In this document: positions 1 through 64,000 of the stretch, piece by piece
Position numbering within the stretch: position 1 is the stretch's first letter
Layout: every line of letters begins with the position of its first letter
Source of the DNA: Vicinamibacterales bacterium
GTDB lineage: Bacteria > Acidobacteriota > Vicinamibacteria > Vicinamibacterales > JAMQPK01
Direction of reading: 5' to 3'
Length of the DNA stretch: 64,000 nucleotides
Assembly (NCBI GenBank): GCA_963746535.1
Contig: CAVVBP010000007.1
Span: 684,149-748,148 of the forward strand
Translations under genes and position numbers: made by a program
Notes under the pieces: generated by a model
Told to the model about the DNA's origin: nothing
What the model saw: the letters and a program-made list of their open reading frames with translations, nothing else
Databases searched by the model: none

Positions 1-12
1 GCGACAGCGGGC

Positions 13-1848
13 GTGACGGATTCAGATCCTAATCCCCAATCCCAAATCACTACTCCCGACAGCAGGGCATCGGGTGATCGAGCCCTGGTCTATGTCGCGA
101 TCGGGCTGTCGGGTTTCTGCGCGCTCGCCGCACAGGTCATCTGGACGCGCATCCTCAGCCTGCTGTTCGGCGCGTCCACCTATACCTTCTCGCTGATTCT
201 CGCGGTCTTTCTCATCGGGCTCGGCATCGGCAGCAGCCTCGGATCGGTCATCGCGAAAGGTGTCACGCGTCCGCGCGTGGCGCTGGGATGGTGCCAGTTG
301 CTGAACGTGGGCGCCATGGCATGGAGCGCGTGCATCCTGCTGAAGTCGCTGCCGTACTGGCCCATCAACACGTCGATCACGACGAGCATCTGGTACAACT
401 TCCAGCTCGATTTCGTCCGCGCGTTCTGGGCGGTCCTGCCGGGCCCGATTCTCTGGGGCGCCAGCTTTCCGCTGGCCCTGGCGGCCGTCGCGAGAAAAGG
501 TGAGGATCCCGGCCGGCTCGTGGGCGGCGTCTATGCCGCGAACACCGTCGGCGCGATCTTCGGATCGGTCATCGCCAGTCTCGTCCTCGTGTACTGGTTC
601 GGCTCGCAGCGCGCGCAGCAGGTGCTCATGATCGTGTCGGGTGTGTCCGGCCTGCTGCTGCTCGCGCCGGCCGAGCTGGGCGCCTCGACCAGCAAAAGAC
701 CGTTGCGCTGGATGGCCCCGGCGGCGCTGGTCGTGTCGCTTGGCATGGCCGCGTTCCTGATTCGAACGGTGCCGACCATTCCCGGCATCCTCGTCGCATA
801 CGGCAGGTACGCCGCGACGTGGCTCGGACAGGAAGGCGACATCTTTTACGTGGGCGAGGGACTGAGTTCGTCGGTCGCCGTGTCGCGCTACGGCGAGGTC
901 ATGAACTATCACAACGCCGGCAAGGTGCAGGCGTCCAGCCAGCCGCAGGACATGCGGCTGCAGCGCATGCTGGGGCATTTCACGACGCTCGTCCCGAAGT
1001 CGCCCAGGAAGGTGTTGGTCATTGGCTGCGGCGCGGGCGCGACGGCGGGGGCGGTGAGCATCGACCAGAACGTCGAGTCGCTCATCATCGCCGAAATCGA
1101 GCCGCTGGTGCCCCGCGTCGTGTCCGAGTATTTCGGCGAGCACAATTTCCATGTCGTCCGGAATCCCAAGACGCACGTCGTCATCGACGACGCGCGCCAC
1201 TATCTGCTGACGACCGATGAGAAGTTCGATGCGATTACGTCGGACCCGCTCGACCCGTGGGTGAAGGGCGCCGCCACGCTCTACACCAAAGAGTTCTTCG
1301 AGCTGGCGAAGTCGAAGTTGAACCCCGGCGGCACGGTCACGCTGTTCGTGCAGCTCTACGAGAGTACGCCCGAGGCGGTGAAGAGCGAGATCGGCACGTT
1401 CTTCGACGTGTTCCCGAACGGGGTCATCTGGGGCAATACGCACCAGGGACGGGGCTACGACACCGTGCTGATGGGCACGGTCGATCCGCCGCAGTTCAAC
1501 GTGGACGAGTGGGAAGCGCGGCTCAACAGCCCGCAATACGCGGCGGTCAAAGAATCGCTGCGCGAGATCAGCATCTATTCGGCCGTGGACTTGTTCGCCA
1601 ACTACGCCGGCCGCGCGTCAGAGATGAAGGCCTACCTCGCGGACGCGCAAATCAACCACGACCGCGATCTGCGGCTGCAGTATCTGGCGGGGCTCGGGCT
1701 GAACCTCTATCAGAGCGGACCGATCTACGCGGAAATCCTGCGGCACAAGAAGTATCCGGAAGGGCTGTTCACCGGCTCGCCCGAGACGATGCAACGGTTG
1801 CGGGCGGCCATCGCGAGCGCGCCGGGCGGGGATGCGCAATCCCAATAA
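13..1848 (+). CDS. Membrane-anchored spermidine-synthase-like protein (polytopic N-terminal region, aminopropyltransferase/SAM-fold domain, helical tail)
   Basis: 611-aa track ORF. It has several hydrophobic helices (LVYVAIGLSGFCALAAQVIW, TFSLILAVFLIGLGIG). These are followed by VLVIGCGAGATAG...IAEIEP...DDARHYL...FDAITSDPLDPW, typical of the spermidine synthase family. The first ~12 codons translate a CCTAATCCC-type repeat, so the true start (GTG 13 or later) is uncertain. Confidence 0.8.
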   Translation: MTDSDPNPQSQITTPDSRASGDRALVYVAIGLSGFCALAAQVIWTRILSLLFGASTYTFSLILAVFLIGLGIGSSLGSVIAKGVTRPRVALGWCQLLNVGAMAWSACILLKSLPYWPINTSITTSIWYNFQLDFVRAFWAVLPGPILWGASFPLALAAVARKGEDPGRLVGGVYAANTVGAIFGSVIASLVLVYWFGSQRAQQVLMIVSGVSGLLLLAPAELGASTSKRPLRWMAPAALVVSLGMAAFLIRTVPTIPGILVAYGRYAATWLGQEGDIFYVGEGLSSSVAVSRYGEVMNYHNAGKVQASSQPQDMRLQRMLGHFTTLVPKSPRKVLVIGCGAGATAGAVSIDQNVESLIIAEIEPLVPRVVSEYFGEHNFHVVRNPKTHVVIDDARHYLLTTDEKFDAITSDPLDPWVKGAATLYTKEFFELAKSKLNPGGTVTLFVQLYESTPEAVKSEIGTFFDVFPNGVIWGNTHQGRGYDTVLMGTVDPPQFNVDEWEARLNSPQYAAVKESLREISIYSAVDLFANYAGRASEMKAYLADAQINHDRDLRLQYLAGLGLNLYQSGPIYAEILRHKKYPEGLFTGSPETMQRLRAAIASAPGGDAQSQ

Positions 1849-1853
1849 CCTGA

Positions 1854-1956
1854 ATTGGCAGATTGGTAGATTGGCAGATTGGTAGATTACGGGATTGGCA
1901 GATTGAAAGTTCGGTAGTCGTAATCTACCAATCTACCAATCCGCCCATCTTCCAAT
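1854..1956. repeat. Long imperfect hairpin built from GATTGG(C/T)A octamer tandem repeats, between convergent genes
   Basis: The left arm 1854..1891 equals the reverse complement of the right arm 1919..1956 at 33 of 38 positions (hand alignment). It begins 6 nt after the stop at 1846..1848 and ends 2 nt before the minus-strand stop at 1958..1960. It belongs to the same repeat family as 33687..33799. Confidence 0.85.
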
Positions 1957-1957
1957 G

Positions 1958-2149
1958 CTAGAGTCGGCCATAGACCTCGTCCTCGAACCGTCCCAGGAAC
2001 TTGGCCTCCACGAGCGAGCGCAGCACGGTCTCGCAGACCCCCCTCTCGAGCGTGAACAACCGCTGAGCCTGATCGATCCGCAGCCGCAAACCGGGCATTT
2101 CGATGAACTCACTTCGGACGCGGTTGAGTAGGTGACTGGATGGGCTCAT
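1958..2149 (-). CDS. Small hypothetical protein, winged-helix-like (63 aa)
   Basis: This is the tail of track ORF 1958..2314. An internal ATG at 2147..2149 gives MSPSSHLLNRVRSEFIEMPGLRLRIDQAQRLFTLERGVCETVLRSLVEAKFLGRFEDEVYGRL, which reads like a small HTH/winged-helix protein. The 55 codons upstream in the ORF look non-coding. Function unknown. Confidence 0.5.
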   Translation of the reverse strand: MSPSSHLLNRVRSEFIEMPGLRLRIDQAQRLFTLERGVCETVLRSLVEAKFLGRFEDEVYGRL

Positions 2150-2527
2150 GACGTTTCTCCGTTGCCCAAGATAGCAACGCCCGTACCACAGGCCGGCGGA
2201 ACGGCATTGTCGCGTTTTCAGGCCTGTTTTTGCAATTTTGCTCGCGTCTGCGCACGCCCGCAAGGCCCTTATTCCGACAATCACGTCGATACTTGCCAAC
2301 ATGGTCACAAACATGTAGGATTACACCCTGAAACGCGCGATACGCGCGTTCTGGCGGGCGACGGAAATGTCGGGCGGGGTTGTGTCGTATCCACAAATGT
2401 AGGGCCAGTGCAAAACGACTCATTTCACGATATTCGGGGGCCTCACGGGCGTGCGGCCGATAGAAAGTCAAGAGTCTATAGAACCGTCGGACGTCCAGAG
2501 GCGTCTAAACCGGTGAGGAGCGAGCGA

Positions 2528-2686
2528 ATGGCAAGAAGAACCAACGCAGCCGTCGGGGTAGTTTGTCCGAGATGCGGAATGCTGGCCGCGCGAATTATCG
2601 GGCGATCGGAGAGTTTGCCCGTGATTTACCTGCAATGCGAAGATTGCGGCCGTACGTCGGTGGCGCCAAGCGGCGAACAGGCGTAA
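2528..2686 (+). CDS. Small zinc-ribbon protein (52 aa)
   Basis: This is the tail of track ORF 2132..2686. ATG 2528 is preceded by a GGTGAGGAG Shine-Dalgarno-like stretch. The product MARRTNAAVGVVCPRCGMLAARIIGRSESLPVIYLQCEDCGRTSVAPSGEQA has two CxxC pairs. A canonical terminator follows. Confidence 0.5.
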   Translation: MARRTNAAVGVVCPRCGMLAARIIGRSESLPVIYLQCEDCGRTSVAPSGEQA

Positions 2687-2716
2687 CCGTCCGGCCGTCG
2701 GCAGACCCAGGAGCAC

Positions 2717-2752
2717 AGCCGGGATTGAGGCACCCCTCATCCCGGCTTTTTT
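2717..2752 (+). terminator. Rho-independent terminator
   Basis: There is a perfect 9-bp stem AGCCGGGAT (2717..2725) / ATCCCGGCT (2739..2747) with a 13-nt loop, then a T-run to 2752. It lies about 30 nt after the zinc-ribbon ORF stop. Confidence 0.7.
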
Positions 2753-2760
2753 ACGTACCT

Positions 2761-2990
2761 TTACATTTTTGCCATCTGCCATCTGCCATTTTGTCTAGAG
2801 AGCAGCTCACGTAACCGTGCATACCCACTTTTACTGATAGGTAATTCGGTGGCGTCGATGAGCACCGCGATCCGGCTGTCGCTCAGCCCCATCTCGATTT
2901 TCGCGAGCCTGGACAGGTTGAGGATGTACCGGCGATGGATGCGCACGAACGCGGCCGGCTCGAGCAGCGTTTCCAGCTCGCCGAGCGGCT
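2761..2990 (-). pseudogene. LytTR DNA-binding domain fragment (C-terminal half only, no N-terminal domain, no credible start)
   Basis: The minus-strand frame reads ...SQPLGELETLLEPAAFVRIHRRYILNLSRLAKIEMGLSDSRIAVLIDATELPISKSGYARLRELL. This matches the LytTR core (F-x-R-I-H-R-S-Y-I-V-N-L ... V-S-R). Upstream the frame degenerates into Arg/Pro-rich junk opposite the start of the 3021 gene. Only the track ORF 2761..2946 has a GTG. Confidence 0.55.
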
Positions 2991-3020
2991 GCGAACGGCG
3001 TCCCGCCCCTATAATGCGCT

Positions 3021-4652
3021 GTGCGCGCTCTCGGCCTTGCGCTTGTTGCCGGCGGCATGGTCTTCGCCAGTGCCGTCGCGGGCGGCTTGTCCGTCGAAGC
3101 GCGACAGGGAAGCGCGGGCGGCCCGTCCGGCGCCGAGCACGCGAACGTCGACCGCGCGTTTCAGGCCTTCTGGTCGGCCCGCGATCCGAAGGGCGCGGCC
3201 GAACGGGTCGACGCCATCCTCAGCACCGGCGTCACGTTCGAGGATGCGTTGACGCGCCTGCGGCAGGGGCGCGAGTACGACCCCGGCGTCTCCCGCGGCC
3301 GTCAGTTCGGCCGCCATCGGACGTCCGACGGCATCGAGCAGCTGTACGCGTTCGTCGTGCCGGACACCTATGATTCGACGCGGCCGCACCAGGTACGCGT
3401 GCAGTTGCATGGCGGCGTTGGGCGGCCGAGACCGCCCGCCATCAACCGGATTCGGGTCGATGCGCTGCCCGGCGTGGTGGACGAAATCTCCGTCTTTCCG
3501 GCCGGCTGGTCTGAATCGATGTGGTGGTCGGCGGCACAAACCGACAACCTCAACAGGATTCTCGACCAGCTGAAGCGCGCGTACAACGTCGACGAAAACC
3601 GCGTGTATCTGACAGGTGCGTCCGATGGTGGTACGGGTGCGTATTTCATTGCTTTCAAGGACACGACCCCCTGGGCCAGCTTCCTGCCGCTGATTGGCGA
3701 CATGATGGTGCTCGCGAGTCCGTCGGTGCGCGCTGATGGCGAGATGTTTCCCGGCAACGCCGTCAACAAGCCGTTCTACATCGTCAACGGCGGGCGCGAT
3801 CGGCTGTACCCGGCGCATGTGACACAGGTGTACGCAAACCACCTGCGCGTGCTGGGAGGCACCGTCGTGTTTCGTGTGTACGCGGAGTCGGACCATTCGA
3901 CGTCGTGGTGGCCCGACGAGCGCGTGTCGTTCGAGGAATTCGTGCAGGAGCACCCGCGCGAGCCGCTGCCGGACAAGGTGTCGTGGCAGACCGAGCGGAC
4001 CGACCGCTACAACCGCGCGCATTGGCTGGTGATCGATCGCCTGGGCGGGGTGCCCGGCGAAAGCCATCTTGTCGATACCAATTTGCTCCAGCGCGGCCGC
4101 GAGCTCGACTTCGGCCTGCGGATCAGTTCCGCCGTCGATCGCGGTCGTCGCGCCCACGAAGTCGTCCAGGGCTCGAACGCGTTTCAGATCGGGCTGCGGC
4201 AGGGCGATCGATTCGTGGAAATCAACGGGACGACCGTGCAGACCGGACGCGACATCGCTGAGGGCATGGAGGCGTGGAACGTCGGCGACCCGCTGCGTTT
4301 CGTCGTCGAGCGCGACGGCAAACGGCTCGTGCTGGAGGGCGTGTTTCAGCCGATCGAGGTCGACGTGCCGCCGGCGCCGATCTTTCCTCGAAAGAAGCCG
4401 TCGGGCCGCGTCGATCTCGTGCGCCGTGGCAATGTCGTCGAAGCCTCGACCGAAGGCGTGCGGGCATTCACGCTCCTCGTCTCGCCCTCGGTCTTCGATT
4501 TCCGCCGGCCGATTCGCGTGGTGGCGAACGGCCGTCCCGTGTTCGACGGATTGGTCGAGCCGAGCGTGGCCACCATGCTGAAATGGGCCGCGCGCGACAA
4601 CGACCGGACGATGCTCTTCGGCGCCGAGCTGACGATAGACCTGAGCAAATGA
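3021..4652 (+). CDS. Secreted alpha/beta-hydrolase (esterase/peptidase-like) with C-terminal PDZ domain
   Basis: 543-aa ORF with an N-terminal signal-like MRALGLALVAGGMVFASAVAGG. It has a GxSxG nucleophile context (YLTGASDGGTGAY). A PDZ-like segment follows (VVQGSNAFQIGLRQGDRFVEINGTTVQTGRDIAEGM...LRFVVERDGKRLVLEG). Confidence 0.8.
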   Translation: MRALGLALVAGGMVFASAVAGGLSVEARQGSAGGPSGAEHANVDRAFQAFWSARDPKGAAERVDAILSTGVTFEDALTRLRQGREYDPGVSRGRQFGRHRTSDGIEQLYAFVVPDTYDSTRPHQVRVQLHGGVGRPRPPAINRIRVDALPGVVDEISVFPAGWSESMWWSAAQTDNLNRILDQLKRAYNVDENRVYLTGASDGGTGAYFIAFKDTTPWASFLPLIGDMMVLASPSVRADGEMFPGNAVNKPFYIVNGGRDRLYPAHVTQVYANHLRVLGGTVVFRVYAESDHSTSWWPDERVSFEEFVQEHPREPLPDKVSWQTERTDRYNRAHWLVIDRLGGVPGESHLVDTNLLQRGRELDFGLRISSAVDRGRRAHEVVQGSNAFQIGLRQGDRFVEINGTTVQTGRDIAEGMEAWNVGDPLRFVVERDGKRLVLEGVFQPIEVDVPPAPIFPRKKPSGRVDLVRRGNVVEASTEGVRAFTLLVSPSVFDFRRPIRVVANGRPVFDGLVEPSVATMLKWAARDNDRTMLFGAELTIDLSK

Positions 4653-4704
4653 CAGGAACAGAAGATCACAAGATCAGAAGTGTGGCTTTCGAAAAGAAAG
4701 TCTC

Positions 4705-4777
4705 GACGCAGAGACGCAAAGGCGCAGAGAATCCTTTGTCTTAGAGGAATGTCTCTGCGGCTCTGCGACTCTGCGTC
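4705..4777. repeat. Imperfect hairpin of the GACGCAGAG repeat family
   Basis: The left arm 4705..4730 (gacgcagagacgcaaaggcgcagaga) matches the reverse complement of 4752..4777 at about 22 of 26 positions. An A8 run follows. A homologous copy lies at 47615..47685. Confidence 0.8.
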
Positions 4778-4794
4778 AAAAAAAAGGAAAAACG

Positions 4795-5385
4795 TTGGAG
4801 CACAGGATTACGCAGTACCCACTCGAGCAAGGCGCGCTGGAGATTGAATACATCGAGGAATACTTCGGCGAGTACAAGCGCCGAAAGACCTCGTCCGAGA
4901 TCCTCGGGCGGCTGCAGAACCGCGACCACCTCATCCTGATGGCCATGGCGCCGCTGCCCGACGACCCCGGCGCGGTGGTCCCTGTTTCCTACAAGGTCGC
5001 CCACGAAATCCGGCCGAACGAAGAGATTCCGAAGCTGGCGGATCTTGTGCAGCGTTTGCGCGAGCACGTAAATTTCGATCGCCGTATCCTCTACACCTGG
5101 ATTGGCGGCACCCGCCGCGACTGGCGCGGCCAGGGCCACTTCCGTGCGCTCACCGAGCAGCAGGAAGCGTGGGCGATCGACAACGGCTTCGACGAGATCC
5201 TCGTGAAAACGAAAAACAAGTTCTACGAGATGCGCGGCACCCTCGACCACCTGCGCTTCGACGTCGTCAAATACGAACCGCACGCCGACAACCACGAATC
5301 GAAGGTGTATCTGAGCAAGCGGCTGAGCCAGCAGGTGCTCGACGCGCACCGGAGCATGAGGACGGTGGTGACGGCGGGAGACTGA
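4795..5385 (+). CDS. GNAT-family N-acetyltransferase-like protein
   Basis: 196-aa ORF with a TTG start (uncertain). The segment WIGGTRRDWRGQGHFRALTEQQEAWAIDNGFDEILVKTKNKF resembles GNAT motif A (R/Q-x-x-G-x-G/A) plus the following helix-strand. Confidence 0.65.
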   Translation: MEHRITQYPLEQGALEIEYIEEYFGEYKRRKTSSEILGRLQNRDHLILMAMAPLPDDPGAVVPVSYKVAHEIRPNEEIPKLADLVQRLREHVNFDRRILYTWIGGTRRDWRGQGHFRALTEQQEAWAIDNGFDEILVKTKNKFYEMRGTLDHLRFDVVKYEPHADNHESKVYLSKRLSQQVLDAHRSMRTVVTAGD

Positions 5386-5425
<40 letters not shown>

Positions 5426-5428
5426 TGC

Positions 5429-5492
5429 GGTAGCGCAGGGCTTTAGCCCTGCCGATGAGAGTGCGTGCGGTGGCGCAGGGCTTCAGCCCTGC
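5429..5492. repeat. Two REP-like hairpins (GCAGGGC-TTYA-GCCCTGC)
   Basis: 5435..5452 reads gcagggctttagccctgc and 5475..5492 reads gcagggcttcagccctgc. Each is a perfect 7-bp GC stem with a 4-nt loop, preceded by GGT(A/G)GC. They follow a (GTAGAAA)n tract at 5386..5424. Confidence 0.85.
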
Positions 5493-5587
5493 CCGAACCA
5501 TGCGGCGGTCTGTACATCACACGAAAATCCCGCTACACTGCTTCGAGTTTTTCCTTCGCGTCTTCGCGGTGAGACATAGAACAGGGC

Positions 5588-7981
<2,394 letters not shown>

Positions 7982-8140
7982 GGCGAGGGCTTGTTATGGC
8001 AGATCGCAGATGGCAAATGGCAGAGCGATGTGCCCGTTTGCACACTCGTACTTTTCGATTGCGTTTGCTACAATCCACTCCATTCATGACTAATCCCTAA
8101 TCCCTGGTCATAATCACGGTCAGCGTAAGAACAGCGTTCA

Positions 8141-10042
8141 ATGGCCTATACCGCAAAAGACATCACCGTACTCGAAGGGCTCGAGCCGGTTCGCCGCCGC
8201 CCGGGGATGTACATCGGCGGCGTCGGCAGTTCCGGCCTGCACCATCTGGTCTGGGAAATCCTCGACAACTCGATCGACGAGGCGATGAACGGTCATGCGT
8301 CGAATATCTGGGTGACCCTGCACAAGGATGCCTCCTCGATCACGATCGAAGACGACGGGCGGGGCATTCCCGTCGACAAGCATCCGACGAGCAAGAAGAG
8401 CGCGCTCGAGGTCATCTTCACCGTGCTCCACGCCGGCGGGAAATTCGATCACGGCAATTACAAGACGGCCGGTGGCCTGCACGGCGTCGGCGCGAGCGTC
8501 GTCAATGCGCTCTCGAAAGAGCTCGTTGCCACCGTGCGGCGCGATGGCGCCGAGTGGGAGCAGCGATTCAAGCAGGGCAAGCCGCTCGGGCCGCCGAAGA
8601 AAGTCGGTGCGGCACGTGGCAGCGGCACGAAGGTGTACTTCCATCCCGATCCGGGCATCTTTCCCAGGATCGAGTTCGACGCGGCCGTCATCCGCGAGCG
8701 GCTCGAAGTGGCGAGCTACCTTCACAAAGGCCTGAAGCTCTCGTTCGAGGACGAGAGCGAGAAGACCAAACAGAGCTTCGAGCACACCGAAGGGCTGCTG
8801 GCGTACCTGAAGAAGATCGTCGCCGAGAGAGGCGCCAAGGCGGTTCACGAGACAACGTTCCTGCTGGAGAAGCAGAACGGGATGCGGGTGGATCTGGCGC
8901 TCCAGTGGACCGAAGCGACCGACGAGCACCTTCGCAGCTACGTGAACGGCATCCCGACCGGGTCGGGCGGCACGCACGAGAACGGCATGCGCGCCGGCCT
9001 CGGCAAGGCGATGCGCAATTACATCGACACGCACAATCTGTCGCCCAAAGGCGTGACGCTGACGGCCGAAGATATTCGCGAAGGTATGACGGGCGTCTTG
9101 AGCGTGTTCGTTGCCGAACCGCAGTTTCAGGGGCAGACCAAAGATCGGCTGAACAACCCCGAACTGTTGTCCGCGGTCGATTCGGTCGTGCGCCCGGCGC
9201 TCGAGCACTGGCTGAACCACAACCGGAGCGTCGCCGAGTCGATCGTGGCTCGCGTGATTCTGGCGGCGCGGGCGCGCGAGGCGAGCCGCGCGGCGCAGGC
9301 GGAGGTGACGCGCAAGAGCGCCACGTCGGGCCGGCTGAACCTGCCCGGCAAGCTGAGCGACTGTACCGGAAGCGGACGCTCCGATTCGGAGCTCTTCGTC
9401 GTCGAAGGAGATTCGGCGGGCGGGTCGGCGAAGCAGGGGCGCGATCGCACGCGGCAGGCCATCCTGCCGCTGCGAGGCAAGGTGTTGAACACCGAGAACG
9501 CGTCGCTGGCGAAAGTGCTCGAAAACAAAGAGCTGTCGGATCTGGTCACGGCGCTGGGGTGCGGCCTGGGCAAGAACTTCGATCTCTCGCGGCTGCGATA
9601 CGGCAAGCTCATCATCCTCGCCGACGCCGATTCCGACGGCAACCACATCGCGACGTTGCTCCTGACCTTTATCTACCGCCACATCCCGCAGCTCTTGAAA
9701 GAGGGGAAGATCTACCTCGCGCAGCCGCCGCTCTACCGTATCGACATCGGGAAGGAGACGTTCTGGGCGCTCGACGACGCGCAGCGTGATGCGATCCTGA
9801 AGAAGCACGGCAACGGCCGCGGCAAGCCCGAGATCACGCGCTTCAAGGGGCTCGGCGAGATGATGCCGAAGGTGTTGTGGGAAACGACGCTGAACCCGAA
9901 GACCCGTCGGCTCCTGCGAGTCGATGTCTCCGACCAGATCGCGACCGACCGCGTGATCAACGAGCTGATGGGGAAGGACGCGAGCGCGCGATTCCGGTTC
10001 ATCATGGATCGCGCGGAAGAAGCGCAGGAGCTCGACGTTTAG
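8141..10042 (+). CDS. Type IIA DNA topoisomerase subunit B (GyrB/ParE family)
   Basis: 633 aa. GHKL ATPase motifs are present (EILDNSIDEA, DDGRGIP, GGLHGVGASVVNALS). Toprim motifs are present (VVEGDSAGGSAKQGRDR, PLRGKVLN, DADSDGNHI). It lies directly downstream of the A subunit. Confidence 0.9.
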   Translation: MAYTAKDITVLEGLEPVRRRPGMYIGGVGSSGLHHLVWEILDNSIDEAMNGHASNIWVTLHKDASSITIEDDGRGIPVDKHPTSKKSALEVIFTVLHAGGKFDHGNYKTAGGLHGVGASVVNALSKELVATVRRDGAEWEQRFKQGKPLGPPKKVGAARGSGTKVYFHPDPGIFPRIEFDAAVIRERLEVASYLHKGLKLSFEDESEKTKQSFEHTEGLLAYLKKIVAERGAKAVHETTFLLEKQNGMRVDLALQWTEATDEHLRSYVNGIPTGSGGTHENGMRAGLGKAMRNYIDTHNLSPKGVTLTAEDIREGMTGVLSVFVAEPQFQGQTKDRLNNPELLSAVDSVVRPALEHWLNHNRSVAESIVARVILAARAREASRAAQAEVTRKSATSGRLNLPGKLSDCTGSGRSDSELFVVEGDSAGGSAKQGRDRTRQAILPLRGKVLNTENASLAKVLENKELSDLVTALGCGLGKNFDLSRLRYGKLIILADADSDGNHIATLLLTFIYRHIPQLLKEGKIYLAQPPLYRIDIGKETFWALDDAQRDAILKKHGNGRGKPEITRFKGLGEMMPKVLWETTLNPKTRRLLRVDVSDQIATDRVINELMGKDASARFRFIMDRAEEAQELDV

Positions 10043-10095
10043 AGTCGCAAGGCGCGGGTCGAGAGTCGCAAGGCGCACGTCGACGAGTACGTAGT

Positions 10096-10113
10096 GTCCG
10101 GCTTTAGCCGGAC
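10096..10113. repeat. REP-like hairpin variant (GTCCGGC-TTTA-GCCGGAC)
   Basis: Perfect 7-bp stem with a TTTA loop. It is preceded by a duplicated gagtcgcaaggcgc motif at 10041..10075. Confidence 0.75.
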
Positions 10114-10304
10114 CGTGTCCCAGCGGTGGCACAGGCGGGCGTTCGGATTACGGCGAGCGATCTCAGGCGATTTCAACGGCCGTCCGTTCGAGCGCGACGG
10201 CGACGAACTAATCGTCGAGGCGCGCCGGCCGAAAACGGATCCCGGCACCGTTTCCCGGCTATGACGAGCGGGCTGCGCGATGCCGCCACGGTGATGATCG
10301 CCGA

Positions 10305-10865
10305 ATGATCGCACGCTGGCTGTCGATCATCTTTCACCCGTTCGTCATGGTCGGGGTGATGGTCGGGACGGCGGCCGCGGAGCGGCAAACCGCCGGAGAG
10401 GCGCTGCGCACTTTGTCGATCGTCGTGCTCTTTACGATCGTGCCGCTGGCGATCCTGATGGTACGGCAGGTGCGCCGCGGCGCCTGGGTCAATGTCGATG
10501 CGTCCAACCGGAGCGAACGCCCGATCCTGTACGTGGTCGGCGGCGCGGCCCTCCTGGCGTTGCTGGCGTATCTCGTTGTGCTTCGACCGCAATCCTTCAT
10601 GGTCCGCGGCGCGCTGGTGACGCTCGGCATGATGGCGTGCTGCGCGATCCTGACCAAGTGGATCAAGGTCTCGCTCCACATGGCGTTCGCCACGCTGGCC
10701 GCGACGGCCCTGGTACTGACGCGCTCGCCGGTCGGCTATGCTCTGCTGATGGCGCTGCCGGCGCTCGTGTGGTCGCGTCTCACGCTCGAGCGGCACACAC
10801 GGCCTGAAGTGGCACTGGGGACGATCATCGGCGCGGCCGCCGGTGCCGCGCTGCATTACACATGA
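10305..10865 (+). CDS. Integral membrane protein (weak PAP2-phosphatase-like C-terminal motifs)
   Basis: 186 aa with about 5-6 hydrophobic helices. The segments SLHMAF...WSRLTLERHTRPEVALG faintly resemble PAP2 motifs (S-x-H ... S-R-x5-H-x3-D). The functional call is weak. The stop overlaps the next start (ATGA at 10862..10865). Confidence 0.55.
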   Translation: MIARWLSIIFHPFVMVGVMVGTAAAERQTAGEALRTLSIVVLFTIVPLAILMVRQVRRGAWVNVDASNRSERPILYVVGGAALLALLAYLVVLRPQSFMVRGALVTLGMMACCAILTKWIKVSLHMAFATLAATALVLTRSPVGYALLMALPALVWSRLTLERHTRPEVALGTIIGAAAGAALHYT

Positions 10866-11374
10866 CAGACGAGCGTGTGTCCATCAGACCCGGAAGCCTC
10901 GACGACGAAGGTCTGTTTCTCGCCGCCGTCCGTCGAAGCCGCAAGCTGCACCATCCCTGGGTGCAGCCGCCTGCCACGCCTGACGCGTTCCGCGACTATC
11001 TCGTCAAGCGCCAGGATCCCCGCGGGGCGTCGTTTTTCGTCTGGACGGACGAGCCGGAAGGGCTCGTCGGCGTCGTCAATCTCGACGAGATCGTGCGCGG
11101 GGTTTTCATGAGCGCATACCTGGGCTACTACGCGTTCGTGCCGCACGCGGGGCGCGGCCTGATGCGCGAGGGACTGACGCAGGTCCTCACCCATGCCTTC
11201 AAGGCGATGAAGCTGCATCGAGTGGAGGCGAACATTCAGCCCCGCAACGTCCGGTCGAGAGCGCTCGTCAAGAAGCTCGGCTTCCATCGCGAGGGTGTTT
11301 CACCGCGGTACTTGAAGATCAACGGTCGCTGGCGCGACCACGAGCGATGGGCCATCCTCGCCGAGGACTGGTAA
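10862..11374 (+). CDS. GNAT N-acetyltransferase, RimJ/RimL-like
   Basis: 170 aa. The sequence YLGYYAFVPHAGRGLMREGLTQVLTHAFKAMKLHRVEANIQPRNVRSRALVKKLGFHREGVSPRYLKINGRWRDHERWAI is typical of ribosomal-protein-type acetyltransferases. Confidence 0.8.
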   Translation: MTDERVSIRPGSLDDEGLFLAAVRRSRKLHHPWVQPPATPDAFRDYLVKRQDPRGASFFVWTDEPEGLVGVVNLDEIVRGVFMSAYLGYYAFVPHAGRGLMREGLTQVLTHAFKAMKLHRVEANIQPRNVRSRALVKKLGFHREGVSPRYLKINGRWRDHERWAILAEDW

Positions 11375-11397
11375 CTGCCGAAGGGAGAGTCGATCGG

Positions 11398-11694
11398 ATG
11401 CGCGTGCTGGTCACGACGATCGGGTTGCTGACGCTGTCCAATGTGTTCATGACGTTCGCGTGGTACGCGCACCTGCGCAACCTGGCCGGCAAGCCGTGGT
11501 ACATCGCGGCCGTGATCAGCTGGGGCATCGCGTTCTTCGAGTACATGCTCCAGGTGCCTGCGAATCGCATCGGCCATACGGCCTACGACCTGTCGAAGCT
11601 GGTATCGCCCGACCGCCTACGGCCTGCGCGTGCTCGAGGCATGGGAAGCCGCCGCGCGCACGCTTCGCCGCCGCCCCCTGTTGAGGCCCGCCAC
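11398..11694 (+). pseudogene. DMT-family small membrane protein (DUF486-like), N-terminal ~68 codons only, read through in frame into the next gene
   Basis: MRVLVTTIGLLTLSNVFMTFAWYAHLRNLAGKPWYIAAVISWGIAFFEYMLQVPANRIGHTAYDLSKL matches the conserved N-terminal two helices of this family. The expected continuation (QEVITL-type third and fourth helices) is absent in all three frames. It is replaced by an Arg/Pro-rich linker up to ATG 11695. Confidence 0.55.
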
Positions 11695-12651
11695 ATGATT
11701 CCCGGCCGCGCGCTCCATCACCTGGCGTCGTTGATTTGCAGCACGAAATCGCTCGAGCGCATCGTCGAGCCGGCGATTGCGGATCTCCAGAAGGAATACG
11801 ACCGTCATGCCGCCAGCCACTTTCTTCGCTGCTTGTGGATGTTGTTCAGGGGTTACTCTGCGATTCTGAAGGTGATGGCCGTGTGTGCACTCGGGGTATC
11901 GGTTGCAACCGACGAAGAGCGAAACGGGCTGGTTCGAACGTTCGCGTGGTCCCTGGCGTTCATGATCGCGGCTGTCGCGATGTTGATGCTGCCGCCATTG
12001 TGGTTGAGTGAGCCCGGGTTTGGTTCAACGAGACATCTTATTCAACTGATACCTCAAGCCGTACCCTTGGCGATTCCGGTTGGACTGGCCTTTGGCATTG
12101 CCTTCGGTCTCGCCGGATGCGCTGTCACGCGAGCGATGGCGAAGACCATCCTGCTTGTGGCCGTCGCGGCATCGCTCGTGAGCTTCGCCATGCTAGCGTG
12201 GGTCATGCCGGCCGCGAATCAGGCATTCCGGACGGAATGGTCACATTCGCAGGGTTATGAAGGAACTCCGCGGAAAGGGTCCAACGAAATGACCATTTCC
12301 GAGCTTCGGCGTGAAATTGAAGTGGCCGCGGCGCTGGGAGATGCAAGGAATGTCCACCAGCATTCGTGGTTCCTCCACTTGCGCTACGCATTGTCTTTAG
12401 CGACCGTTGTTCTTGGGGGATTCCTGCTCGCGCTACGCGGTCGAGGTCGGGCGATGCGCACTTTGGTCGCGTTCATCACGTGCGGCTCTTATTGGGTGCT
12501 GCTGGTTTCTGGTGAGGCTTTGTCCGGCTACGACCGACACCTGTCTGAGATTGCAGCGGCGTGGCTGCCGAACGTCGTGCTTCTCACGGTCACGCTGTTC
12601 ATCGTCTCGTCGCGCCGTCGCGGATTTCTGACGGCGAGAGGGCAGGGCTGA
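11695..12651 (+). CDS. Polytopic membrane protein of unknown function (possible YjgP/YjgQ-like permease)
   Basis: This is part of track ORF 11347..12651 and is 318 aa from ATG 11695. It has a cytoplasmic N-terminal helix (LERIVEPAIADLQKEY) and about 6 hydrophobic helices. A loop with MPAANQAFRTEW is reminiscent of LptF/G-type permeases. The region is visibly more AT-rich than its neighbours. Confidence 0.6.
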   Translation: MIPGRALHHLASLICSTKSLERIVEPAIADLQKEYDRHAASHFLRCLWMLFRGYSAILKVMAVCALGVSVATDEERNGLVRTFAWSLAFMIAAVAMLMLPPLWLSEPGFGSTRHLIQLIPQAVPLAIPVGLAFGIAFGLAGCAVTRAMAKTILLVAVAASLVSFAMLAWVMPAANQAFRTEWSHSQGYEGTPRKGSNEMTISELRREIEVAAALGDARNVHQHSWFLHLRYALSLATVVLGGFLLALRGRGRAMRTLVAFITCGSYWVLLVSGEALSGYDRHLSEIAAAWLPNVVLLTVTLFIVSSRRRGFLTARGQG

Positions 12652-12659
12652 AGCCCTGC
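12642..12659. repeat. REP-like hairpin (GCAGGGC-TGAA-GCCCTGC), overlaps the stop codon of the preceding gene
   Basis: gcagggctgaagccctgc is the opposite orientation of the TTCA-loop form. The stop TGA at 12649..12651 is the hairpin loop. Confidence 0.85.
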
Positions 12660-12667
12660 GCCACCGA

Positions 12668-12790
12668 TGTGGGCGATGGGCGCTGGTCCAAGGGCCATGG
12701 GCGATGGTCGGTCGCGGTGAGTGGGTGGGCGGCGAGCTATCGCCTGACAGACCATCGCCCAGCGCCCCTTGACCATCGCCTATCGACCAA
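12668..12790. repeat. Imperfect hairpin from GGGCGATGG short-period repeats
   Basis: The left tract (gggcgatgggcgctggtccaagggccatgggcgatggtc) and the right tract (gaccatcgcccagcgccccttgaccatcgcc) are reverse-complementary with a few mismatches and one indel. It lies between convergent genes. Confidence 0.7.
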
Positions 12791-12793
12791 CCG

Positions 12794-12976
12794 TCAGTCA
12801 TCAAACCGTCGCACCGACACCGAACACTCCTCGTCGCCTTCAATCTCGACGATCACTTCCATCGGCTGACAGCACACGGCGCAGTCTTCGACGTACTTCT
12901 GGGTCGAGCCGCCGGTGGGATCGACATACAACTCGAGCGGTTCGCCGCAGTAGGGACAATCGACGGAGATTTCCAT
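12794..12976 (-). CDS. CPXCG-motif cysteine-rich small protein (60 aa)
   Basis: This is the tail of track ORF 12794..13735. ATG (cat at 12974..12976) gives MEISVDCPYCGEPLELYVDPTGGSTQKYVEDCAVCCQPMEVIVEIEGDEECSVSVRRFDD. Confidence 0.7.
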   Translation of the reverse strand: MEISVDCPYCGEPLELYVDPTGGSTQKYVEDCAVCCQPMEVIVEIEGDEECSVSVRRFDD

Positions 12977-12992
12977 GACGTGTAATCTACAG

Positions 12993-13010
12993 GCAGGGCT
13001 AAAGCCCTGC
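12993..13010. repeat. REP-like hairpin (GCAGGGC-TAAA-GCCCTGC)
   Basis: Perfect 7-bp stem. The TAAA loop is the complement orientation of TTTA. Confidence 0.85.
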
Positions 13011-13077
13011 GCCACCGCATCGCTTTTCGCCCTGCGACCTGACTTGCGCCTTACGACTCCCGACCAGCGCCTTACGA

Positions 13078-16790
<3,713 letters not shown>

Positions 16791-16818
16791 GATGCTCCGT
16801 CTTCTGTGAACCGGTAGG

Positions 16819-16836
16819 GCGCGGCTTCAGCCGCGC
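16819..16836. repeat. REP-like hairpin variant (GCGCGGC-TTCA-GCCGCGC) overlapping a stop codon
   Basis: gcgcggcttcagccgcgc. The minus-strand stop of the ArsR-methyltransferase gene (16827..16829) lies in the loop. Confidence 0.8.
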
Positions 16837-17762
16837 TTCACCCCGGCTGCGATCAACACCGTAAATGGATCGCCGGGCAGCCGCGATCCGACTCGCACCT
16901 GCACACCGGTCAACCCCGCGCCGGCAAGAAACCCCTCGAGGTCATCATCCTTGAAGCCGAGCCATCGATCGCCCACGCGATCGCGGACCCATTCCTGGTC
17001 GTGCGCGCGCAGGTCGAGCACGAGCACCCGTCCGCCCGGCCGCACCACGCGCGCGGCTTCCTTCACGGCCTGCGCCGGATCGGCCGCATGGTGCAGCGCC
17101 TGCGAGAGCAGCGCCACGTCGACCGAGGCGGTCTCGAGCGGCAGCGATTCCATGTTGCCCCGCTTCCAGCTGATGTTCTTCACGCCGCGCCGCTCGGCCA
17201 GCGCCTTGGCGCGCTTCAGCACGTCGGTCGATCGATCGACGCCGACGACGCGTTTGGCCCACTGCGCCGATTCAACGGATAAGTATCCTTCCCCGCACGC
17301 GATATCGGCGACATCAACCGCCGGCAGCAGCAGGCCGAGGGCCCGCGACCAGGCCGCCCAGCTTCGGCCCGGCACGAACTGGGCGCGGTCGGTGCCGTGC
17401 ACTTCGAAGTTCTCCTTGCGAAGCCGGATCACCTCCTGCAGCCGTGCCTCGTCGCCGCGAATGGTCGAGGTCTCGGCGGCGTTGGCGAACTGGGTCTGCA
17501 GCGCCGGCCAGAGGCCGCCGACCCCGCCGTCGAGCAGGGCAGGGGAGAGGCGATAAAAGGCGAATCCGCCGCCGCGCTCTTCGACGACGAGCCCCGCTTC
17601 CTTCAAGAGCCGCAGATGCCGTGACACTCCAGATTGCGCGATGCCGAGCACCGACGTCAGTTCGGTGACGTTCAGCCGCCCGTGTTTGCCGGCCAGGACG
17701 CGCAGCAGCCGCAGCCGCACCTCGTCGCCCAACAACCGGTACAGCTCGCCCGCGCGCTTCAT
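16827..17762 (-). CDS. ArsR/SmtB-family HTH regulator fused to class I SAM-dependent methyltransferase
   Basis: Track ORF 16827..17801. The likely start is the ATG at 17760..17762 (MKRAGELYRLLGDEVRLRLLRVLA...LNVTELTSVLGIAQSGVSRHLRLLKEAGLV). The methyltransferase part contains VADIACGEGYL...VVGVDRS...VRPGGRVLVLDL. It lies immediately upstream of metH on the same strand. Confidence 0.85.
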   Translation of the reverse strand: MKRAGELYRLLGDEVRLRLLRVLAGKHGRLNVTELTSVLGIAQSGVSRHLRLLKEAGLVVEERGGGFAFYRLSPALLDGGVGGLWPALQTQFANAAETSTIRGDEARLQEVIRLRKENFEVHGTDRAQFVPGRSWAAWSRALGLLLPAVDVADIACGEGYLSVESAQWAKRVVGVDRSTDVLKRAKALAERRGVKNISWKRGNMESLPLETASVDVALLSQALHHAADPAQAVKEAARVVRPGGRVLVLDLRAHDQEWVRDRVGDRWLGFKDDDLEGFLAGAGLTGVQVRVGSRLPGDPFTVLIAAGVKRG

Positions 17763-17777
17763 ACATACATGAATATA

Positions 17778-17798
17778 CATCCATAGATATAGTGGATG
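17778..17798. promoter_or_regulatory. Candidate operator palindrome in a divergent promoter region
   Basis: CATCCA-N9-TGGATG (catccatagatatagtggatg) sits in an AT-rich tract 16 nt upstream of the ArsR-fusion start. It lies between that gene and the divergent NicO gene. Binding is not demonstrated. Confidence 0.3.
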
Positions 17799-17883
17799 CA
17801 AGCGAGCTCGCGTCGCAGGTCTAATCCCAAATCCCGAAGCCCTAATCCCTGGGCGCCATCCGGAGTCCGATATAATCCCGAGC

Positions 17884-18576
17884 GTGTTGACAGGCTCCGT
17901 CCTCGCTCTCGGCTTTCTTCACGGTCTCGGCGCCGACCACCTCATGGCCATCGCGGCGCTCTCGCTCGCCACACCGCTCGGCCCGGCGCGTTATGCGCGG
18001 GCGTTCAGTCTGGCGCTCAGATTCGCCGTCGGACACGCGCTGCTCGTCGCCTGCGGCGCGGGCCTGGTGCTCTTTTTCGGGTGGCAGATTCCTTTGCGCG
18101 TCGAAGAGAGCGGCGAATTCGTTGGCGGCTGCCTCTTGATCGTGCTCGGGCTCGTCCTCGGATGGCTCACGGTGTCGGGCCGTCTGTACGTCCACTCGCA
18201 CATCCACACCAACGGACACGAAGAGGCGCACAGCCACTGGCATGTTCATCTCGGCCGCCGGCACTCGCACCAGCCGGCGATTCACACGGTGCTGCCGGGA
18301 GTTCTGGGCGCGGTGTTCGCCGTGAGTGGACTGCGCGCGCTCATCCTGTCGTTGCCGCTGTGGAGCACGTCCGGCGGCGTCGATCACTTCTGGTCGCTGT
18401 TGTTCCTCGTCACGATCTTCGCGCTGGGCATCCTGATGTCGATGACGCTCTTCGGCATCGTGCTGGCGCACACCCTCTCGGCGCGGCGCATGACCGGTCA
18501 GCTGGCCCGGTTCTCGGCCGCGGTGACCGCCATCGGCTCGCTCGCATTGGGCGTGTTCTGGATTTGGCCTGCTTAG
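17884..18576 (+). CDS. Nickel/cobalt transporter, NicO/RcnA-like, with His-rich loop
   Basis: 230 aa. The sequence GFLHGLGADHLMAIAAL has the H-x4-D-H signature context. A cytoplasmic His-rich loop (HSHIHTNGHEEAHSHWHVHLGRRHSH) is present. A TATAAT at 17871..17876 lies 7 nt before the GTG start. Confidence 0.75.
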   Translation: MLTGSVLALGFLHGLGADHLMAIAALSLATPLGPARYARAFSLALRFAVGHALLVACGAGLVLFFGWQIPLRVEESGEFVGGCLLIVLGLVLGWLTVSGRLYVHSHIHTNGHEEAHSHWHVHLGRRHSHQPAIHTVLPGVLGAVFAVSGLRALILSLPLWSTSGGVDHFWSLLFLVTIFALGILMSMTLFGIVLAHTLSARRMTGQLARFSAAVTAIGSLALGVFWIWPA

Positions 18577-18589
18577 AGCAGTCTGAGAA

Positions 18590-19879
18590 CTAAAGGGCTC
18601 TTATTTCCTGTGTCTTCACCAGGAAGTACGCGCTCGCGATGATGAGCGCGACGCCGTTGATCGCCATCACCGTTGGCGCCGAGCTGATGCTGGCTGCATA
18701 GCCGCTCACGAGGCTGCCAAGCGGCATCCCGCCGCGAAAAGCCACGAGATAAATGCTCATCACACGACCACGCATCTCGTTGGGTGCGATCAGCTGGACG
18801 AGCGACATCAGGCACGAAATAACGATCATCCATGAAAGGCCGCAGACGAAGAGCAGGGCATAGCTGACGTGCAGCGTCCGGCTCAACGAGAGCAGGATGA
18901 TGGCGGCGCCGAGGCCCGCCTGCACGAGCAGCGTCGTCATGCCCATGCGTCGGAAACGGCCGAGCCACGCGACGACGGTCGCCCCCACCACGGCACCGGC
19001 CCCGGAAAACGAGAGCAGCGCGCTGTAGTCTTCGACGCCCGCGCCGAACACGTTCCGTGCGTAGACCGGCAGCAGCGTGAGCATCGGAATGCCGAAGAAC
19101 GCCGTCGCCGCGCCCAGCACCATCAACGCCATGATGTTGCGATCCTTCTGCACGTACGCGATCCCGTGTTTCAGCTCAGCAAACATGTTGTGCATGCGTG
19201 CGGCCGCGATGTGTTTGATGTGCAGCGACATCAGCGAGAGGATGACCGCGAGAAACGACAGCGCGTTGACGCCAAAGCAGACGGCCAGCGCCGTCATGTC
19301 GGCAACGCCCCAGCGCTTCAGGGCCGCCAGCGTGGCGCCGGCGAGCATCGGGCCGAGCATGCGGGCGACGTTGAACTGGATCGAGTTCAGGGCGATCGCA
19401 TTGGTGAGATCGTTTTTGCCGACGAGCGACGGAATCAACGATTGGTACGCCGGCCCGCCGAAGGCCTGCGCCGTGCCCGTGATGAACGAGAGCACCAGGA
19501 TGTGCCACACCTTGACGCTGCCGAAATACACCAGCGCCGTGAGCGTGGCGGCGGTCGACAGTTGCACCCACTGCGACGCGATCAGCGTCAGCCGTCGATC
19601 GTGCCGATCGGCCACCACGCCGCCGATGAGCGTGAAGAGCATGATCGGCAACTGCTGCAGGAACGCATCGAGGCCGAGGTAGAACGCGGAGATCGTCAGC
19701 GAGAGCACCAGCCAGTTTTCGGCCAGGCTCTGCATCCAGGTGCCGATGCTCGAGAAGCAGGCGCCGAACCAGAGGACACGGAAGTCGCGGTAATGCAGGG
19801 CCGCGAAGACGCGCTTGAGGCCCTTGTGTGGAGCGGGGGCTTCAACTTCGATGGGTGTGCTGGGATGAACCTGAGCCAA
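18590..19879 (-). CDS. MFS transporter (EntS/MFS_3-like exporter)
   Basis: 429 aa with about 12 hydrophobic helices. The N-terminal FRVLWFGACFSSIGTWMQSLAENWLVL is typical of this MFS subgroup. Confidence 0.8.
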   Translation of the reverse strand: MAQVHPSTPIEVEAPAPHKGLKRVFAALHYRDFRVLWFGACFSSIGTWMQSLAENWLVLSLTISAFYLGLDAFLQQLPIMLFTLIGGVVADRHDRRLTLIASQWVQLSTAATLTALVYFGSVKVWHILVLSFITGTAQAFGGPAYQSLIPSLVGKNDLTNAIALNSIQFNVARMLGPMLAGATLAALKRWGVADMTALAVCFGVNALSFLAVILSLMSLHIKHIAAARMHNMFAELKHGIAYVQKDRNIMALMVLGAATAFFGIPMLTLLPVYARNVFGAGVEDYSALLSFSGAGAVVGATVVAWLGRFRRMGMTTLLVQAGLGAAIILLSLSRTLHVSYALLFVCGLSWMIVISCLMSLVQLIAPNEMRGRVMSIYLVAFRGGMPLGSLVSGYAASISSAPTVMAINGVALIIASAYFLVKTQEIRAL

Positions 19880-19972
19880 ACGTTGTTCCGGAGGCCGTAT
19901 CGTACCCGAATTCCCCGGGGGTTCCCAGATGTCGAACAGGAGGTGAAGAGATTAGGAGAAAACCGTATGTAG

Positions 19973-20016
19973 GCCGGGTCTTGCCCCTGGAGACCCGGCG
20001 GAACTGAAGTTCCGCC
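19973..20016. repeat. Composite REP-like element (two adjacent hairpins bracketed by GTAGG...CCTAC)
   Basis: Hairpin 1 is gccgggtct-N9-agacccggc (19973..19999). Hairpin 2 is ggcggaac-tgaa-gttccgcc (19997..20016). The second stem type recurs at 30248..30267. Confidence 0.8.
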
Positions 20017-20055
20017 CTACCTAGAGACGGATTCAACAGAAGCCTCGGGAATTCA

Positions 20056-20123
20056 ACAGAAGACCAGAAGATCAGAAGAACTCTTTTTTCTAATCCTTGT
20101 CTTCTGATCTTTTGATCTTCTGT
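20056..20123. repeat. Imperfect hairpin of the CAGAAGATCAGAAG repeat family, immediately downstream of the CBS-type gene
   Basis: The left arm 20056..20078 matches the reverse complement of 20101..20123 at 21 of 23 positions, with a 22-nt loop. It ends 4 nt before the minus-strand stop at 20128..20130. Single arms of the same family lie at about 4655..4682 and about 37467..37492. Confidence 0.85.
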
Positions 20124-20127
20124 TTCC

Positions 20128-21513
20128 CTACAACATCACGCGAATGATGTCGGATCGCGTGATGATGAACGTCTTCTCGGTCTTGAAGTCGCGCACAAGC
20201 ACCGCGGGGTTCTCCAGCGTAATCATCGTCGACAGCAGGACCACCGGCGTCGAGATGTCGACAAAGGGGAACGCCGGCTGCATGATCTCCTCGACCGCCT
20301 TGTGCTTCAGGTGCGGGTCGCGGACGAACTCCTTGTAGAGGTGCGTTTCGTTCAGCGACCCGACGACGCGCCCGTCCCGGGTGACGGAGATCTGCGAGAA
20401 GTCGTGCTCGCTCATCACTTTCACCGCCTCTTCGACCGGATGCGCGGCCTCGACGGCGTAGAGCTCGCCCGACACGTGGAGCGCCACGAGATCGCGCGCG
20501 GTCATGCCCGTCACCTCGAGGAAGCCCTTCTCGCGCATCCACTCGTCGTTGTACATCTTGGCGAGGTAGCGCGAGCCGTGGTCGTGGAAGATCACGACGA
20601 TCATGTCGTCGCGTGTGAAGCGATCGGCAAGCTGCAGCAGCCCGGCCATCGCCGCGCCGGCCGAGTTCCCCGCGAAGATCCCCTCCTCGCGAGCCAGGCG
20701 GCGCGTCATGATCGCGGCGTCCTTGTCGGTGACCTTCTCGAAGTGATCGATGACGCTGAAGTCGACGTTCTTGGGCAGGAAGTCCTCGCCGATCCCTTCG
20801 GTGATGTACGGGTAGATCTCGTTCTTGTCGAAGATGCCGGTCTCCTTGTACTTCTTGAAGACGGACCCGTACGTGTCGATGCCCCACACGCGAATCGCCG
20901 GGTTGCGCTCCTTGAGGTAGCGCCCGACGCCGCTGGCGGTGCCGCCGGTCCCCACGCCAACGACGAGCTGCGTCACGCGACCGTCGGTCTGATCCCAGAT
21001 CTCGGGCGCGGTCCACTCGTAGTGCGCCGCGGTATTCGACAGGTTGTCGTACTGATTGGCCTTCCAGGCGTTGGGGATCTCATGCTCGAGCCGCGACGAG
21101 ACGGAGTAGTACGACCGCGGGTCCTCGGGATCCACGTCGGTCGGGCAGACGATCACCTCGGCGCCAAACGCCTTGAGTGCGTCGGCCTTCTCCTTCGACT
21201 GCTTGTCGGTCGTCGTGAAGATGCACTTGTAGCCCTTCACGACCGCCGCGATCGCCAGGCCCATCCCGGTGTTGCCCGACGTGCCTTCGATGATGGTGCC
21301 GCCGGGCTTGAGCTGGCCGCTCTTCTCGGCGTCTTCGATCATCCGCACGGCCATCCGGTCCTTGATCGAGTTGCCGGGATTGAAGGTCTCGATCTTGGCG
21401 AGGATCGTCGCGTCCGTCACGCCGCGGGTGATGCGGTTGATGCGCACGAGGGGCGTATTGCCGATCGTGTCGAGGATGGTGTTGCTGATTTTCGTGCCAG
21501 GACGGTTCGCCAC
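20128..21513 (-). CDS. Cystathionine beta-synthase-type enzyme (PLP cysteine-synthase fold plus C-terminal CBS-domain pair)
   Basis: 461 aa. It contains TPLVRINRI...NPGNSIKDRMA...EGTSGNTGMGLA, the PLP-dependent beta-replacement fold. The C-terminal ~120 aa resemble tandem CBS domains (MTARDLVALHVSG...ISVTRDGRVVGSL). Confidence 0.85.
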   Translation of the reverse strand: MANRPGTKISNTILDTIGNTPLVRINRITRGVTDATILAKIETFNPGNSIKDRMAVRMIEDAEKSGQLKPGGTIIEGTSGNTGMGLAIAAVVKGYKCIFTTTDKQSKEKADALKAFGAEVIVCPTDVDPEDPRSYYSVSSRLEHEIPNAWKANQYDNLSNTAAHYEWTAPEIWDQTDGRVTQLVVGVGTGGTASGVGRYLKERNPAIRVWGIDTYGSVFKKYKETGIFDKNEIYPYITEGIGEDFLPKNVDFSVIDHFEKVTDKDAAIMTRRLAREEGIFAGNSAGAAMAGLLQLADRFTRDDMIVVIFHDHGSRYLAKMYNDEWMREKGFLEVTGMTARDLVALHVSGELYAVEAAHPVEEAVKVMSEHDFSQISVTRDGRVVGSLNETHLYKEFVRDPHLKHKAVEEIMQPAFPFVDISTPVVLLSTMITLENPAVLVRDFKTEKTFIITRSDIIRVML

Positions 21514-21659
21514 GGTAATCGCTCCTCGATGTTACACGAGGTGCTCACACAATTGCGCTTCACTCGAAAGGGCAACGGCTGTATAACAAGCCCTTCACGG
21601 CATAACAGGACGGATTCCGGCCGATTCCCCGGACCGGAATCAGAAAAGGGAGCTTCCCC

Positions 21660-22091
21660 ATGCCCGCAGTGTCCGGTTCTTTCTCAGGCAGCATCCATAC
21701 CCAAAGCGTCATCTCGCTCAATGACGAGCCCAATCATTCCCTGGGAGTCGCCGAAGTGCGAGGTACCCAGAGCTCCAGCGATCCAAGGTGGAACAATTCC
21801 TCAATCACCTATTGGGGAACCACCGACATGCAGGGACTGCAGGGTGTACAGCGCGGCTATTTTCTGAACGATCACGGGACCGCCGGCCAAGACAGAGGCA
21901 GCTTCGAAGGCAACGTGTCCATTGCTGGCGATGAAATCGTCGTGGAGGGCAAGTGGCAATACACCGGCGGGGAAGGGGAATTTGCCGGTATCAAAGGTAG
22001 TGGCACGTTCAAGACCAGGCTCACGTCTCCGGCGACCGTCGAAGGGAACTGGCAGGGCGCATACACGCTCGCTCCTGTGGCCGCTGTTTAG
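21660..22091 (+). CDS. Hypothetical protein (143 aa), lower-GC insert between the two transsulfuration genes
   Basis: Track ORF with an ATG start. The composition is Gly/Ser/Thr-rich and looks beta-rich (EGKWQYTGGEGEFAGIKGSGTFKTRLTSPATVEGNWQGAYTL). I recognise no family. Confidence 0.45.
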   Translation: MPAVSGSFSGSIHTQSVISLNDEPNHSLGVAEVRGTQSSSDPRWNNSSITYWGTTDMQGLQGVQRGYFLNDHGTAGQDRGSFEGNVSIAGDEIVVEGKWQYTGGEGEFAGIKGSGTFKTRLTSPATVEGNWQGAYTLAPVAAV

Positions 22092-22142
22092 GCTCGACGG
22101 CGACACCGGCGTGTGCGCTTCGAAACACACGCCGGTGGTTGT

Positions 22143-23309
22143 TCAACCCAGCGCGTCGTTCAATTCCGCGATCAGATCGTCCACCGATTCCACGCCGACC
22201 GACAGTCGCACGAGGCTGTCGCTGATGCCCAGCGTCGCGCGCATGGCAGCGGGCAGCGAGGCGTGCGTCATGATGCCGGGATGCTCGATGAGGCTTTCCA
22301 CGCCGCCGAGGCTCTCCGCGAGTGCGAAGAGATGGCAGCGTTCGAGGAAGCGGCGCGCGTCTTCGAGCCCGCCGCGCAGCCTGGCGCTGATGATGCCGCC
22401 GAAGCCGCCGCGCATCTGGCGCTTCGCCAGTTCGTGATGCGGATGGTCCGGCAGACCCGGATAGATCACATGCTCGACTTTCGGATGCTTCGCCAGGAAC
22501 TGCGCGATGGCGAGCGCGTTGGAGCAGTGGCGTTCCATGCGCAGCGCCAGCGTCTTGATGCCGCGCAGCGTCAGGAAGGCATCGAACGGCCCGGGCACGC
22601 CGCCAACGGCGTTCTGCAGGTAGCCGAGCTTCTCGCGGAGATCGTCTGCGCCGTGCCGGACGATCGCCGCGCCGCCGACCGCGTCCGAATGACCGTTCAG
22701 GTACTTGGTCGTCGAGTGCATGACGAGATCGAACCCCTGCTGCAGCGGGTTCTGCAGGTACGGCGTCGCAAACGTGTTGTCGCAGACGGTCATGATGCCG
22801 CGTCTCTGCGCGACGGCTGCGACGGCGCTGAGGTCGACGATCTCGAGAAGAGGATTAGTCGGCGTCTCCACCCAGATCATGCGCGTGTTCGGACGCAGCG
22901 CCACCTCGAGTGCGGCCATGTCCGTCAGGTCGACGAACGACGTCTGAAGCCCCGCCGAGCGCTTGCGCACGTTCTCGAACAGGCGGTAGCTGCCGCCGTA
23001 GAGATCGTTCATGGCGACGATGTGCGAGCCGCTGTCGAGGAGTTCCAGAATCGTGGCGGTGGCGGCGAGCCCCGACGCGAACGCGAAGCCGGCCGCGCCC
23101 CCCTCGAGATCCGCGAGGCTGTCCTGAAGTGCGTCGCGCGTGGGATTCGCGGTGCGCGAGTATTCGTATCCCTTATGTACTCCTGGGCTCGACTGCACGT
23201 ACGTGGATGTTGCGTAGATGGGCGGCACCACCGCGCCGGTCAGCGGATCTGGTTTCTGCCCTCCGTGGATGACTCGCGTGCCGAAGCGGTGCGTCTTCTT
23301 GTCGTTCAT
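22143..23309 (-). CDS. Cystathionine gamma-lyase/gamma-synthase family PLP enzyme (trans-sulfuration)
   Basis: 388 aa. It contains [13 protein letters not shown]..., [11 protein letters not shown] and [13 protein letters not shown] (PLP lysine context). Confidence 0.9.
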
Positions 23310-23407
23310 TCCCTGCCAGCTTGTCCCGTTGCTCCCCCCGGCGTCAAATGGCCATGCAAAGGACTTGTCGAGGGGATATTAGTGCTATAACGTTGGCGCT
23401 CATTTCG

Positions 23408-25127
23408 ATGCTTGGTCCCATCTTTATCAGCTACGCATCCGCTGACCAGGACACTGCCGATCGACTGGTCCGGGAGATCGAGCGGCGTAACGTCCCTTGC
23501 TGGATTGCGTCGCGGAACATTCGTCCGGGCGAGGATTACCAGCGCGCCATTGTCAGCGCGCTGGAGTCGTGCTCAGCGGTGCTACTGCTCTTTTCCGAGA
23601 ACGCGAGCCAGTCGACTGAGATCCCGAGAGAGCTCGGGCTCGCTGGCAAGTATCGGAAGACGGTGATTCCTGCGCGGTTGCAGGATATTGTGCCTAGCGG
23701 CTCGTTGGCCTATCAGCTGACGACAGCCCAGTTCATCGACCTGTTCGTCAACTTCGAGGCAAAAGTCGACGAGTTATGTCTCCGGCTGGCGGAGTTTCAT
23801 CAGGCTGCGGGGCCGGTTCGAGAGCGGATCACACAGGAGCGGGCGCAGCGCGAATCGACGCAGAGACTTAAGTGGGCAGGGCTGCTGGGCGCGACGGGTA
23901 TCGTGTGCGTGGCGCTCCTGGTCACGATCGGTCCGAAGGCATGGACGTGGATGAACGGGCATCAGGCGGACACGCTGGAGCCGGCGGATTCGAAGTTGGT
24001 CGAACCGGCTGCAACAAGACCCGTGGAGCCGACTTCCACGACCTCGCCGCAGCCGCGACCGCGCGCGTCCACGAACGCTCCGGTTGCGGTGGCGCCTCCA
24101 ACGGAGCCGATTTCCGTGGCCTCACCGCAGCGCCAACCGGGCGTGTCGGCGAGCGCTCCGGTTGCAGTGCCGCCTCCAACACCGTCTGCTGCCGTTGCGG
24201 CAGGCTCTTCCGCCGGTGTATCAGCCCCCGGTGTCCTGGGCAGCCGTGACGTTTGACGGTGTGCGCTTCAACCTCGTCAGCGTCACGGCAGGCGATCGTA
24301 GTGTCACGGCGTTCGTCACCGCCACCAACATATCTGATGGCAAGATCAGGCTGATGCCGTTTGCGTATTCGGCACCCAGAGCCATCGATGATCAAGGGAA
24401 TGTCAGCACGGTACTGGCGATACGCGGAATCCGTGGGTGCTCGAGCGCGTCCGCGGCGAACTGTATGCGGCCCGATCGCGAGTGGTCCGAGGCATATCCG
24501 AACAGCCCGCTGAACATTATTTTGCAGTTCGCCGGGAGCGACTCTTTTACGGGCTCGACATTGGCCCTGTCGTTCGGCGCGTTCATCGCGGTCGGGACAG
24601 CCGACGGAGAGTACCGGCGACCGACGCTGGTGCCCGTCGCGTTTGCAAATGTGCCCCTCAAGACCGGTGCCGTGCCCGCTACGCCGCTGGCAGGCACCAC
24701 CTACGATGGCGTCCGATTCGAGGTTGCGCGTGTAATGGCGCTGGAGCGACGGATGCTCGTTCATGTGATTGCGACCAACACGCTGGATCGAAAGGTGAAG
24801 CTGCAACCGTTCGGCTATTCGGAACCGCAGGCCATCGATGACCGCGGCAATACAAGTACCGGATCGGTGGAGTTCAGCGGGATTCCGGTCTGTGCGAGCG
24901 CTTCGCTTTCGAACTGCATGGCTCCGGAACGTGAATGGTCGAATGCCTATCCGAACAGCCCCCTGAACATCGTCCTTCAGTTCTACACGCAGGAGGGCTT
25001 TTCCGGTACGAGCGCCGCGATCTCGTTCGGTGTTCTGGTCGGGTCGGACGAAGAGGATGGAAGGATTGGGAGTCCGAAGCTGATTCCCGTCAGCTTCGCC
25101 GGCCTGCCGCTGAAGTCTCGACAATAG
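23408..25127 (+). CDS. TIR-domain protein with one transmembrane helix, a Pro-rich linker and two tandem ~140-aa Cys-containing domains (one frame change near 24195..24250)
   Basis: Track ORF 23321..24256 has a likely start at ATG 23408. It carries a TIR_2-like N-terminus (IFISYASADQDTADRLVREIERRNVPCWIASRNIRPGEDYQRAIVSALESCSAVLLLFSENASQSTEIPRELG). A transmembrane helix (WAGLLGATGIVCVALLVTIGP) and a Pro/Ala/Ser/Thr-rich linker follow. Track ORF 24084..25127 supplies two homologous repeats (...YDGVRF...AIDDQGN...C-x8-C...REWSEAYPNSPLNIILQF...). This second part has no signal peptide of its own. Confidence 0.7.
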
Positions 25128-25263
25128 GCGTCTAATCGCACTTGTCGCCCCTCGACCGCGGACGCCGGGTGTCATGAGCCTCATCCATCGGCGAGAGCCC
25201 GTTCGAGCAGATCGCCGACCCGCAGGATTTCGGCCTGCCCACAAATGGGATCGAGCGTGCCGG

Positions 25264-25527
25264 TCACGGGCGGTCGAGTCTTTCGATCTCTGGATACGCT
25301 TTCCGCGCGAGCTCATCGCCCAGTATCAACTGAGCAAGCCGGAGGAACTCCTCACGCGGCGAGGCACTGGGATATCGCTGGCGGACCCCCGCGAGGGCCA
25401 GTTGCCGCACGGTCGCCGTCATTTGCAGCGTCAATTGCAGCTTTTGTCCCGGTGTCATCGCGCGCCATACCTCGATCTGGCGCTGCTCGATGTCGCCGCT
25501 CGTGTCGTGGGCAAGGGGCGGCCTCAC
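25264..25527 (-). CDS. Small helical hypothetical protein (87 aa)
   Basis: Track ORF. MTPGQKLQLTLQMTATVRQLALAGVRQRYPSASPREEFLRLAQLILGDELARKAY resembles a widespread small all-helical family of unknown function. Confidence 0.5.
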   Translation of the reverse strand: MRPPLAHDTSGDIEQRQIEVWRAMTPGQKLQLTLQMTATVRQLALAGVRQRYPSASPREEFLRLAQLILGDELARKAYPEIERLDRP

Positions 25528-25655
25528 GACTGGATTATAGGCCGTGGCTGAAGCGGAGACTGCCGGGGAGGGGCCGTGAGCCGGTTCCGCCGCGGATGGC
25601 GCATCTTCCAGAGACGGCCGTGGGCCATAACGCCTGGACGGTCCTGGAGGGTGCC

Positions 25656-26630
25656 ATGGAGAGCCGGATTCTTCGTTCGATCGTCCCCTGCATCGCCTGC
25701 GCGTTGATGAGCCTCGCGACGCCTGCGCAGGCCGAGGTCTGCATCACCGTCGACACCACCCGCGACACGTTCTCGCCAGGCGAGCAGGCGGCCGCGGTGC
25801 TCCTGATGGAGCGGCAGTTCCAGCAGGCCGGCGAGCGTGTCCTGCCCGAGGGGTGTGCATCGCAGTATTCCCTGACCCACGTCCGCCTCGGCAACACGAT
25901 CGTCGTCTCCATCGAAGGTCCGGGAGGCCGGCGCGAAGGGATTGCGCTCGGGATGGACGATCTGCCGGCGCTCTACAACCAGATGGCGCTGTCGATTGTC
26001 ACCGGACGCCCGATGGAAGGGTTCAACGTGATCGACCGCACGAACGTCACCGCATCGCAGTCCGAAGCGCCGCGACGCGTGCACACCGACTCGCTGTGGT
26101 ACGCCCGGCTGGGCTACGGAAGTCTCTTTGGCAACGACTCCTATGGCACGCCCGCGCTGGGATTCGGCTACCGCGCCGAGCTGGATGCGTTTGCCATCGA
26201 CGTGTCGTTCCTCAACTTTCAGTTCAGCGCCAACGACACCTACTCGTCACGCGGCGCCACGACGCAGTCGCTGCTGAAGCTGTCGGGGCTCTACTTCCTC
26301 AGTCCAAGAGCGAATCGCTCTGCCTACTTCGGCGGCGGGCTGAGCTACGGGCATCAGGACTTCGGGGGCGGAGACTATACCGTCACGAACGGCTACTACT
26401 CATCCGGTTACGAAGGCAGCGGCCTGCAGGGTGAGCTGACAGCCGGATACGAATTCGCGCGCGTCACGACCTTCAGAATGTTCGTGCAGGCTGACGCGGT
26501 GCTGCCGTTCTACGAGGCCACGTCCGAGACCTATGCGATCCCGTCGAGGACGAGCACGGCGCCGCCGGTGCCGACGACCAGCCGCCGCTATGCGCCGTCG
26601 CTCGTCGTGTCGATCGGCGTCGGGAGATAG
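25656..26630 (+). CDS. Secreted protein with probable C-terminal beta-barrel/outer-membrane-like region
   Basis: This is part of track ORF 25245..26630 with an in-frame ATG at 25656. It has a signal peptide (MESRILRSIVPCIACALMSLATPAQA). The C-terminal half is rich in alternating aromatic/Gly strands (LWYARLGYGSLFG, ALGFGYRAEL, LSGLYFLS, YFGGGLSYG, LTAGYEFA). Confidence 0.6.
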   Translation: MESRILRSIVPCIACALMSLATPAQAEVCITVDTTRDTFSPGEQAAAVLLMERQFQQAGERVLPEGCASQYSLTHVRLGNTIVVSIEGPGGRREGIALGMDDLPALYNQMALSIVTGRPMEGFNVIDRTNVTASQSEAPRRVHTDSLWYARLGYGSLFGNDSYGTPALGFGYRAELDAFAIDVSFLNFQFSANDTYSSRGATTQSLLKLSGLYFLSPRANRSAYFGGGLSYGHQDFGGGDYTVTNGYYSSGYEGSGLQGELTAGYEFARVTTFRMFVQADAVLPFYEATSETYAIPSRTSTAPPVPTTSRRYAPSLVVSIGVGR

Positions 26631-26654
26631 CGGTGCGCCGGAAGGCGCGTTCTC

Positions 26655-28583
26655 TCAGTAGGCCATCGCGTAGCAGTCACGACGCGGATCGCCCGCGGCG
26701 ATCCGATTGCCGGATGCGGGATCGATCATGACGGCCGTCGCGCAGCCGGACATGCCGAACGGCCGCAACCGGCTGACGTCGTGACCGCGCGCGCGCAGCT
26801 CGTTGTACACCGCGTCGGGAACCGTCGCCTCGACGTTGAGCTGGTTGAACCCAGGTTCGTGCGGCCAGAACGAACCGTAGAAGTGCAGCGTCTGCACGCG
26901 CGGCCGCTCGAGCGCCCCGTGCAGGTTCGGATACCAGTCGTCCCAGAACTCCACGACGCTCAGGAACGCCTGCAGGATCGTCTGGTCCTGATTGTCGCCG
27001 CCGGGCGTGCCGAGCGCCATCATCGGCGTGTCGCCCTTGAACACGAGGCTCGGCGTCAACGTGTAGCGCGGCCGCGCACGCGGACGAATCTGGTTCGCGC
27101 GCGTCTTGTCCAGCCAGAACTGCTCGCCGCGCACGCTCATGCCGATGCCGGTGTCGCCGAGAATGACCGCGCCCGGCACCCAGCCGCCACTCGGCGTCAC
27201 GTCGAAGACGTTGCCGTCCTTGTCGATGACCGCCATGTGCGTCGTGTCCTTCGACACGCCGGCGGAGTCCTGGCCGAGCGACGACGGCGCGCGGAGCCGG
27301 AGCCGCGCGCGCCGTCGTCGTGCCCGGTCGCGGACGTTCGCCTTCCAGTACGGCCACTCCTTCACCTGGGAGTCGAACCGGAGCGGATCGCCGGCGACGA
27401 ACGCCGTCGACGCGCGCTTCGGGGATCGATGAGCGCGGCACGCTCTTTCGCGTACGCCTTCGACAGGAGCCCTTCGGCCGGCACCTGCACGAACGCCGGA
27501 TCCGCGTAGTACGAATCGCGGTCCGCGTACGCGAGCTTCATCGCTTCGACGATGGTGTGGAGGTAGTCGGCGCTCGCGTAGCCCATCGCGTGCAGATCGA
27601 ACTGCTCGAGGATGTTGAGCGTCTGCAGCAGCACCGGGCCCTGGCTGCCGAACCCGTGCTTGTAGACGGTGTAGCCGCGGTAGGTCGTCCGCGCCGGCTC
27701 CTCGATGCGCGCGAAGTACTCGGCGAAGTCGCTCTCGTCGAACGGCGCGTCGTGCTTGCGCAGGAACGCCACCATCTCGCGGGCGATGTCGCCCTTGTAG
27801 AAGCGATCGCGCGCCGCGATGATGCCGGCGGCGCGTCCGCGGGCCTTCGCGCGCGCGTTCGGCCTCGACCATGCGGCGCAGCGTTCGTGGCAGTCGCCGG
27901 CAGCTTGATGGTTTCGCCGGGCTTGTAGGGCGACCCGTCGGGCTTGAGCCAGTAGCGTCTTGTTCCCCGGCCAGCGTTCGAAGAACTTGAGCTGCGTTCT
28001 GAATCGCGCGTGCCGTGCTCGAGCGCATGCGGAAAGCCACGCTCCGCGTAGCCGATGGCCGGCGCCGCCACGTCCTCGAAGCTCATCGTGCCCCACCGCT
28101 CGAGCACGGTGAGCGCGGCGTGGAGCGCGCCCGGCACGACCGCGGGATCGAGGCCCTCGCCCTGCAGGTTTTTCTGACGCGAGAGGTACCAGTCCACGTC
28201 GACCGCGTGCGGCGCCCAGCCCTGTCCGACGACCGATGTGACCTTGCCTTCCTTCTTCGGATAGACGAGCACCAGCGCCTCGCCGCCGAGGCTGTAGAGG
28301 TCCTGCTCGAGCACGCCGCCGGCGAGCAGCGCGGCGACGCCGGCGTCGAAGGCGTTGCCGCCCTTCAGCAGGATGCCGAACGCCGCGGCGGTCGTCAGCG
28401 GATGACCGGTCGAGACACGCCGCCCGATGGCCCCATCACGGCCGGCCGCAGCGCCGATCCGGCCGGCTGCTGATCCTGGACAGGCACCTGCGCGAGGGCA
28501 ACACAGACGAAACCCGTCGCGATGACGGCAGCGGCCAGGAAGCCCGCGCGCCGGGGATGACGCTTCGCCGGGTGTTGCTTCAT
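26655..28583 (-). pseudogene. ggt: Gamma-glutamyltransferase, interrupted by at least five frameshifts
   Basis: The pieces lie in track ORFs 28395..28619 (signal MKQHPAKRHPRRAGFLAAAVIATGFVCVALA), 27538..28626 (TTAAAFGILLKGGNAFDAGVAALLAG), 27362..28096 and 26655..28040. The last contains the autoprocessing site context SKDTTHMAVIDKDGNVFDVTPSGGW. Confidence 0.85.
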
Positions 28584-28652
28584 GCTCGACAATCCTCTTC
28601 TTGATATGTCTGGGCCCAAGCCCCAAGCCCTAAGCCCTAAGCCCTAAAAGTG

Positions 28653-30164
28653 CTACGGCACGAGCATCCGGATCATGCCGTCCTGCCTCGACGTGATGAA
28701 CAGCTCGCCGTCGCGGCTGCGGCTGATGTGCAGGTCGGCGCGCGTGACGGTCGCGCCCATCGTCCGCTCGACGAGCTCCTGCAACGAGACGTACGACGCG
28801 GTTGCCGCTCGGCGTCGCGCACGTAGAGCTGAATTTCCTCGATCGGCGCCACGGTCTGCGGAATGCCGTCGTCGGCCTTCTTCATCGCCGCGAGGTCGGC
28901 CGCGAACAGACGCCCCCGCTGGATGTCGCCGAAGACGAACTTGCCGCGCAGCGCGGCGATGCGGCCGTGATAGGCGAACCCGCCGCGTCACGGCCCGCCC
29001 TTCGTCGTGGTCGTAGATCGCGACCGGATAGGTGAACCCGTCCTTCGCGCGCCCGTCCAGGATGTCCGCCGGCAGCGGGATACAGCTGGTTGAGCGCGCC
29101 GCCCGGCCGCGTGATCGCCGTTCTCGAAGAGCCCCTCGCGCTTCATCCAGCCGTAGTTCTCGCCGTTGCGGACGATGTTGATCTCCTCGATGTGGTTCAT
29201 GCCGATGTCGGAGGCGAACATCGTCCCGTCGGTGAGGTCCCACGACAGCCGGTGCGCGTTGCGGAAGCCGTAGGCGTAGATCTCGCCGAGCGTCTTCGGA
29301 TCGCCGTCGGCGGCGAACTTGTTGACCGCCGGAATCGTGTAGTCGCCGAGGCCCTTCACGCCGCCCGTCACCGACGGGCTGCGCGGATCGATGCGCAGGA
29401 TCGCGCGTGATGATCGAGTCGAGCCGCTGCGTCTGGCCGGGGTTGTTCGCGTTCGGCCCGCCGCCGTTGCTGAATCCGAGATCGCTGCCGCTCGTGTAGA
29501 GCAGGCCGTAGTCGGGCGCGCCGGGCTTCGCCGTCGGGTTGAACTCGACGGCGCCCATCGGATGGGTCAGGTTGGCGACGACGTGCGCCACGCGAAGCAG
29601 CTCGCGCCGCGTGCCCTCGAACGTGTTCGCCGCCGGATTCGTCGCGTGCCACTCGGTGATGACGTTGTGGTAGGTCACGTCCTTCAGCGTGAAGCCCGGC
29701 GGGATGAAGTTCGGCGTCGCGGGATTGCCCGGCCGCGCGCTCGCCGTGCACGGTGTAGAACAGGCCGTTCCGCGCGAACTCCGGATGGAAGGCGAATCCG
29801 ATGAAGCCGCTCTCGAGCCGGTTGTAGATCGCGAGCGGAAACGCCGGCGCCGACGTTCGCGTACACCGACGGCTGATTGTTGCGATCGAGCAGGTACAGG
29901 AAGCCGCGCGAGTCGTTGGCGAAGCGGCGGCCGTCGGGAAGATCGCGCACGTAGCTGACGCGCGCCCAGCCGGCCGGCGTCACGTCCTGATCGGCGGGAC
30001 GCAGCCCGCGCGTGTCGGGCAGGCGCACGACGTCCTTGATCTCGACGCATCAGGCCGCGCTTCTCGACCGGCGCCGGAATCGGGTTGGCGGTGATCTGCG
30101 CGTAGATCGCGCCAGCGGTCCAAACCGCCAGCAGCAGGACGGTAAAGAACAGCCGCATCCGCAT
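28653..30164 (-). pseudogene. PQQ-dependent sugar (glucose/sorbosone) dehydrogenase-like beta-propeller, interrupted by about eight frameshifts
   Basis: It has a signal peptide (MRMRLFFTVLLLAVWTAGAIYA). Conserved blocks are spread over track ORFs 28653..30164, 29684..30028, 29368..29751, 28988..29371 and 28673..28885. Examples are FANDSRGFLYLLD, YGFRNAHRLSWD, IEEINIVRNGENYGW and GELFITSRQDGMI. Confidence 0.7.
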
Positions 30165-30200
30165 GGAATCCTCCCGGGCTTGGTGTGCAGGAGCCTTATA

Positions 30201-31373
30201 TCAGATCCTCCGGGCGCCCTTTCGCCCCGATCGGCGTCGGCCGGTAGGGCGGAACTTTAGTTCCGCCGCGAGTTCCGCTGCGGGGCGGCCGCGGCCGTCC
30301 GGAGACGACAGGCGCAGCGATGCACCCAGGAATCGGGCGTAGCGTTCAACCGCGGCGGGCAGCGCGCGTTGCTCGTGCCTGGTCAACGTCCGTAGTGGAT
30401 GCGCGTGAATCAGGCCGTCCCCGGATTCCCGCGTCGTTCTCCATGTGCCGGCCACCTGCCCGGCGATGACGAGCGTGTGCTGAAAGATCACGGGCTTTCC
30501 GCCCGACGGGACGATCGATGGACCGTGCGGCACAGCCTCGCGATCGCGGTACGACACAAGGTACTCGTCGTAGATCGGAAGCAGATGGACGAGATCGGCG
30601 CGTGTCGTGGTGCCCGGGCCGCCAGTGCTCACGCTCCAGTACGTCCGCCCATCCACCTCCTCGAGCCGGGCCCGAATGATCTCGAGCCCTCTGCGCGCAT
30701 CTGCCGTCATCAGCCCTGACCACCACACGAAGTCTCGAATGGTGGCGGGCCCATGGCTCCTGAAGTAGCGGCGGCTCAGCGTGGCCAGGGCTTCGTCGCG
30801 CGACAGGCGCGCCGCGTCTGGTGCCCGTTCGGCCATGAGCGCATAGGTGAACTGTTTGTCGCGGCGAGGGCCGCTGCAGATGACCCCCTCGAGCTCGGCA
30901 TAGATCGACAGGAGCGCGAGCGGGACGTTCTCGAGCGCGAGCCCCGATTGCCGCAGCTTGTCGCCCAGCTCTCGACGCGTGAGGTAGCGCCGATCGGCGA
31001 GCGCGCGCTCGATGATGGACGTGCCGCGAGTGAGGGTGGCGGTGTCGAGGCCGTATCGTCGGCGGTAGGACGCCATCGCCCGGTGCACCTGCGGCGCCGT
31101 CAACTCGACGAGCCAGCGAATGTCGGCGGGCGTGACGAAGTGCCAGGTCGGGCGCATCGCGTGCGTCCGGAGAATCCGGCCCTGGTCGAAGGCACGCTGG
31201 ATATCCGCGTCGGCCGTGCCGTCCTGCATGCGCAGGGCGAGGGCCCATTTCGCCGGTTCGAACTCCTGCGCCTGCATGGCGCCGAACCAGGCAATCACAT
31301 CGGATGGCCGTCGGAACCCGGGCCGCGTCAGGCGCTGGTTCAGGAGTCTGCGCTCGGCGATGTCTGGATTCAC
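30201..31373 (-). CDS. Winged-helix DNA-binding protein of the YcaQ/AlkZ family (putative interstrand-crosslink DNA glycosylase)
   Basis: Track ORF 30201..31688 with a likely GTG start at 31371..31373 (MNPDIAERRLLNQRL...). It contains FGAMQAQEF (the Q-x-Q motif of this family), THAMRPTWHF and RYFRSHGPATIRDFVWWSG. The C-terminal ~15 codons read through a REP hairpin. Confidence 0.75.
   Translation of the reverse strand: MNPDIAERRLLNQRLTRPGFRRPSDVIAWFGAMQAQEFEPAKWALALRMQDGTADADIQRAFDQGRILRTHAMRPTWHFVTPADIRWLVELTAPQVHRAMASYRRRYGLDTATLTRGTSIIERALADRRYLTRRELGDKLRQSGLALENVPLALLSIYAELEGVICSGPRRDKQFTYALMAERAPDAARLSRDEALATLSRRYFRSHGPATIRDFVWWSGLMTADARRGLEIIRARLEEVDGRTYWSVSTGGPGTTTRADLVHLLPIYDEYLVSYRDREAVPHGPSIVPSGGKPVIFQHTLVIAGQVAGTWRTTRESGDGLIHAHPLRTLTRHEQRALPAAVERYARFLGASLRLSSPDGRGRPAAELAAELKFRPTGRRRSGRKGARRI
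30248..30267. repeat. REP-like hairpin variant (GGCGGAAC-TTTA-GTTCCGCC)
   Basis: Perfect 8-bp stem preceded by CCGGTAG. It lies inside the 3-prime end of the YcaQ-like ORF. Confidence 0.8.
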
Positions 31374-31499
31374 TTTTTCATCAGCATATAGCCGTTCGCG
31401 AGTCACCGGGGTCTGACTCCAGTTTGCTCTTGCATTGCCGGCGGGGTTCGATCTAGCATGGCGAAAGTAAAGCGAAAGTCTGTTGAGAGGACCGAGACC

Positions 31500-32284
31500 A
31501 TGCCGACAGCCCCAGCCCTGAGCGAGCCGAAAGCGCCAGCCCTTCGCGAGTCGAAAGGGCGCGACCACCTCGAAGCCCTCCTTCGCCACCGCCAGCTCGA
31601 CCACACGCTTTGGGGTCTGACCCCCGGGGGGCAGACCCCATACCCACCCGCTGGCTGGTGCCGACCGGGATTGCCCCCCTCGACGCACGCCTCGAGGGGG
31701 GTCTACCCCGCGGTCATTTATCAGAGGTGGTTGGTCCGCGGTCTTCGGGGCGCCTCGCGGTGGCCGTGTCGGCGCTGGCCGGTGCGACGTCGCGCGGCGA
31801 AGCCGTCGCCCTCATCGATCCCCTCGACATGTTCGATCCGGTGTCGGCCCATCACATCGATTTCCAACGCATGCTGTGGGTGCGCGGCGAGGCGACGTCG
31901 TCGTCGCGCGTCAGTTTGTCGTTGGAATACGGCACGCTGCAGAAAAGCCTCGATCGTGGGGTGAAGGCGCTGAACATCGTGCTGCAGGCGGGCGGATTCG
32001 GGCTCGTCGTGCTCGATCTCGGAGAGGTCGCGCCTCAGGCCATCAAGCGGTTGCCGTATACGACATGGCTGCGGCTGCAGCGCGTCATCGAAGGCAGCGA
32101 CACGGCGTGCGTGCTGGTGGGCAGCGAGCCGATCGCGCGCAGCAGCGGGGGAGCGACGGTGCTCCTGGCCCCCGGCTCCGGGCTCCCGGCTGAAGCCAGC
32201 TTCATTACCGCTCGCGTCGTTCGGTCAAGAGCCATCGAGAGCGATCACCATGTTCGCGTGCCTTTATCTGCCGCCGCCTGCTAA
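31500..32284 (+). CDS. imuA: ImuA-like (RecA/SulA-fold) translesion-synthesis accessory protein, one frame change in a C5G6 run at 31621..31631
   Basis: Track ORF 31610..32284 contains PTGIAPLDARLEGGLPRGHLSEVVGPRSSGRLAVAVSALAG...GFGLVVLDL. The N-terminus (MPTAPALSEPK...LEALLRHRQLDHTLWGLTPGG) lies in track ORF 31458..31964. Adding one G in the run joins them (..GGADPIPTRWLVPTG..). The start could be ATG 31500 or ATG 31458. Confidence 0.75.
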
Positions 32285-33680
32285 CGCATCGTTGGTGGCA
32301 CAGCGCTTTAGCGCTGTCATCCAACTTGCGCGCGATTTTTCGCCGCGGGTCGAAACGCATGGCGATCGGACGGTCACGCTCGACATCAGCGGGTTGGGCA
32401 GCCTCATCGGCGAGCCCCGGGCGATCGGCGAAGAGCTGCGTCGCGCTGCGGCCGATGCGGGCCTGCGCGTGCACGTGGCCGTCGCCGCGACGTCAACCGC
32501 CGCGATGCTCCTCGCCCACGGCCGCGCGGGGTTAACGGTGGTGGCACCGGGCGACGAAGCCAGAGCGATCGCGCCGCTGCCGATCGATTTACTCGATCGC
32601 CTTGAAAGGCCCATCGCATCCGCCTTCGCTCGCCAGGAACCTAACGAGCTTCGGCGCGACAAGCCCATCGCACCTAACTTAAGGCGTTGGGGCCTCAAGA
32701 CGCTCGGCGATCTGGCGGCGCTGCCATCGAGCGAACTCTCCGCGCGCCTCGGGCAAGCCGGGCTTCGCTGGCAGAAGTGGGCGCGTGGCGACGAGATGCG
32801 GCCCCTGGTGCCCGCCGGCGCGACAGAGCAGTTCGAAGAGGCGCTCGATCTCGAATGGCCCATCGAGGGGCTCGAGCCGTTGTCGTTCGTGCTCGCACGG
32901 CTGCTCGATCCGTTGTGCGATCGGCTGGAACGCCGCGATCGCGGTGCCGTCGCGCTGCGCGTCACGTTGAAACTGGTGTCATCCGCGCTGCACGAGCGCG
33001 TCGTCGAGCTGCCGGCGCCGATGCGCGACGCGCGTGTGCTGCGCACGCTCGCGCTGCTCGATCTCGAGTCGAATCCGCCGTCCGAAGCGATCGATCGCGT
33101 GGCCATTGCGGTCGACGTCACCGAAGGGCGTGTGCTGCAGTTCGGGTTGTTCGCCCGCGCGCTGCCGGCCGACACGCTCGCGACGCTCATGGCCCGCCTC
33201 GGCGCGCTCATGGGCGCGGATCGTGTGGGCGCGCCGGCGCTGGTCGACACCTATCGTCCGGGGGCGTTCGCCATGGCGAAGTTCGATCCTCCGGCAAATG
33301 ACTCCGGGAGCCTTTTTCCCAGCCATCACCTGAAAAAGGCTCCCGGAGTCTTGTGTGTGCGGCGATTCCGCAGCCCTATCCCGGCGCGTGTCGCGCTCGA
33401 ACACGGCCGGCCCGTTCGCGTGACCACCGATCGCCGGGGATTTGGCGGCGGCGGCGTCGAGCGCGCGGAAGGCCCCTGGCGATCGTCCGGCGACTGGTGG
33501 CGGGCGTCCGCCTTCGCTCGCCAAGAACCTAACGAGCTTCGGCGCGACAAGCCTCTCGCACCTAGATTTGGTCCTTGGAACTGCGATGAATGGGATGTGG
33601 CCTTGCGCGACGGAACGACGTATCGGATCTCACACGCGCTCGATTCGGACGCGTGGTTTGTTGAGGGCCTAATGGACTAA
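32250..33680 (+). CDS. imuB: ImuB-like Y-family-polymerase-related protein
   Basis: 476 aa. The N-terminus MFACLYLPP...FSPRVETHGDRTVTLDISGLGSLIG...LRVHVAVAATSTAAMLLA is typical of ImuB. It overlaps imuA by 35 nt and precedes dnaE2. Confidence 0.85.
   Translation: MFACLYLPPPANASLVAQRFSAVIQLARDFSPRVETHGDRTVTLDISGLGSLIGEPRAIGEELRRAAADAGLRVHVAVAATSTAAMLLAHGRAGLTVVAPGDEARAIAPLPIDLLDRLERPIASAFARQEPNELRRDKPIAPNLRRWGLKTLGDLAALPSSELSARLGQAGLRWQKWARGDEMRPLVPAGATEQFEEALDLEWPIEGLEPLSFVLARLLDPLCDRLERRDRGAVALRVTLKLVSSALHERVVELPAPMRDARVLRTLALLDLESNPPSEAIDRVAIAVDVTEGRVLQFGLFARALPADTLATLMARLGALMGADRVGAPALVDTYRPGAFAMAKFDPPANDSGSLFPSHHLKKAPGVLCVRRFRSPIPARVALEHGRPVRVTTDRRGFGGGGVERAEGPWRSSGDWWRASAFARQEPNELRRDKPLAPRFGPWNCDEWDVALRDGTTYRISHALDSDAWFVEGLMD
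32619..32676 (+). repeat. 58-nt direct repeat, copy 1, in frame inside imuB
   Basis: tccgccttcgctcgccaggaacctaacgagcttcggcgcgacaagcccatcgcaccta. It encodes SAFARQEPNELRRDKPIAP and sits at codon phase 0 relative to the imuB start. Confidence 0.9.
33507..33564 (+). repeat. 58-nt direct repeat, copy 2, in frame inside imuB
   Basis: It differs from copy 1 at 3 positions by eye. It has the same codon phase and encodes SAFARQEPNELRRDKPLAP. Confidence 0.9.
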
Positions 33681-33686
33681 CGCAGC

Positions 33687-33799
33687 ATTGGGAGATTGGG
33701 GGATTGGTAGATTGCGAGATTGTTGGCAGTAATCTCACAATCGTCATTCATCAATCCAACAACAATCTCTCAATCTCTCCAATCTACCAATCTTCCAAT
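33687..33799. repeat. Long imperfect hairpin (GATTGG/GAGATTG octamer family) filling the imuB-dnaE2 intergenic gap
   Basis: The left arm 33687..33725 equals the reverse complement of the 3-prime 39 nt (33761..33799) of the right-arm tract 33757..33799 at 33 of 39 positions (hand alignment). It ends 7 nt before the dnaE2 ATG. Confidence 0.85.
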
Positions 33800-33805
33800 G
33801 TTCAT

Positions 33806-36800
33806 ATGTACATTGAGCTTCATACCGCGTCGGCTTTCAGTTTTTTAGAAGCCGCATCCTTACCCGAGGCACTCGTCGACCAGGCCGCGCGCTTCGGGTA
33901 TCCAGCCATCGCGCTGCTCGATCGCGATGGCGTGTACGGCGCTCCACGTTTTCACCGCGCCGCATCAGCCGCCGGCATCAAGGCCCTCATCGGCGCCGAG
34001 CTCACGCTGAACCCCACGAACCCCACGAACTCTACGAACCCACGAACCCACGAACCCACGAACCTATTGCGTCTTCCTGTCCTCGTGGAATCCGCGGAAG
34101 GCTACCGAAACCTCTGCAGGCTCGTCACCCGCATGAAAATGCGCGCGCCGAAAGGTGAGGGGGCGCTCGCACTCGACGAGCTCGACGGGCAGACACGCGG
34201 GCTCGTCGCGCTCGCCGGACGCGAGCTGCTGGGGTTCGACGACGTTACGGCGTCGGCGGCCTCATCGATCCGCTCGTCGGGTTGTTCGGGCGCGACCATG
34301 TGTATGTGGAGCTGCAGCGCCATTTCCTGCGCGACGAAGAGGCCGACAACCGCGCGCTGGTCGATCTCGCCGGCGGCGTTTCACGTGCCGCTCGTCGCGA
34401 CCAACGGCGTGCGGTTCGCGGAGCCGCGCGAGCGTCCGTTGTTCGACGTGCTCACGTGCATCCGCCACAAGACGAACCTCGCGCAGGCGGGCCGGAAGCT
34501 GGCGCGCAATGCCGAGCGCTACCTGAAGCCGCCCGAAGAGATGGCGCGGCTGTTTCGCGATCTGGCCCGCGGCGGTGACGTCGACCGAGGCGCTGGCCGA
34601 ACGGCTGCGAATACACGATGGCCGATCTCGGCTATCGCTTTCCCGACTATCCCGTGCCGCCGGGCGAGACGCACGCCTCGTTTCTCCGCAAGCTCACCGA
34701 CCTGGGCGCGCGCGAGCGCTACCGGCCGTATCACGACCGCGCCCGCGCGCAGATCGCGCGCGAGCTCGATCTCATCGAGCGGCTCGATCTCGCCGGCTAC
34801 TTCCTCATCGTCTGGGACATCGTCAATTTCTGCCGGCAGCAACGACATCCTCGTGCAGGGACGCGGGTCGGCCGCCAACAGCGCCGTCTGCTACAGCCTT
34901 GGCATCACGGCCGTCGATCCGGTCGGGATGGATCTGCTGTTCGAGCGGTTTCTCTCGGAAGAGCGCGGCGAGTGGCCCGACATCGATCTCGATTTGCCGA
35001 GCGGCGATCGGCGCGAGCGGGTGATTCAGCACGTCTACGAAAAATACGGGCGGCTCGGCGCGGCGATGACGGCCAACGTCATCACCTATCGCGGCCGGAG
35101 CGCGGCGCGCGAAGTCGGGAAGGTGCTCGGCATCGACACCGGCGCAGGTCGATCGGCTGGCGAAGGTCATGAGCCAGTTCGAGTTCGTCGATCCGGCCGA
35201 CACGCTGCGGACGCGGCATGGTCGATGCCGGCTGCGAGCTCGATCATCCGACGTTCCGATTGTTCGCCGAGCTCTGGCACGCGCATGCAGGATCTGCCGC
35301 GCCATCTCGGCCAGCACTCCGGCGGCATGGTGATTTGCCAGGGACGGCTCGACAGCGTCGTGCCGCTCGAAAACGCGAGCATGCCCGGCCGCGTCGTGCG
35401 TGCAGTGGGACAAGGACGACTGCGCCGACATGGGCATCGTCAAAGTGGATCTGCTCGGCCTCGGCATGATGGCCGTGCTGCAGGACGCCATCGACTGTGA
35501 ACTCTGGTCGGGACGATCGGACCATGATCCCGGCCACAGATCCTGACCGTCGATCTCGCGCATTTGCCGCCCGACGATCCCGCCGTGTACTCGCATGCTG
35601 CAGGAGGCCGACACCATCGGCGTCTTCCAGGTGGAATCGCGCGCGCAGATGGCGACGCTGCCGCGGCTGCATCCCGAGCGTTTCTACGATCTCGTCGTCG
35701 AGGTGGCCATCATCCGGCCCGGGCCGATCGTCGGCAACATGGTGCATCCCTATTTGAATCGGCGCGCCGGACGCGAGCCGGTGACGCTACGCGCATCCGT
35801 CGCTCGAGCCGATTCTCGACGCGCACGCTCGGCGTGCCGCTGTTTCAGGAGCAGCTGCTGCGCATGGCGATGGTCACCGCCGGCTTCACGCGGCGGCCAG
35901 GCCGAAGAGTTGCGGCGCGCGCTCGGGCTTCAAGCGATCCGAAAAGCGCATGAAGCAGGTGGAGGTGAAGCTGCGCGAGGGCATGGCGCAGCAACGGCAT
36001 TACGGGCGAGGTCGCCGATCAGATCATCTCGTCGATCACCGCGTTTGCGCTGTACGGATTTCCCGAGTCGCACGCCGCCAGCTTCGCGCTGCTGGCGTAT
36101 GCGAGCGCGTATTTGAAAGCGCATTTCCCGGCGGCGTTCTACACGGCGCTGCTCAACAACCAGCCGATGGGTTTTTATCATCCGGCCACGCTCGTCAAGG
36201 ACGCGCAGCGCCGCGGCGTGCGCTTTGCCAGCATCGACGTGCAGCACTCGGACTGGCACTGCCGGGTCGATACGGACGGCTCGATGCGATTGGGGCTTCG
36301 CTACGTGTCCGGGCTTCGCGAGGAGGTCGGACGCGTCATCGAAAAATCCGGGATTAGGGATCGGGGATTAGGGATTGGTTCTGTCACGGGTACCACACGT
36401 GTGTGCCCCAAATGCGGATGCGATGATGAGTCGATGATCGAGACCGTAAGCGCAGGCTCGTATTTCTGCAATACCTGCTCGCACGATTGGACCGTCCCAG
36501 CGCAACCGACATTGCCAATGGAGCCACCACTACGATTCAAATCCGTCGACGATCTCGTCAACCGAACCGGGCATTCGCCGTGAGGAACTTCAGACACTCG
36601 CCGACATCGGCGCGTTCGCCTCTTTCGGTTACGAACGCCGCGAGGCTCTGTGGCAAATTGAAAAATCCATCCGGCCTGCGGGTGAACTTTTCCAGCAGGA
36701 CGAAGCGGGACACGCGTCACAGAACCAATCCCTAGTCCCCAATCCCCAATCCCTGGAAGCGGAGCATTGTCCATTGCCGGCGATGTCGGCCGAAGAGCGT

Positions 36801-37200
36801 CTGGCGGCCGATTACGCCGGTACTCATCTCACCATCGGTCCCCACCCGATGGCCATGCGCCGTTCCGAACTGGCGATGCGCGGCGTGCTGCGCGCCGTCG
36901 ATCTGCCGCACGCGCGCAACGGCCGGCGCATTCGCGTGGCCGGCAGCGTCATCACGCGGCAGCGTCCGGGCACCGCCAAGGGATTCGTCTTTCTCACGCT
37001 CGAAGACGAGACCGGCATCGCCAACATCATCGTGCGGCCCGATTTGTTCGATCGCGAACCGTCTGACGATCCTCGAGCAGCCATTCCTGCTCGTCGATGG
37101 CATCCTGCAGAATCAGGAAGGCGTGACGTCCGTCAAAGCCGAACGGTTACACGCGCTGGCGAACGCCGCCATTGCGATCGATTCACACGATTTTTATTAG
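33806..37200 (+). pseudogene. dnaE2: Error-prone DNA polymerase DnaE2 (Pol III alpha family), interrupted by more than ten frameshifts and carrying repeat and zinc-ribbon insertions
   Basis: ATG 33806 gives MYIELHTASAFSFLEAASLPEALVDQAARFGYPAIALLDRDGVYGAPRF (PHP domain). Further conserved blocks are spread over track ORFs 33704..35500, 34282..34578, 34575..35024, 34618..35172, 35595..36116 ([21 protein letters not shown]), 35564..35953, 35950..36357, 36113..36583 and 36774..37211 (OB fold: RIRVAGSVITRQRPGTAKGFVFLTLEDETG). The stop TAG lies at 37198..37200. Confidence 0.9.
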
Positions 37201-37223
37201 GCGCTTCTTAGAAAGATGTAGCA

Positions 37224-37441
37224 GATCGCAACACTTGGGTTGCCGTCGCTGCCGCGCGAATCCGAAGCTCCGGGGCCGGACGCGCGCTGCGAGGCTGACT
37301 GAGGCCGCTCGACGCGAGGACACCAACTTCGCCATTCATCCTCGCTCGATTCCCACAAGCTTCTCGCGCGGTCAGGTGTCAGACGTCGGCCGCCTGCGCA
37401 CGGCTTCGCGCCGCAGCAACGCCAACCCAAATGTTGCGGTC
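37224..37441. repeat. 218-nt element bounded by 35-nt terminal inverted repeats (MITE-like or long structured RNA)
   Basis: 37224..37258 (gatcgcaacacttgggttgccgtcgctgccgcgcg) matches the reverse complement of 37407..37441 at 30 of 35 positions by eye. It lies directly downstream of dnaE2. No ORF is credible inside. Confidence 0.7.
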
Positions 37442-37538
37442 CGCTTTTCTTGAAAAGATCTAGTCTTTTGGTCTTCTGATCTTCTGTTTATCTGCGTGGC
37501 CAGTGACGTATCCTGTACACAGGAACAAGGGGCCAATC

Positions 37539-38150
37539 ATGAAATCCCACATCGTCTTGACACTCGCAGCCGTTTTCAGCGCCGGGGCGCTCGTGCGCGC
37601 GCAGGAACCGGTGAGCCCGCAGAACCACTTCGACGCGGGCCGTTACGAAGACGCGGCCAACGCCATCACCGCGCAGCCCGAGCCGCCGCCGGATGCGATC
37701 TATCTGGCGGGACGCAGCTATGTCCATCTGAGCCGCCTCGACGATGCCAGGGCGCAGTTCGGACGACTGTCGGCCGGCGTGGATCCACCGACGCCCTGGT
37801 CGCTCGTTGGAGAATCCGCGCTCGCGCTTGTCGACGCGAACCCTGGTTTGGCGGTCGAGAAGGCGTCTCAGGCGGTCGCGTTGTCACCGGATCAGTTTCA
37901 TCCCAACTATCAGCTCGGGCTGGCACACAGCGCGGCCGAGCAGTGGGAACCGGCGGCGGCGGCCTTCGAGAAGGCCACGGCGATCGATCCCGCCTTCGCC
38001 TACGCGCACTACTACGCGGGCCTGGCGTATTCGCGGCTCCAGCAGCTCGATCGAATGGCGACGCACCTCGAATATTTCCTGAAGCTGGCGCCGAACGCAC
38101 CCGAGCGTCCCGCCGTGATGGCGCTCATGCAGGCTATGCGAGGACGGTAG
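37539..38150 (+). CDS. Secreted TPR-repeat protein
   Basis: In-frame ATG 37539 in track ORF 37503..38150, with an AAGGGG Shine-Dalgarno-like motif upstream. It has a signal peptide (MKSHIVLTLAAVFSAGALVRA). TPR-like repeats are present (YQLGLAHSAAEQWEPAAAAFEKATAIDPAFAYAHYYAGLAYSRL). Confidence 0.75.
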   Translation: MKSHIVLTLAAVFSAGALVRAQEPVSPQNHFDAGRYEDAANAITAQPEPPPDAIYLAGRSYVHLSRLDDARAQFGRLSAGVDPPTPWSLVGESALALVDANPGLAVEKASQAVALSPDQFHPNYQLGLAHSAAEQWEPAAAAFEKATAIDPAFAYAHYYAGLAYSRLQQLDRMATHLEYFLKLAPNAPERPAVMALMQAMRGR

Positions 38151-38158
38151 CGTTGAGG

Positions 38159-38182
38159 AATCTAGAAACTAGTTTTTAGATT
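38159..38182. repeat. 24-nt near-perfect palindrome (AATCTAGAAACTA family) between convergent genes
   Basis: aatctagaaactagtttttagatt equals its own reverse complement at 22 of 24 positions. Related tracts lie at 54215..54257. Confidence 0.8.
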
Positions 38183-38194
38183 TTAGTTACAGCG

Positions 38195-40457
38195 TCAGAA
38201 CGCGTGCCCGATGCCGAAGTACCACCGGCCGGTGGTTCGGCTTCGACGGCTCGTCAGCGGGACGCCGAAATCGATTCGCAGCAGGGCAAACGGCGAGTTG
38301 ATGCGGATGCCCCCGCCGGCGCCCGCTTGAAGGTCTGTGAGCGAGAAGTCGCTGGCCTTGGGAAAGATGTTGCCGGCATCCACGAACGCGACGCCGTGCA
38401 CCCATCCGAACAGGAACATCCGCGCTTCCTGGTTGAGAATCAGCATGCCGTTCCCACCCCTGGCGTCGCCGAAGACATCGACGGCGCCGAGGCTGTCTTC
38501 GGCGAAGCCCCGCACGCTCGTGCCTCCTCCGGCGTAGAAGCGCTCGCTGGGAATCAGATCCTGTTCGAACCCGCGGCCAAACCCGAGCCTTGCGGCCGAC
38601 GCCAGCACGAGGCGGCGATGCACCTGCCGGTAGTAGTGCTGCTGTGCCAGGTACCGGACGAAGCGCAAATCCGAGCCGAGAGCCTTCGTGCCCAGCTCGA
38701 CGCCCGACGAGTGGAACCAGCCATCCTGCGGTGCGATCGGATCGTTTCGCCTGTCCCACGCATACGTGCCTGTCAGCCGCGCGACCTTGGCTTGCAGCTC
38801 CAGGGGCGGAATGCCGGGCAGGGGATCGGGCTCGAAGATGTGCGTCCGTGTATAGTCGTAGCCATAGGTGACCCCCATCTTCGGCGACAGCGCAACCCTC
38901 TGCTCGGCGGTGATGCCCGATTCGTCTTCGACGAACGGTGTCGCCCCTTCGGGGGTGAAGTCTTCGCGCGATTTCGTCGCGAACAGGTTCGTCGTCACCG
39001 GCAGGCCGAAGAATCGCGGGAGCGAGAGGACGCCGCGCAGCAGGCGGCGGTCCGCCTCGATCTGCGCGGCCGCGCCGGCCGAGATCGCCTGCCCGAACAG
39101 GTTGCGCCGCAGAAAATCGACGACGAGCGCCGGGCGCAGCTCGCGGTCGAATTCGACCGGCGTGATCGTATCGTTCACTCTGAACCCGTAGCGGAGCCGA
39201 TACGGCGCGAGCTCCTGCAGCGTCACCTCGGCGCGCACGCGCTCCACTCGGCCGCCTGGGTCTGTCTCGAACGGGACGAGCGCGATATCGGCCGTTCGAA
39301 ACGCGCTTGTGTCGTACAGACGCGTTTCGGCGCGGAGGAACTCGGCCTGATTGACAGGCTGCCCGATCTCGACGTCGAGCGCCCGATCGATGACGCCACG
39401 ACGGGTGATCTCCGCGCCCTTGACGTCGAGACCGGCGAGCACCTGCTGAACCCCTTCGTTGACAACGAGCACGAGATCCACCGAGGCGCGCGCGGCATCG
39501 ATCGCCGGCGTCACGGTCACGCGCACGTTGTTGTATCCCTCGCGGAGGTAATCGACTTCGACGGCCCGCCGTGATGGCTCGAGTGCCGCCGGTTGGTACG
39601 CCGATCCGGCCGCGACGCCGAACGCGGCGGCGATCTGATCGCGGGAACGCGCCTGTGCCCCCTGCACGTCGAGGCGGGCCACCGTGTACTGCCGGCCCTC
39701 GCTGATCTGCACCGGCAGCTCGGCCGACCGGCCCTTGAAGATAGCTGGCTGCACCTTGGCGGACGCGTCGAGGTATCCGCGCAGTCGATACTGCTGTTCG
39801 ACGGCGGCCTGGAGAACAGACGGGTCCTGCCAGCTCGACGCGTCAAGAGCGCGCGTGCGAACGAGGGCTTCGAGCGTTGACGCCGACAGCGCCTGCTGGC
39901 CCGAGAAGACGATCCGCCGATCGGTGAATCGGGCGCCCGGATCGATGCGGACGGCGATTTCCTTCAGCGCGGCGTCCGGTTCGGAGACGACCATCGCCCG
40001 AACGTCGGCGCGGAGATATCCGTCGCCTGTGAGAGATTCCTTCGCCATCGCCGCGAGATCGTCCAGCAGGAAGTCGTCGAACACGGCCCAGACCCACGCG
40101 TCTTCCATCCGTTCGACAAGGGCCCCCGGGAGTGGATGCCCATCGATCGTCAGCTTCGTCTGTGGGCCGCGTTCGATGTCGGTACTCGAGAGCCACACCG
40201 GATTGTCCGGTTGGCACAGCCGTTCGCCGTGCCGCGATCCGCGCTTCGAGAAACGCCCGTTCGTGGTAGAAGCGCTGCAGACGGTCACGATCCTGTTGCC
40301 AGCGGTAGAAATCGAACCGCTCGCCTGTCTTCAAATGGAGTTGCCGGCGAATGTCTTCGACCGGATAGCCCGGGCTCCCGCTGATGCGCACGTCCGTGAC
40401 ACGTTCGAGGGAACGCTCGGCGGTCTCCGATCGCGGCGAAGACGAGCCGGATCCTCC
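38195..40457 (-). CDS. Omp85-family protein (TamA/BamA-like POTRA repeats plus 16-strand-type barrel), continuous in frame with the upstream TamB-like ORF; one frame change near 40195..40200
   Basis: The barrel and POTRA regions lie in track ORF 38195..40288, ending ...GRWYFGIGHAF. The first POTRA (LERVTDVRISGSPGYPVEDIRRQLHLKTGERFDFYRWQQDRDRLQRFYHERAFLEARI) is encoded in the TamB frame (track ORF 39843..45014). It has no signal peptide and no separate start. Confidence 0.8.
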
Positions 40458-43400
40458 GAAACTGAACTCGTGACGGAACTCGTACGAGTGGCTCCCGTCA
40501 TCCTGCGTCGCACCACGCACTTCCACGCTCTGAATCGGACGATAGATGGCAATCCAGGTGATGTCGCCGGTCCCGCTGAGGGCTTGCGAAAAAAGGACCT
40601 CGACATTGCGGCTCAAGTTCTTCCCGACCGTGAGACGCGCGCTGGGATCGGTGTCGGTGGCCAGCAGATCGAAATCCGACGCCGCGGCGCCGAGGCCCTG
40701 GCTCAGCTGCACGGTGTCGAGGCCCACCGCCCGCCCGGCGAACCCCAGCAGCTCGCCCGAGAGCAGCATCAGCAGCTGGCCGCGTGCGATGTCGGTGTTG
40801 GCGATGGCCGTGCTGTCGGCGCGTTGGCCGGTCAGGAGCAGCGAGACGAGCTCGGCCTGACTCACGCCCGGGCTTCGCAGGTTCGCGCTGAGCGTTTCGG
40901 GCGTGCCGCTCACTTCGAGCGTGACGTCGTAACGCTGCACGCGTGTCTGCAGAGCGAGATCGACGGTCGGCTCGAACTTTCTTGCGTTTGTGAAATTGAC
41001 CGTCCCCCGGACGACGTCGTAGGTACGGCCGCTGAGGAACACATCGCCGCCTTCCTCTATGGCGACGCGCCCTGTGGGCACCGGCTCGTTGAGCGTGCCG
41101 ACGATGCGGAGGTTGGCCGACATGTCGAGCCGGGCGTAATTGTTGTCGACCACGACCCCTTCTGCCGTCTTGACGTCGACATTGAGCAGGACGCGGTTGA
41201 ACCAATCAGGCCCGGCCTCAGCGGTGGGGACGGTGGCCTGTGTATTCGTGGTGAGCAGCTGGGCCGTGAGGCTCACGGGCTTGCGGTACGAGCCGCGAAG
41301 CACGGTCACGCTTCCCGTGAGCGTCGGACTCGTGTCCGATACGTTGAGCTGCAGATCGGCGTCGATTTCGCTGCGGAGATTGTCCGGCACTTCGAGTGCG
41401 AGACCGCGTGCCGTGATCGCGATCGATCCGCCGGAGAGGGTGAAATTCGGATATTGGATTCCACCGGCAATCCGGAGCGTACCGCCGTTCGCGTTCGCCG
41501 TGATCTCGCCGAGCCGCAGCCCGTCGCGCGCAAACGTCAACGTGCCTTGCAGGTCGCTCACGGCGAAGCGCGGTCTTCGCAGGACGAGGCCGCCGTTTTC
41601 GATCGTCATGCGGCCATCGACCAGCGGCTCGTCGGCGAGACCGGTCACCTTCACGTCGATCGCGGCTCGTCCGCTCGTCGCGACGTCGCGGGAGAACGCG
41701 CTCAGCATGCGCAGGTCGAGCGTGCCGTCGAGCGCGATGTCGAGCCGCGGTGAGTCGCCGGTGAGGAGCGCGCTGCCGGACACGTTGACGCGATTGCCGC
41801 CCCCTGCCCACGTCCAGTCGAGAACCTGCAGCCGGCCGTCTGCCAGTCGAAACCGGGTCGGGCGGCTCTGATTTAGCGGGATCCGCGCCAGCGAAAGCTC
41901 CGCGCGCTCGAGCGTGATCTCCGCCCCGATGTTCTCGACGTCAAGCGAGGTCGCGGTCACGGCGACGACCGCATCGACTTGACCGGTGACGTCCGCGAGT
42001 GCGCCCTCGGGAACGAACGATGACAGCACCGCCGGTGTGATCGAACCGATGCGCAGCGTGGCGCGAACGGGGTCGCGTGTCGCGGGCAACGTCGCGGCGT
42101 ACCACTTGGGAAGCTGGTTGGCGAACACTGCGGCGGGTATTCGACCCGTGCCCGTGATCCTTGCGCCCTGCCAGGTGGCGCCGAGCTCGCGAAGATCCAT
42201 GACCCCGGCGGCATAGGAGGCGCGCACGTTAACGTCGGTAGCGGGGAGCATGGCGTTCGAAACAAGCGTGGCCGACGCCAGCGTCAGATCGGCAGAGATG
42301 TCGGGCGACCGCGGACGTCCGGTGACCCGCATCTGCAGATCGATGGTGCCGGAGGCGTCCAGTGCGTCCGCATTCGTGACTCGAACGAGCGGGATCAGAT
42401 CGGCGATCGGCCCGGTCAGCGAAATCCGCAAGGCCTCCCCGGCGGAGGCCCCGGGTGCCAGGCGGCCGTTCGCCGCGAGGCGTACTGCACCTATCCGTAG
42501 CTCGAGATCTTCGGCGACGAGCGTATCGCGCGAGTAACGCAGGCGTGCCGGGCGTGCTCGCACCGAGGCGCCGTTCACGGTCGCATCGATCGCCTGGAGG
42601 TCAACCTGGGCACTGGCGTCCTCTAACGCATCGAGCCGGCCGGAAGCCTGGAGCCGCAGCCTGATCGTCCCGTCCAGCGACGCGATCGACGGATGTTTCA
42701 GATCTCGGGCGAGTCTCCCAAGGGCCATGCCGTCGACCACGACATCGGCTGTAAACGTGCGCGGCTCGGCACCGGCGATGCGGGCACGGCCGAACGCATT
42801 CAGCTCCGGCGCGTCAGCGGTCAGCTCGAGCAGACGTCCGACACCCTGGACCTCGATCCTCGCAGGTCCCACATCGAATCCCTCATACGTGAGGCGGGAG
42901 AATTGCACGAACCCGTCGACCTCCGGCACCGCAAACGTTCCCGTGCTGGCTAATTCGAGATCGAACCGCGCATCGACGGGGAGCGCGTCGTTCGAAGCCT
43001 CAAGCGTCAGATTGGTCCCTTTGAAGCCGGCTGAAAATCGTCCAGTCGAGAGCGCGTACGTGCCGGTCGCGTCCAGGGTGCCTTCCCGTTGATTCAGCGT
43101 GAGGCGATCGACGATGACGCTGCGATTGGCAAGGTGCAGTGTCGATCGCAGCCGCTGCACAGTCTGCCCGGCGATCTGCAATCCGTCCGACGCGACCTCA
43201 GCGGCGACAGACGGGTTGTCGAGTGTTCCCGCGATGCGCGCCTCGATGGTTGCGGATCCGGACGGTCGCCATTCTTCAGGAAGGTCGCCGGTAAGCAGGT
43301 CCAGTTGAGGCCACTCGCCGGTCAACTCGCCACGAAGGGCGCGGGTTTGGAGATCGATCGAGGCCCGGCCGGCCAGCGTGTTGGCACCGAGCGTCGCCTG

Positions 43401-45014
43401 CAGCGCATCGAAATCGATGCGGTTGGACGAGGCAGAATACCGGCTCGTGACGGCACCAGGTCCCGTGTTGTTGGAACGGAGATCGGCGAGCTCGATCGTG
43501 CCGGTTGCGGTTGGGGCACCGATCGTGCCCGCGAGCTCACCGGCGATCGTCGCGCGCCCGACAAGGTCCGACAGGATATCGGAATCGCCCGCGAGTCCGG
43601 CCTTGCGCGCGAGCGCGACGGCATCGGCAAGATCGCTGATGTGGAGATCGGCCTGTCCGCTCAAGGTCGAGGATGCCGGCGTCTCTACATTGATCCGGCC
43701 CTGCGAATGTCCCGTCATCTCTGCCGCGTCGCCGATCCGGTGCGCGTGTGAGAGCTGCCACAGGCCTTCGTCGAGCGTCAGCGTGGCGCTGCCCGACAGG
43801 GGAACGTCGCCACGCGAAGATGGCGTCGCGGCCAGGTTGTTCTCGATCGTGCCGCGTGAGGTGAGGAACGCGCGTCCCGTCCAGCTCAACGCGGCCGATC
43901 CGTCCGCAACGGACGCGAAGCGCGGGACAGATGCGGCGTCGACGAAAGCAGCGACGATCGTCGAAAGCTGAAGACTCTGCCAGCTGAGCGTGGCACTGCC
44001 GATCGCGCGTTCGTCAAAGGGCACGCGCGCACTGCCGGCCAGCTCGCCGCCGGCAGCCGTCACCCGAAGCGACTCGATCGCGGCTCCCGAACCGGTGAGG
44101 ACCGTGCGAGCTCTCACAGAGAGCGCGCCAACGTTCGGCCAGTTGAGACGATCGCCGGCAGCGTCGATCGTCGTCGACATCGTATCGAGCCGGCCCGCGG
44201 CCGTGCCCGAAAACGAAACCAGTCCGGTTGGCGCACGGTCGAACCCGATCCACGGCGTGACGCGGGCCAGATCGAGGTGCCCTGCATATTGCAGCGCGGC
44301 CAGATCGAACCCGGGCAGCAATGTCAGCCGTCCGCCAATTTCGGCTCGACCCTCCGGGGCATCGAGCACGATGTTTTCGAGCGCGAGCGCCTGGCCATCG
44401 AAGGCGAGTCGTCCACCACGCGTCGAGAGACGGGTTTGCCGCTCGTCAACAGTGACCGACACGCTCGTCAGAGGCATCGGTCCATTCAGGCGCCCATCGA
44501 TTGTCTGCTCGAGCGCGATGCCGATGTCGCTCGCCGTCACCAGCACCGCGGCCGACGGATCGTCGTAGCGAACGCGAAGACCTCGAACGATCAATCTCCT
44601 GATGTCGAGCGGACCCGAAAACGATTCTGTGGTCGTCGCTGAACCCCGGGGGAGATTGAGCTGCCCGTCTGCTTCGCGCACGATGACGAGGCTGGGATTC
44701 TCGACTTCGAGCGATTCGACGGCGATCGGCCCGCGCACGATCGTCCACGGAAGGTTCAGCCGCAACTCTTCCGCCGAGAAGAACGGTGTCCTGGATCCGT
44801 CGGCGGTGAGCGTGACGCCGCCGGCGCTGACGCTGAGCGTGAGCAGGTTGTAGTCGAGGCGCGAGATGGTGGCTCGAATACCCGAGGAGGAAGAGATCCT
44901 GGCGACGGCCCACGATCGCACGGCCGAACGCGCGGGAGGCGAGTGGATGGCAATCGCAAAGAGAACCGCAAGCGCCGTGAAGGCCGCACCCAGGAGGATC
45001 CGCCGCGTCATCAT
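40458..45014 (-). CDS. tamB: TamB-like translocation and assembly module protein (AsmA-like superfamily), no stop codon before the Omp85 part
   Basis: The start is ATGATG at 45009..45014. It has an N-terminal signal-anchor (RRILLGAAFTALAVLFAIAI) and a ~1500-aa repetitive beta-rich body. The C-terminal DUF490-type ending is ...IYRPIQSVEVRGATQDDGSHSYEFRHEFSF, with the last Phe codon at 40458..40460. Confidence 0.8.
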
Positions 45015-45203
45015 GCGCGTCGTCCCGTTGTACTCGCGGTACCGTTGTGCATCCGTGCGTAGTACCCCATGCCACCGGATCCAATAACCCGAACCCAGAA
45101 CCGCAGCACCCAGAACCAGGAACCGCCAGGTGATCCCTGTGGTAGTCTAAGCCAATTCAATCGATTTCCCGTGATTCCCAGGGGATTCCGGAGGGGTTTC
45201 AGA

Positions 45204-47606
45204 ATGAGGACCTCATCGCTTCTGGCCTTCGCCATGTGGCTGGTTACCCTTGCGTCGCCTGCACTGGCACAGGCGCCAGCTGCCGATCGCCGCATCGAAG
45301 TGACGGTGCTCGACTCGCAAGGCTTGCCCATCTACGGCGCGCAGGTGACGGCCACGCTGCCGGTCGGCAATCTCAGCCGCACCGGTGCGAGCTCGAGTGA
45401 ACGCTTCACGATGGAAGGGTTGGCTCCAGGTGTGTACACCGTGCGCATCTCGGCGAGCGGGTTCCAGATGCAGACGCAGACCGTCGATCTCACGGCGCAG
45501 TCGTCGCAGACGGTGGAAGTGCGGCTCAATCCTGCCGGTGTCACCGAACAGCTCGTTGTCACGCCGGGCCGGATCGAGCAGCGCATTGCCGACGTGCCGG
45601 CCAGCATCAACGTCGTCACCAACGAACAGATTGCACAGTCACCGGCTGTCGTGGCGGACGATGTGCTGAGGCAGGTGCCGACGTTCAGTCTTTTCCGGCG
45701 GACGAGCAGCATCGTGGCGAATCCGACGGCGCAGGGCGTGTCGCTGCGCGGTATCGGGCCGAGCGGCGTCAGCCGCACGCTCGTACTGCTCGACGATATC
45801 CCGTTCAACGATCCGTTCGGCGGGTGGGTGTACTGGACGCGCGTGCCGATGATGAACTCGGAGCGCATCGAGGTGATCGACGGCGCGACATCGAGCCTCT
45901 ACGGCAACTACGCGATGGGCGGCGTCATCAACATCGTGAGCAACCGCTCGACGCCGGGCACGCTGGTCTTCAAGCCGCAGTACGGCAACCTGCAGACGCC
46001 CAAGATGGATTTGTTCGCCAGCCACGTGTGGTCCAGGCTGGGCCTGATGTTCGACGCCACGACGCTTCAAACCGACGGGTACAAGACCGTGGCGGAAGAA
46101 GAGCGCGGCACGATCGATAACGAAGCCAACGTCAAATACAACAGCTTCAGCACGAAGCTCGATTACAACCCGACCGATCGCGTCAACCTGTTCATGCGCG
46201 TCGGTGTGTTCGATGAAGAGCGGAACAACGGCAAGATCGGCGAGGTAAACGACACGAACTGGAAGTACGGCAGCGGCGGTGCGCGGTTGCGCTTCTCCGA
46301 AGGCAGCACCGTTGAAGCCCGGTTGTTCTACGATCACGTGGACTTCTTCCAGAACACGTTCGCGGTGCCCGCGGCGACGCCACCGCGCAGCCAGAGCAAC
46401 CTCTCGCTCGAGAAGACGGTGCCGACCCACGCCGTTGGCAGCATGGTGCAGTGGTCGCGGCCCTACCAGCTCGGCTCTCGTACGCACGTCGTCTCGGCCG
46501 GGACCGATTTCCGGTGGATCGACGGCGACAGCGACGAGCTGACGTACGTGGCGCCCACGGGGACGCCGCCTGTCGTTCACCGTGTGGCCGGCGGCACGCA
46601 GCGGTTCTTCGGATTCTTCGCCCAGGATCTGATCGAGGTGATGCCGAAGCTGCAGCTGACGCTGAGTGCCCGCGTGGATAACTGGAGCAATTACGACGCA
46701 CACAATCTCGAGACGACGATCGCGACCGGTAACCCGACGGCGAACAACAACCCCAACCTGCCGGAGAAGTCGGACACGGCGGTGAGCCCGCGTGTGGCTG
46801 CGCTCTATCGCGCGACCGACCGCTTCTCCGTGTGGGGCAGCTTCAGCAAGGGCTTTCGCGCGCCGACGCTGAAAGAGCTCTACAGCCCGTTCCGCGTGGG
46901 GCAGGTCCAGACGCTCGCCAACGCGACGCTCGGACCCGAGCGGCTGACCGGCGAGGAAGTGGGAGCCACCGTGGCGGCGACCGACCGCGTGACCCTTCGC
47001 GGGACGTTTTTCAACAACCGTGTGAACAATCCGGTTGCCAACGTGACGGTCGCCCAGAACAACGTGCCTCCCACTCCGGGGTGTGCGGGCGCGCCCATCT
47101 GCCGTCAGCTTCAAAACCTCGGGAGCACGAACATCGCCGGATTCCAGACCGATGTGTCGTACCGCCTCAACGGTCAGTTCGCCGTGTCGGCCGCGTACGT
47201 GTTCGAAATCGCGAAAGTCCACGAGTCGAAGGTGGACGCGGCCGGCACCGATCTGACGGGCAAGTATCTCGCGCAGGTGCCGAAGAATCGCGTCTCGCTC
47301 GGGTTCAACTACATGAATCCGCGGTTCTTGAACGTGGCCATCGAGAACCAGTTCGTCGGCCACCAGTACGACGACGACCTCAACACCGCGGCGATCTTCC
47401 CGACGATCCCGGAGAAGCGCGAAGTGGGGCTGCCGAAGTACAACGTGTTCAACTTCACCCTGTCGCGCACCATCAACCGCACCGTCGATCTGTTCTTCGG
47501 CGTACAGAATCTGTTCGACGTCACCTACTACGTGGGCACCAACCCGACGACCATCGGCACACCGAGGTTGGTGAATGGCGGGATTCGGCTGAAGGTTGGC
47601 AGGTAG
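45204..47606 (+). CDS. TonB-dependent receptor with N-terminal carboxypeptidase-regulatory-like domain
   Basis: In-frame ATG 45204 in track ORF 45069..47606. It has a signal peptide (MRTSSLLAFAMWLVTLASPALAQA). An Ig-like domain is present (IEVTVLDSQGLPIYGAQVTA...GVYTVRISASGFQ). The plug region contains RIEVIDGATSSLYGNYAMGGVINIV. A long beta-barrel follows. Confidence 0.85.
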   Translation: MRTSSLLAFAMWLVTLASPALAQAPAADRRIEVTVLDSQGLPIYGAQVTATLPVGNLSRTGASSSERFTMEGLAPGVYTVRISASGFQMQTQTVDLTAQSSQTVEVRLNPAGVTEQLVVTPGRIEQRIADVPASINVVTNEQIAQSPAVVADDVLRQVPTFSLFRRTSSIVANPTAQGVSLRGIGPSGVSRTLVLLDDIPFNDPFGGWVYWTRVPMMNSERIEVIDGATSSLYGNYAMGGVINIVSNRSTPGTLVFKPQYGNLQTPKMDLFASHVWSRLGLMFDATTLQTDGYKTVAEEERGTIDNEANVKYNSFSTKLDYNPTDRVNLFMRVGVFDEERNNGKIGEVNDTNWKYGSGGARLRFSEGSTVEARLFYDHVDFFQNTFAVPAATPPRSQSNLSLEKTVPTHAVGSMVQWSRPYQLGSRTHVVSAGTDFRWIDGDSDELTYVAPTGTPPVVHRVAGGTQRFFGFFAQDLIEVMPKLQLTLSARVDNWSNYDAHNLETTIATGNPTANNNPNLPEKSDTAVSPRVAALYRATDRFSVWGSFSKGFRAPTLKELYSPFRVGQVQTLANATLGPERLTGEEVGATVAATDRVTLRGTFFNNRVNNPVANVTVAQNNVPPTPGCAGAPICRQLQNLGSTNIAGFQTDVSYRLNGQFAVSAAYVFEIAKVHESKVDAAGTDLTGKYLAQVPKNRVSLGFNYMNPRFLNVAIENQFVGHQYDDDLNTAAIFPTIPEKREVGLPKYNVFNFTLSRTINRTVDLFFGVQNLFDVTYYVGTNPTTIGTPRLVNGGIRLKVGR

Positions 47607-47614
47607 GTCGATCG

Positions 47615-47685
47615 GACGCAGAGGCGCCGAGGCGCAGAGAATTCTTAATAAAAAATCAGACTCTGCGTCTTTGCGGCTCTGCGTC
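47615..47685. repeat. Imperfect hairpin of the GACGCAGAG family between convergent genes
   Basis: The left arm 47615..47640 (gacgcagaggcgccgaggcgcagaga) matches the reverse complement of 47659..47685 at about 21 of 26 positions. It is homologous to 4705..4777. Confidence 0.8.
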
Positions 47686-47693
47686 GGGACAGG

Positions 47694-48701
47694 CTATGAA
47701 CTGACGATTGCTTCGGGGCGTCCCGTGGCCACGGCCTTGCGAATTCCCCTCACACGATTCCCGATCTTGAACGACGTGTCGAAGATCTTCCCGACGCGAA
47801 TGCCGCCGGGTAGCGTGTGGCGCGCGACAGCGGCCAGCCCGGCCGAGGCGATGCAGCCGCAGTTGGCGCAGTCCGGGTTCCCGCCGAACTGGCACGGGGT
47901 GATGGGTTTCTCGAAATTCGCCGACACGCACGCCGTGGTCATCGCGAAGATGCATTCGTCGGGCGAATGCGGAGGCCGCGCGTAGCACGTCGATCGAGCC
48001 CTTTCGGCATCCGCACCTTGGGGTAGCGCGATCGCAGGCTCATCAGTTCGGCGACCACGCGCTCGCGATCGGCCTTCGTAAGCCGTTCGGCCGAAATCTC
48101 ACCGACCTGTGGCGTGTAGAGGCTGAACCACAACTGCGAAACCGCTTCTTTTCGACGACCAGAATTTCGCGAACTCTTCGAGGTAGCCGTCGCGCCGCAC
48201 CTGCTGGCGCGTGACCGTGCAATGGACGGTAATGTCGTGCCCCTCGATGTGCTTCAGGATGCGCTCGTAGGTGGCGGGCTTGCGGCGCTCGTCGTGCTCG
48301 GGCTGCAGACCGTCGATCGAGACGACCAGCTGCAGGCGAGGGAGACCGGCCCACTCGAGAGGAATCTGGCGCACCGCGCTCGTGACGAGCTGCGTGTACA
48401 GGCCCATCCCGGCCATGCGCGGAAGAATCTCGTTCAGCTCGCGGTAGCGCACCAGCGGCTCGCCGCCGACGATCGACACGTGCAGCGGTTTGTACTTCGC
48501 GATCAGGGCAAACATTGCGTCCACGAGCTCCTGCCCCTTGAAGTCCTGCAGCTCGCGCAGCCTGACGTCGCCGCCCAGATGGTCGTCGCCGTATGCATAG
48601 CAGCCGGGACATGTCAGTGGACACTCCCGTGTAATCTCAATTGAGAGGTTGGGCTGGTAGCCCGTCAGAATCCTGCCCCACGCCCGGATGATGCCTTCCA
48701 T
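47694..48701 (-). pseudogene. Radical SAM protein with Cys-rich SPASM-like C-terminus, two frame changes
   Basis: Track ORF 48099..48701 contains the CX3CX2C cluster (ITRECPLTCPGCYAYG). It continues in 47939..48133 (LWFSLYTPQVGEISAERL...) and 47694..47942 (TPCQFGGNPDCANCGCIASAG). Confidence 0.7.
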
Positions 48702-48837
48702 GCCGCTCCTTACCGCCTGTCAGTCCATTGGCGGTTTTCACACTGTACCCCAGAATGTTCGCGCCACGTCAGCCGTTTGCACCCAACTGTCCGCAAACCC
48801 GCGAAGGTTGGCATAATGACGTTCTGAACGGGAGCCC

Positions 48838-49230
48838 ATGATCACACGCCGCCGCTCGAAGTTACATGGTTGGGGAGTCTTTGCCACCCGAACGATCACA
48901 AAAAATACCCGGATTATCGACTACGCGGGCGAGAAGATCTCTCATGAGGAGAGCCTCAGACGCGAGAACCGGTACATGAAGAGGGGCGCCATCTGGTGCT
49001 TTCAAATCAACCGGCGCTGGGTGCGCGATGCCGCGGTGGACGGCAACATGGCGCGCTTCATCAATCATTCGTGCAAAGGCAACTGCTACGTCCACATCGT
49101 CGGCGACATCATCTGGATCCGCGCGTCCCGCACCATCAGGAGAGGCGAAGAGCTGACCTACGACTACATGACCGACGGGGAAGGGCAGATCAAATGCAGA
49201 TGCAGGCCCGGTTGCCAGCGGCTGCTGTAG
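48838..49230 (+). CDS. SET-domain protein (putative lysine methyltransferase) with post-SET-like Cys cluster
   Basis: 130 aa. It contains HGWGVFATRTITKNTRIIDYAGEKIS, ARFINHSCKGNC, GEELTYDY and the C-terminal CRCRPGC. Confidence 0.8.
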   Translation: MITRRRSKLHGWGVFATRTITKNTRIIDYAGEKISHEESLRRENRYMKRGAIWCFQINRRWVRDAAVDGNMARFINHSCKGNCYVHIVGDIIWIRASRTIRRGEELTYDYMTDGEGQIKCRCRPGCQRLL

Positions 49231-49233
49231 CCC

Positions 49234-49884
49234 ATGCACATCTTTTATCTCCACGGCTTCGCTTCGTCGCCCGGTTCGTCGAAAGCCACGTATTTTTCCG
49301 GCCGGCTGGCGGCGCGCGGCATCAGGATGGAGTGCCCCGATCTGAACCAGCCCGATTTTTCCACGCTCACCGTGTCGCGGATGCTGCAGCAGGTCGAAGA
49401 GCGAATCGGGGCGCTGCCGCCGGGCGGCGTCGCGTTGATCGGGTCGAGCCTCGGCGGATTCGTGGCGGTCGAAGCGGCGGCACGTCAGGCCAACCGCGAG
49501 CGGCATCCCATCACGCAGCTCATCCTGCTCGCACCCGCTGTCGATCTGGAATGGGAAAAGTGGAGCGAGCTGGGATCGGCCGGGGTCGAGGGCTGGCGCA
49601 GGGCGGGATCGGTCAACGTCTTTCACTACGCCTTCAACGAAGATCGGCCACTCGCGTTCGGGTTCTACGAAGACGCCAATCGCTATCGCGTGTCCGCGCA
49701 GCGTCTTTCGCAGCCGATGCTCATCTTTCAGGGGCGGCAGGACGAATCGGTGAGCCCGGCGGTGGTCGAACGCTTTGCCGCCGTGCAGCCGCGCGCCACG
49801 CTGTACCTGCTCGACGATGGGCATCAATTGAAGGACAGCCTCCCGTTCATATGGGAAAAGACCGCTGCCGCCCTGGGCCTATAA
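49234..49884 (+). CDS. YqiA/YcfP-like alpha/beta-fold esterase
   Basis: 216 aa. It contains MHIFYLHGFASSPGSSKA and the nucleophile context LIGSSLGGF. It starts 4 nt after the SET gene stop. Confidence 0.75.
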   Translation: MHIFYLHGFASSPGSSKATYFSGRLAARGIRMECPDLNQPDFSTLTVSRMLQQVEERIGALPPGGVALIGSSLGGFVAVEAAARQANRERHPITQLILLAPAVDLEWEKWSELGSAGVEGWRRAGSVNVFHYAFNEDRPLAFGFYEDANRYRVSAQRLSQPMLIFQGRQDESVSPAVVERFAAVQPRATLYLLDDGHQLKDSLPFIWEKTAAALGL

Positions 49885-49904
49885 TCAACATGTAGGAGCG
49901 CCCC

Positions 49905-50864
49905 ATGCTCGTCAAAAAAGCCTCTGATATACGTTCGTCAGAAATCACGGACAAGAAGCACTATCTGGCCCGTCGCGAGTTCATCCGAGCCGCCGCGCTG
50001 ACGACCGCCGGTGCGGCCGCCGGGGCGCTGGGCGCCGGCGATGCCGAAGCGCAGTCGTGGCCGCGCGTGAAGATCGCCGGGCCGCTCAAGGAGTCCGGCT
50101 GGGGCAAGGGCGAGAAGCCGAATGCCTACGAGGACATCACGAGCTACAACAACTACTACGAGTTCGGCACCGAGAAGGACGAGCCCGCGAGAAACGCACA
50201 CTCGCTGAAGACCAAGCCGTGGACGGTGAAGATCGACGGTCTGGTCAACAAGCCGGCCGACTATCAGCTCGAAGACATCCTGAAGCCCGAGACGCTCGAG
50301 GACCGCATCTACCGGCTTCGGTGCGTCGAGCGGTGGTCGATGGTGATTCCGTGGGTCGGTTTTCCGCTGGCGAATTTGCTGAAGCGCGTCGAGCCGAAAT
50401 CGAACGCGAAGTTCGTCGAGTTTACGACGCTCCTCAATCAGACGCAGATGCCGGAGACCCGGCGCGGCGTGCTCGACTGGCCGTACCTCGAAGGGCTGCG
50501 CCTCGACGAGGCCATGAACCCGCTCACGATTCTCGCGGTGGGCCTGTACGGTGAATATCTTCCCAACCAGAACGGCGCGCCGATCCGCCTGGTCGTGCCC
50601 TGGAAGTATGGCTTCAAGAGCATCAAGTCGATCGTGCGCATCCGCCTCACCGAGAACCAGCCGATGAACAGCTGGCAGTTGAGCGCGCCCAACGAGTACG
50701 GGTTCTATTCCAACGTGAACCCCGAGCGCGATCACCCGCGCTGGTCGCAGGCGCGCGAGCGCCGCATCGGCGAGTTCCTGATGCGGCCGACGGTGATCTT
50801 CAACGGCTACGGCGAACAGGTAGCGTCGCTGTACAGCGGAATGGACCTGAAGAGATACTATTGA
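49905..50864 (+). CDS. msrP: Protein-methionine-sulfoxide reductase catalytic subunit MsrP (YedY)
   Basis: 319 aa. It has a Tat-type signal ([21 protein letters not shown]). It also contains [28 protein letters not shown] and [19 protein letters not shown]. Confidence 0.9.
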
Positions 50865-51508
50865 AGCCCCTCGTCTTTGCCGCCGCGCTGGTTCCATTTG
50901 CACTGCTCATCTGGCGCGGCTTCACTGGCAACCTCAGCGCCGATCCGCTCGCCGAGATCACCAACGAGACCGGCATCTGGACGCTGCGGTTCGTCGCCGT
51001 CACGCTGGCCATCACCCCGCTCCGGCGTGTCACCGGCTGGAATCCGATCATCCGGTACCGCCGCATGCTGGGGCTCTTCGCGTTCTTCTACGGCACGCTC
51101 CACTTCCTGACCTACGTCGTCGCCGATCGCTTTGCCAGCCTCGATTTTCCCGACGGCTTCGTGGCCTGGAGCACGGTCGTGAATCTGCTGGCGGCGATCT
51201 GGGAAGATGTCGCCAAGCGCCCCTACATCACGGTCGGCTTCATCGCGTTCGTCTCGATGGTTCCTCTGGCGCTGACGTCGACCGCCGGCTGGATTCGCCG
51301 CCTCGGCGGCCGCAACTGGCAGCGTCTGCACCGCCTCATCTATCTGACCGGCATCGCCGCGGTGACCCACTACTGGTGGAAGGTAAAAGCGGATACACTG
51401 CACCCCGCCATCTACGCGGCGATCGTCGCCGTCCTGCTCGGGTTCCGGGTCGTGCTGGCAATCAAGCGCTCGCGATGGCAGCGCCAGCCGGTGCAGGCTA
51501 GCGCGTGA
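50861..51508 (+). CDS. msrQ: Heme-binding membrane subunit MsrQ (YedZ)
   Basis: 215 aa. It overlaps msrP by 4 nt. It contains [36 protein letters not shown] and AVTHYWW. Confidence 0.85.
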
Positions 51509-51613
51509 ACCGGCTGGGGTTCTGGGTTCCTATTCCGGGTTCCGGGTTCGTGCTGGCCGAGGGACTCAGTACGCCATCTCTCATTTCTGGTAGGGCTCAG
51601 CTGTACTGGTAGG

Positions 51614-51631
51614 GCTCAGCTTTAGCTGAGC
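51614..51631. repeat. REP-like hairpin variant (GCTCAGC-TTTA-GCTGAGC)
   Basis: Perfect 7-bp stem preceded by GGTAGG. A half-copy (ggtagggctcagc) lies 22 nt upstream. The tract 51518..51560 carries GGGTTC(C/T)G short repeats. Confidence 0.75.
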
Positions 51632-51645
51632 GCCCCGTAGACGTC

Positions 51646-53280
51646 ATGCTTTCAACCGATTTGACTTGTAGCCTTCCCGAGAGCCTTGGCGCGCGGGTGC
51701 GTGCGCGCATGAATGCGTTCCGCCAGCAGAACGTCGTGCGCCGCATCTGGGATCGCGATTCGTCCGTGTGGTCCAACGCCGATGAAGATCGCTGGCTGGG
51801 ATGGCTGTCCCTGCCGGCCCAGCGGCAGGGCCTCGATCGGCTGGTCACTTTCGCGAACGAGATCAAAGCCGAAGGCATCACCGATGTCGTGCTGCTCGGG
51901 ATGGGCGGTTCGAGCCTCGCGCCGGAGGTGATGGGCTCGATCGTTGGCCGCGCAGAAGATCGTCCGAACCTCCACGTCGTCGATTCCACCGATCCCGGAC
52001 AAATCCTCGCGGTCGACCGCGCGATTGACTGGCCGCACGCGCTGTTTCTGGTTGCCTCGAAATCGGGCACGACCCTCGAGGTGAACATCCTCAAGCAGTA
52101 CTTCTTTCATCGCGCGGTCCAGGAGTTCGGCGAGTCCGAAGCCGGACGCCGCTTCGTGGTGACGACCGACCCGGGTTCGAAGATGGAGCAGATCGCGCGC
52201 CAGGAACAGTTTCGCGAGATTTTCCCCGGCATTCCGAGCGTGGGCGGCCGCTACTCCGCGCTCTCGAACTTCGGTCTCGTTCCGGCGGCGCTCATCGGCA
52301 TCGACACGAGCATGCTTCTCGATCGCGCGCGGGAGATGGCCGTGCGGTGTGCGTCCGACGGCGGAGACAATGCCGGATTCGAGCTGGGCGTCGTGCTGGG
52401 GGAGGCGGCGCTGGCGGGCTGCGACAAGCCGACGCTCGTCGCACCGGCGGGGCTGGCCAGTTTTGGCGTCTGGCTCGAGCAGCTCGTCGCCGAGTCGCTC
52501 GGCAAGCTTGGTAAAGGGATCATTCCGATCGAGGGCGAAGCAACCGGGCGGGCCGACGCGTACGGCCGCGATCGAATGTTTGTCCAGCTGCGCTCGACCT
52601 CCGCACCCGATGCCGCCGCCGACGCATTCGTGGAGAAGCTCGAGCGCGCGGGGCATCCCGTTATCCGCATCGAGTGGCGCGATCGCTATGCTCTGGGAGC
52701 GGAGTTCTTCCGCTGGGAGTTCGCGACCGCCGTGGCGGGCGCCGTGCTGGGCGTCAATCCGTTCGATCAGCCCGACGTCGAGGCCGCGAAGATCGTGACG
52801 AGACGCCTGGCCGCCGAGTTCGAACAATCCGGCATGTTGCCGCAAGAAACGGCCGGCGTGCCGGAGAAGGATGTCGCGTCGCTCCTGGGGCAGCTGAACG
52901 AAGGCGACTACTTCGCCCTGCTTGCCTTCATCGAAATGAACCAGGCCAACCGCAACGCGCTGGACGCCATCCGCGGCATCGTCCGCGATCGGCGGAAGGT
53001 GGCGACGAGCGTGGGCTTCGGACCGAGATACCTTCACTCGACGGGGCAGGCGCACAAAGGCGGGCCGAATTCGGGCGTGTTCCTGATGATCACCTGCGAC
53101 GACCCGGACGACGTGCCCGTGGCCGGGCAGCGCTACAGCTTCGGCACCATCAAGCGGCTGCAGGCACGCGGAGACTTCGAGGTGCTCGCCGCGCGCGGCC
53201 GCCGCGTGCTGCGCGTGCATCTGAAAGACGTCGAATCCGGCCTTCGCGACCTGCACGCCGCCATCCAGAAACACGCCTGA
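51646..53280 (+). CDS. pgi: Glucose-6-phosphate isomerase (the type found in Tal-Pgi fusions, here stand-alone)
   Basis: 544 aa. SIS-fold motifs are present (VVLLGMGGSSLAPEV, LFLVASKSGTTLE). The C-terminal GFGPRYLHSTGQAHKGGPN is also present. Confidence 0.8.
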   Translation: MLSTDLTCSLPESLGARVRARMNAFRQQNVVRRIWDRDSSVWSNADEDRWLGWLSLPAQRQGLDRLVTFANEIKAEGITDVVLLGMGGSSLAPEVMGSIVGRAEDRPNLHVVDSTDPGQILAVDRAIDWPHALFLVASKSGTTLEVNILKQYFFHRAVQEFGESEAGRRFVVTTDPGSKMEQIARQEQFREIFPGIPSVGGRYSALSNFGLVPAALIGIDTSMLLDRAREMAVRCASDGGDNAGFELGVVLGEAALAGCDKPTLVAPAGLASFGVWLEQLVAESLGKLGKGIIPIEGEATGRADAYGRDRMFVQLRSTSAPDAAADAFVEKLERAGHPVIRIEWRDRYALGAEFFRWEFATAVAGAVLGVNPFDQPDVEAAKIVTRRLAAEFEQSGMLPQETAGVPEKDVASLLGQLNEGDYFALLAFIEMNQANRNALDAIRGIVRDRRKVATSVGFGPRYLHSTGQAHKGGPNSGVFLMITCDDPDDVPVAGQRYSFGTIKRLQARGDFEVLAARGRRVLRVHLKDVESGLRDLHAAIQKHA

Positions 53281-53375
53281 CCGGCGTGGATTTGCCGCCG
53301 CGATCGCGGTATACAATGGCAGATATCCGCTCGTCGGAAGCCCAGCGACGGACGTTTCGAAAAAGGAAGGTACTC

Positions 53376-53966
53376 ATGCGCAACTTCGCGAAGGTTCTCG
53401 CAGGCGTTCTCTTGCTCGTCGCTACCGCGTCAGCCGGTCCGGCTCCGGCCGCGCAGGCCTCGGCGCAGCAAGGCCTTCGACAGCCCGATGTCATTTACGT
53501 GCCAACGCGTCAGACCGTGGTCGACGCGATGTTGAAAGTGGCCAATGTCAAGGCCGGCGATCTCCTGTACGACCTTGGCTGCGGCGACGGGCGCATTCCG
53601 GTCACGGCGGCGAAGCTCGGCGCGAAGGCGGTGTGCATCGACATCGACCCCAAACGCATTGCCGAAGCCAACGAGAACGTGAAGAAGAACGCGGTCGGCG
53701 ATCGCGTGCAGGTGCTCAACCAGGATCTCTTCACGACCGACATCAGCCAGGCATCCGTCGTCACGCTGTATCTCTTGCCGTCGTTGAATCTCAAGCTGCG
53801 TCCGACGTTGTGGAAGACACTCAAGCCCGGCACGCGCATCGTGTCGCACGATTTCGACATGGGTGACTGGAAGCCCGAGCAGACGCTGAACGTCGACGGC
53901 GCGACGGTGTACTGCTGGACGATTACGCCGGATCTCGCCAAGCGCGCGTCCGAACCGGTGAAATGA
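53376..53966 (+). CDS. Class I SAM-dependent methyltransferase with an N-terminal signal peptide
   Basis: In-frame ATG 53376 in track ORF 52674..53966, with AAAAGGAAGG upstream. The N-terminus is MRNFAKVLAGVLLLVATASAGPAPAAQA. Then comes LLYDLGCGDGRIPVTAAKLGAKAVCIDIDP... Confidence 0.75.
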   Translation: MRNFAKVLAGVLLLVATASAGPAPAAQASAQQGLRQPDVIYVPTRQTVVDAMLKVANVKAGDLLYDLGCGDGRIPVTAAKLGAKAVCIDIDPKRIAEANENVKKNAVGDRVQVLNQDLFTTDISQASVVTLYLLPSLNLKLRPTLWKTLKPGTRIVSHDFDMGDWKPEQTLNVDGATVYCWTITPDLAKRASEPVK

Positions 53967-54093
53967 GTCGAAAGGCGAAGGTCGGAAGTCGTCAGGCGCA
54001 AGTCCAGTCGCGAGTCGGAGGTCGGCCGATCACGGTCGTCGGCCGATCACGGTCGTCGACCGATCACGGTAGTAGTCGACCGCTCACGGTAGC

Positions 54094-54171
54094 GCAGGGC
54101 TTCAGCCCTGCTATCACGGTGGCGCAAGGCTTCAGCCTTGCCATTGCGGTAGGGCGCGGCTTCAGCCGCGC
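54094..54171. repeat. Three tandem REP-like hairpins at 30-nt spacing with compensatory stem differences
   Basis: 54094..54111 reads gcagggcttcagccctgc, 54124..54141 reads gcaaggcttcagccttgc and 54154..54171 reads gcgcggcttcagccgcgc. Every stem change is matched on the other arm. They are preceded by a (GGTCG/GATCACGGT) repeat tract from about 53988. Confidence 0.9.
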
Positions 54172-54239
54172 CATAGCTCGAGTCTATAAACTGGAATCTG
54201 GAATCTACGCTGGGGATTTCAGATTCTAGTTTCTAGATT

Positions 54240-55208
54240 TTAGTTTTTAGTTTCTACTCTCCCTGTCCTCGCGAGCATTACCAACCCTATCGCCGCCCAG
54301 AACAGATTTCTCGCCGTCCGCACCGTCGCAATGGTCACGCCCGTGGCCGAACCGATGCCGAGAATTTCGGCGACCGATCCGGATCCCATCTGATCGACGC
54401 CCAGCCGCAGCGGCACGAACTTGAACGCGATCGTGATCAGCCGTTCGACCGTGCCCAGAACGATCGCGACCAGCGCCGTACGATGGCTGTGGCCGACGAG
54501 CAGCAGCAGAAGCACGTAGATTTCCACGATCGCCGCGACATGAAAGGACAATTCAAACAGCAGGATGCGCCCAACCTGTCCGTTGCCGGACGACGCGAAG
54601 CGGAAGACGCGATCTTCGGCGTCGCGAACGGCATCGTGCCTGAGAAACCGGCTCAACACGCGCGGCTGGGTTCGGAGCAGCCACCACACCGACACGCTCG
54701 CCACGATCGCGACGGCGCCGAGCGAGAGCGTGATGGTGAGAGCCGCGTTGGTGGGCCGATAGCCGAGCAGGAAGGCGAGCGTCCCGACGATGACCACGAT
54801 CGCCACGCTGATGCTGTAGAAGATGTTTTCGAGGACGACCGACGACACCGCGGCCGGCGTCGAGATGGTGCGCCGGCTGAGCAGCGCTTTCGTGCCCTCG
54901 CTGGCCAGCGGGCCGAGCGGCAGCACGTTGCCGACGGCGTCGCCGGTGACGAAGGCTCTGAACGCTTCGCCAAACGTGAAACGCTCCTGCGCGTCCACGC
55001 ACAACGACCAGGCCTTGGCGCGGACCGCCATCCGGAAGGCCGATAACGCGAGCACGGCGAGGAAGCCGTAGCCGATCCGGCCAAGCTGTGCGAAGATTTC
55101 CCGCGGGCCGGCGGCCTGAAGGGTGTAGATGAAGAGAACGACGCCCGCGACGGTGCCGATGACGGCGATGGGTTGGATGCGGGCGCGTGCGCGCGCGGAG
55201 TCCGGCAT
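54240..55208 (-). CDS. Lysylphosphatidylglycerol-synthase-TM-region / flippase-like membrane protein (UPF0104-like)
   Basis: 322 aa with about 8 helices. FVTGDAVGNVLPLGPLASEGTKALLL-type motif (here FVTGDAVGNVLPLGPLASEGTKALLS). The last codons (VETKN) translate the TAGTTTCTA repeat tract. Confidence 0.7.
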   Translation of the reverse strand: MPDSARARARIQPIAVIGTVAGVVLFIYTLQAAGPREIFAQLGRIGYGFLAVLALSAFRMAVRAKAWSLCVDAQERFTFGEAFRAFVTGDAVGNVLPLGPLASEGTKALLSRRTISTPAAVSSVVLENIFYSISVAIVVIVGTLAFLLGYRPTNAALTITLSLGAVAIVASVSVWWLLRTQPRVLSRFLRHDAVRDAEDRVFRFASSGNGQVGRILLFELSFHVAAIVEIYVLLLLLVGHSHRTALVAIVLGTVERLITIAFKFVPLRLGVDQMGSGSVAEILGIGSATGVTIATVRTARNLFWAAIGLVMLARTGRVETKN

Positions 55209-55309
55209 GGACAGGGAACGGAGTCTATCAAAAGGCGCGGAACGGCTCCTTGTGCCTAAGTGAACAGCCAGCCACCGCCCGGGTAGACGACGATAACAAC
55301 GAGGTCTTC

Positions 55310-55882
55310 ATGAAACGATTCGTTCTCATCTGCGTCTTTGTCCTATTGGCCGCGCACGACGCGGCGGCACAGGCATTCGTCGTCCCGTTTATCGGCACCA
55401 CGCTCACCTCACCCAGTAAGAACGGCGACAGCACCAAGCCCGGATATGGCGTCGCGTTCGGCGGCATGGGCAAAATCATCGGGGCCGAGACCGAGATTGC
55501 CTACTATCCGGAAGTCATCGACACTGCGCCCAACGCGATCGCCAAGAGCCGGGTGATCTCATTTTCGGGCGGGATGCTCATCGGTCCGAGGCTGGGCCCC
55601 GTCACACCGTACTTCGCCATCGGCGCGGGCAATCTGAATCTCAATGTGACGGGCGTGTCGAGTGTGATCGTGCCGAATCCGGAGAGCATTTCGAACAACT
55701 ACTTCACGTTCAACACGGGCGGTGGTGTCATGGGATTCTTTTCCGACCACATTGGCGTGCGTGGCGATCTCCGCTACTTCCGCGCCTTCGGGCTCAAGTT
55801 CGACGAGCTGGCAAATACCGGCATCGGGTTCGACAAGTTCAATTTCTGGCGCGCCAGCATCGGATTGGCGGTGAAATTCTAA
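55310..55882 (+). CDS. Small outer-membrane beta-barrel protein (OmpW/Opa-like porin family)
   Basis: In-frame ATG 55310 in track ORF 55187..55882. It has a signal peptide (MKRFVLICVFVLLAAHDAAAQA). Alternating beta-strand patterns are present, with a C-terminal ...ASIGLAVKF ending in Phe. Confidence 0.75.
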   Translation: MKRFVLICVFVLLAAHDAAAQAFVVPFIGTTLTSPSKNGDSTKPGYGVAFGGMGKIIGAETEIAYYPEVIDTAPNAIAKSRVISFSGGMLIGPRLGPVTPYFAIGAGNLNLNVTGVSSVIVPNPESISNNYFTFNTGGGVMGFFSDHIGVRGDLRYFRAFGLKFDELANTGIGFDKFNFWRASIGLAVKF

Positions 55883-55891
55883 AAAACACTT

Positions 55892-56020
55892 GAGTTCGTG
55901 AGGTTCGTGAAGTTCGTGAGTTCGTCGGGTTCGTCGGGTTCGTGCGGTTCGTGCGGTTCGTAGGTTCGTCAGGTTCGTGCGGTTCGGACGTCGCGTGTTC
56001 GTAAGGTTCGGCGGGTCGCG
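55892..56020. repeat. Tandem (N)GGTTCGTG short-period repeat tract, about 14 units
   Basis: gagttcgtgaggttcgtgaagttcgtgagttcgtcgggttcgtcgggttcgtgcggttcgtgcggttcgtaggttcgtcaggttcgtgcggttcgg... The complement (CACGAACC)n occurs in frame inside dnaE2 at 34010..34064. Confidence 0.9.
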
Positions 56021-56069
56021 CAGGGCTTGAGTTATCGGTAGCGCCGCTATATCGGTAGCGCAGGGCTTT

Positions 56070-56087
56070 AGCCCTGCCCTCACGAAT
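56070..56087. repeat. REP-like hairpin (GCAGGGC-TTTA-GCCCTGC)
   Basis: Perfect stem preceded by ATCGGTAGC. A degenerate half-copy lies about 35 nt upstream. Confidence 0.85.
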
Positions 56088-56149
56088 GCCATTTTGTGAT
56101 AAAGTCAGAAGGTTCGGTCGGTCCTCGAAGGCCAGTCCTCACACATTGA

Positions 56150-56226
<77 letters not shown>

Positions 56227-56356
56227 TTCCTCACTTCGCTCTCAGTCGAAAGTCGATGGTCAGCAGTCGAAAGTCGATAGTCGCGTGACCTCTACCTCCT
56301 TCGACCCTGTCCTCGTATGCTTGCGTGAATATCCCAGAACTGGGATAATCGTGTAG

Positions 56357-56740
56357 GTGCGACGTGTCCTGGCCGCCGACGAGAAACCGCTGCATTGGGT
56401 CGGGTCCTCCAAGCGCGATTTCTTGAGCTTTCCCGCGGCGGTCAAGGAGGACATGGGCAACGCCCTCGGCATCGCGCAGTTTGGCGGAACGGCGCCAACA
56501 GCAAAGCCGTGGAAGGGGCTCGGTCCTGGCGTGCTGGAGATCGTCGAATCGCACGATGGCAACGCGTATCGGGCCGTGTACACGGTCCGGTTCGAGAAGG
56601 CGGTGTACGTCCTCCATGCGTTCCAGAAGAAGTCGCCGTCCGGCATCCGGACCGCCAAGCGAGATGTCGATCTCATTGCCGAACGCTTAAGAACTGCCGA
56701 GAGGGATCACGAGGAGCACTATGGCAAACCGAAACGCTGA
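56357..56740 (+). CDS. Type II toxin, RelE/ParE superfamily (HigB/Gp49-like)
   Basis: 127 aa with a GTG start. It contains KPLHWVGSSKRDFLSFPAAVKEDMGNALGIAQFGG...KPWKGLGPGVLEIVESHDGNAYRAVYTVRFEKAVYVLHAFQKKSPSGIRT. A GATAAT lies about 10 nt upstream. Confidence 0.8.
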   Translation: MRRVLAADEKPLHWVGSSKRDFLSFPAAVKEDMGNALGIAQFGGTAPTAKPWKGLGPGVLEIVESHDGNAYRAVYTVRFEKAVYVLHAFQKKSPSGIRTAKRDVDLIAERLRTAERDHEEHYGKPKR

Positions 56741-57065
56741 ACGAAGAGAGCCGATCACTCGAGGCACTGGAAACGTGTTCGCGGATCTCGGTTTTCCCGA
56801 CGCCGCCGAGCGCCAAGCCAAACTGCGGCTGGCGTATGCCCTGAATCAGGTGCTTGAAGCGCGGAAGCTATCCCAGGCCGGCGCCGCCAAGGTGCTGGGA
56901 GTGACACAGCCAAAGGTATCTGCGCTTCGCCACTACAAGCTGGCGGGCTTCTCTGTCGAACGCTTGATGAACCTGTTGACGGCACTCGACCAGGACGTCG
57001 AGATTCTGATTCGGCCAAAGCCCCGCTCGCGTAGGGCTGGCCGGATCAGCGTCGTCGCGGCGTGA
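56721..57065 (+). CDS. XRE-family HTH antitoxin (HigA-like)
   Basis: 114 aa. It overlaps the toxin by 20 nt. It contains GNVFADLGFPDAAERQAKLRLAYALNQVLEARKLSQAGAAKVLGVTQPKVSALRHYKLAGFSVERLMNLLTAL. Confidence 0.8.
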   Translation: MANRNAERREPITRGTGNVFADLGFPDAAERQAKLRLAYALNQVLEARKLSQAGAAKVLGVTQPKVSALRHYKLAGFSVERLMNLLTALDQDVEILIRPKPRSRRAGRISVVAA

Positions 57066-57199
57066 GGCAGTCGATACAACTGCGCTGCCGACGGCTCCGC
57101 CTTCGAGAACGGGAACAGAGCTTCTTCGTCGAGGTGTCGACCTCGAACACTTTCTTCCGATTGTTGTGCCTGACAGAACGGATTTTCACAGCAGCCAGG

Positions 57200-57406
57200 C
57201 TAGGCCGATGTCACCGTCACCTCGGACTCGGCGGCCTCCGGTGCCGCGCGATGATCCTCCATGTTCAGGATCGACGGAAAAAAGAACGCGAGGATGCCCA
57301 TTCCCATACACACGCCGCCGCCGACGATGTACCAGATCTGCACGCCCAGACGATCGGCCACCGGACCGGCCACGGCCAGGCCCAACGGCGAGGGCCAAGC
57401 CGCCGC
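57200..57406 (-). pseudogene. C-terminal remnant of an MFS transporter
   Basis: The tail of track ORF 57200..57532 reads AAAAWPSPLGLAVAGPVADRLGVQIWYIVGGGVCMGMGILAFFFPSILNMED. These look like the last two helices of an MFS protein. No upstream body exists. Confidence 0.4.
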
Positions 57407-57546
57407 GGCGACCGCGCGAGAGCAAGTCGGTCTCGACCTTAGACACGCATTCAGCCTGGACGGGACCAGAGCCTTCACAACTCGTGCACGGGGGTGGGTG
57501 GGTGTTGCCGACGATCGACTTCGGGTGTGCACATAATGTGCGCAGC

Positions 57547-58314
57547 ATGACGGCCAAACGGTCTAGAAAGCGCGTCGCATCGGTGCGTGAGTACGTCGCG
57601 TCGAAGCCGAAAGAGTCTCGAGCCAGCCTCGAAGCGGTGCGCCGGGCGATTCTCAAGGCGCTCCCGAATGCGCAAGAAGGGCTGGCCTACCAGATGCCGG
57701 CCTACACGCTGAACGGCGTCGGCGTGCTGTATTTCGCCGGGTGGAAGTCACATTACTCGCTCTATCCCGCTAGCGATGCGTTGGTCGAGGCGTTCGCCAA
57801 GGAGCTGGCGCCATACGAACGCAGCAAGGGGACGCTCAAGTTCCCATTGTCCGAGCCTGTGCCCGTCCGCCTGATTGAGCGGATCGCGAAGTTCCGGGCC
57901 CGGCAACTCACGACGCGCGACGCGGCTACGGGCCGGCGCAAAGGCGGACGGGAAGGACAGGTCGATCGGATCCGCCGCATCTGCGCCGGGCTTCCCAGCG
58001 CGTTCGAGAAGATGTCGCACGGCACGCCCTGCTTCTTCGTCGAGCAGGGCAAGGGCTGCTTCGCGATGTTTTCCGAGCACCACCGCGACGATGGCCGGCT
58101 GTCGCTTTGGGTGCCGGTGGCGGACGGCCTGCAGCCGCTGATGATCGAAGAATCGCCCGACGTCTACTTTTACCCGCGGTATGTCGGCGCCGGCGGGTGG
58201 GTCGGCATCCTGCTCGATCAGATCGCGGATGACGCGCTCGAGAGCCACCTGCGCGAGGCGCGGCGGATCATCGCGTCCAAGCGGAAGCCCGCGCGCAAGC
58301 CGCGCGGCATGTAG
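57547..58314 (+). CDS. DUF1801 (YdhG-like) domain fused to MmcQ/YjbR-like domain protein
   Basis: In-frame ATG 57547 in track ORF 57166..58314. The N-terminal half (VREYVASKPKESRASLEAVRRAILKALPNAQEGLAYQMPAYTLNG...YFAGWKSHYSLYP) is YdhG-like. The C-terminal half (LPSAFEKMSHGTPCFFVEQGKGCFAMF...) is YjbR-like. Confidence 0.7.
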   Translation: MTAKRSRKRVASVREYVASKPKESRASLEAVRRAILKALPNAQEGLAYQMPAYTLNGVGVLYFAGWKSHYSLYPASDALVEAFAKELAPYERSKGTLKFPLSEPVPVRLIERIAKFRARQLTTRDAATGRRKGGREGQVDRIRRICAGLPSAFEKMSHGTPCFFVEQGKGCFAMFSEHHRDDGRLSLWVPVADGLQPLMIEESPDVYFYPRYVGAGGWVGILLDQIADDALESHLREARRIIASKRKPARKPRGM

Positions 58315-58380
58315 GGTCCGCACGGCGGACCGAGCCCACGAGCCGCGACGTGCAATTCCGGGCGGATTGGCCGGCAGTCG

Positions 58381-58767
58381 TCACGGAATTGGGCTAGCCG
58401 GCATAACATCCCCGAGGTCTGCCGTTCGCGCTATGCAGGTGTCGGGCGCCTCCTTTCGAAATGCGGAGGGACTACGCCACTGGATGCTGCGACGGACCCT
58501 CTCCAGATGCGCTTTGCGCCTCTCTTCAAGAGCCTGCAACTGCTCCTGAAGAAACAACGCTGACAACCATGGCAGCAAAGCGTATCGCTCAGGCTTACCA
58601 TTCAGGCGTACGCGATGGCTGCGTCGCGGGAGCTCAGGGGGATCGGATTGCGCAAGTAATTCTGCGATTGCCAGACGGCGTTCAAAATCGCTCCGCAAGA
58701 TGTCTGTCCTCCGCTGATTCAGCAGAGCAATCCAGTCGCCAGCGCGGAGTCGAGTCGGTTCAAGCAC
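58381..58767 (-). CDS. Hypothetical protein (128 aa), lower-GC region
   Basis: Track ORF with a GTG start. I recognise no family. The competing plus-strand ORF 58461..59180 looks less protein-like. Coding status is uncertain. Confidence 0.35.
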   Translation of the reverse strand: MLEPTRLRAGDWIALLNQRRTDILRSDFERRLAIAELLAQSDPPELPRRSHRVRLNGKPERYALLPWLSALFLQEQLQALEERRKAHLERVRRSIQWRSPSAFRKEAPDTCIARTADLGDVMPASPIP

Positions 58768-58924
58768 TTACATATTTGGGCGACTTCCGAATTGCGCCGA
58801 ATCGAAGCAGGGAGTCTTATTCCGACACAACGACGCCGTTACAAATGAGTTCGCCGGCGCAGCCACTCCGGGATGTGGACCTGTCGAGAATACATCGCGT
58901 TCCAATCGCAGCACTGGATCCTAT

Positions 58925-59125
58925 TCAGGCGCGACGGCGCCGACTCGGGCGTGAGGACTTCGACTTCGACGCTTTGATCGGCATCTGGCGAGGGCTCGTG
59001 ACGGTCCAGCGATGCGCGCACTGGCGACAGGCCCAAACCGACACGAGGACGCCGCGATCGCGGCGGATTTCGTCGAGGCTGATCCAGACGCTTGAGGCGG
59101 CGCACTCAGGGCACGGAGATTTCAT
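58925..59125 (-). CDS. Small zinc-ribbon protein (66 aa)
   Basis: MKSPCPECAASSVWISLDEIRRDRGVLVSVWACRQCAHRWTVTSP... has two CxxC pairs and GC-rich third positions. It ends in a Lys/Arg/Ser-rich tail. Confidence 0.45.
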   Translation of the reverse strand: MKSPCPECAASSVWISLDEIRRDRGVLVSVWACRQCAHRWTVTSPRQMPIKASKSKSSRPSRRRRA

Positions 59126-59293
59126 CGCGAACGTCGGAGTATACCGGTACGGCGCGCTATTGCGGTACGGGGCGATTTGAAATGGCGCTACCCGTGTGGC
59201 GGGGTTTATTAATCAGAAACAATTTGTACCTATGGTTGCGAAATCGCACCGAAGTTGACGGGAGACTCAGTTCGCCAACAGTCTCGAATCGCT

Positions 59294-59328
59294 AGTCGAG
59301 AGTCGAGAGTCGAGAGTCGAGAGTCGCC
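59294..59328. repeat. Heptamer microsatellite (AGTCGAG)x4 plus one variant unit
   Basis: agtcgag agtcgag agtcgag agtcgag agtcgcc. It lies about 160 nt upstream of the TonB-dependent receptor start. Confidence 0.9.
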
Positions 59329-59486
59329 AGGCGGTCGAGCCCCGCGCAGCCATAACAGAACGAGCGGCCCCCCGTCCAGGCACTCGTGGCCGCACCTCGT
59401 CCAACGTGTTAAGCTCTCCGACCTTCCGCGTCCCAATTGGGTTCCGACTAGACCGGCGTTCACGCACGACTGATCAGGAGGACGTC

Positions 59487-62400
59487 ATGACGCTGACCCG
59501 AAAGCGGCTCCCACTCATCACGCTCTGCTCGCTACTGCTGTCGGCAATGGCTTTCGCCCAAGTGACGACCGCCGATTTGGTAGGAACGATTCGGGACACC
59601 TCTGGTGGCATCGTGCCCGGTGTCACGGTCGTATTGACGAACGAGGCGACTGGGGTCAGCCGCACCGTTACCACCGGTGCGGCGGGGACATACATTTTCA
59701 CGACACTACAGCCCGGCCGCTACCGGCTCAGCGCCGAAATCCAGGGGTTTCGCAAGGTCGAACGCACGGGCGTCGAGTTGCAGGTCAATCAACGCGCAGC
59801 GATCGACCTGCAGCTCGAAGTCGGCCTGATCAGCGAGACCGTGACGATAGCGGGCACGGCGCCGCTGCTCGAGACGCAATCGTCGGTGCTCGGCACCGTG
59901 ATTGAGGAGAAGCAGGTGCAGGACCTGCCGCTGAGCGGACGCAACTTCGTGCAATTGGCCACGCTCAGTCCCGGTGTCTCGGGCGCGGGCTCCGGTATGC
60001 GCGGCACCATCATGAGCGGCACGCGACCCGATGACCTCCGTCCGGGCACCGAGCTCTTCGTCAACGGCAACAGGGAGAACTCGAACAATTACCTCTACGA
60101 CGGGGTCGACAACAACACGCGACTGACGCTGGTGACCGTGCTTCGCCCGAACGTCGAAGCGATCCAGGAATTCAAGGTCCAGACGAACCTCTATTCCGCC
60201 GATCAAGGCCGGAATCCCGGCGGACAGATCAACGTCGTCACCAAGTCCGGCGGCAACGCGTTTCGCGGCGTTGCGTACGAGTTCCTGCGCAACGCCAAGC
60301 TCGACGCGAACAACTTCTTCGCAAACCGTGCCGGCCAGGAGAAACCGCCGTTCGAGCAGAATCAGTTCGGAGGCGCCATCGGCGGGCCGATCGTCGCGAA
60401 CAAGACTTTCTTTTTCGCCGACTACGACGGTTTCCGCCAGGAGTTGGGCCGCGTCTTCGTCAACACCGTGCCGACGGCGAAGATGCGGCAAGGAGACTTC
60501 AGCGAAGTAGGGACCATCTACGATCCACTGACGACGGTGGCGGGTCCCGGCGGGAGCGTCACACGCTCGCCCTTCCCGGGGAACCAGATACCACAGAACC
60601 GCTGGGATCCGGTGACAGCCAAGTTGATGAACGCCTATCCGATGCCCACGACGTCAGCCTTGTCGAACAACCTTGTCACCACGCCATCACGCACACAGGA
60701 CTGGAATCAGTTCGACGTTCGCGTGGATCACACGCAGAGCGATCGGAATAACTTTCTCGGCCGCTACTCCTGGTCAAAGACGTCGACCGTCAACCCGTAC
60801 ACATTCGCGCCGGTTCAGCTTCCGGGAGTGTCAAAGGCCGTCGGTCTCGGGAACGAGGACACCTTCGCCGGTCCGTCAAATCTGTGGGCAGAACACGCTG
60901 TGTTCGGGTGGGTCCATGTGTTCTCATCGCGCCTCCTCCTGGATACGCGTGCCGGCTACAACCACTTCAATCTCGAGTTCACGCAAGCCGACGTCGTCAG
61001 CGGCGACCAGCTCGGAGAACAGCTCGGCGTGCGCAACGCCAATCAACAGCTCGGCCAGGACGGCATACCCATATTCAGTCCGGCGAACTACACGGGTATT
61101 GGTCACAGCCGTTCGCTGCCGATTTTCCGGCACGAAAACATGTTTCAATCCGTGACTAACCTGACCTACCAGGGTGAGAAGCACACGATCAAGACCGGCT
61201 TCGACGTTCGGCGCCGTCACATGGGCGAGTTCCAAACCAACCGCGGCAACGGGCGGTTCAACTTCTCCCCGAACATCACCAACAATCCCGTGACGAATAC
61301 GGGCGGGCACGTGATGGCTTCGTTCCTGCTTGGGGCGCCAAGTCTGATCGAGCAGGACTACCTGCTCGCGTCCGACGTCGGGATGCGCAGCATGGAATAC
61401 AGCGCCTACATCGCCGACGACTGGCGTGCGACGTCGAAGCTGACGTTGAATCTCGGCCTCGGTACGAGCTCGATACGCCGTTCACCGAAGTGGACAACCA
61501 ATGGGCGAGCTTCGATCCGGATACCGCAACGGTTCTCGTCGCCGGACGCAACGGCGTGAGCCGATCAGCGGGAGTGAACACCTTTACGAAGGCCTTTGCG
61601 CCTCGCCTTGGGTTTGCGTATCAGATTGCACAACGCACGGTCGTGCGCGGCGGAGCGGGCATCTTCTGGAACACGCCGGGCAACGGAGGTGCTGCGTTGC
61701 GGCTGCACAGGCACGTGCCCTTTGGGCCGATCTACAGCTTCAATCCGGGGACGCAGTTCGTGACGCAGCGCGTCTCCGACGGCTTCCCGACGATTCCGCC
61801 GCAAGATCTCTCGCTTGCCGACAATCCCGCCGGCAGCGTGATCGGCGTCGATCCGAACTATCAGCCGGGGTACGCCGAACAGTTCAATCTGACCGTCGAG
61901 CAGGAGCTTCCGGCGGCCACGCTGCTCAAAGTGTCGTACGTGGGCAACATCGGCAAGCATCTCGACACGACGTTCAACCTGAACCAGGCGGTACCGGGAA
62001 CAGGCGCCGTCAACAATCGCCGCCCGTTTTTCGCGGTCCGTCCCGCGCTGGCCGACGTGAACTGGGCCGTCTCCGACGGCACCGCGTCCTATCACGCGCT
62101 GCAATTGAGCGCCCAGAAGCGGCTGACGCACGGATTCAACGGGCTGCTGTCGTATACGTGGAGCCACGGCATCGACACCGTCGGTCAGAGTTTCGGTGGC
62201 GGCGCCGATGGACCCTTGCCGCAAGACCCCCTCAATCGACTCGCGAGCCAGGGCAATTCGCCGTTCGATATGCGCCATCGTCTGACGATCGCATGGAGTT
62301 ACGCGCTGCCTGGCGGTTGGCAGATCAACGGCATCAACCTCTTCCAGACCGGTCTGCCGTTTACGCCGACGCTCAGCGCGACGACGATCAATACGGGGAC

Positions 62401-62746
62401 TGGCCAGCGGCCCGACCGCATCGCAGACGGCAAGTTGGCGGACCCGACCGTGGACCGGTGGTTCGACACCTCGGCGTTTACGACGCCGGCGCCATTCACC
62501 TATGGCAACGCGGGCCGGAACATTCTGTATGGCCCTGGCCGCGTGAATTTCGATTTTTCGGTGTTCAAAGAGTTCCGCGTCAAAGCGGAATCACGGATCC
62601 AATTCCGCGCTGAAGTCTTCAACGCGTTCAACACGGCGCAGTTCGATCTCCCGAATGCGTCGATCGGCGCGGCCCAGGCGGGGACGATTACCGCTATCGT
62701 CGGCACGCCGAGGCAAATTCAATTGGGTATGAAGTTCATCTTTTGA
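59487..62746 (+). CDS. TonB-dependent receptor with carboxypeptidase-regulatory-like N-terminal domain (~1085 aa), one frame change at about 61460
   Basis: ATG 59487 follows AGGAGG. It has a signal peptide (MTLTRKRLPLITLCSLLLSAMAFA) and contains GTIRDTSGGIVPGVTVVLTNEATGVSRTVTTGAAGTYIFTTLQPGRYRL. Track ORFs 59406..61559 and 61490..62746 join as ...LNLGL-RYELDTPFTEVDNQW... if one C is added at 61460/61461. The C-terminus is ...QIQLGMKFIF. Confidence 0.85.
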
Positions 62747-62974
62747 TGCGACCTCCGGCTCACGCTGCGACGCGCGGTCGCCAAGGCGTTCTACGCCAGT
62801 GCTGTCCTGACACTGGCGTTGGGCATGGCCGGCGCTATGGTGATGTTCACGCTGGTGCGCGGCATACAGCTCAGGCCGTTGCCGGTTCCAGACGAGGACC
62901 GCCTTGTTGTGTCGTGGCGGGTGCTGCGCTCGGTGCATGGCAACGCACGTACCCGTATCGTTCAGAGGTATTGA
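62747..62974 (+). pseudogene. N-terminal stub of a MacB/FtsX-type (ADOP-like) ABC permease
   Basis: The frame beginning right after the receptor stop reads (C)DLRLTLRRAVAKAFYASAVLTLALGMAGAMVMFTLVRGIQLRPLPVPDEDRLVVSW... This matches the conserved first transmembrane helix and the start of the periplasmic domain of these permeases. It lacks a start and the usual preceding residues, and it stops after 75 codons. Confidence 0.45.
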
Positions 62975-63041
62975 GGCGAAAGCTCAGGCTGCGACGACGT
63001 ACAACGCCGTCGGCGTTCACGACACGTCGCAGACGATTTCG

Positions 63042-63983
63042 CTACTTCGCGGGCGCCTCGCGGACGAACCGCGCCGCATAGAGCGCAAGGTTGGAACCCG
63101 TGACCGCGTACGCTTCCGGAAGGAGCGTCATCAGCGTGGCCCCGGTGAGGCCCTGCTCGTAGGACACGAAGCGGTAGCGCGTGAGCTTGTCGCTCGGCCG
63201 CTCGTGGAACACGACCCACTCGCCGCTGAACTCGACCGTTCCCGCCGCCGCCGCGCGGACCACGCTGCCGCTGGACAGACCCTGAAACCTGTAGCTGTAC
63301 CGTCCGTCGGCGGCGATGGAATAGTAGTCCCCGGCAAACGTCACCGACGTGCCGGCGTAGGTGCCGGTACTGCCATTCACATACGAAACGACACTCGCGC
63401 CTCCGGTCTTCCAGTCGCCGACGAGATCCGCGACCCCGATCGTCGTCTTGATCGGCGCCGCACGCAGCGGAGCGATACGGACGCTGCCAATCACCATCCG
63501 CACCGTTTCATACAGGGCGTCGAGCACCGCACGGTTGGGACCGACAACCACCACCGGAACGAACGTCGCGACACTGGGCCGCAGGATATAGAGGGCGACC
63601 TCCCTGGTGCGATTGGCCACGGCGCCACCTGACCACTTCGCAGCATAGCCGACCGATCCGCGAACGTCGTAGATCGGCGACGGCAGCGACAGGCGGGGAT
63701 CATTCTCGACCAGCGCGCGCCACGCAATCGCAAAGTCCCTGTCGGCAGCGCCGCTCGTCGGCTGAGGCGCCGTCAGAAGGATGATCAGGTACGCGCCATT
63801 AGTGTTCTGCCAGACCATCTCGGCGCGATCAGGCGCGCGGGTCTCGTACTTCCAGCCGTCCGGCACTGCGAAGGACAGCGGCCCGATCGTCTTCACGTCG
63901 GCGATGGCGAGGCGCGGAAGCAGCGTCGTGGCCAGCAGCAACATGCCAGCCGTCAACGCTCTGCGATCTGTGCTATGTGGCAC
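63042..63983 (-). CDS. Secreted hypothetical protein (313 aa)
   Basis: Track ORF with a GTG start. It has a signal-like LTAGMLLLATTLLPRLAIA and a beta-rich body. I recognise no family. Confidence 0.55.
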   Translation of the reverse strand: MPHSTDRRALTAGMLLLATTLLPRLAIADVKTIGPLSFAVPDGWKYETRAPDRAEMVWQNTNGAYLIILLTAPQPTSGAADRDFAIAWRALVENDPRLSLPSPIYDVRGSVGYAAKWSGGAVANRTREVALYILRPSVATFVPVVVVGPNRAVLDALYETVRMVIGSVRIAPLRAAPIKTTIGVADLVGDWKTGGASVVSYVNGSTGTYAGTSVTFAGDYYSIAADGRYSYRFQGLSSGSVVRAAAAGTVEFSGEWVVFHERPSDKLTRYRFVSYEQGLTGATLMTLLPEAYAVTGSNLALYAARFVREAPAK

Positions 63984-64000
63984 GGCCGGTAAAACCCTGC

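Follow-up and report, generated by a model that had tools for sequence, protein, structure and literature searches.

In a soil acidobacterium of the order Vicinamibacterales, TamB and an outer-membrane barrel partner are encoded by one gene of ~2,270 codons. This gene very probably represents a natural fusion of TamB with a BamA-like Omp85 protein, conserved in Vicinamibacteria and Thermoanaerobaculia, and the frame break that it contains is most likely an indel error. It occupies 38195..45014 on the minus strand of the analyzed stretch of DNA (64,000 nucleotides, hereafter the window). After removing an extra base at 40181, it comprises 2,272 codons and a stop, with zero internal stops in the repaired translation and a predicted mass of ~242.5 kDa. 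No second Omp85 or TamB gene was found elsewhere in the window.

Reading of the Junction

An earlier note on this DNA, made from the letters alone, had claimed that the frame runs without a stop from the TamB strand via a linker into a POTRA-type repeat. Direct reading bore this out, the repeat being POTRA1: ORF 39843..45014 on the minus strand reads ...GSHSYEFRHEFSF, whose last Phe codon is 40458..40460, and after 40458 the same frame gives GGSGSSSPRSETAERSL and then ERVTDVRISGSPGYPVEDIRRQLHLKTGERFDFYRWQQDRDRL... The claimed absence of a stop, a start and a signal peptide at the junction was also confirmed. Between 40100 and 40560, the other two minus-strand frames contain stops and no recognisable protein sequence, and no internal signal peptide is present, with a Kyte–Doolittle maximum of 1.08 over residues 1490–1640. 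A separate Omp85 protein made from an internal start was ruled out by the stops in the alternative frames and the lack of any hydrophobic segment.

As had been described, ORF 38195..40288 carries the rest of the Omp85 body, with ...GRWYFGIGHAF at its end, and the chain of ~2270 residues envisaged in the note corresponds to 2,272 residues in the repaired ORF. Two of its points were right in part. One frame change does exist, although at a single extra base at 40181 and not at 40195..40200. TamB and Omp85 do share one frame, but the Omp85 half, described in the note as TamA/BamA-like, resembles BamA, with five POTRA domains, rather than TamA. The argument that the fusion cannot be the product of a single indel is supported, with the junction in the same frame here and in relatives. 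The suggested HMM search with the repaired translation gave Pfam matches to TamB, POTRA and Omp85, so the apparent TamB–Omp85 fusion is not due to chance.

Domain Organization and Family Assignment

The chain begins with an N-terminal hydrophobic signal-anchor, residues 5–24 (RILLGAAFTALAVLFAIAIH; 44943..45002, minus strand), with a Kyte–Doolittle value of 2.37, the sole 19-residue window of the whole protein with hydropathy above 1.6. The anchor opens the TamB-like (AsmA-like) portion, residues 1–1519 (40458..45014, minus strand), recognized by Pfam, by profile alignment and, weakly, by NCBIfam. In its N-terminal region, the Pfam family DUF748 scored 52.5 bits, barely over the cut-off of 50, with AsmA and YhdP under theirs. 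A family profile aligns with residues 928–1199 of the E. coli TamB chain 9xdc_B. The TamB C-terminal domain (PF04357, formerly DUF490) covers residues 1171–1517 (40464..41504, minus strand) and was matched by Pfam over profile positions 3–381 of 381, with E = 6.2e-38 and 131.5 bits against a cut-off of 22.4. The E. coli-type TamB equivalog NF047952 gave 61.7 bits against a cut-off of 825. The TamB part is a distant TamB, as expected for the phylum.

The last TamB strand, HSYEFRHEFSF (residues 1509–1519; 40458..40490, minus strand), is beta-signal-like and Phe-terminated, and its YEFRH motif is kept across homologues. It is not a free C-terminus, being followed by the linker and 753 residues. 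The flexible linker GGSGSSSPRSETAERSL (residues 1520–1536, 17 residues; 40407..40457, minus strand) is rich in Gly, Ser, Pro and Arg, contains no hydrophobic stretch and is predicted with pLDDT <50. Among homologues, its sequence is variable, its length is ~12–18 residues, and 38–44 residues separate GDRFDF from the beta-signal motif, counted from where the motif ends.

Five POTRA domains come next, at residues ~1538–1935 (39209..40403, minus strand), recognized by AlphaFold2, Pfam and Foldseek; the Pfam POTRA match reached 2e-25 and 89.7 bits, and POTRA_2 was also matched. They are followed, according to Pfam and the model, by a 16-strand Omp85 beta-barrel at residues ~1938–2272 (38198..39202, minus strand), with the stop codon at 38195..38197. 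The Pfam Omp85 family (PF01103) matched residues 1971–2272 with 4.7e-44 and 151.7 bits against a cut-off of 24, and the chain terminates in ...GIGHAF with an aromatic residue.

With its five POTRA domains, the Omp85 half resembles BamA and not TamA. TIGR03303 (OM_YaeT, BamA) was its best-scoring family, with 240.7 bits, which is under the cut-off of 297.15, while NF047950 (TamA) reached 93.9 bits against a cut-off of 625, with five POTRA domains found where three are expected. It differs from a standard BamA in that it has no cleavable signal peptide of its own and does not stand alone, no start, stop or hydrophobic segment being present at the junction. The arrangement is also not that of two polypeptides in the order tamA then tamB, but of one ORF in which TamB precedes Omp85, as in relatives (23 of 26). 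In databases, proteins of the fused family bear generic names.

Structure Prediction

An AlphaFold2 model was obtained for the last 1,102 residues, with a mean pLDDT of 80 and a pTM of 0.57. Since the pTM is only 0.57, the relative placement of the domains in the model is uncertain. Along the chain, the terminal strands of TamB are followed in the model by a disordered linker, five POTRA domains and a barrel of 16 strands. The TamB fragment is predicted as all-beta, with a strand at fragment residues 339–349, which correspond to HSYEFRHEFSF, and pLDDT falls below 50 at fragment residues 353–364, in the linker. Modelling of the junction, also suggested in the earlier note, thus predicts a disordered linker between the TamB strand and POTRA1. 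The POTRA region is modelled as five beta-alpha-alpha-beta-beta units, with pLDDT mostly of 80–93.

In Foldseek searches with the model, the top matches were full-length five-POTRA BamA chains (E ~1e-38, ~800–820 columns), and BamA chains were also the best matches in a profile search of the PDB. A single-sequence phmmer search of the PDB with the junction region gave no match; profiles were needed.

Conservation in Related Acidobacteriota

The junction lies in one frame in nine database proteins with 28–70% identity, in which YEFRHE..FG is followed by a variable linker of 12–18 residues and by a POTRA1 containing GDRFDF. Related genomes were scanned using a four-sequence junction alignment, the nine-sequence version being too diverse. 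The same-frame junction that the note had proposed to look for was found at 23 of the 26 related Acidobacteriota loci, including all 13 that do not come from MFD or chromosome-level records. None of the 26 loci has, at the junction, a separate Omp85 orthologue with a signal peptide, an arrangement that the note had regarded as speaking against a fusion.

An intact ORF of 2,274–2,430 codons is present in 12 loci; one of these comes from a chromosome-level record, and several lie on contigs named in the style of short-read assemblers. One of these ORFs, of 2,274 codons, belongs to the locus with 94% identity to the gene described here (L002). The Pfam architecture was identical in the four intact loci that were checked. 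Frame breaks, at differing positions, were confined to MFD-named MAG loci with contig_N records; the 13 loci from other sources had none.

When 1.84 billion cluster representatives (50% identity) were searched with a profile, 529 matches were obtained at E ≤ 1e-30. Among the best 150 of these 529 matches, 74 of the 146 newly returned sequences were at least 2,000 residues long; of these 74 full-length representatives from the best 150, 72 end in Phe and 64 have an N-terminal hydrophobic anchor. The same architecture was seen in proteins of Thermoanaerobaculaceae and other Acidobacteriota (P0311, 1,905 residues; P0307, 2,055 residues). The fusion was thus found in the classes Vicinamibacteria and Thermoanaerobaculia, and the comparative sequence data show that it is real and conserved.

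Two candidates for a separate Omp85 were rejected. The protein P0007 (737 residues, called start MTDVRIAG) comes from a frameshift inside the linker on a contig_N-named contig, and the start of P0139 falls inside the TamB terminal strands.

In contigs with long-read-style names, indels often split the genes of this family, which are then given partial names such as "TamB domain-containing" or "BamA". Because of these splits and partial names, the fused architecture is easily overlooked.

The Extra Base at 40181 and Alternative Readings

The sole frame break in 38195..45014 is a single extra C on the minus strand at 40181 (TAC[C]GAC), inside POTRA1, with the local reading CTCGAGTAC[C]GACATC; in tblastn, the two frames meet at 40182/40180. 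The three closest relatives (L002, L003 and L008, 91–96% nucleotide identity) read CTCGAGTA-CGACATCG without the extra C, and a protein with 94% identity (P0004) has VALEYDIERGPQTKL in one frame across the site. A dnaE2-like gene on the plus strand at 33665..37208, 2–5 kb downstream, is broken by three or more frame changes, suggestive of an assembly prone to indels. Since the three closest relatives do not have the base and this nearby gene is also frame-split, the extra C is most likely an assembly indel error and not biology.

The base does stand in the given sequence, and if the frameshift were real in the strain, the gene would be a recent pseudogene, or would give a truncated TamB–POTRA1 protein ending at 39843 and an untargeted Omp85 fragment. 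We consider this improbable, given that the downstream frame stays open for 661 codons with its domains intact, that the three close relatives are without the base, that other genes in the window are frame-broken, and that related long-read-style contigs are broken at other, non-conserved positions; moreover, an Omp85 fragment started from the GTG at 40288 would have no signal peptide. Far less credible still is a programmed +1 ribosomal frameshift site setting the ratio of full-length fusion to truncated TamB. All that speaks for it is that the frame would be regained by a +1 shift at TAC-C-GAC. Known +1 frameshift sites carry an in-frame stop codon, but none is present here. This reading was rejected for lack of conservation, the extra base being absent from the three closest relatives and the intact distant homologues being single ORFs.

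An assembly chimera, or a gene-calling artefact joining adjacent genes, might be suspected from the many database entries of the family that are fragments with out-of-frame tails. This is extremely unlikely, and the comparative data refute it: 23 of 26 independent loci are in frame across several assemblers and projects, the frame is kept in junctions diverged to 28–70% identity, and 74 cluster representatives are full length. A different objection accepts the fused gene and concerns its product, which could be a polyprotein precursor. The fusion would then serve only to export an Omp85 half that has no signal peptide, and the linker would be cut in the periplasm to leave a conventional two-subunit TamB and Omp85 system. 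Proteases would have access to a linker that is disordered (pLDDT <50), variable in sequence and rich in Gly, Ser, Pro and Arg. Nevertheless, the linker alignment shows no conserved cleavage motif, and a conserved length of ~12–18 residues suits a tether better than a disposable spacer, so that processing seems unlikely, though less so than a real frameshift.

Proposed Organization of the Fused Protein and Its Significance

Taking the gene as a natural TamB–Omp85 fusion, we infer the topology, intramolecular docking and function of its product as follows. The TamB part (~1,500 residues) would form a lipophilic beta-taco groove spanning the periplasm. The Omp85 half would be exported within the same chain, and its 16-strand barrel would be placed in the outer membrane; we propose that it needs no signal peptide of its own because it travels as part of a single chain. 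The last TamB strands (ending in YEFRHEFSF) would dock within their own chain, on barrel strand 1 and/or the POTRA domains of the Omp85 half, and the 17-residue linker would then return the chain to POTRA1. That the C-terminal domain of TamB docks on its Omp85 partner (POTRA, barrel strand 1) is implied by the covalent link together with the E. coli structures. Such a chain would amount to a TAM-like conduit that stays permanently assembled and serves to transfer phospholipids, to assemble outer-membrane proteins, or both.

A stronger version, which we hold only tentatively and at somewhat less than even odds, is that the ~242 kDa chain stays uncleaved and is embedded in both membranes, through an inner-membrane alpha-helical anchor and its own barrel, with the TamB strands at the barrel seam as an intramolecular hybrid barrel. 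If so, it would be a rare single polypeptide embedded in both diderm membranes and a natural demonstration that the TamB–Omp85 machine works without ever dissociating. In a more extreme version, the fused Omp85 may be the main or only BamA of these bacteria.

It is currently debated whether TAM is a phospholipid bridge, an outer-membrane protein assembly factor or both. The widespread fusion, with a short, length-conserved linker from the TamB C-terminal strand to POTRA1, provides independent evolutionary evidence for a permanent unit, and it demonstrates that a free C-terminus is not a requirement for TamB. It could also serve structural and genetic studies as a single-chain construct that already exists, and poses a question of biogenesis, namely how the barrel of an inner-membrane-anchored chain of 2,270 residues crosses the periplasm into the outer membrane.

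Comparison with Known Systems

As in the TamA–TamB systems of E. coli and Citrobacter, the TamB part has an N-terminal inner-membrane anchor, a long periplasmic part and a DUF490 domain with a beta-signal-like strand, and the partner is an Omp85 protein with POTRA domains and a 16-strand barrel. In E. coli, TamB joins its C-terminal beta-signal strand to TamA strand 1 in a stable hybrid barrel (preprint PMC13119328), and its docking depends on TamA POTRA1 (PMC4525385). Here, by contrast, there is one polypeptide instead of two, in the order TamB then Omp85 and not tamA then tamB, and the Omp85 half departs from TamA in having five POTRA domains rather than three, no signal peptide of its own and a score of 94 bits against the TamA cut-off of 625.

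Parallels are also found in Borrelia burgdorferi, where TamB works with a five-POTRA BamA and no dedicated TamA. The spirochaete gene order is tamB then bamA (Heinz 2015, PMC4494059), and the TamB C-terminal domain is reported to contact several BamA POTRA domains (PMC11361582). Nonetheless, two proteins are made there, BamA with a signal peptide, whereas here neither a stop nor a signal peptide interrupts the ~17-residue linker. Within the same phylum, a second BamA copy next to TamB has been reported in Acidobacteria and proposed as the origin of TamA (Heinz et al. 2015, PMC4494059), and it resembles the present case as a BamA-like paralogue genetically linked to TamB. The genomes in question were described as having BamA–TamB operons of separate genes, while the genes here are fused and stand in the opposite order; the words "fusion" and "fused" do not occur in that paper. 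No description of a natural TamB–Omp85 fusion was found in a literature search whose coverage included a minority of subscription-journal papers.

Other single-chain Omp85 proteins carrying an N-terminal partner or passenger, as here, are the patatin–Omp85 protein PlpD and Omp85–WD40, which has been likened to a BamA–BamB fusion (Heinz and Lithgow 2014, PMC4104836). Their added domains are soluble periplasmic or surface domains, whereas here the partner is an inner-membrane-anchored bridge of 1,500 residues, so that one chain would sit in both membranes. Finally, a preprint describes TIC236–TOC75 of chloroplasts as TamB and Omp85 homologues linking the inner and outer envelope membranes (bioRxiv 10.1101/2021.04.25.441383). 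They are separate polypeptides of a eukaryotic organelle, but there as here a TamB homologue is paired with an Omp85 homologue.

Reading Frame and Domains of the Fused Protein

The upstream ORF (39843..45014, minus strand, 1,723 codons) begins MMTRRILLGAAFTALAVLFAIAIH and, after a long Ala/Gly/Thr-rich stretch of beta type, arrives at ...GATQDDGSHSYEFRHEFSF, with the last Phe codon at 40458..40460. No stop follows, and the same frame reads GGSGSSSPRSETAERSL and then ERVTDVRISGSPGYPVEDIRRQLHLKTGERFDFYRWQQDRDRLQRFYHERAFLEARI... The remainder of the Omp85 protein is encoded by the downstream ORF (38195..40288, minus strand), whose C-terminal end is GRWYFGIGHAF, as proposed in the earlier note. 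The two frames join at CTCGAGTAC[C]GACATC, where the surplus C is position 40181; the single frame change of the earlier note was thus found, but not at 40195..40200, where it had been placed. Once this C is removed, a single ORF of 2,272 codons remains, free of internal stops and with a predicted mass of 242.5 kDa, and direct reading confirmed that the TamB frame passes without a stop into its Omp85 partner.

Stops interrupt both remaining frames of the junction region, in which no recognisable protein sequence was found. When hydropathy was computed in 19-residue windows over the whole protein, residues 5-24 were the only strongly hydrophobic segment. Near the junction the maximum was 1.08 and nothing similar was found; therefore, no signal-peptide-like segment is present there, which agrees with the initial description of a junction lacking both stop and signal peptide. 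Two long antisense ORFs opposite the fused gene, 39684..41753 (plus strand, 689 codons) and 38204..39574 (plus strand, 456 codons), are shadow ORFs typical of 64% GC DNA and do not point to genes.

Pfam searches with the repaired protein matched TamB (DUF490; residues 1171-1517, E = 6e-38), POTRA (first match from residue 1538, E = 2e-25) and Omp85 (residues 1971-2272, E = 5e-44), in that order. The N-terminus matched DUF748 (52.5 bits), with AsmA and YhdP also matching there below their cut-offs. When the TamB part was represented by a family profile, this aligned with residues 928-1199 of the 1,259 in E. coli TamB (PDB 9xdc chain B). Since the C-terminal remainder beyond this alignment is similarly long in both proteins, the TamB part is complete to its natural end.

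The partner had been called TamA/BamA-like, of which only the BamA part held. The Omp85 half scored 240.7 bits against NCBIfam BamA (TIGR03303; under the cut-off of 297) and 93.9 bits against NCBIfam TamA (cut-off 625), its top PDB profile matches were BamA chains, and Foldseek aligned the model with full-length five-POTRA BamA chains (E ~1e-38). It is BamA-like rather than TamA-like. This AlphaFold2 model, covering the C-terminal 1,102 residues (46-sequence alignment, mean pLDDT 80, pTM 0.57), begins with the helices and closing beta-strands of the TamB end, the strands reaching residue 1519. A linker whose pLDDT stays below 50 follows, then five POTRA units with the canonical beta-alpha-alpha-beta-beta pattern (about residues 1538-1935) and finally 16 barrel strands (about residues 1938-2272).

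Two unusually long stand-alone Omp85 proteins, P0251 (979 aa) and P0254 (1143 aa), carry POTRA and Omp85 but no TamB domain. They share 23-25% identity with the fused Omp85 half and may correspond to the long BamA paralogues with multiple POTRA domains that have been reported for Acidobacteria.

Conservation in Related Genomes

The succession of YEFRH..FG, a variable linker and POTRA1 was read in one frame in nine database proteins of 28-70% identity. Although the linker sequence varies, the spacing between the end of the beta-signal motif and GDRFDF in POTRA1 is conserved (38-44 residues). Scanning one genome per species for the junction gave 26 loci, all from Acidobacteriota and most from Vicinamibacterales, Luteitalea MAGs among them. 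The junction lies in a single frame at 23 of the 26, among them all 13 loci that are neither MFD nor chromosome-level records; most of these 13 carry names of the kind that short-read assemblers give, and all are either full length or exit the contig end with an open frame. Intact ORFs of 2,274-2,430 codons were found at 12 loci (L002, L004, L005, L006, L012, L013, L015, L016, L018, L020, L023 and L025), with identical Pfam architecture in the four checked, including the chromosome-level record OY970174.1.

When 1.84 billion cluster representatives were searched exhaustively with a profile, 529 matched at E <= 1e-30. Among the best 150 of these, 74 of the 146 newly returned sequences have at least 2,000 residues; 72 of the 74 are Phe-terminated and 64 carry a hydrophobic anchor at the N-terminus. 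Thermoanaerobaculia (e.g., MGV8041006.1, 1,905 residues) and other Acidobacteriota (e.g., MCU0230131.1, 2,055 residues) share the architecture. As judged by sequence comparison, the TamB-Omp85 gene fusion is real, and this union of two known partners is conserved lineage-wide.

Genomic Context

The divergent neighbour of the fused gene encodes a TonB-dependent receptor whose N-terminus carries a CarboxypepD_reg domain (45069..47606, plus strand). The related locus L001 has a receptor with the same domains a few kb upstream of its fused gene and on the other strand; this may reflect conserved synteny or may be coincidence. Upstream of the receptor, a radical-SAM-domain ORF (48099..48701, minus strand) and a molybdopterin-binding oxidoreductase-domain ORF (49905..50864, plus strand) have no apparent tie to the fused gene.

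On the other side, an imuB-like gene of the IMS family (32250..33680, plus strand) precedes a gene for a dnaE2-like error-prone Pol III alpha. The latter is split into ORFs with PHP and DNA_pol3_alpha domains (33665..35497), the finger domain (35547..36113) and HHH_6 (35969..36580), all on the plus strand, for which an indel-prone assembly is a more likely cause than gene decay.

Discussion

It is very improbable that the surplus C at 40181 reflects a genuine frameshift that arose recently in this strain. The break is most likely an assembly artefact, because the extra C is absent from the three closest loci (L002, L003 and L008; 91-96% nucleotide identity across the gene), the database protein P0004 (94% identity) has VALEYDIERGPQTKL in an unbroken frame, the ORF of L002 is intact at 2,274 codons, and the dnaE2-like gene in the same window (about 33665..37208, plus strand) is split by at least three frame changes. 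The broken related loci (L003, L007, L008, L009/L001, L011 and L026) all come from MFD-named MAGs with contig_N record names, which we infer to indicate long reads, and their single-base indels fall at differing positions of the 6.8-kb gene, as would be expected if long-read assembly had introduced homopolymer and indel errors. Because of these indels, gene callers emit fragments of the fused gene, several of them with out-of-frame Arg/Pro-rich tails, and database entries for the family are therefore mostly partial. One such fragment, P0007, was rejected as a stand-alone Omp85 protein; it begins MTDVRIAG and has no signal peptide.

The N-terminal helix would, by homology with the E. coli TAM, anchor the chain in the inner membrane. 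The TamB part would form a periplasm-spanning lipophilic groove. Being part of one Sec substrate with it, the Omp85 half would be exported along with the rest of the chain, and the outer membrane would receive its barrel. TamB docking in E. coli requires POTRA1 of TamA (PMC4525385), and by cryo-EM the C-terminal beta-signal strand of TamB pairs with TamA strand 1, and the two proteins form a stable hybrid barrel in which six strands come from TamB (preprint PMC13119328). The equivalent strand in the fused protein is HSYEFRHEFSF, directly followed by a short flexible tether to POTRA1. The fused protein is most simply read as a TAM-like machine that would be permanently docked on itself; the 18 residues that separate the final strand of TamB from the first of POTRA1 would then have to bridge the barrel rim and the tip of a five-POTRA arm. 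The alternative, cutting of the linker after export, is unlikely; no conserved cleavage motif was seen.

A search of the full-text literature, whose coverage is incomplete, showed no account of TamB and Omp85 being naturally fused, so an earlier mention is possible. The proteins themselves are already in public databases (NCBI, JGI), named BamA or YaeT at JGI and given a combined BamA/TamB name in two cases. For the outer-membrane field the fusion is of real interest, since it touches the debate over a stable hybrid barrel and since a single chain would sit in both membranes.

Among the closest systems, the TamA-TamB module of Proteobacteria consists of two proteins instead of one. TamB and BamA of Borrelia share the gene order with the fusion, and this BamA too has five POTRA domains, yet the two are separate proteins. 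A further close case, in Acidobacteria, is a second BamA copy adjoining TamB; Heinz et al. (2015) proposed it as the origin of TamA and described a BamA-TamB operon, with no mention of a fusion. N-terminal fusion to Omp85 has precedents with other partners in PlpD and the WD40-type proteins (PMC4104836). The fusion joins two known partners rather than creating a machine of a new kind.
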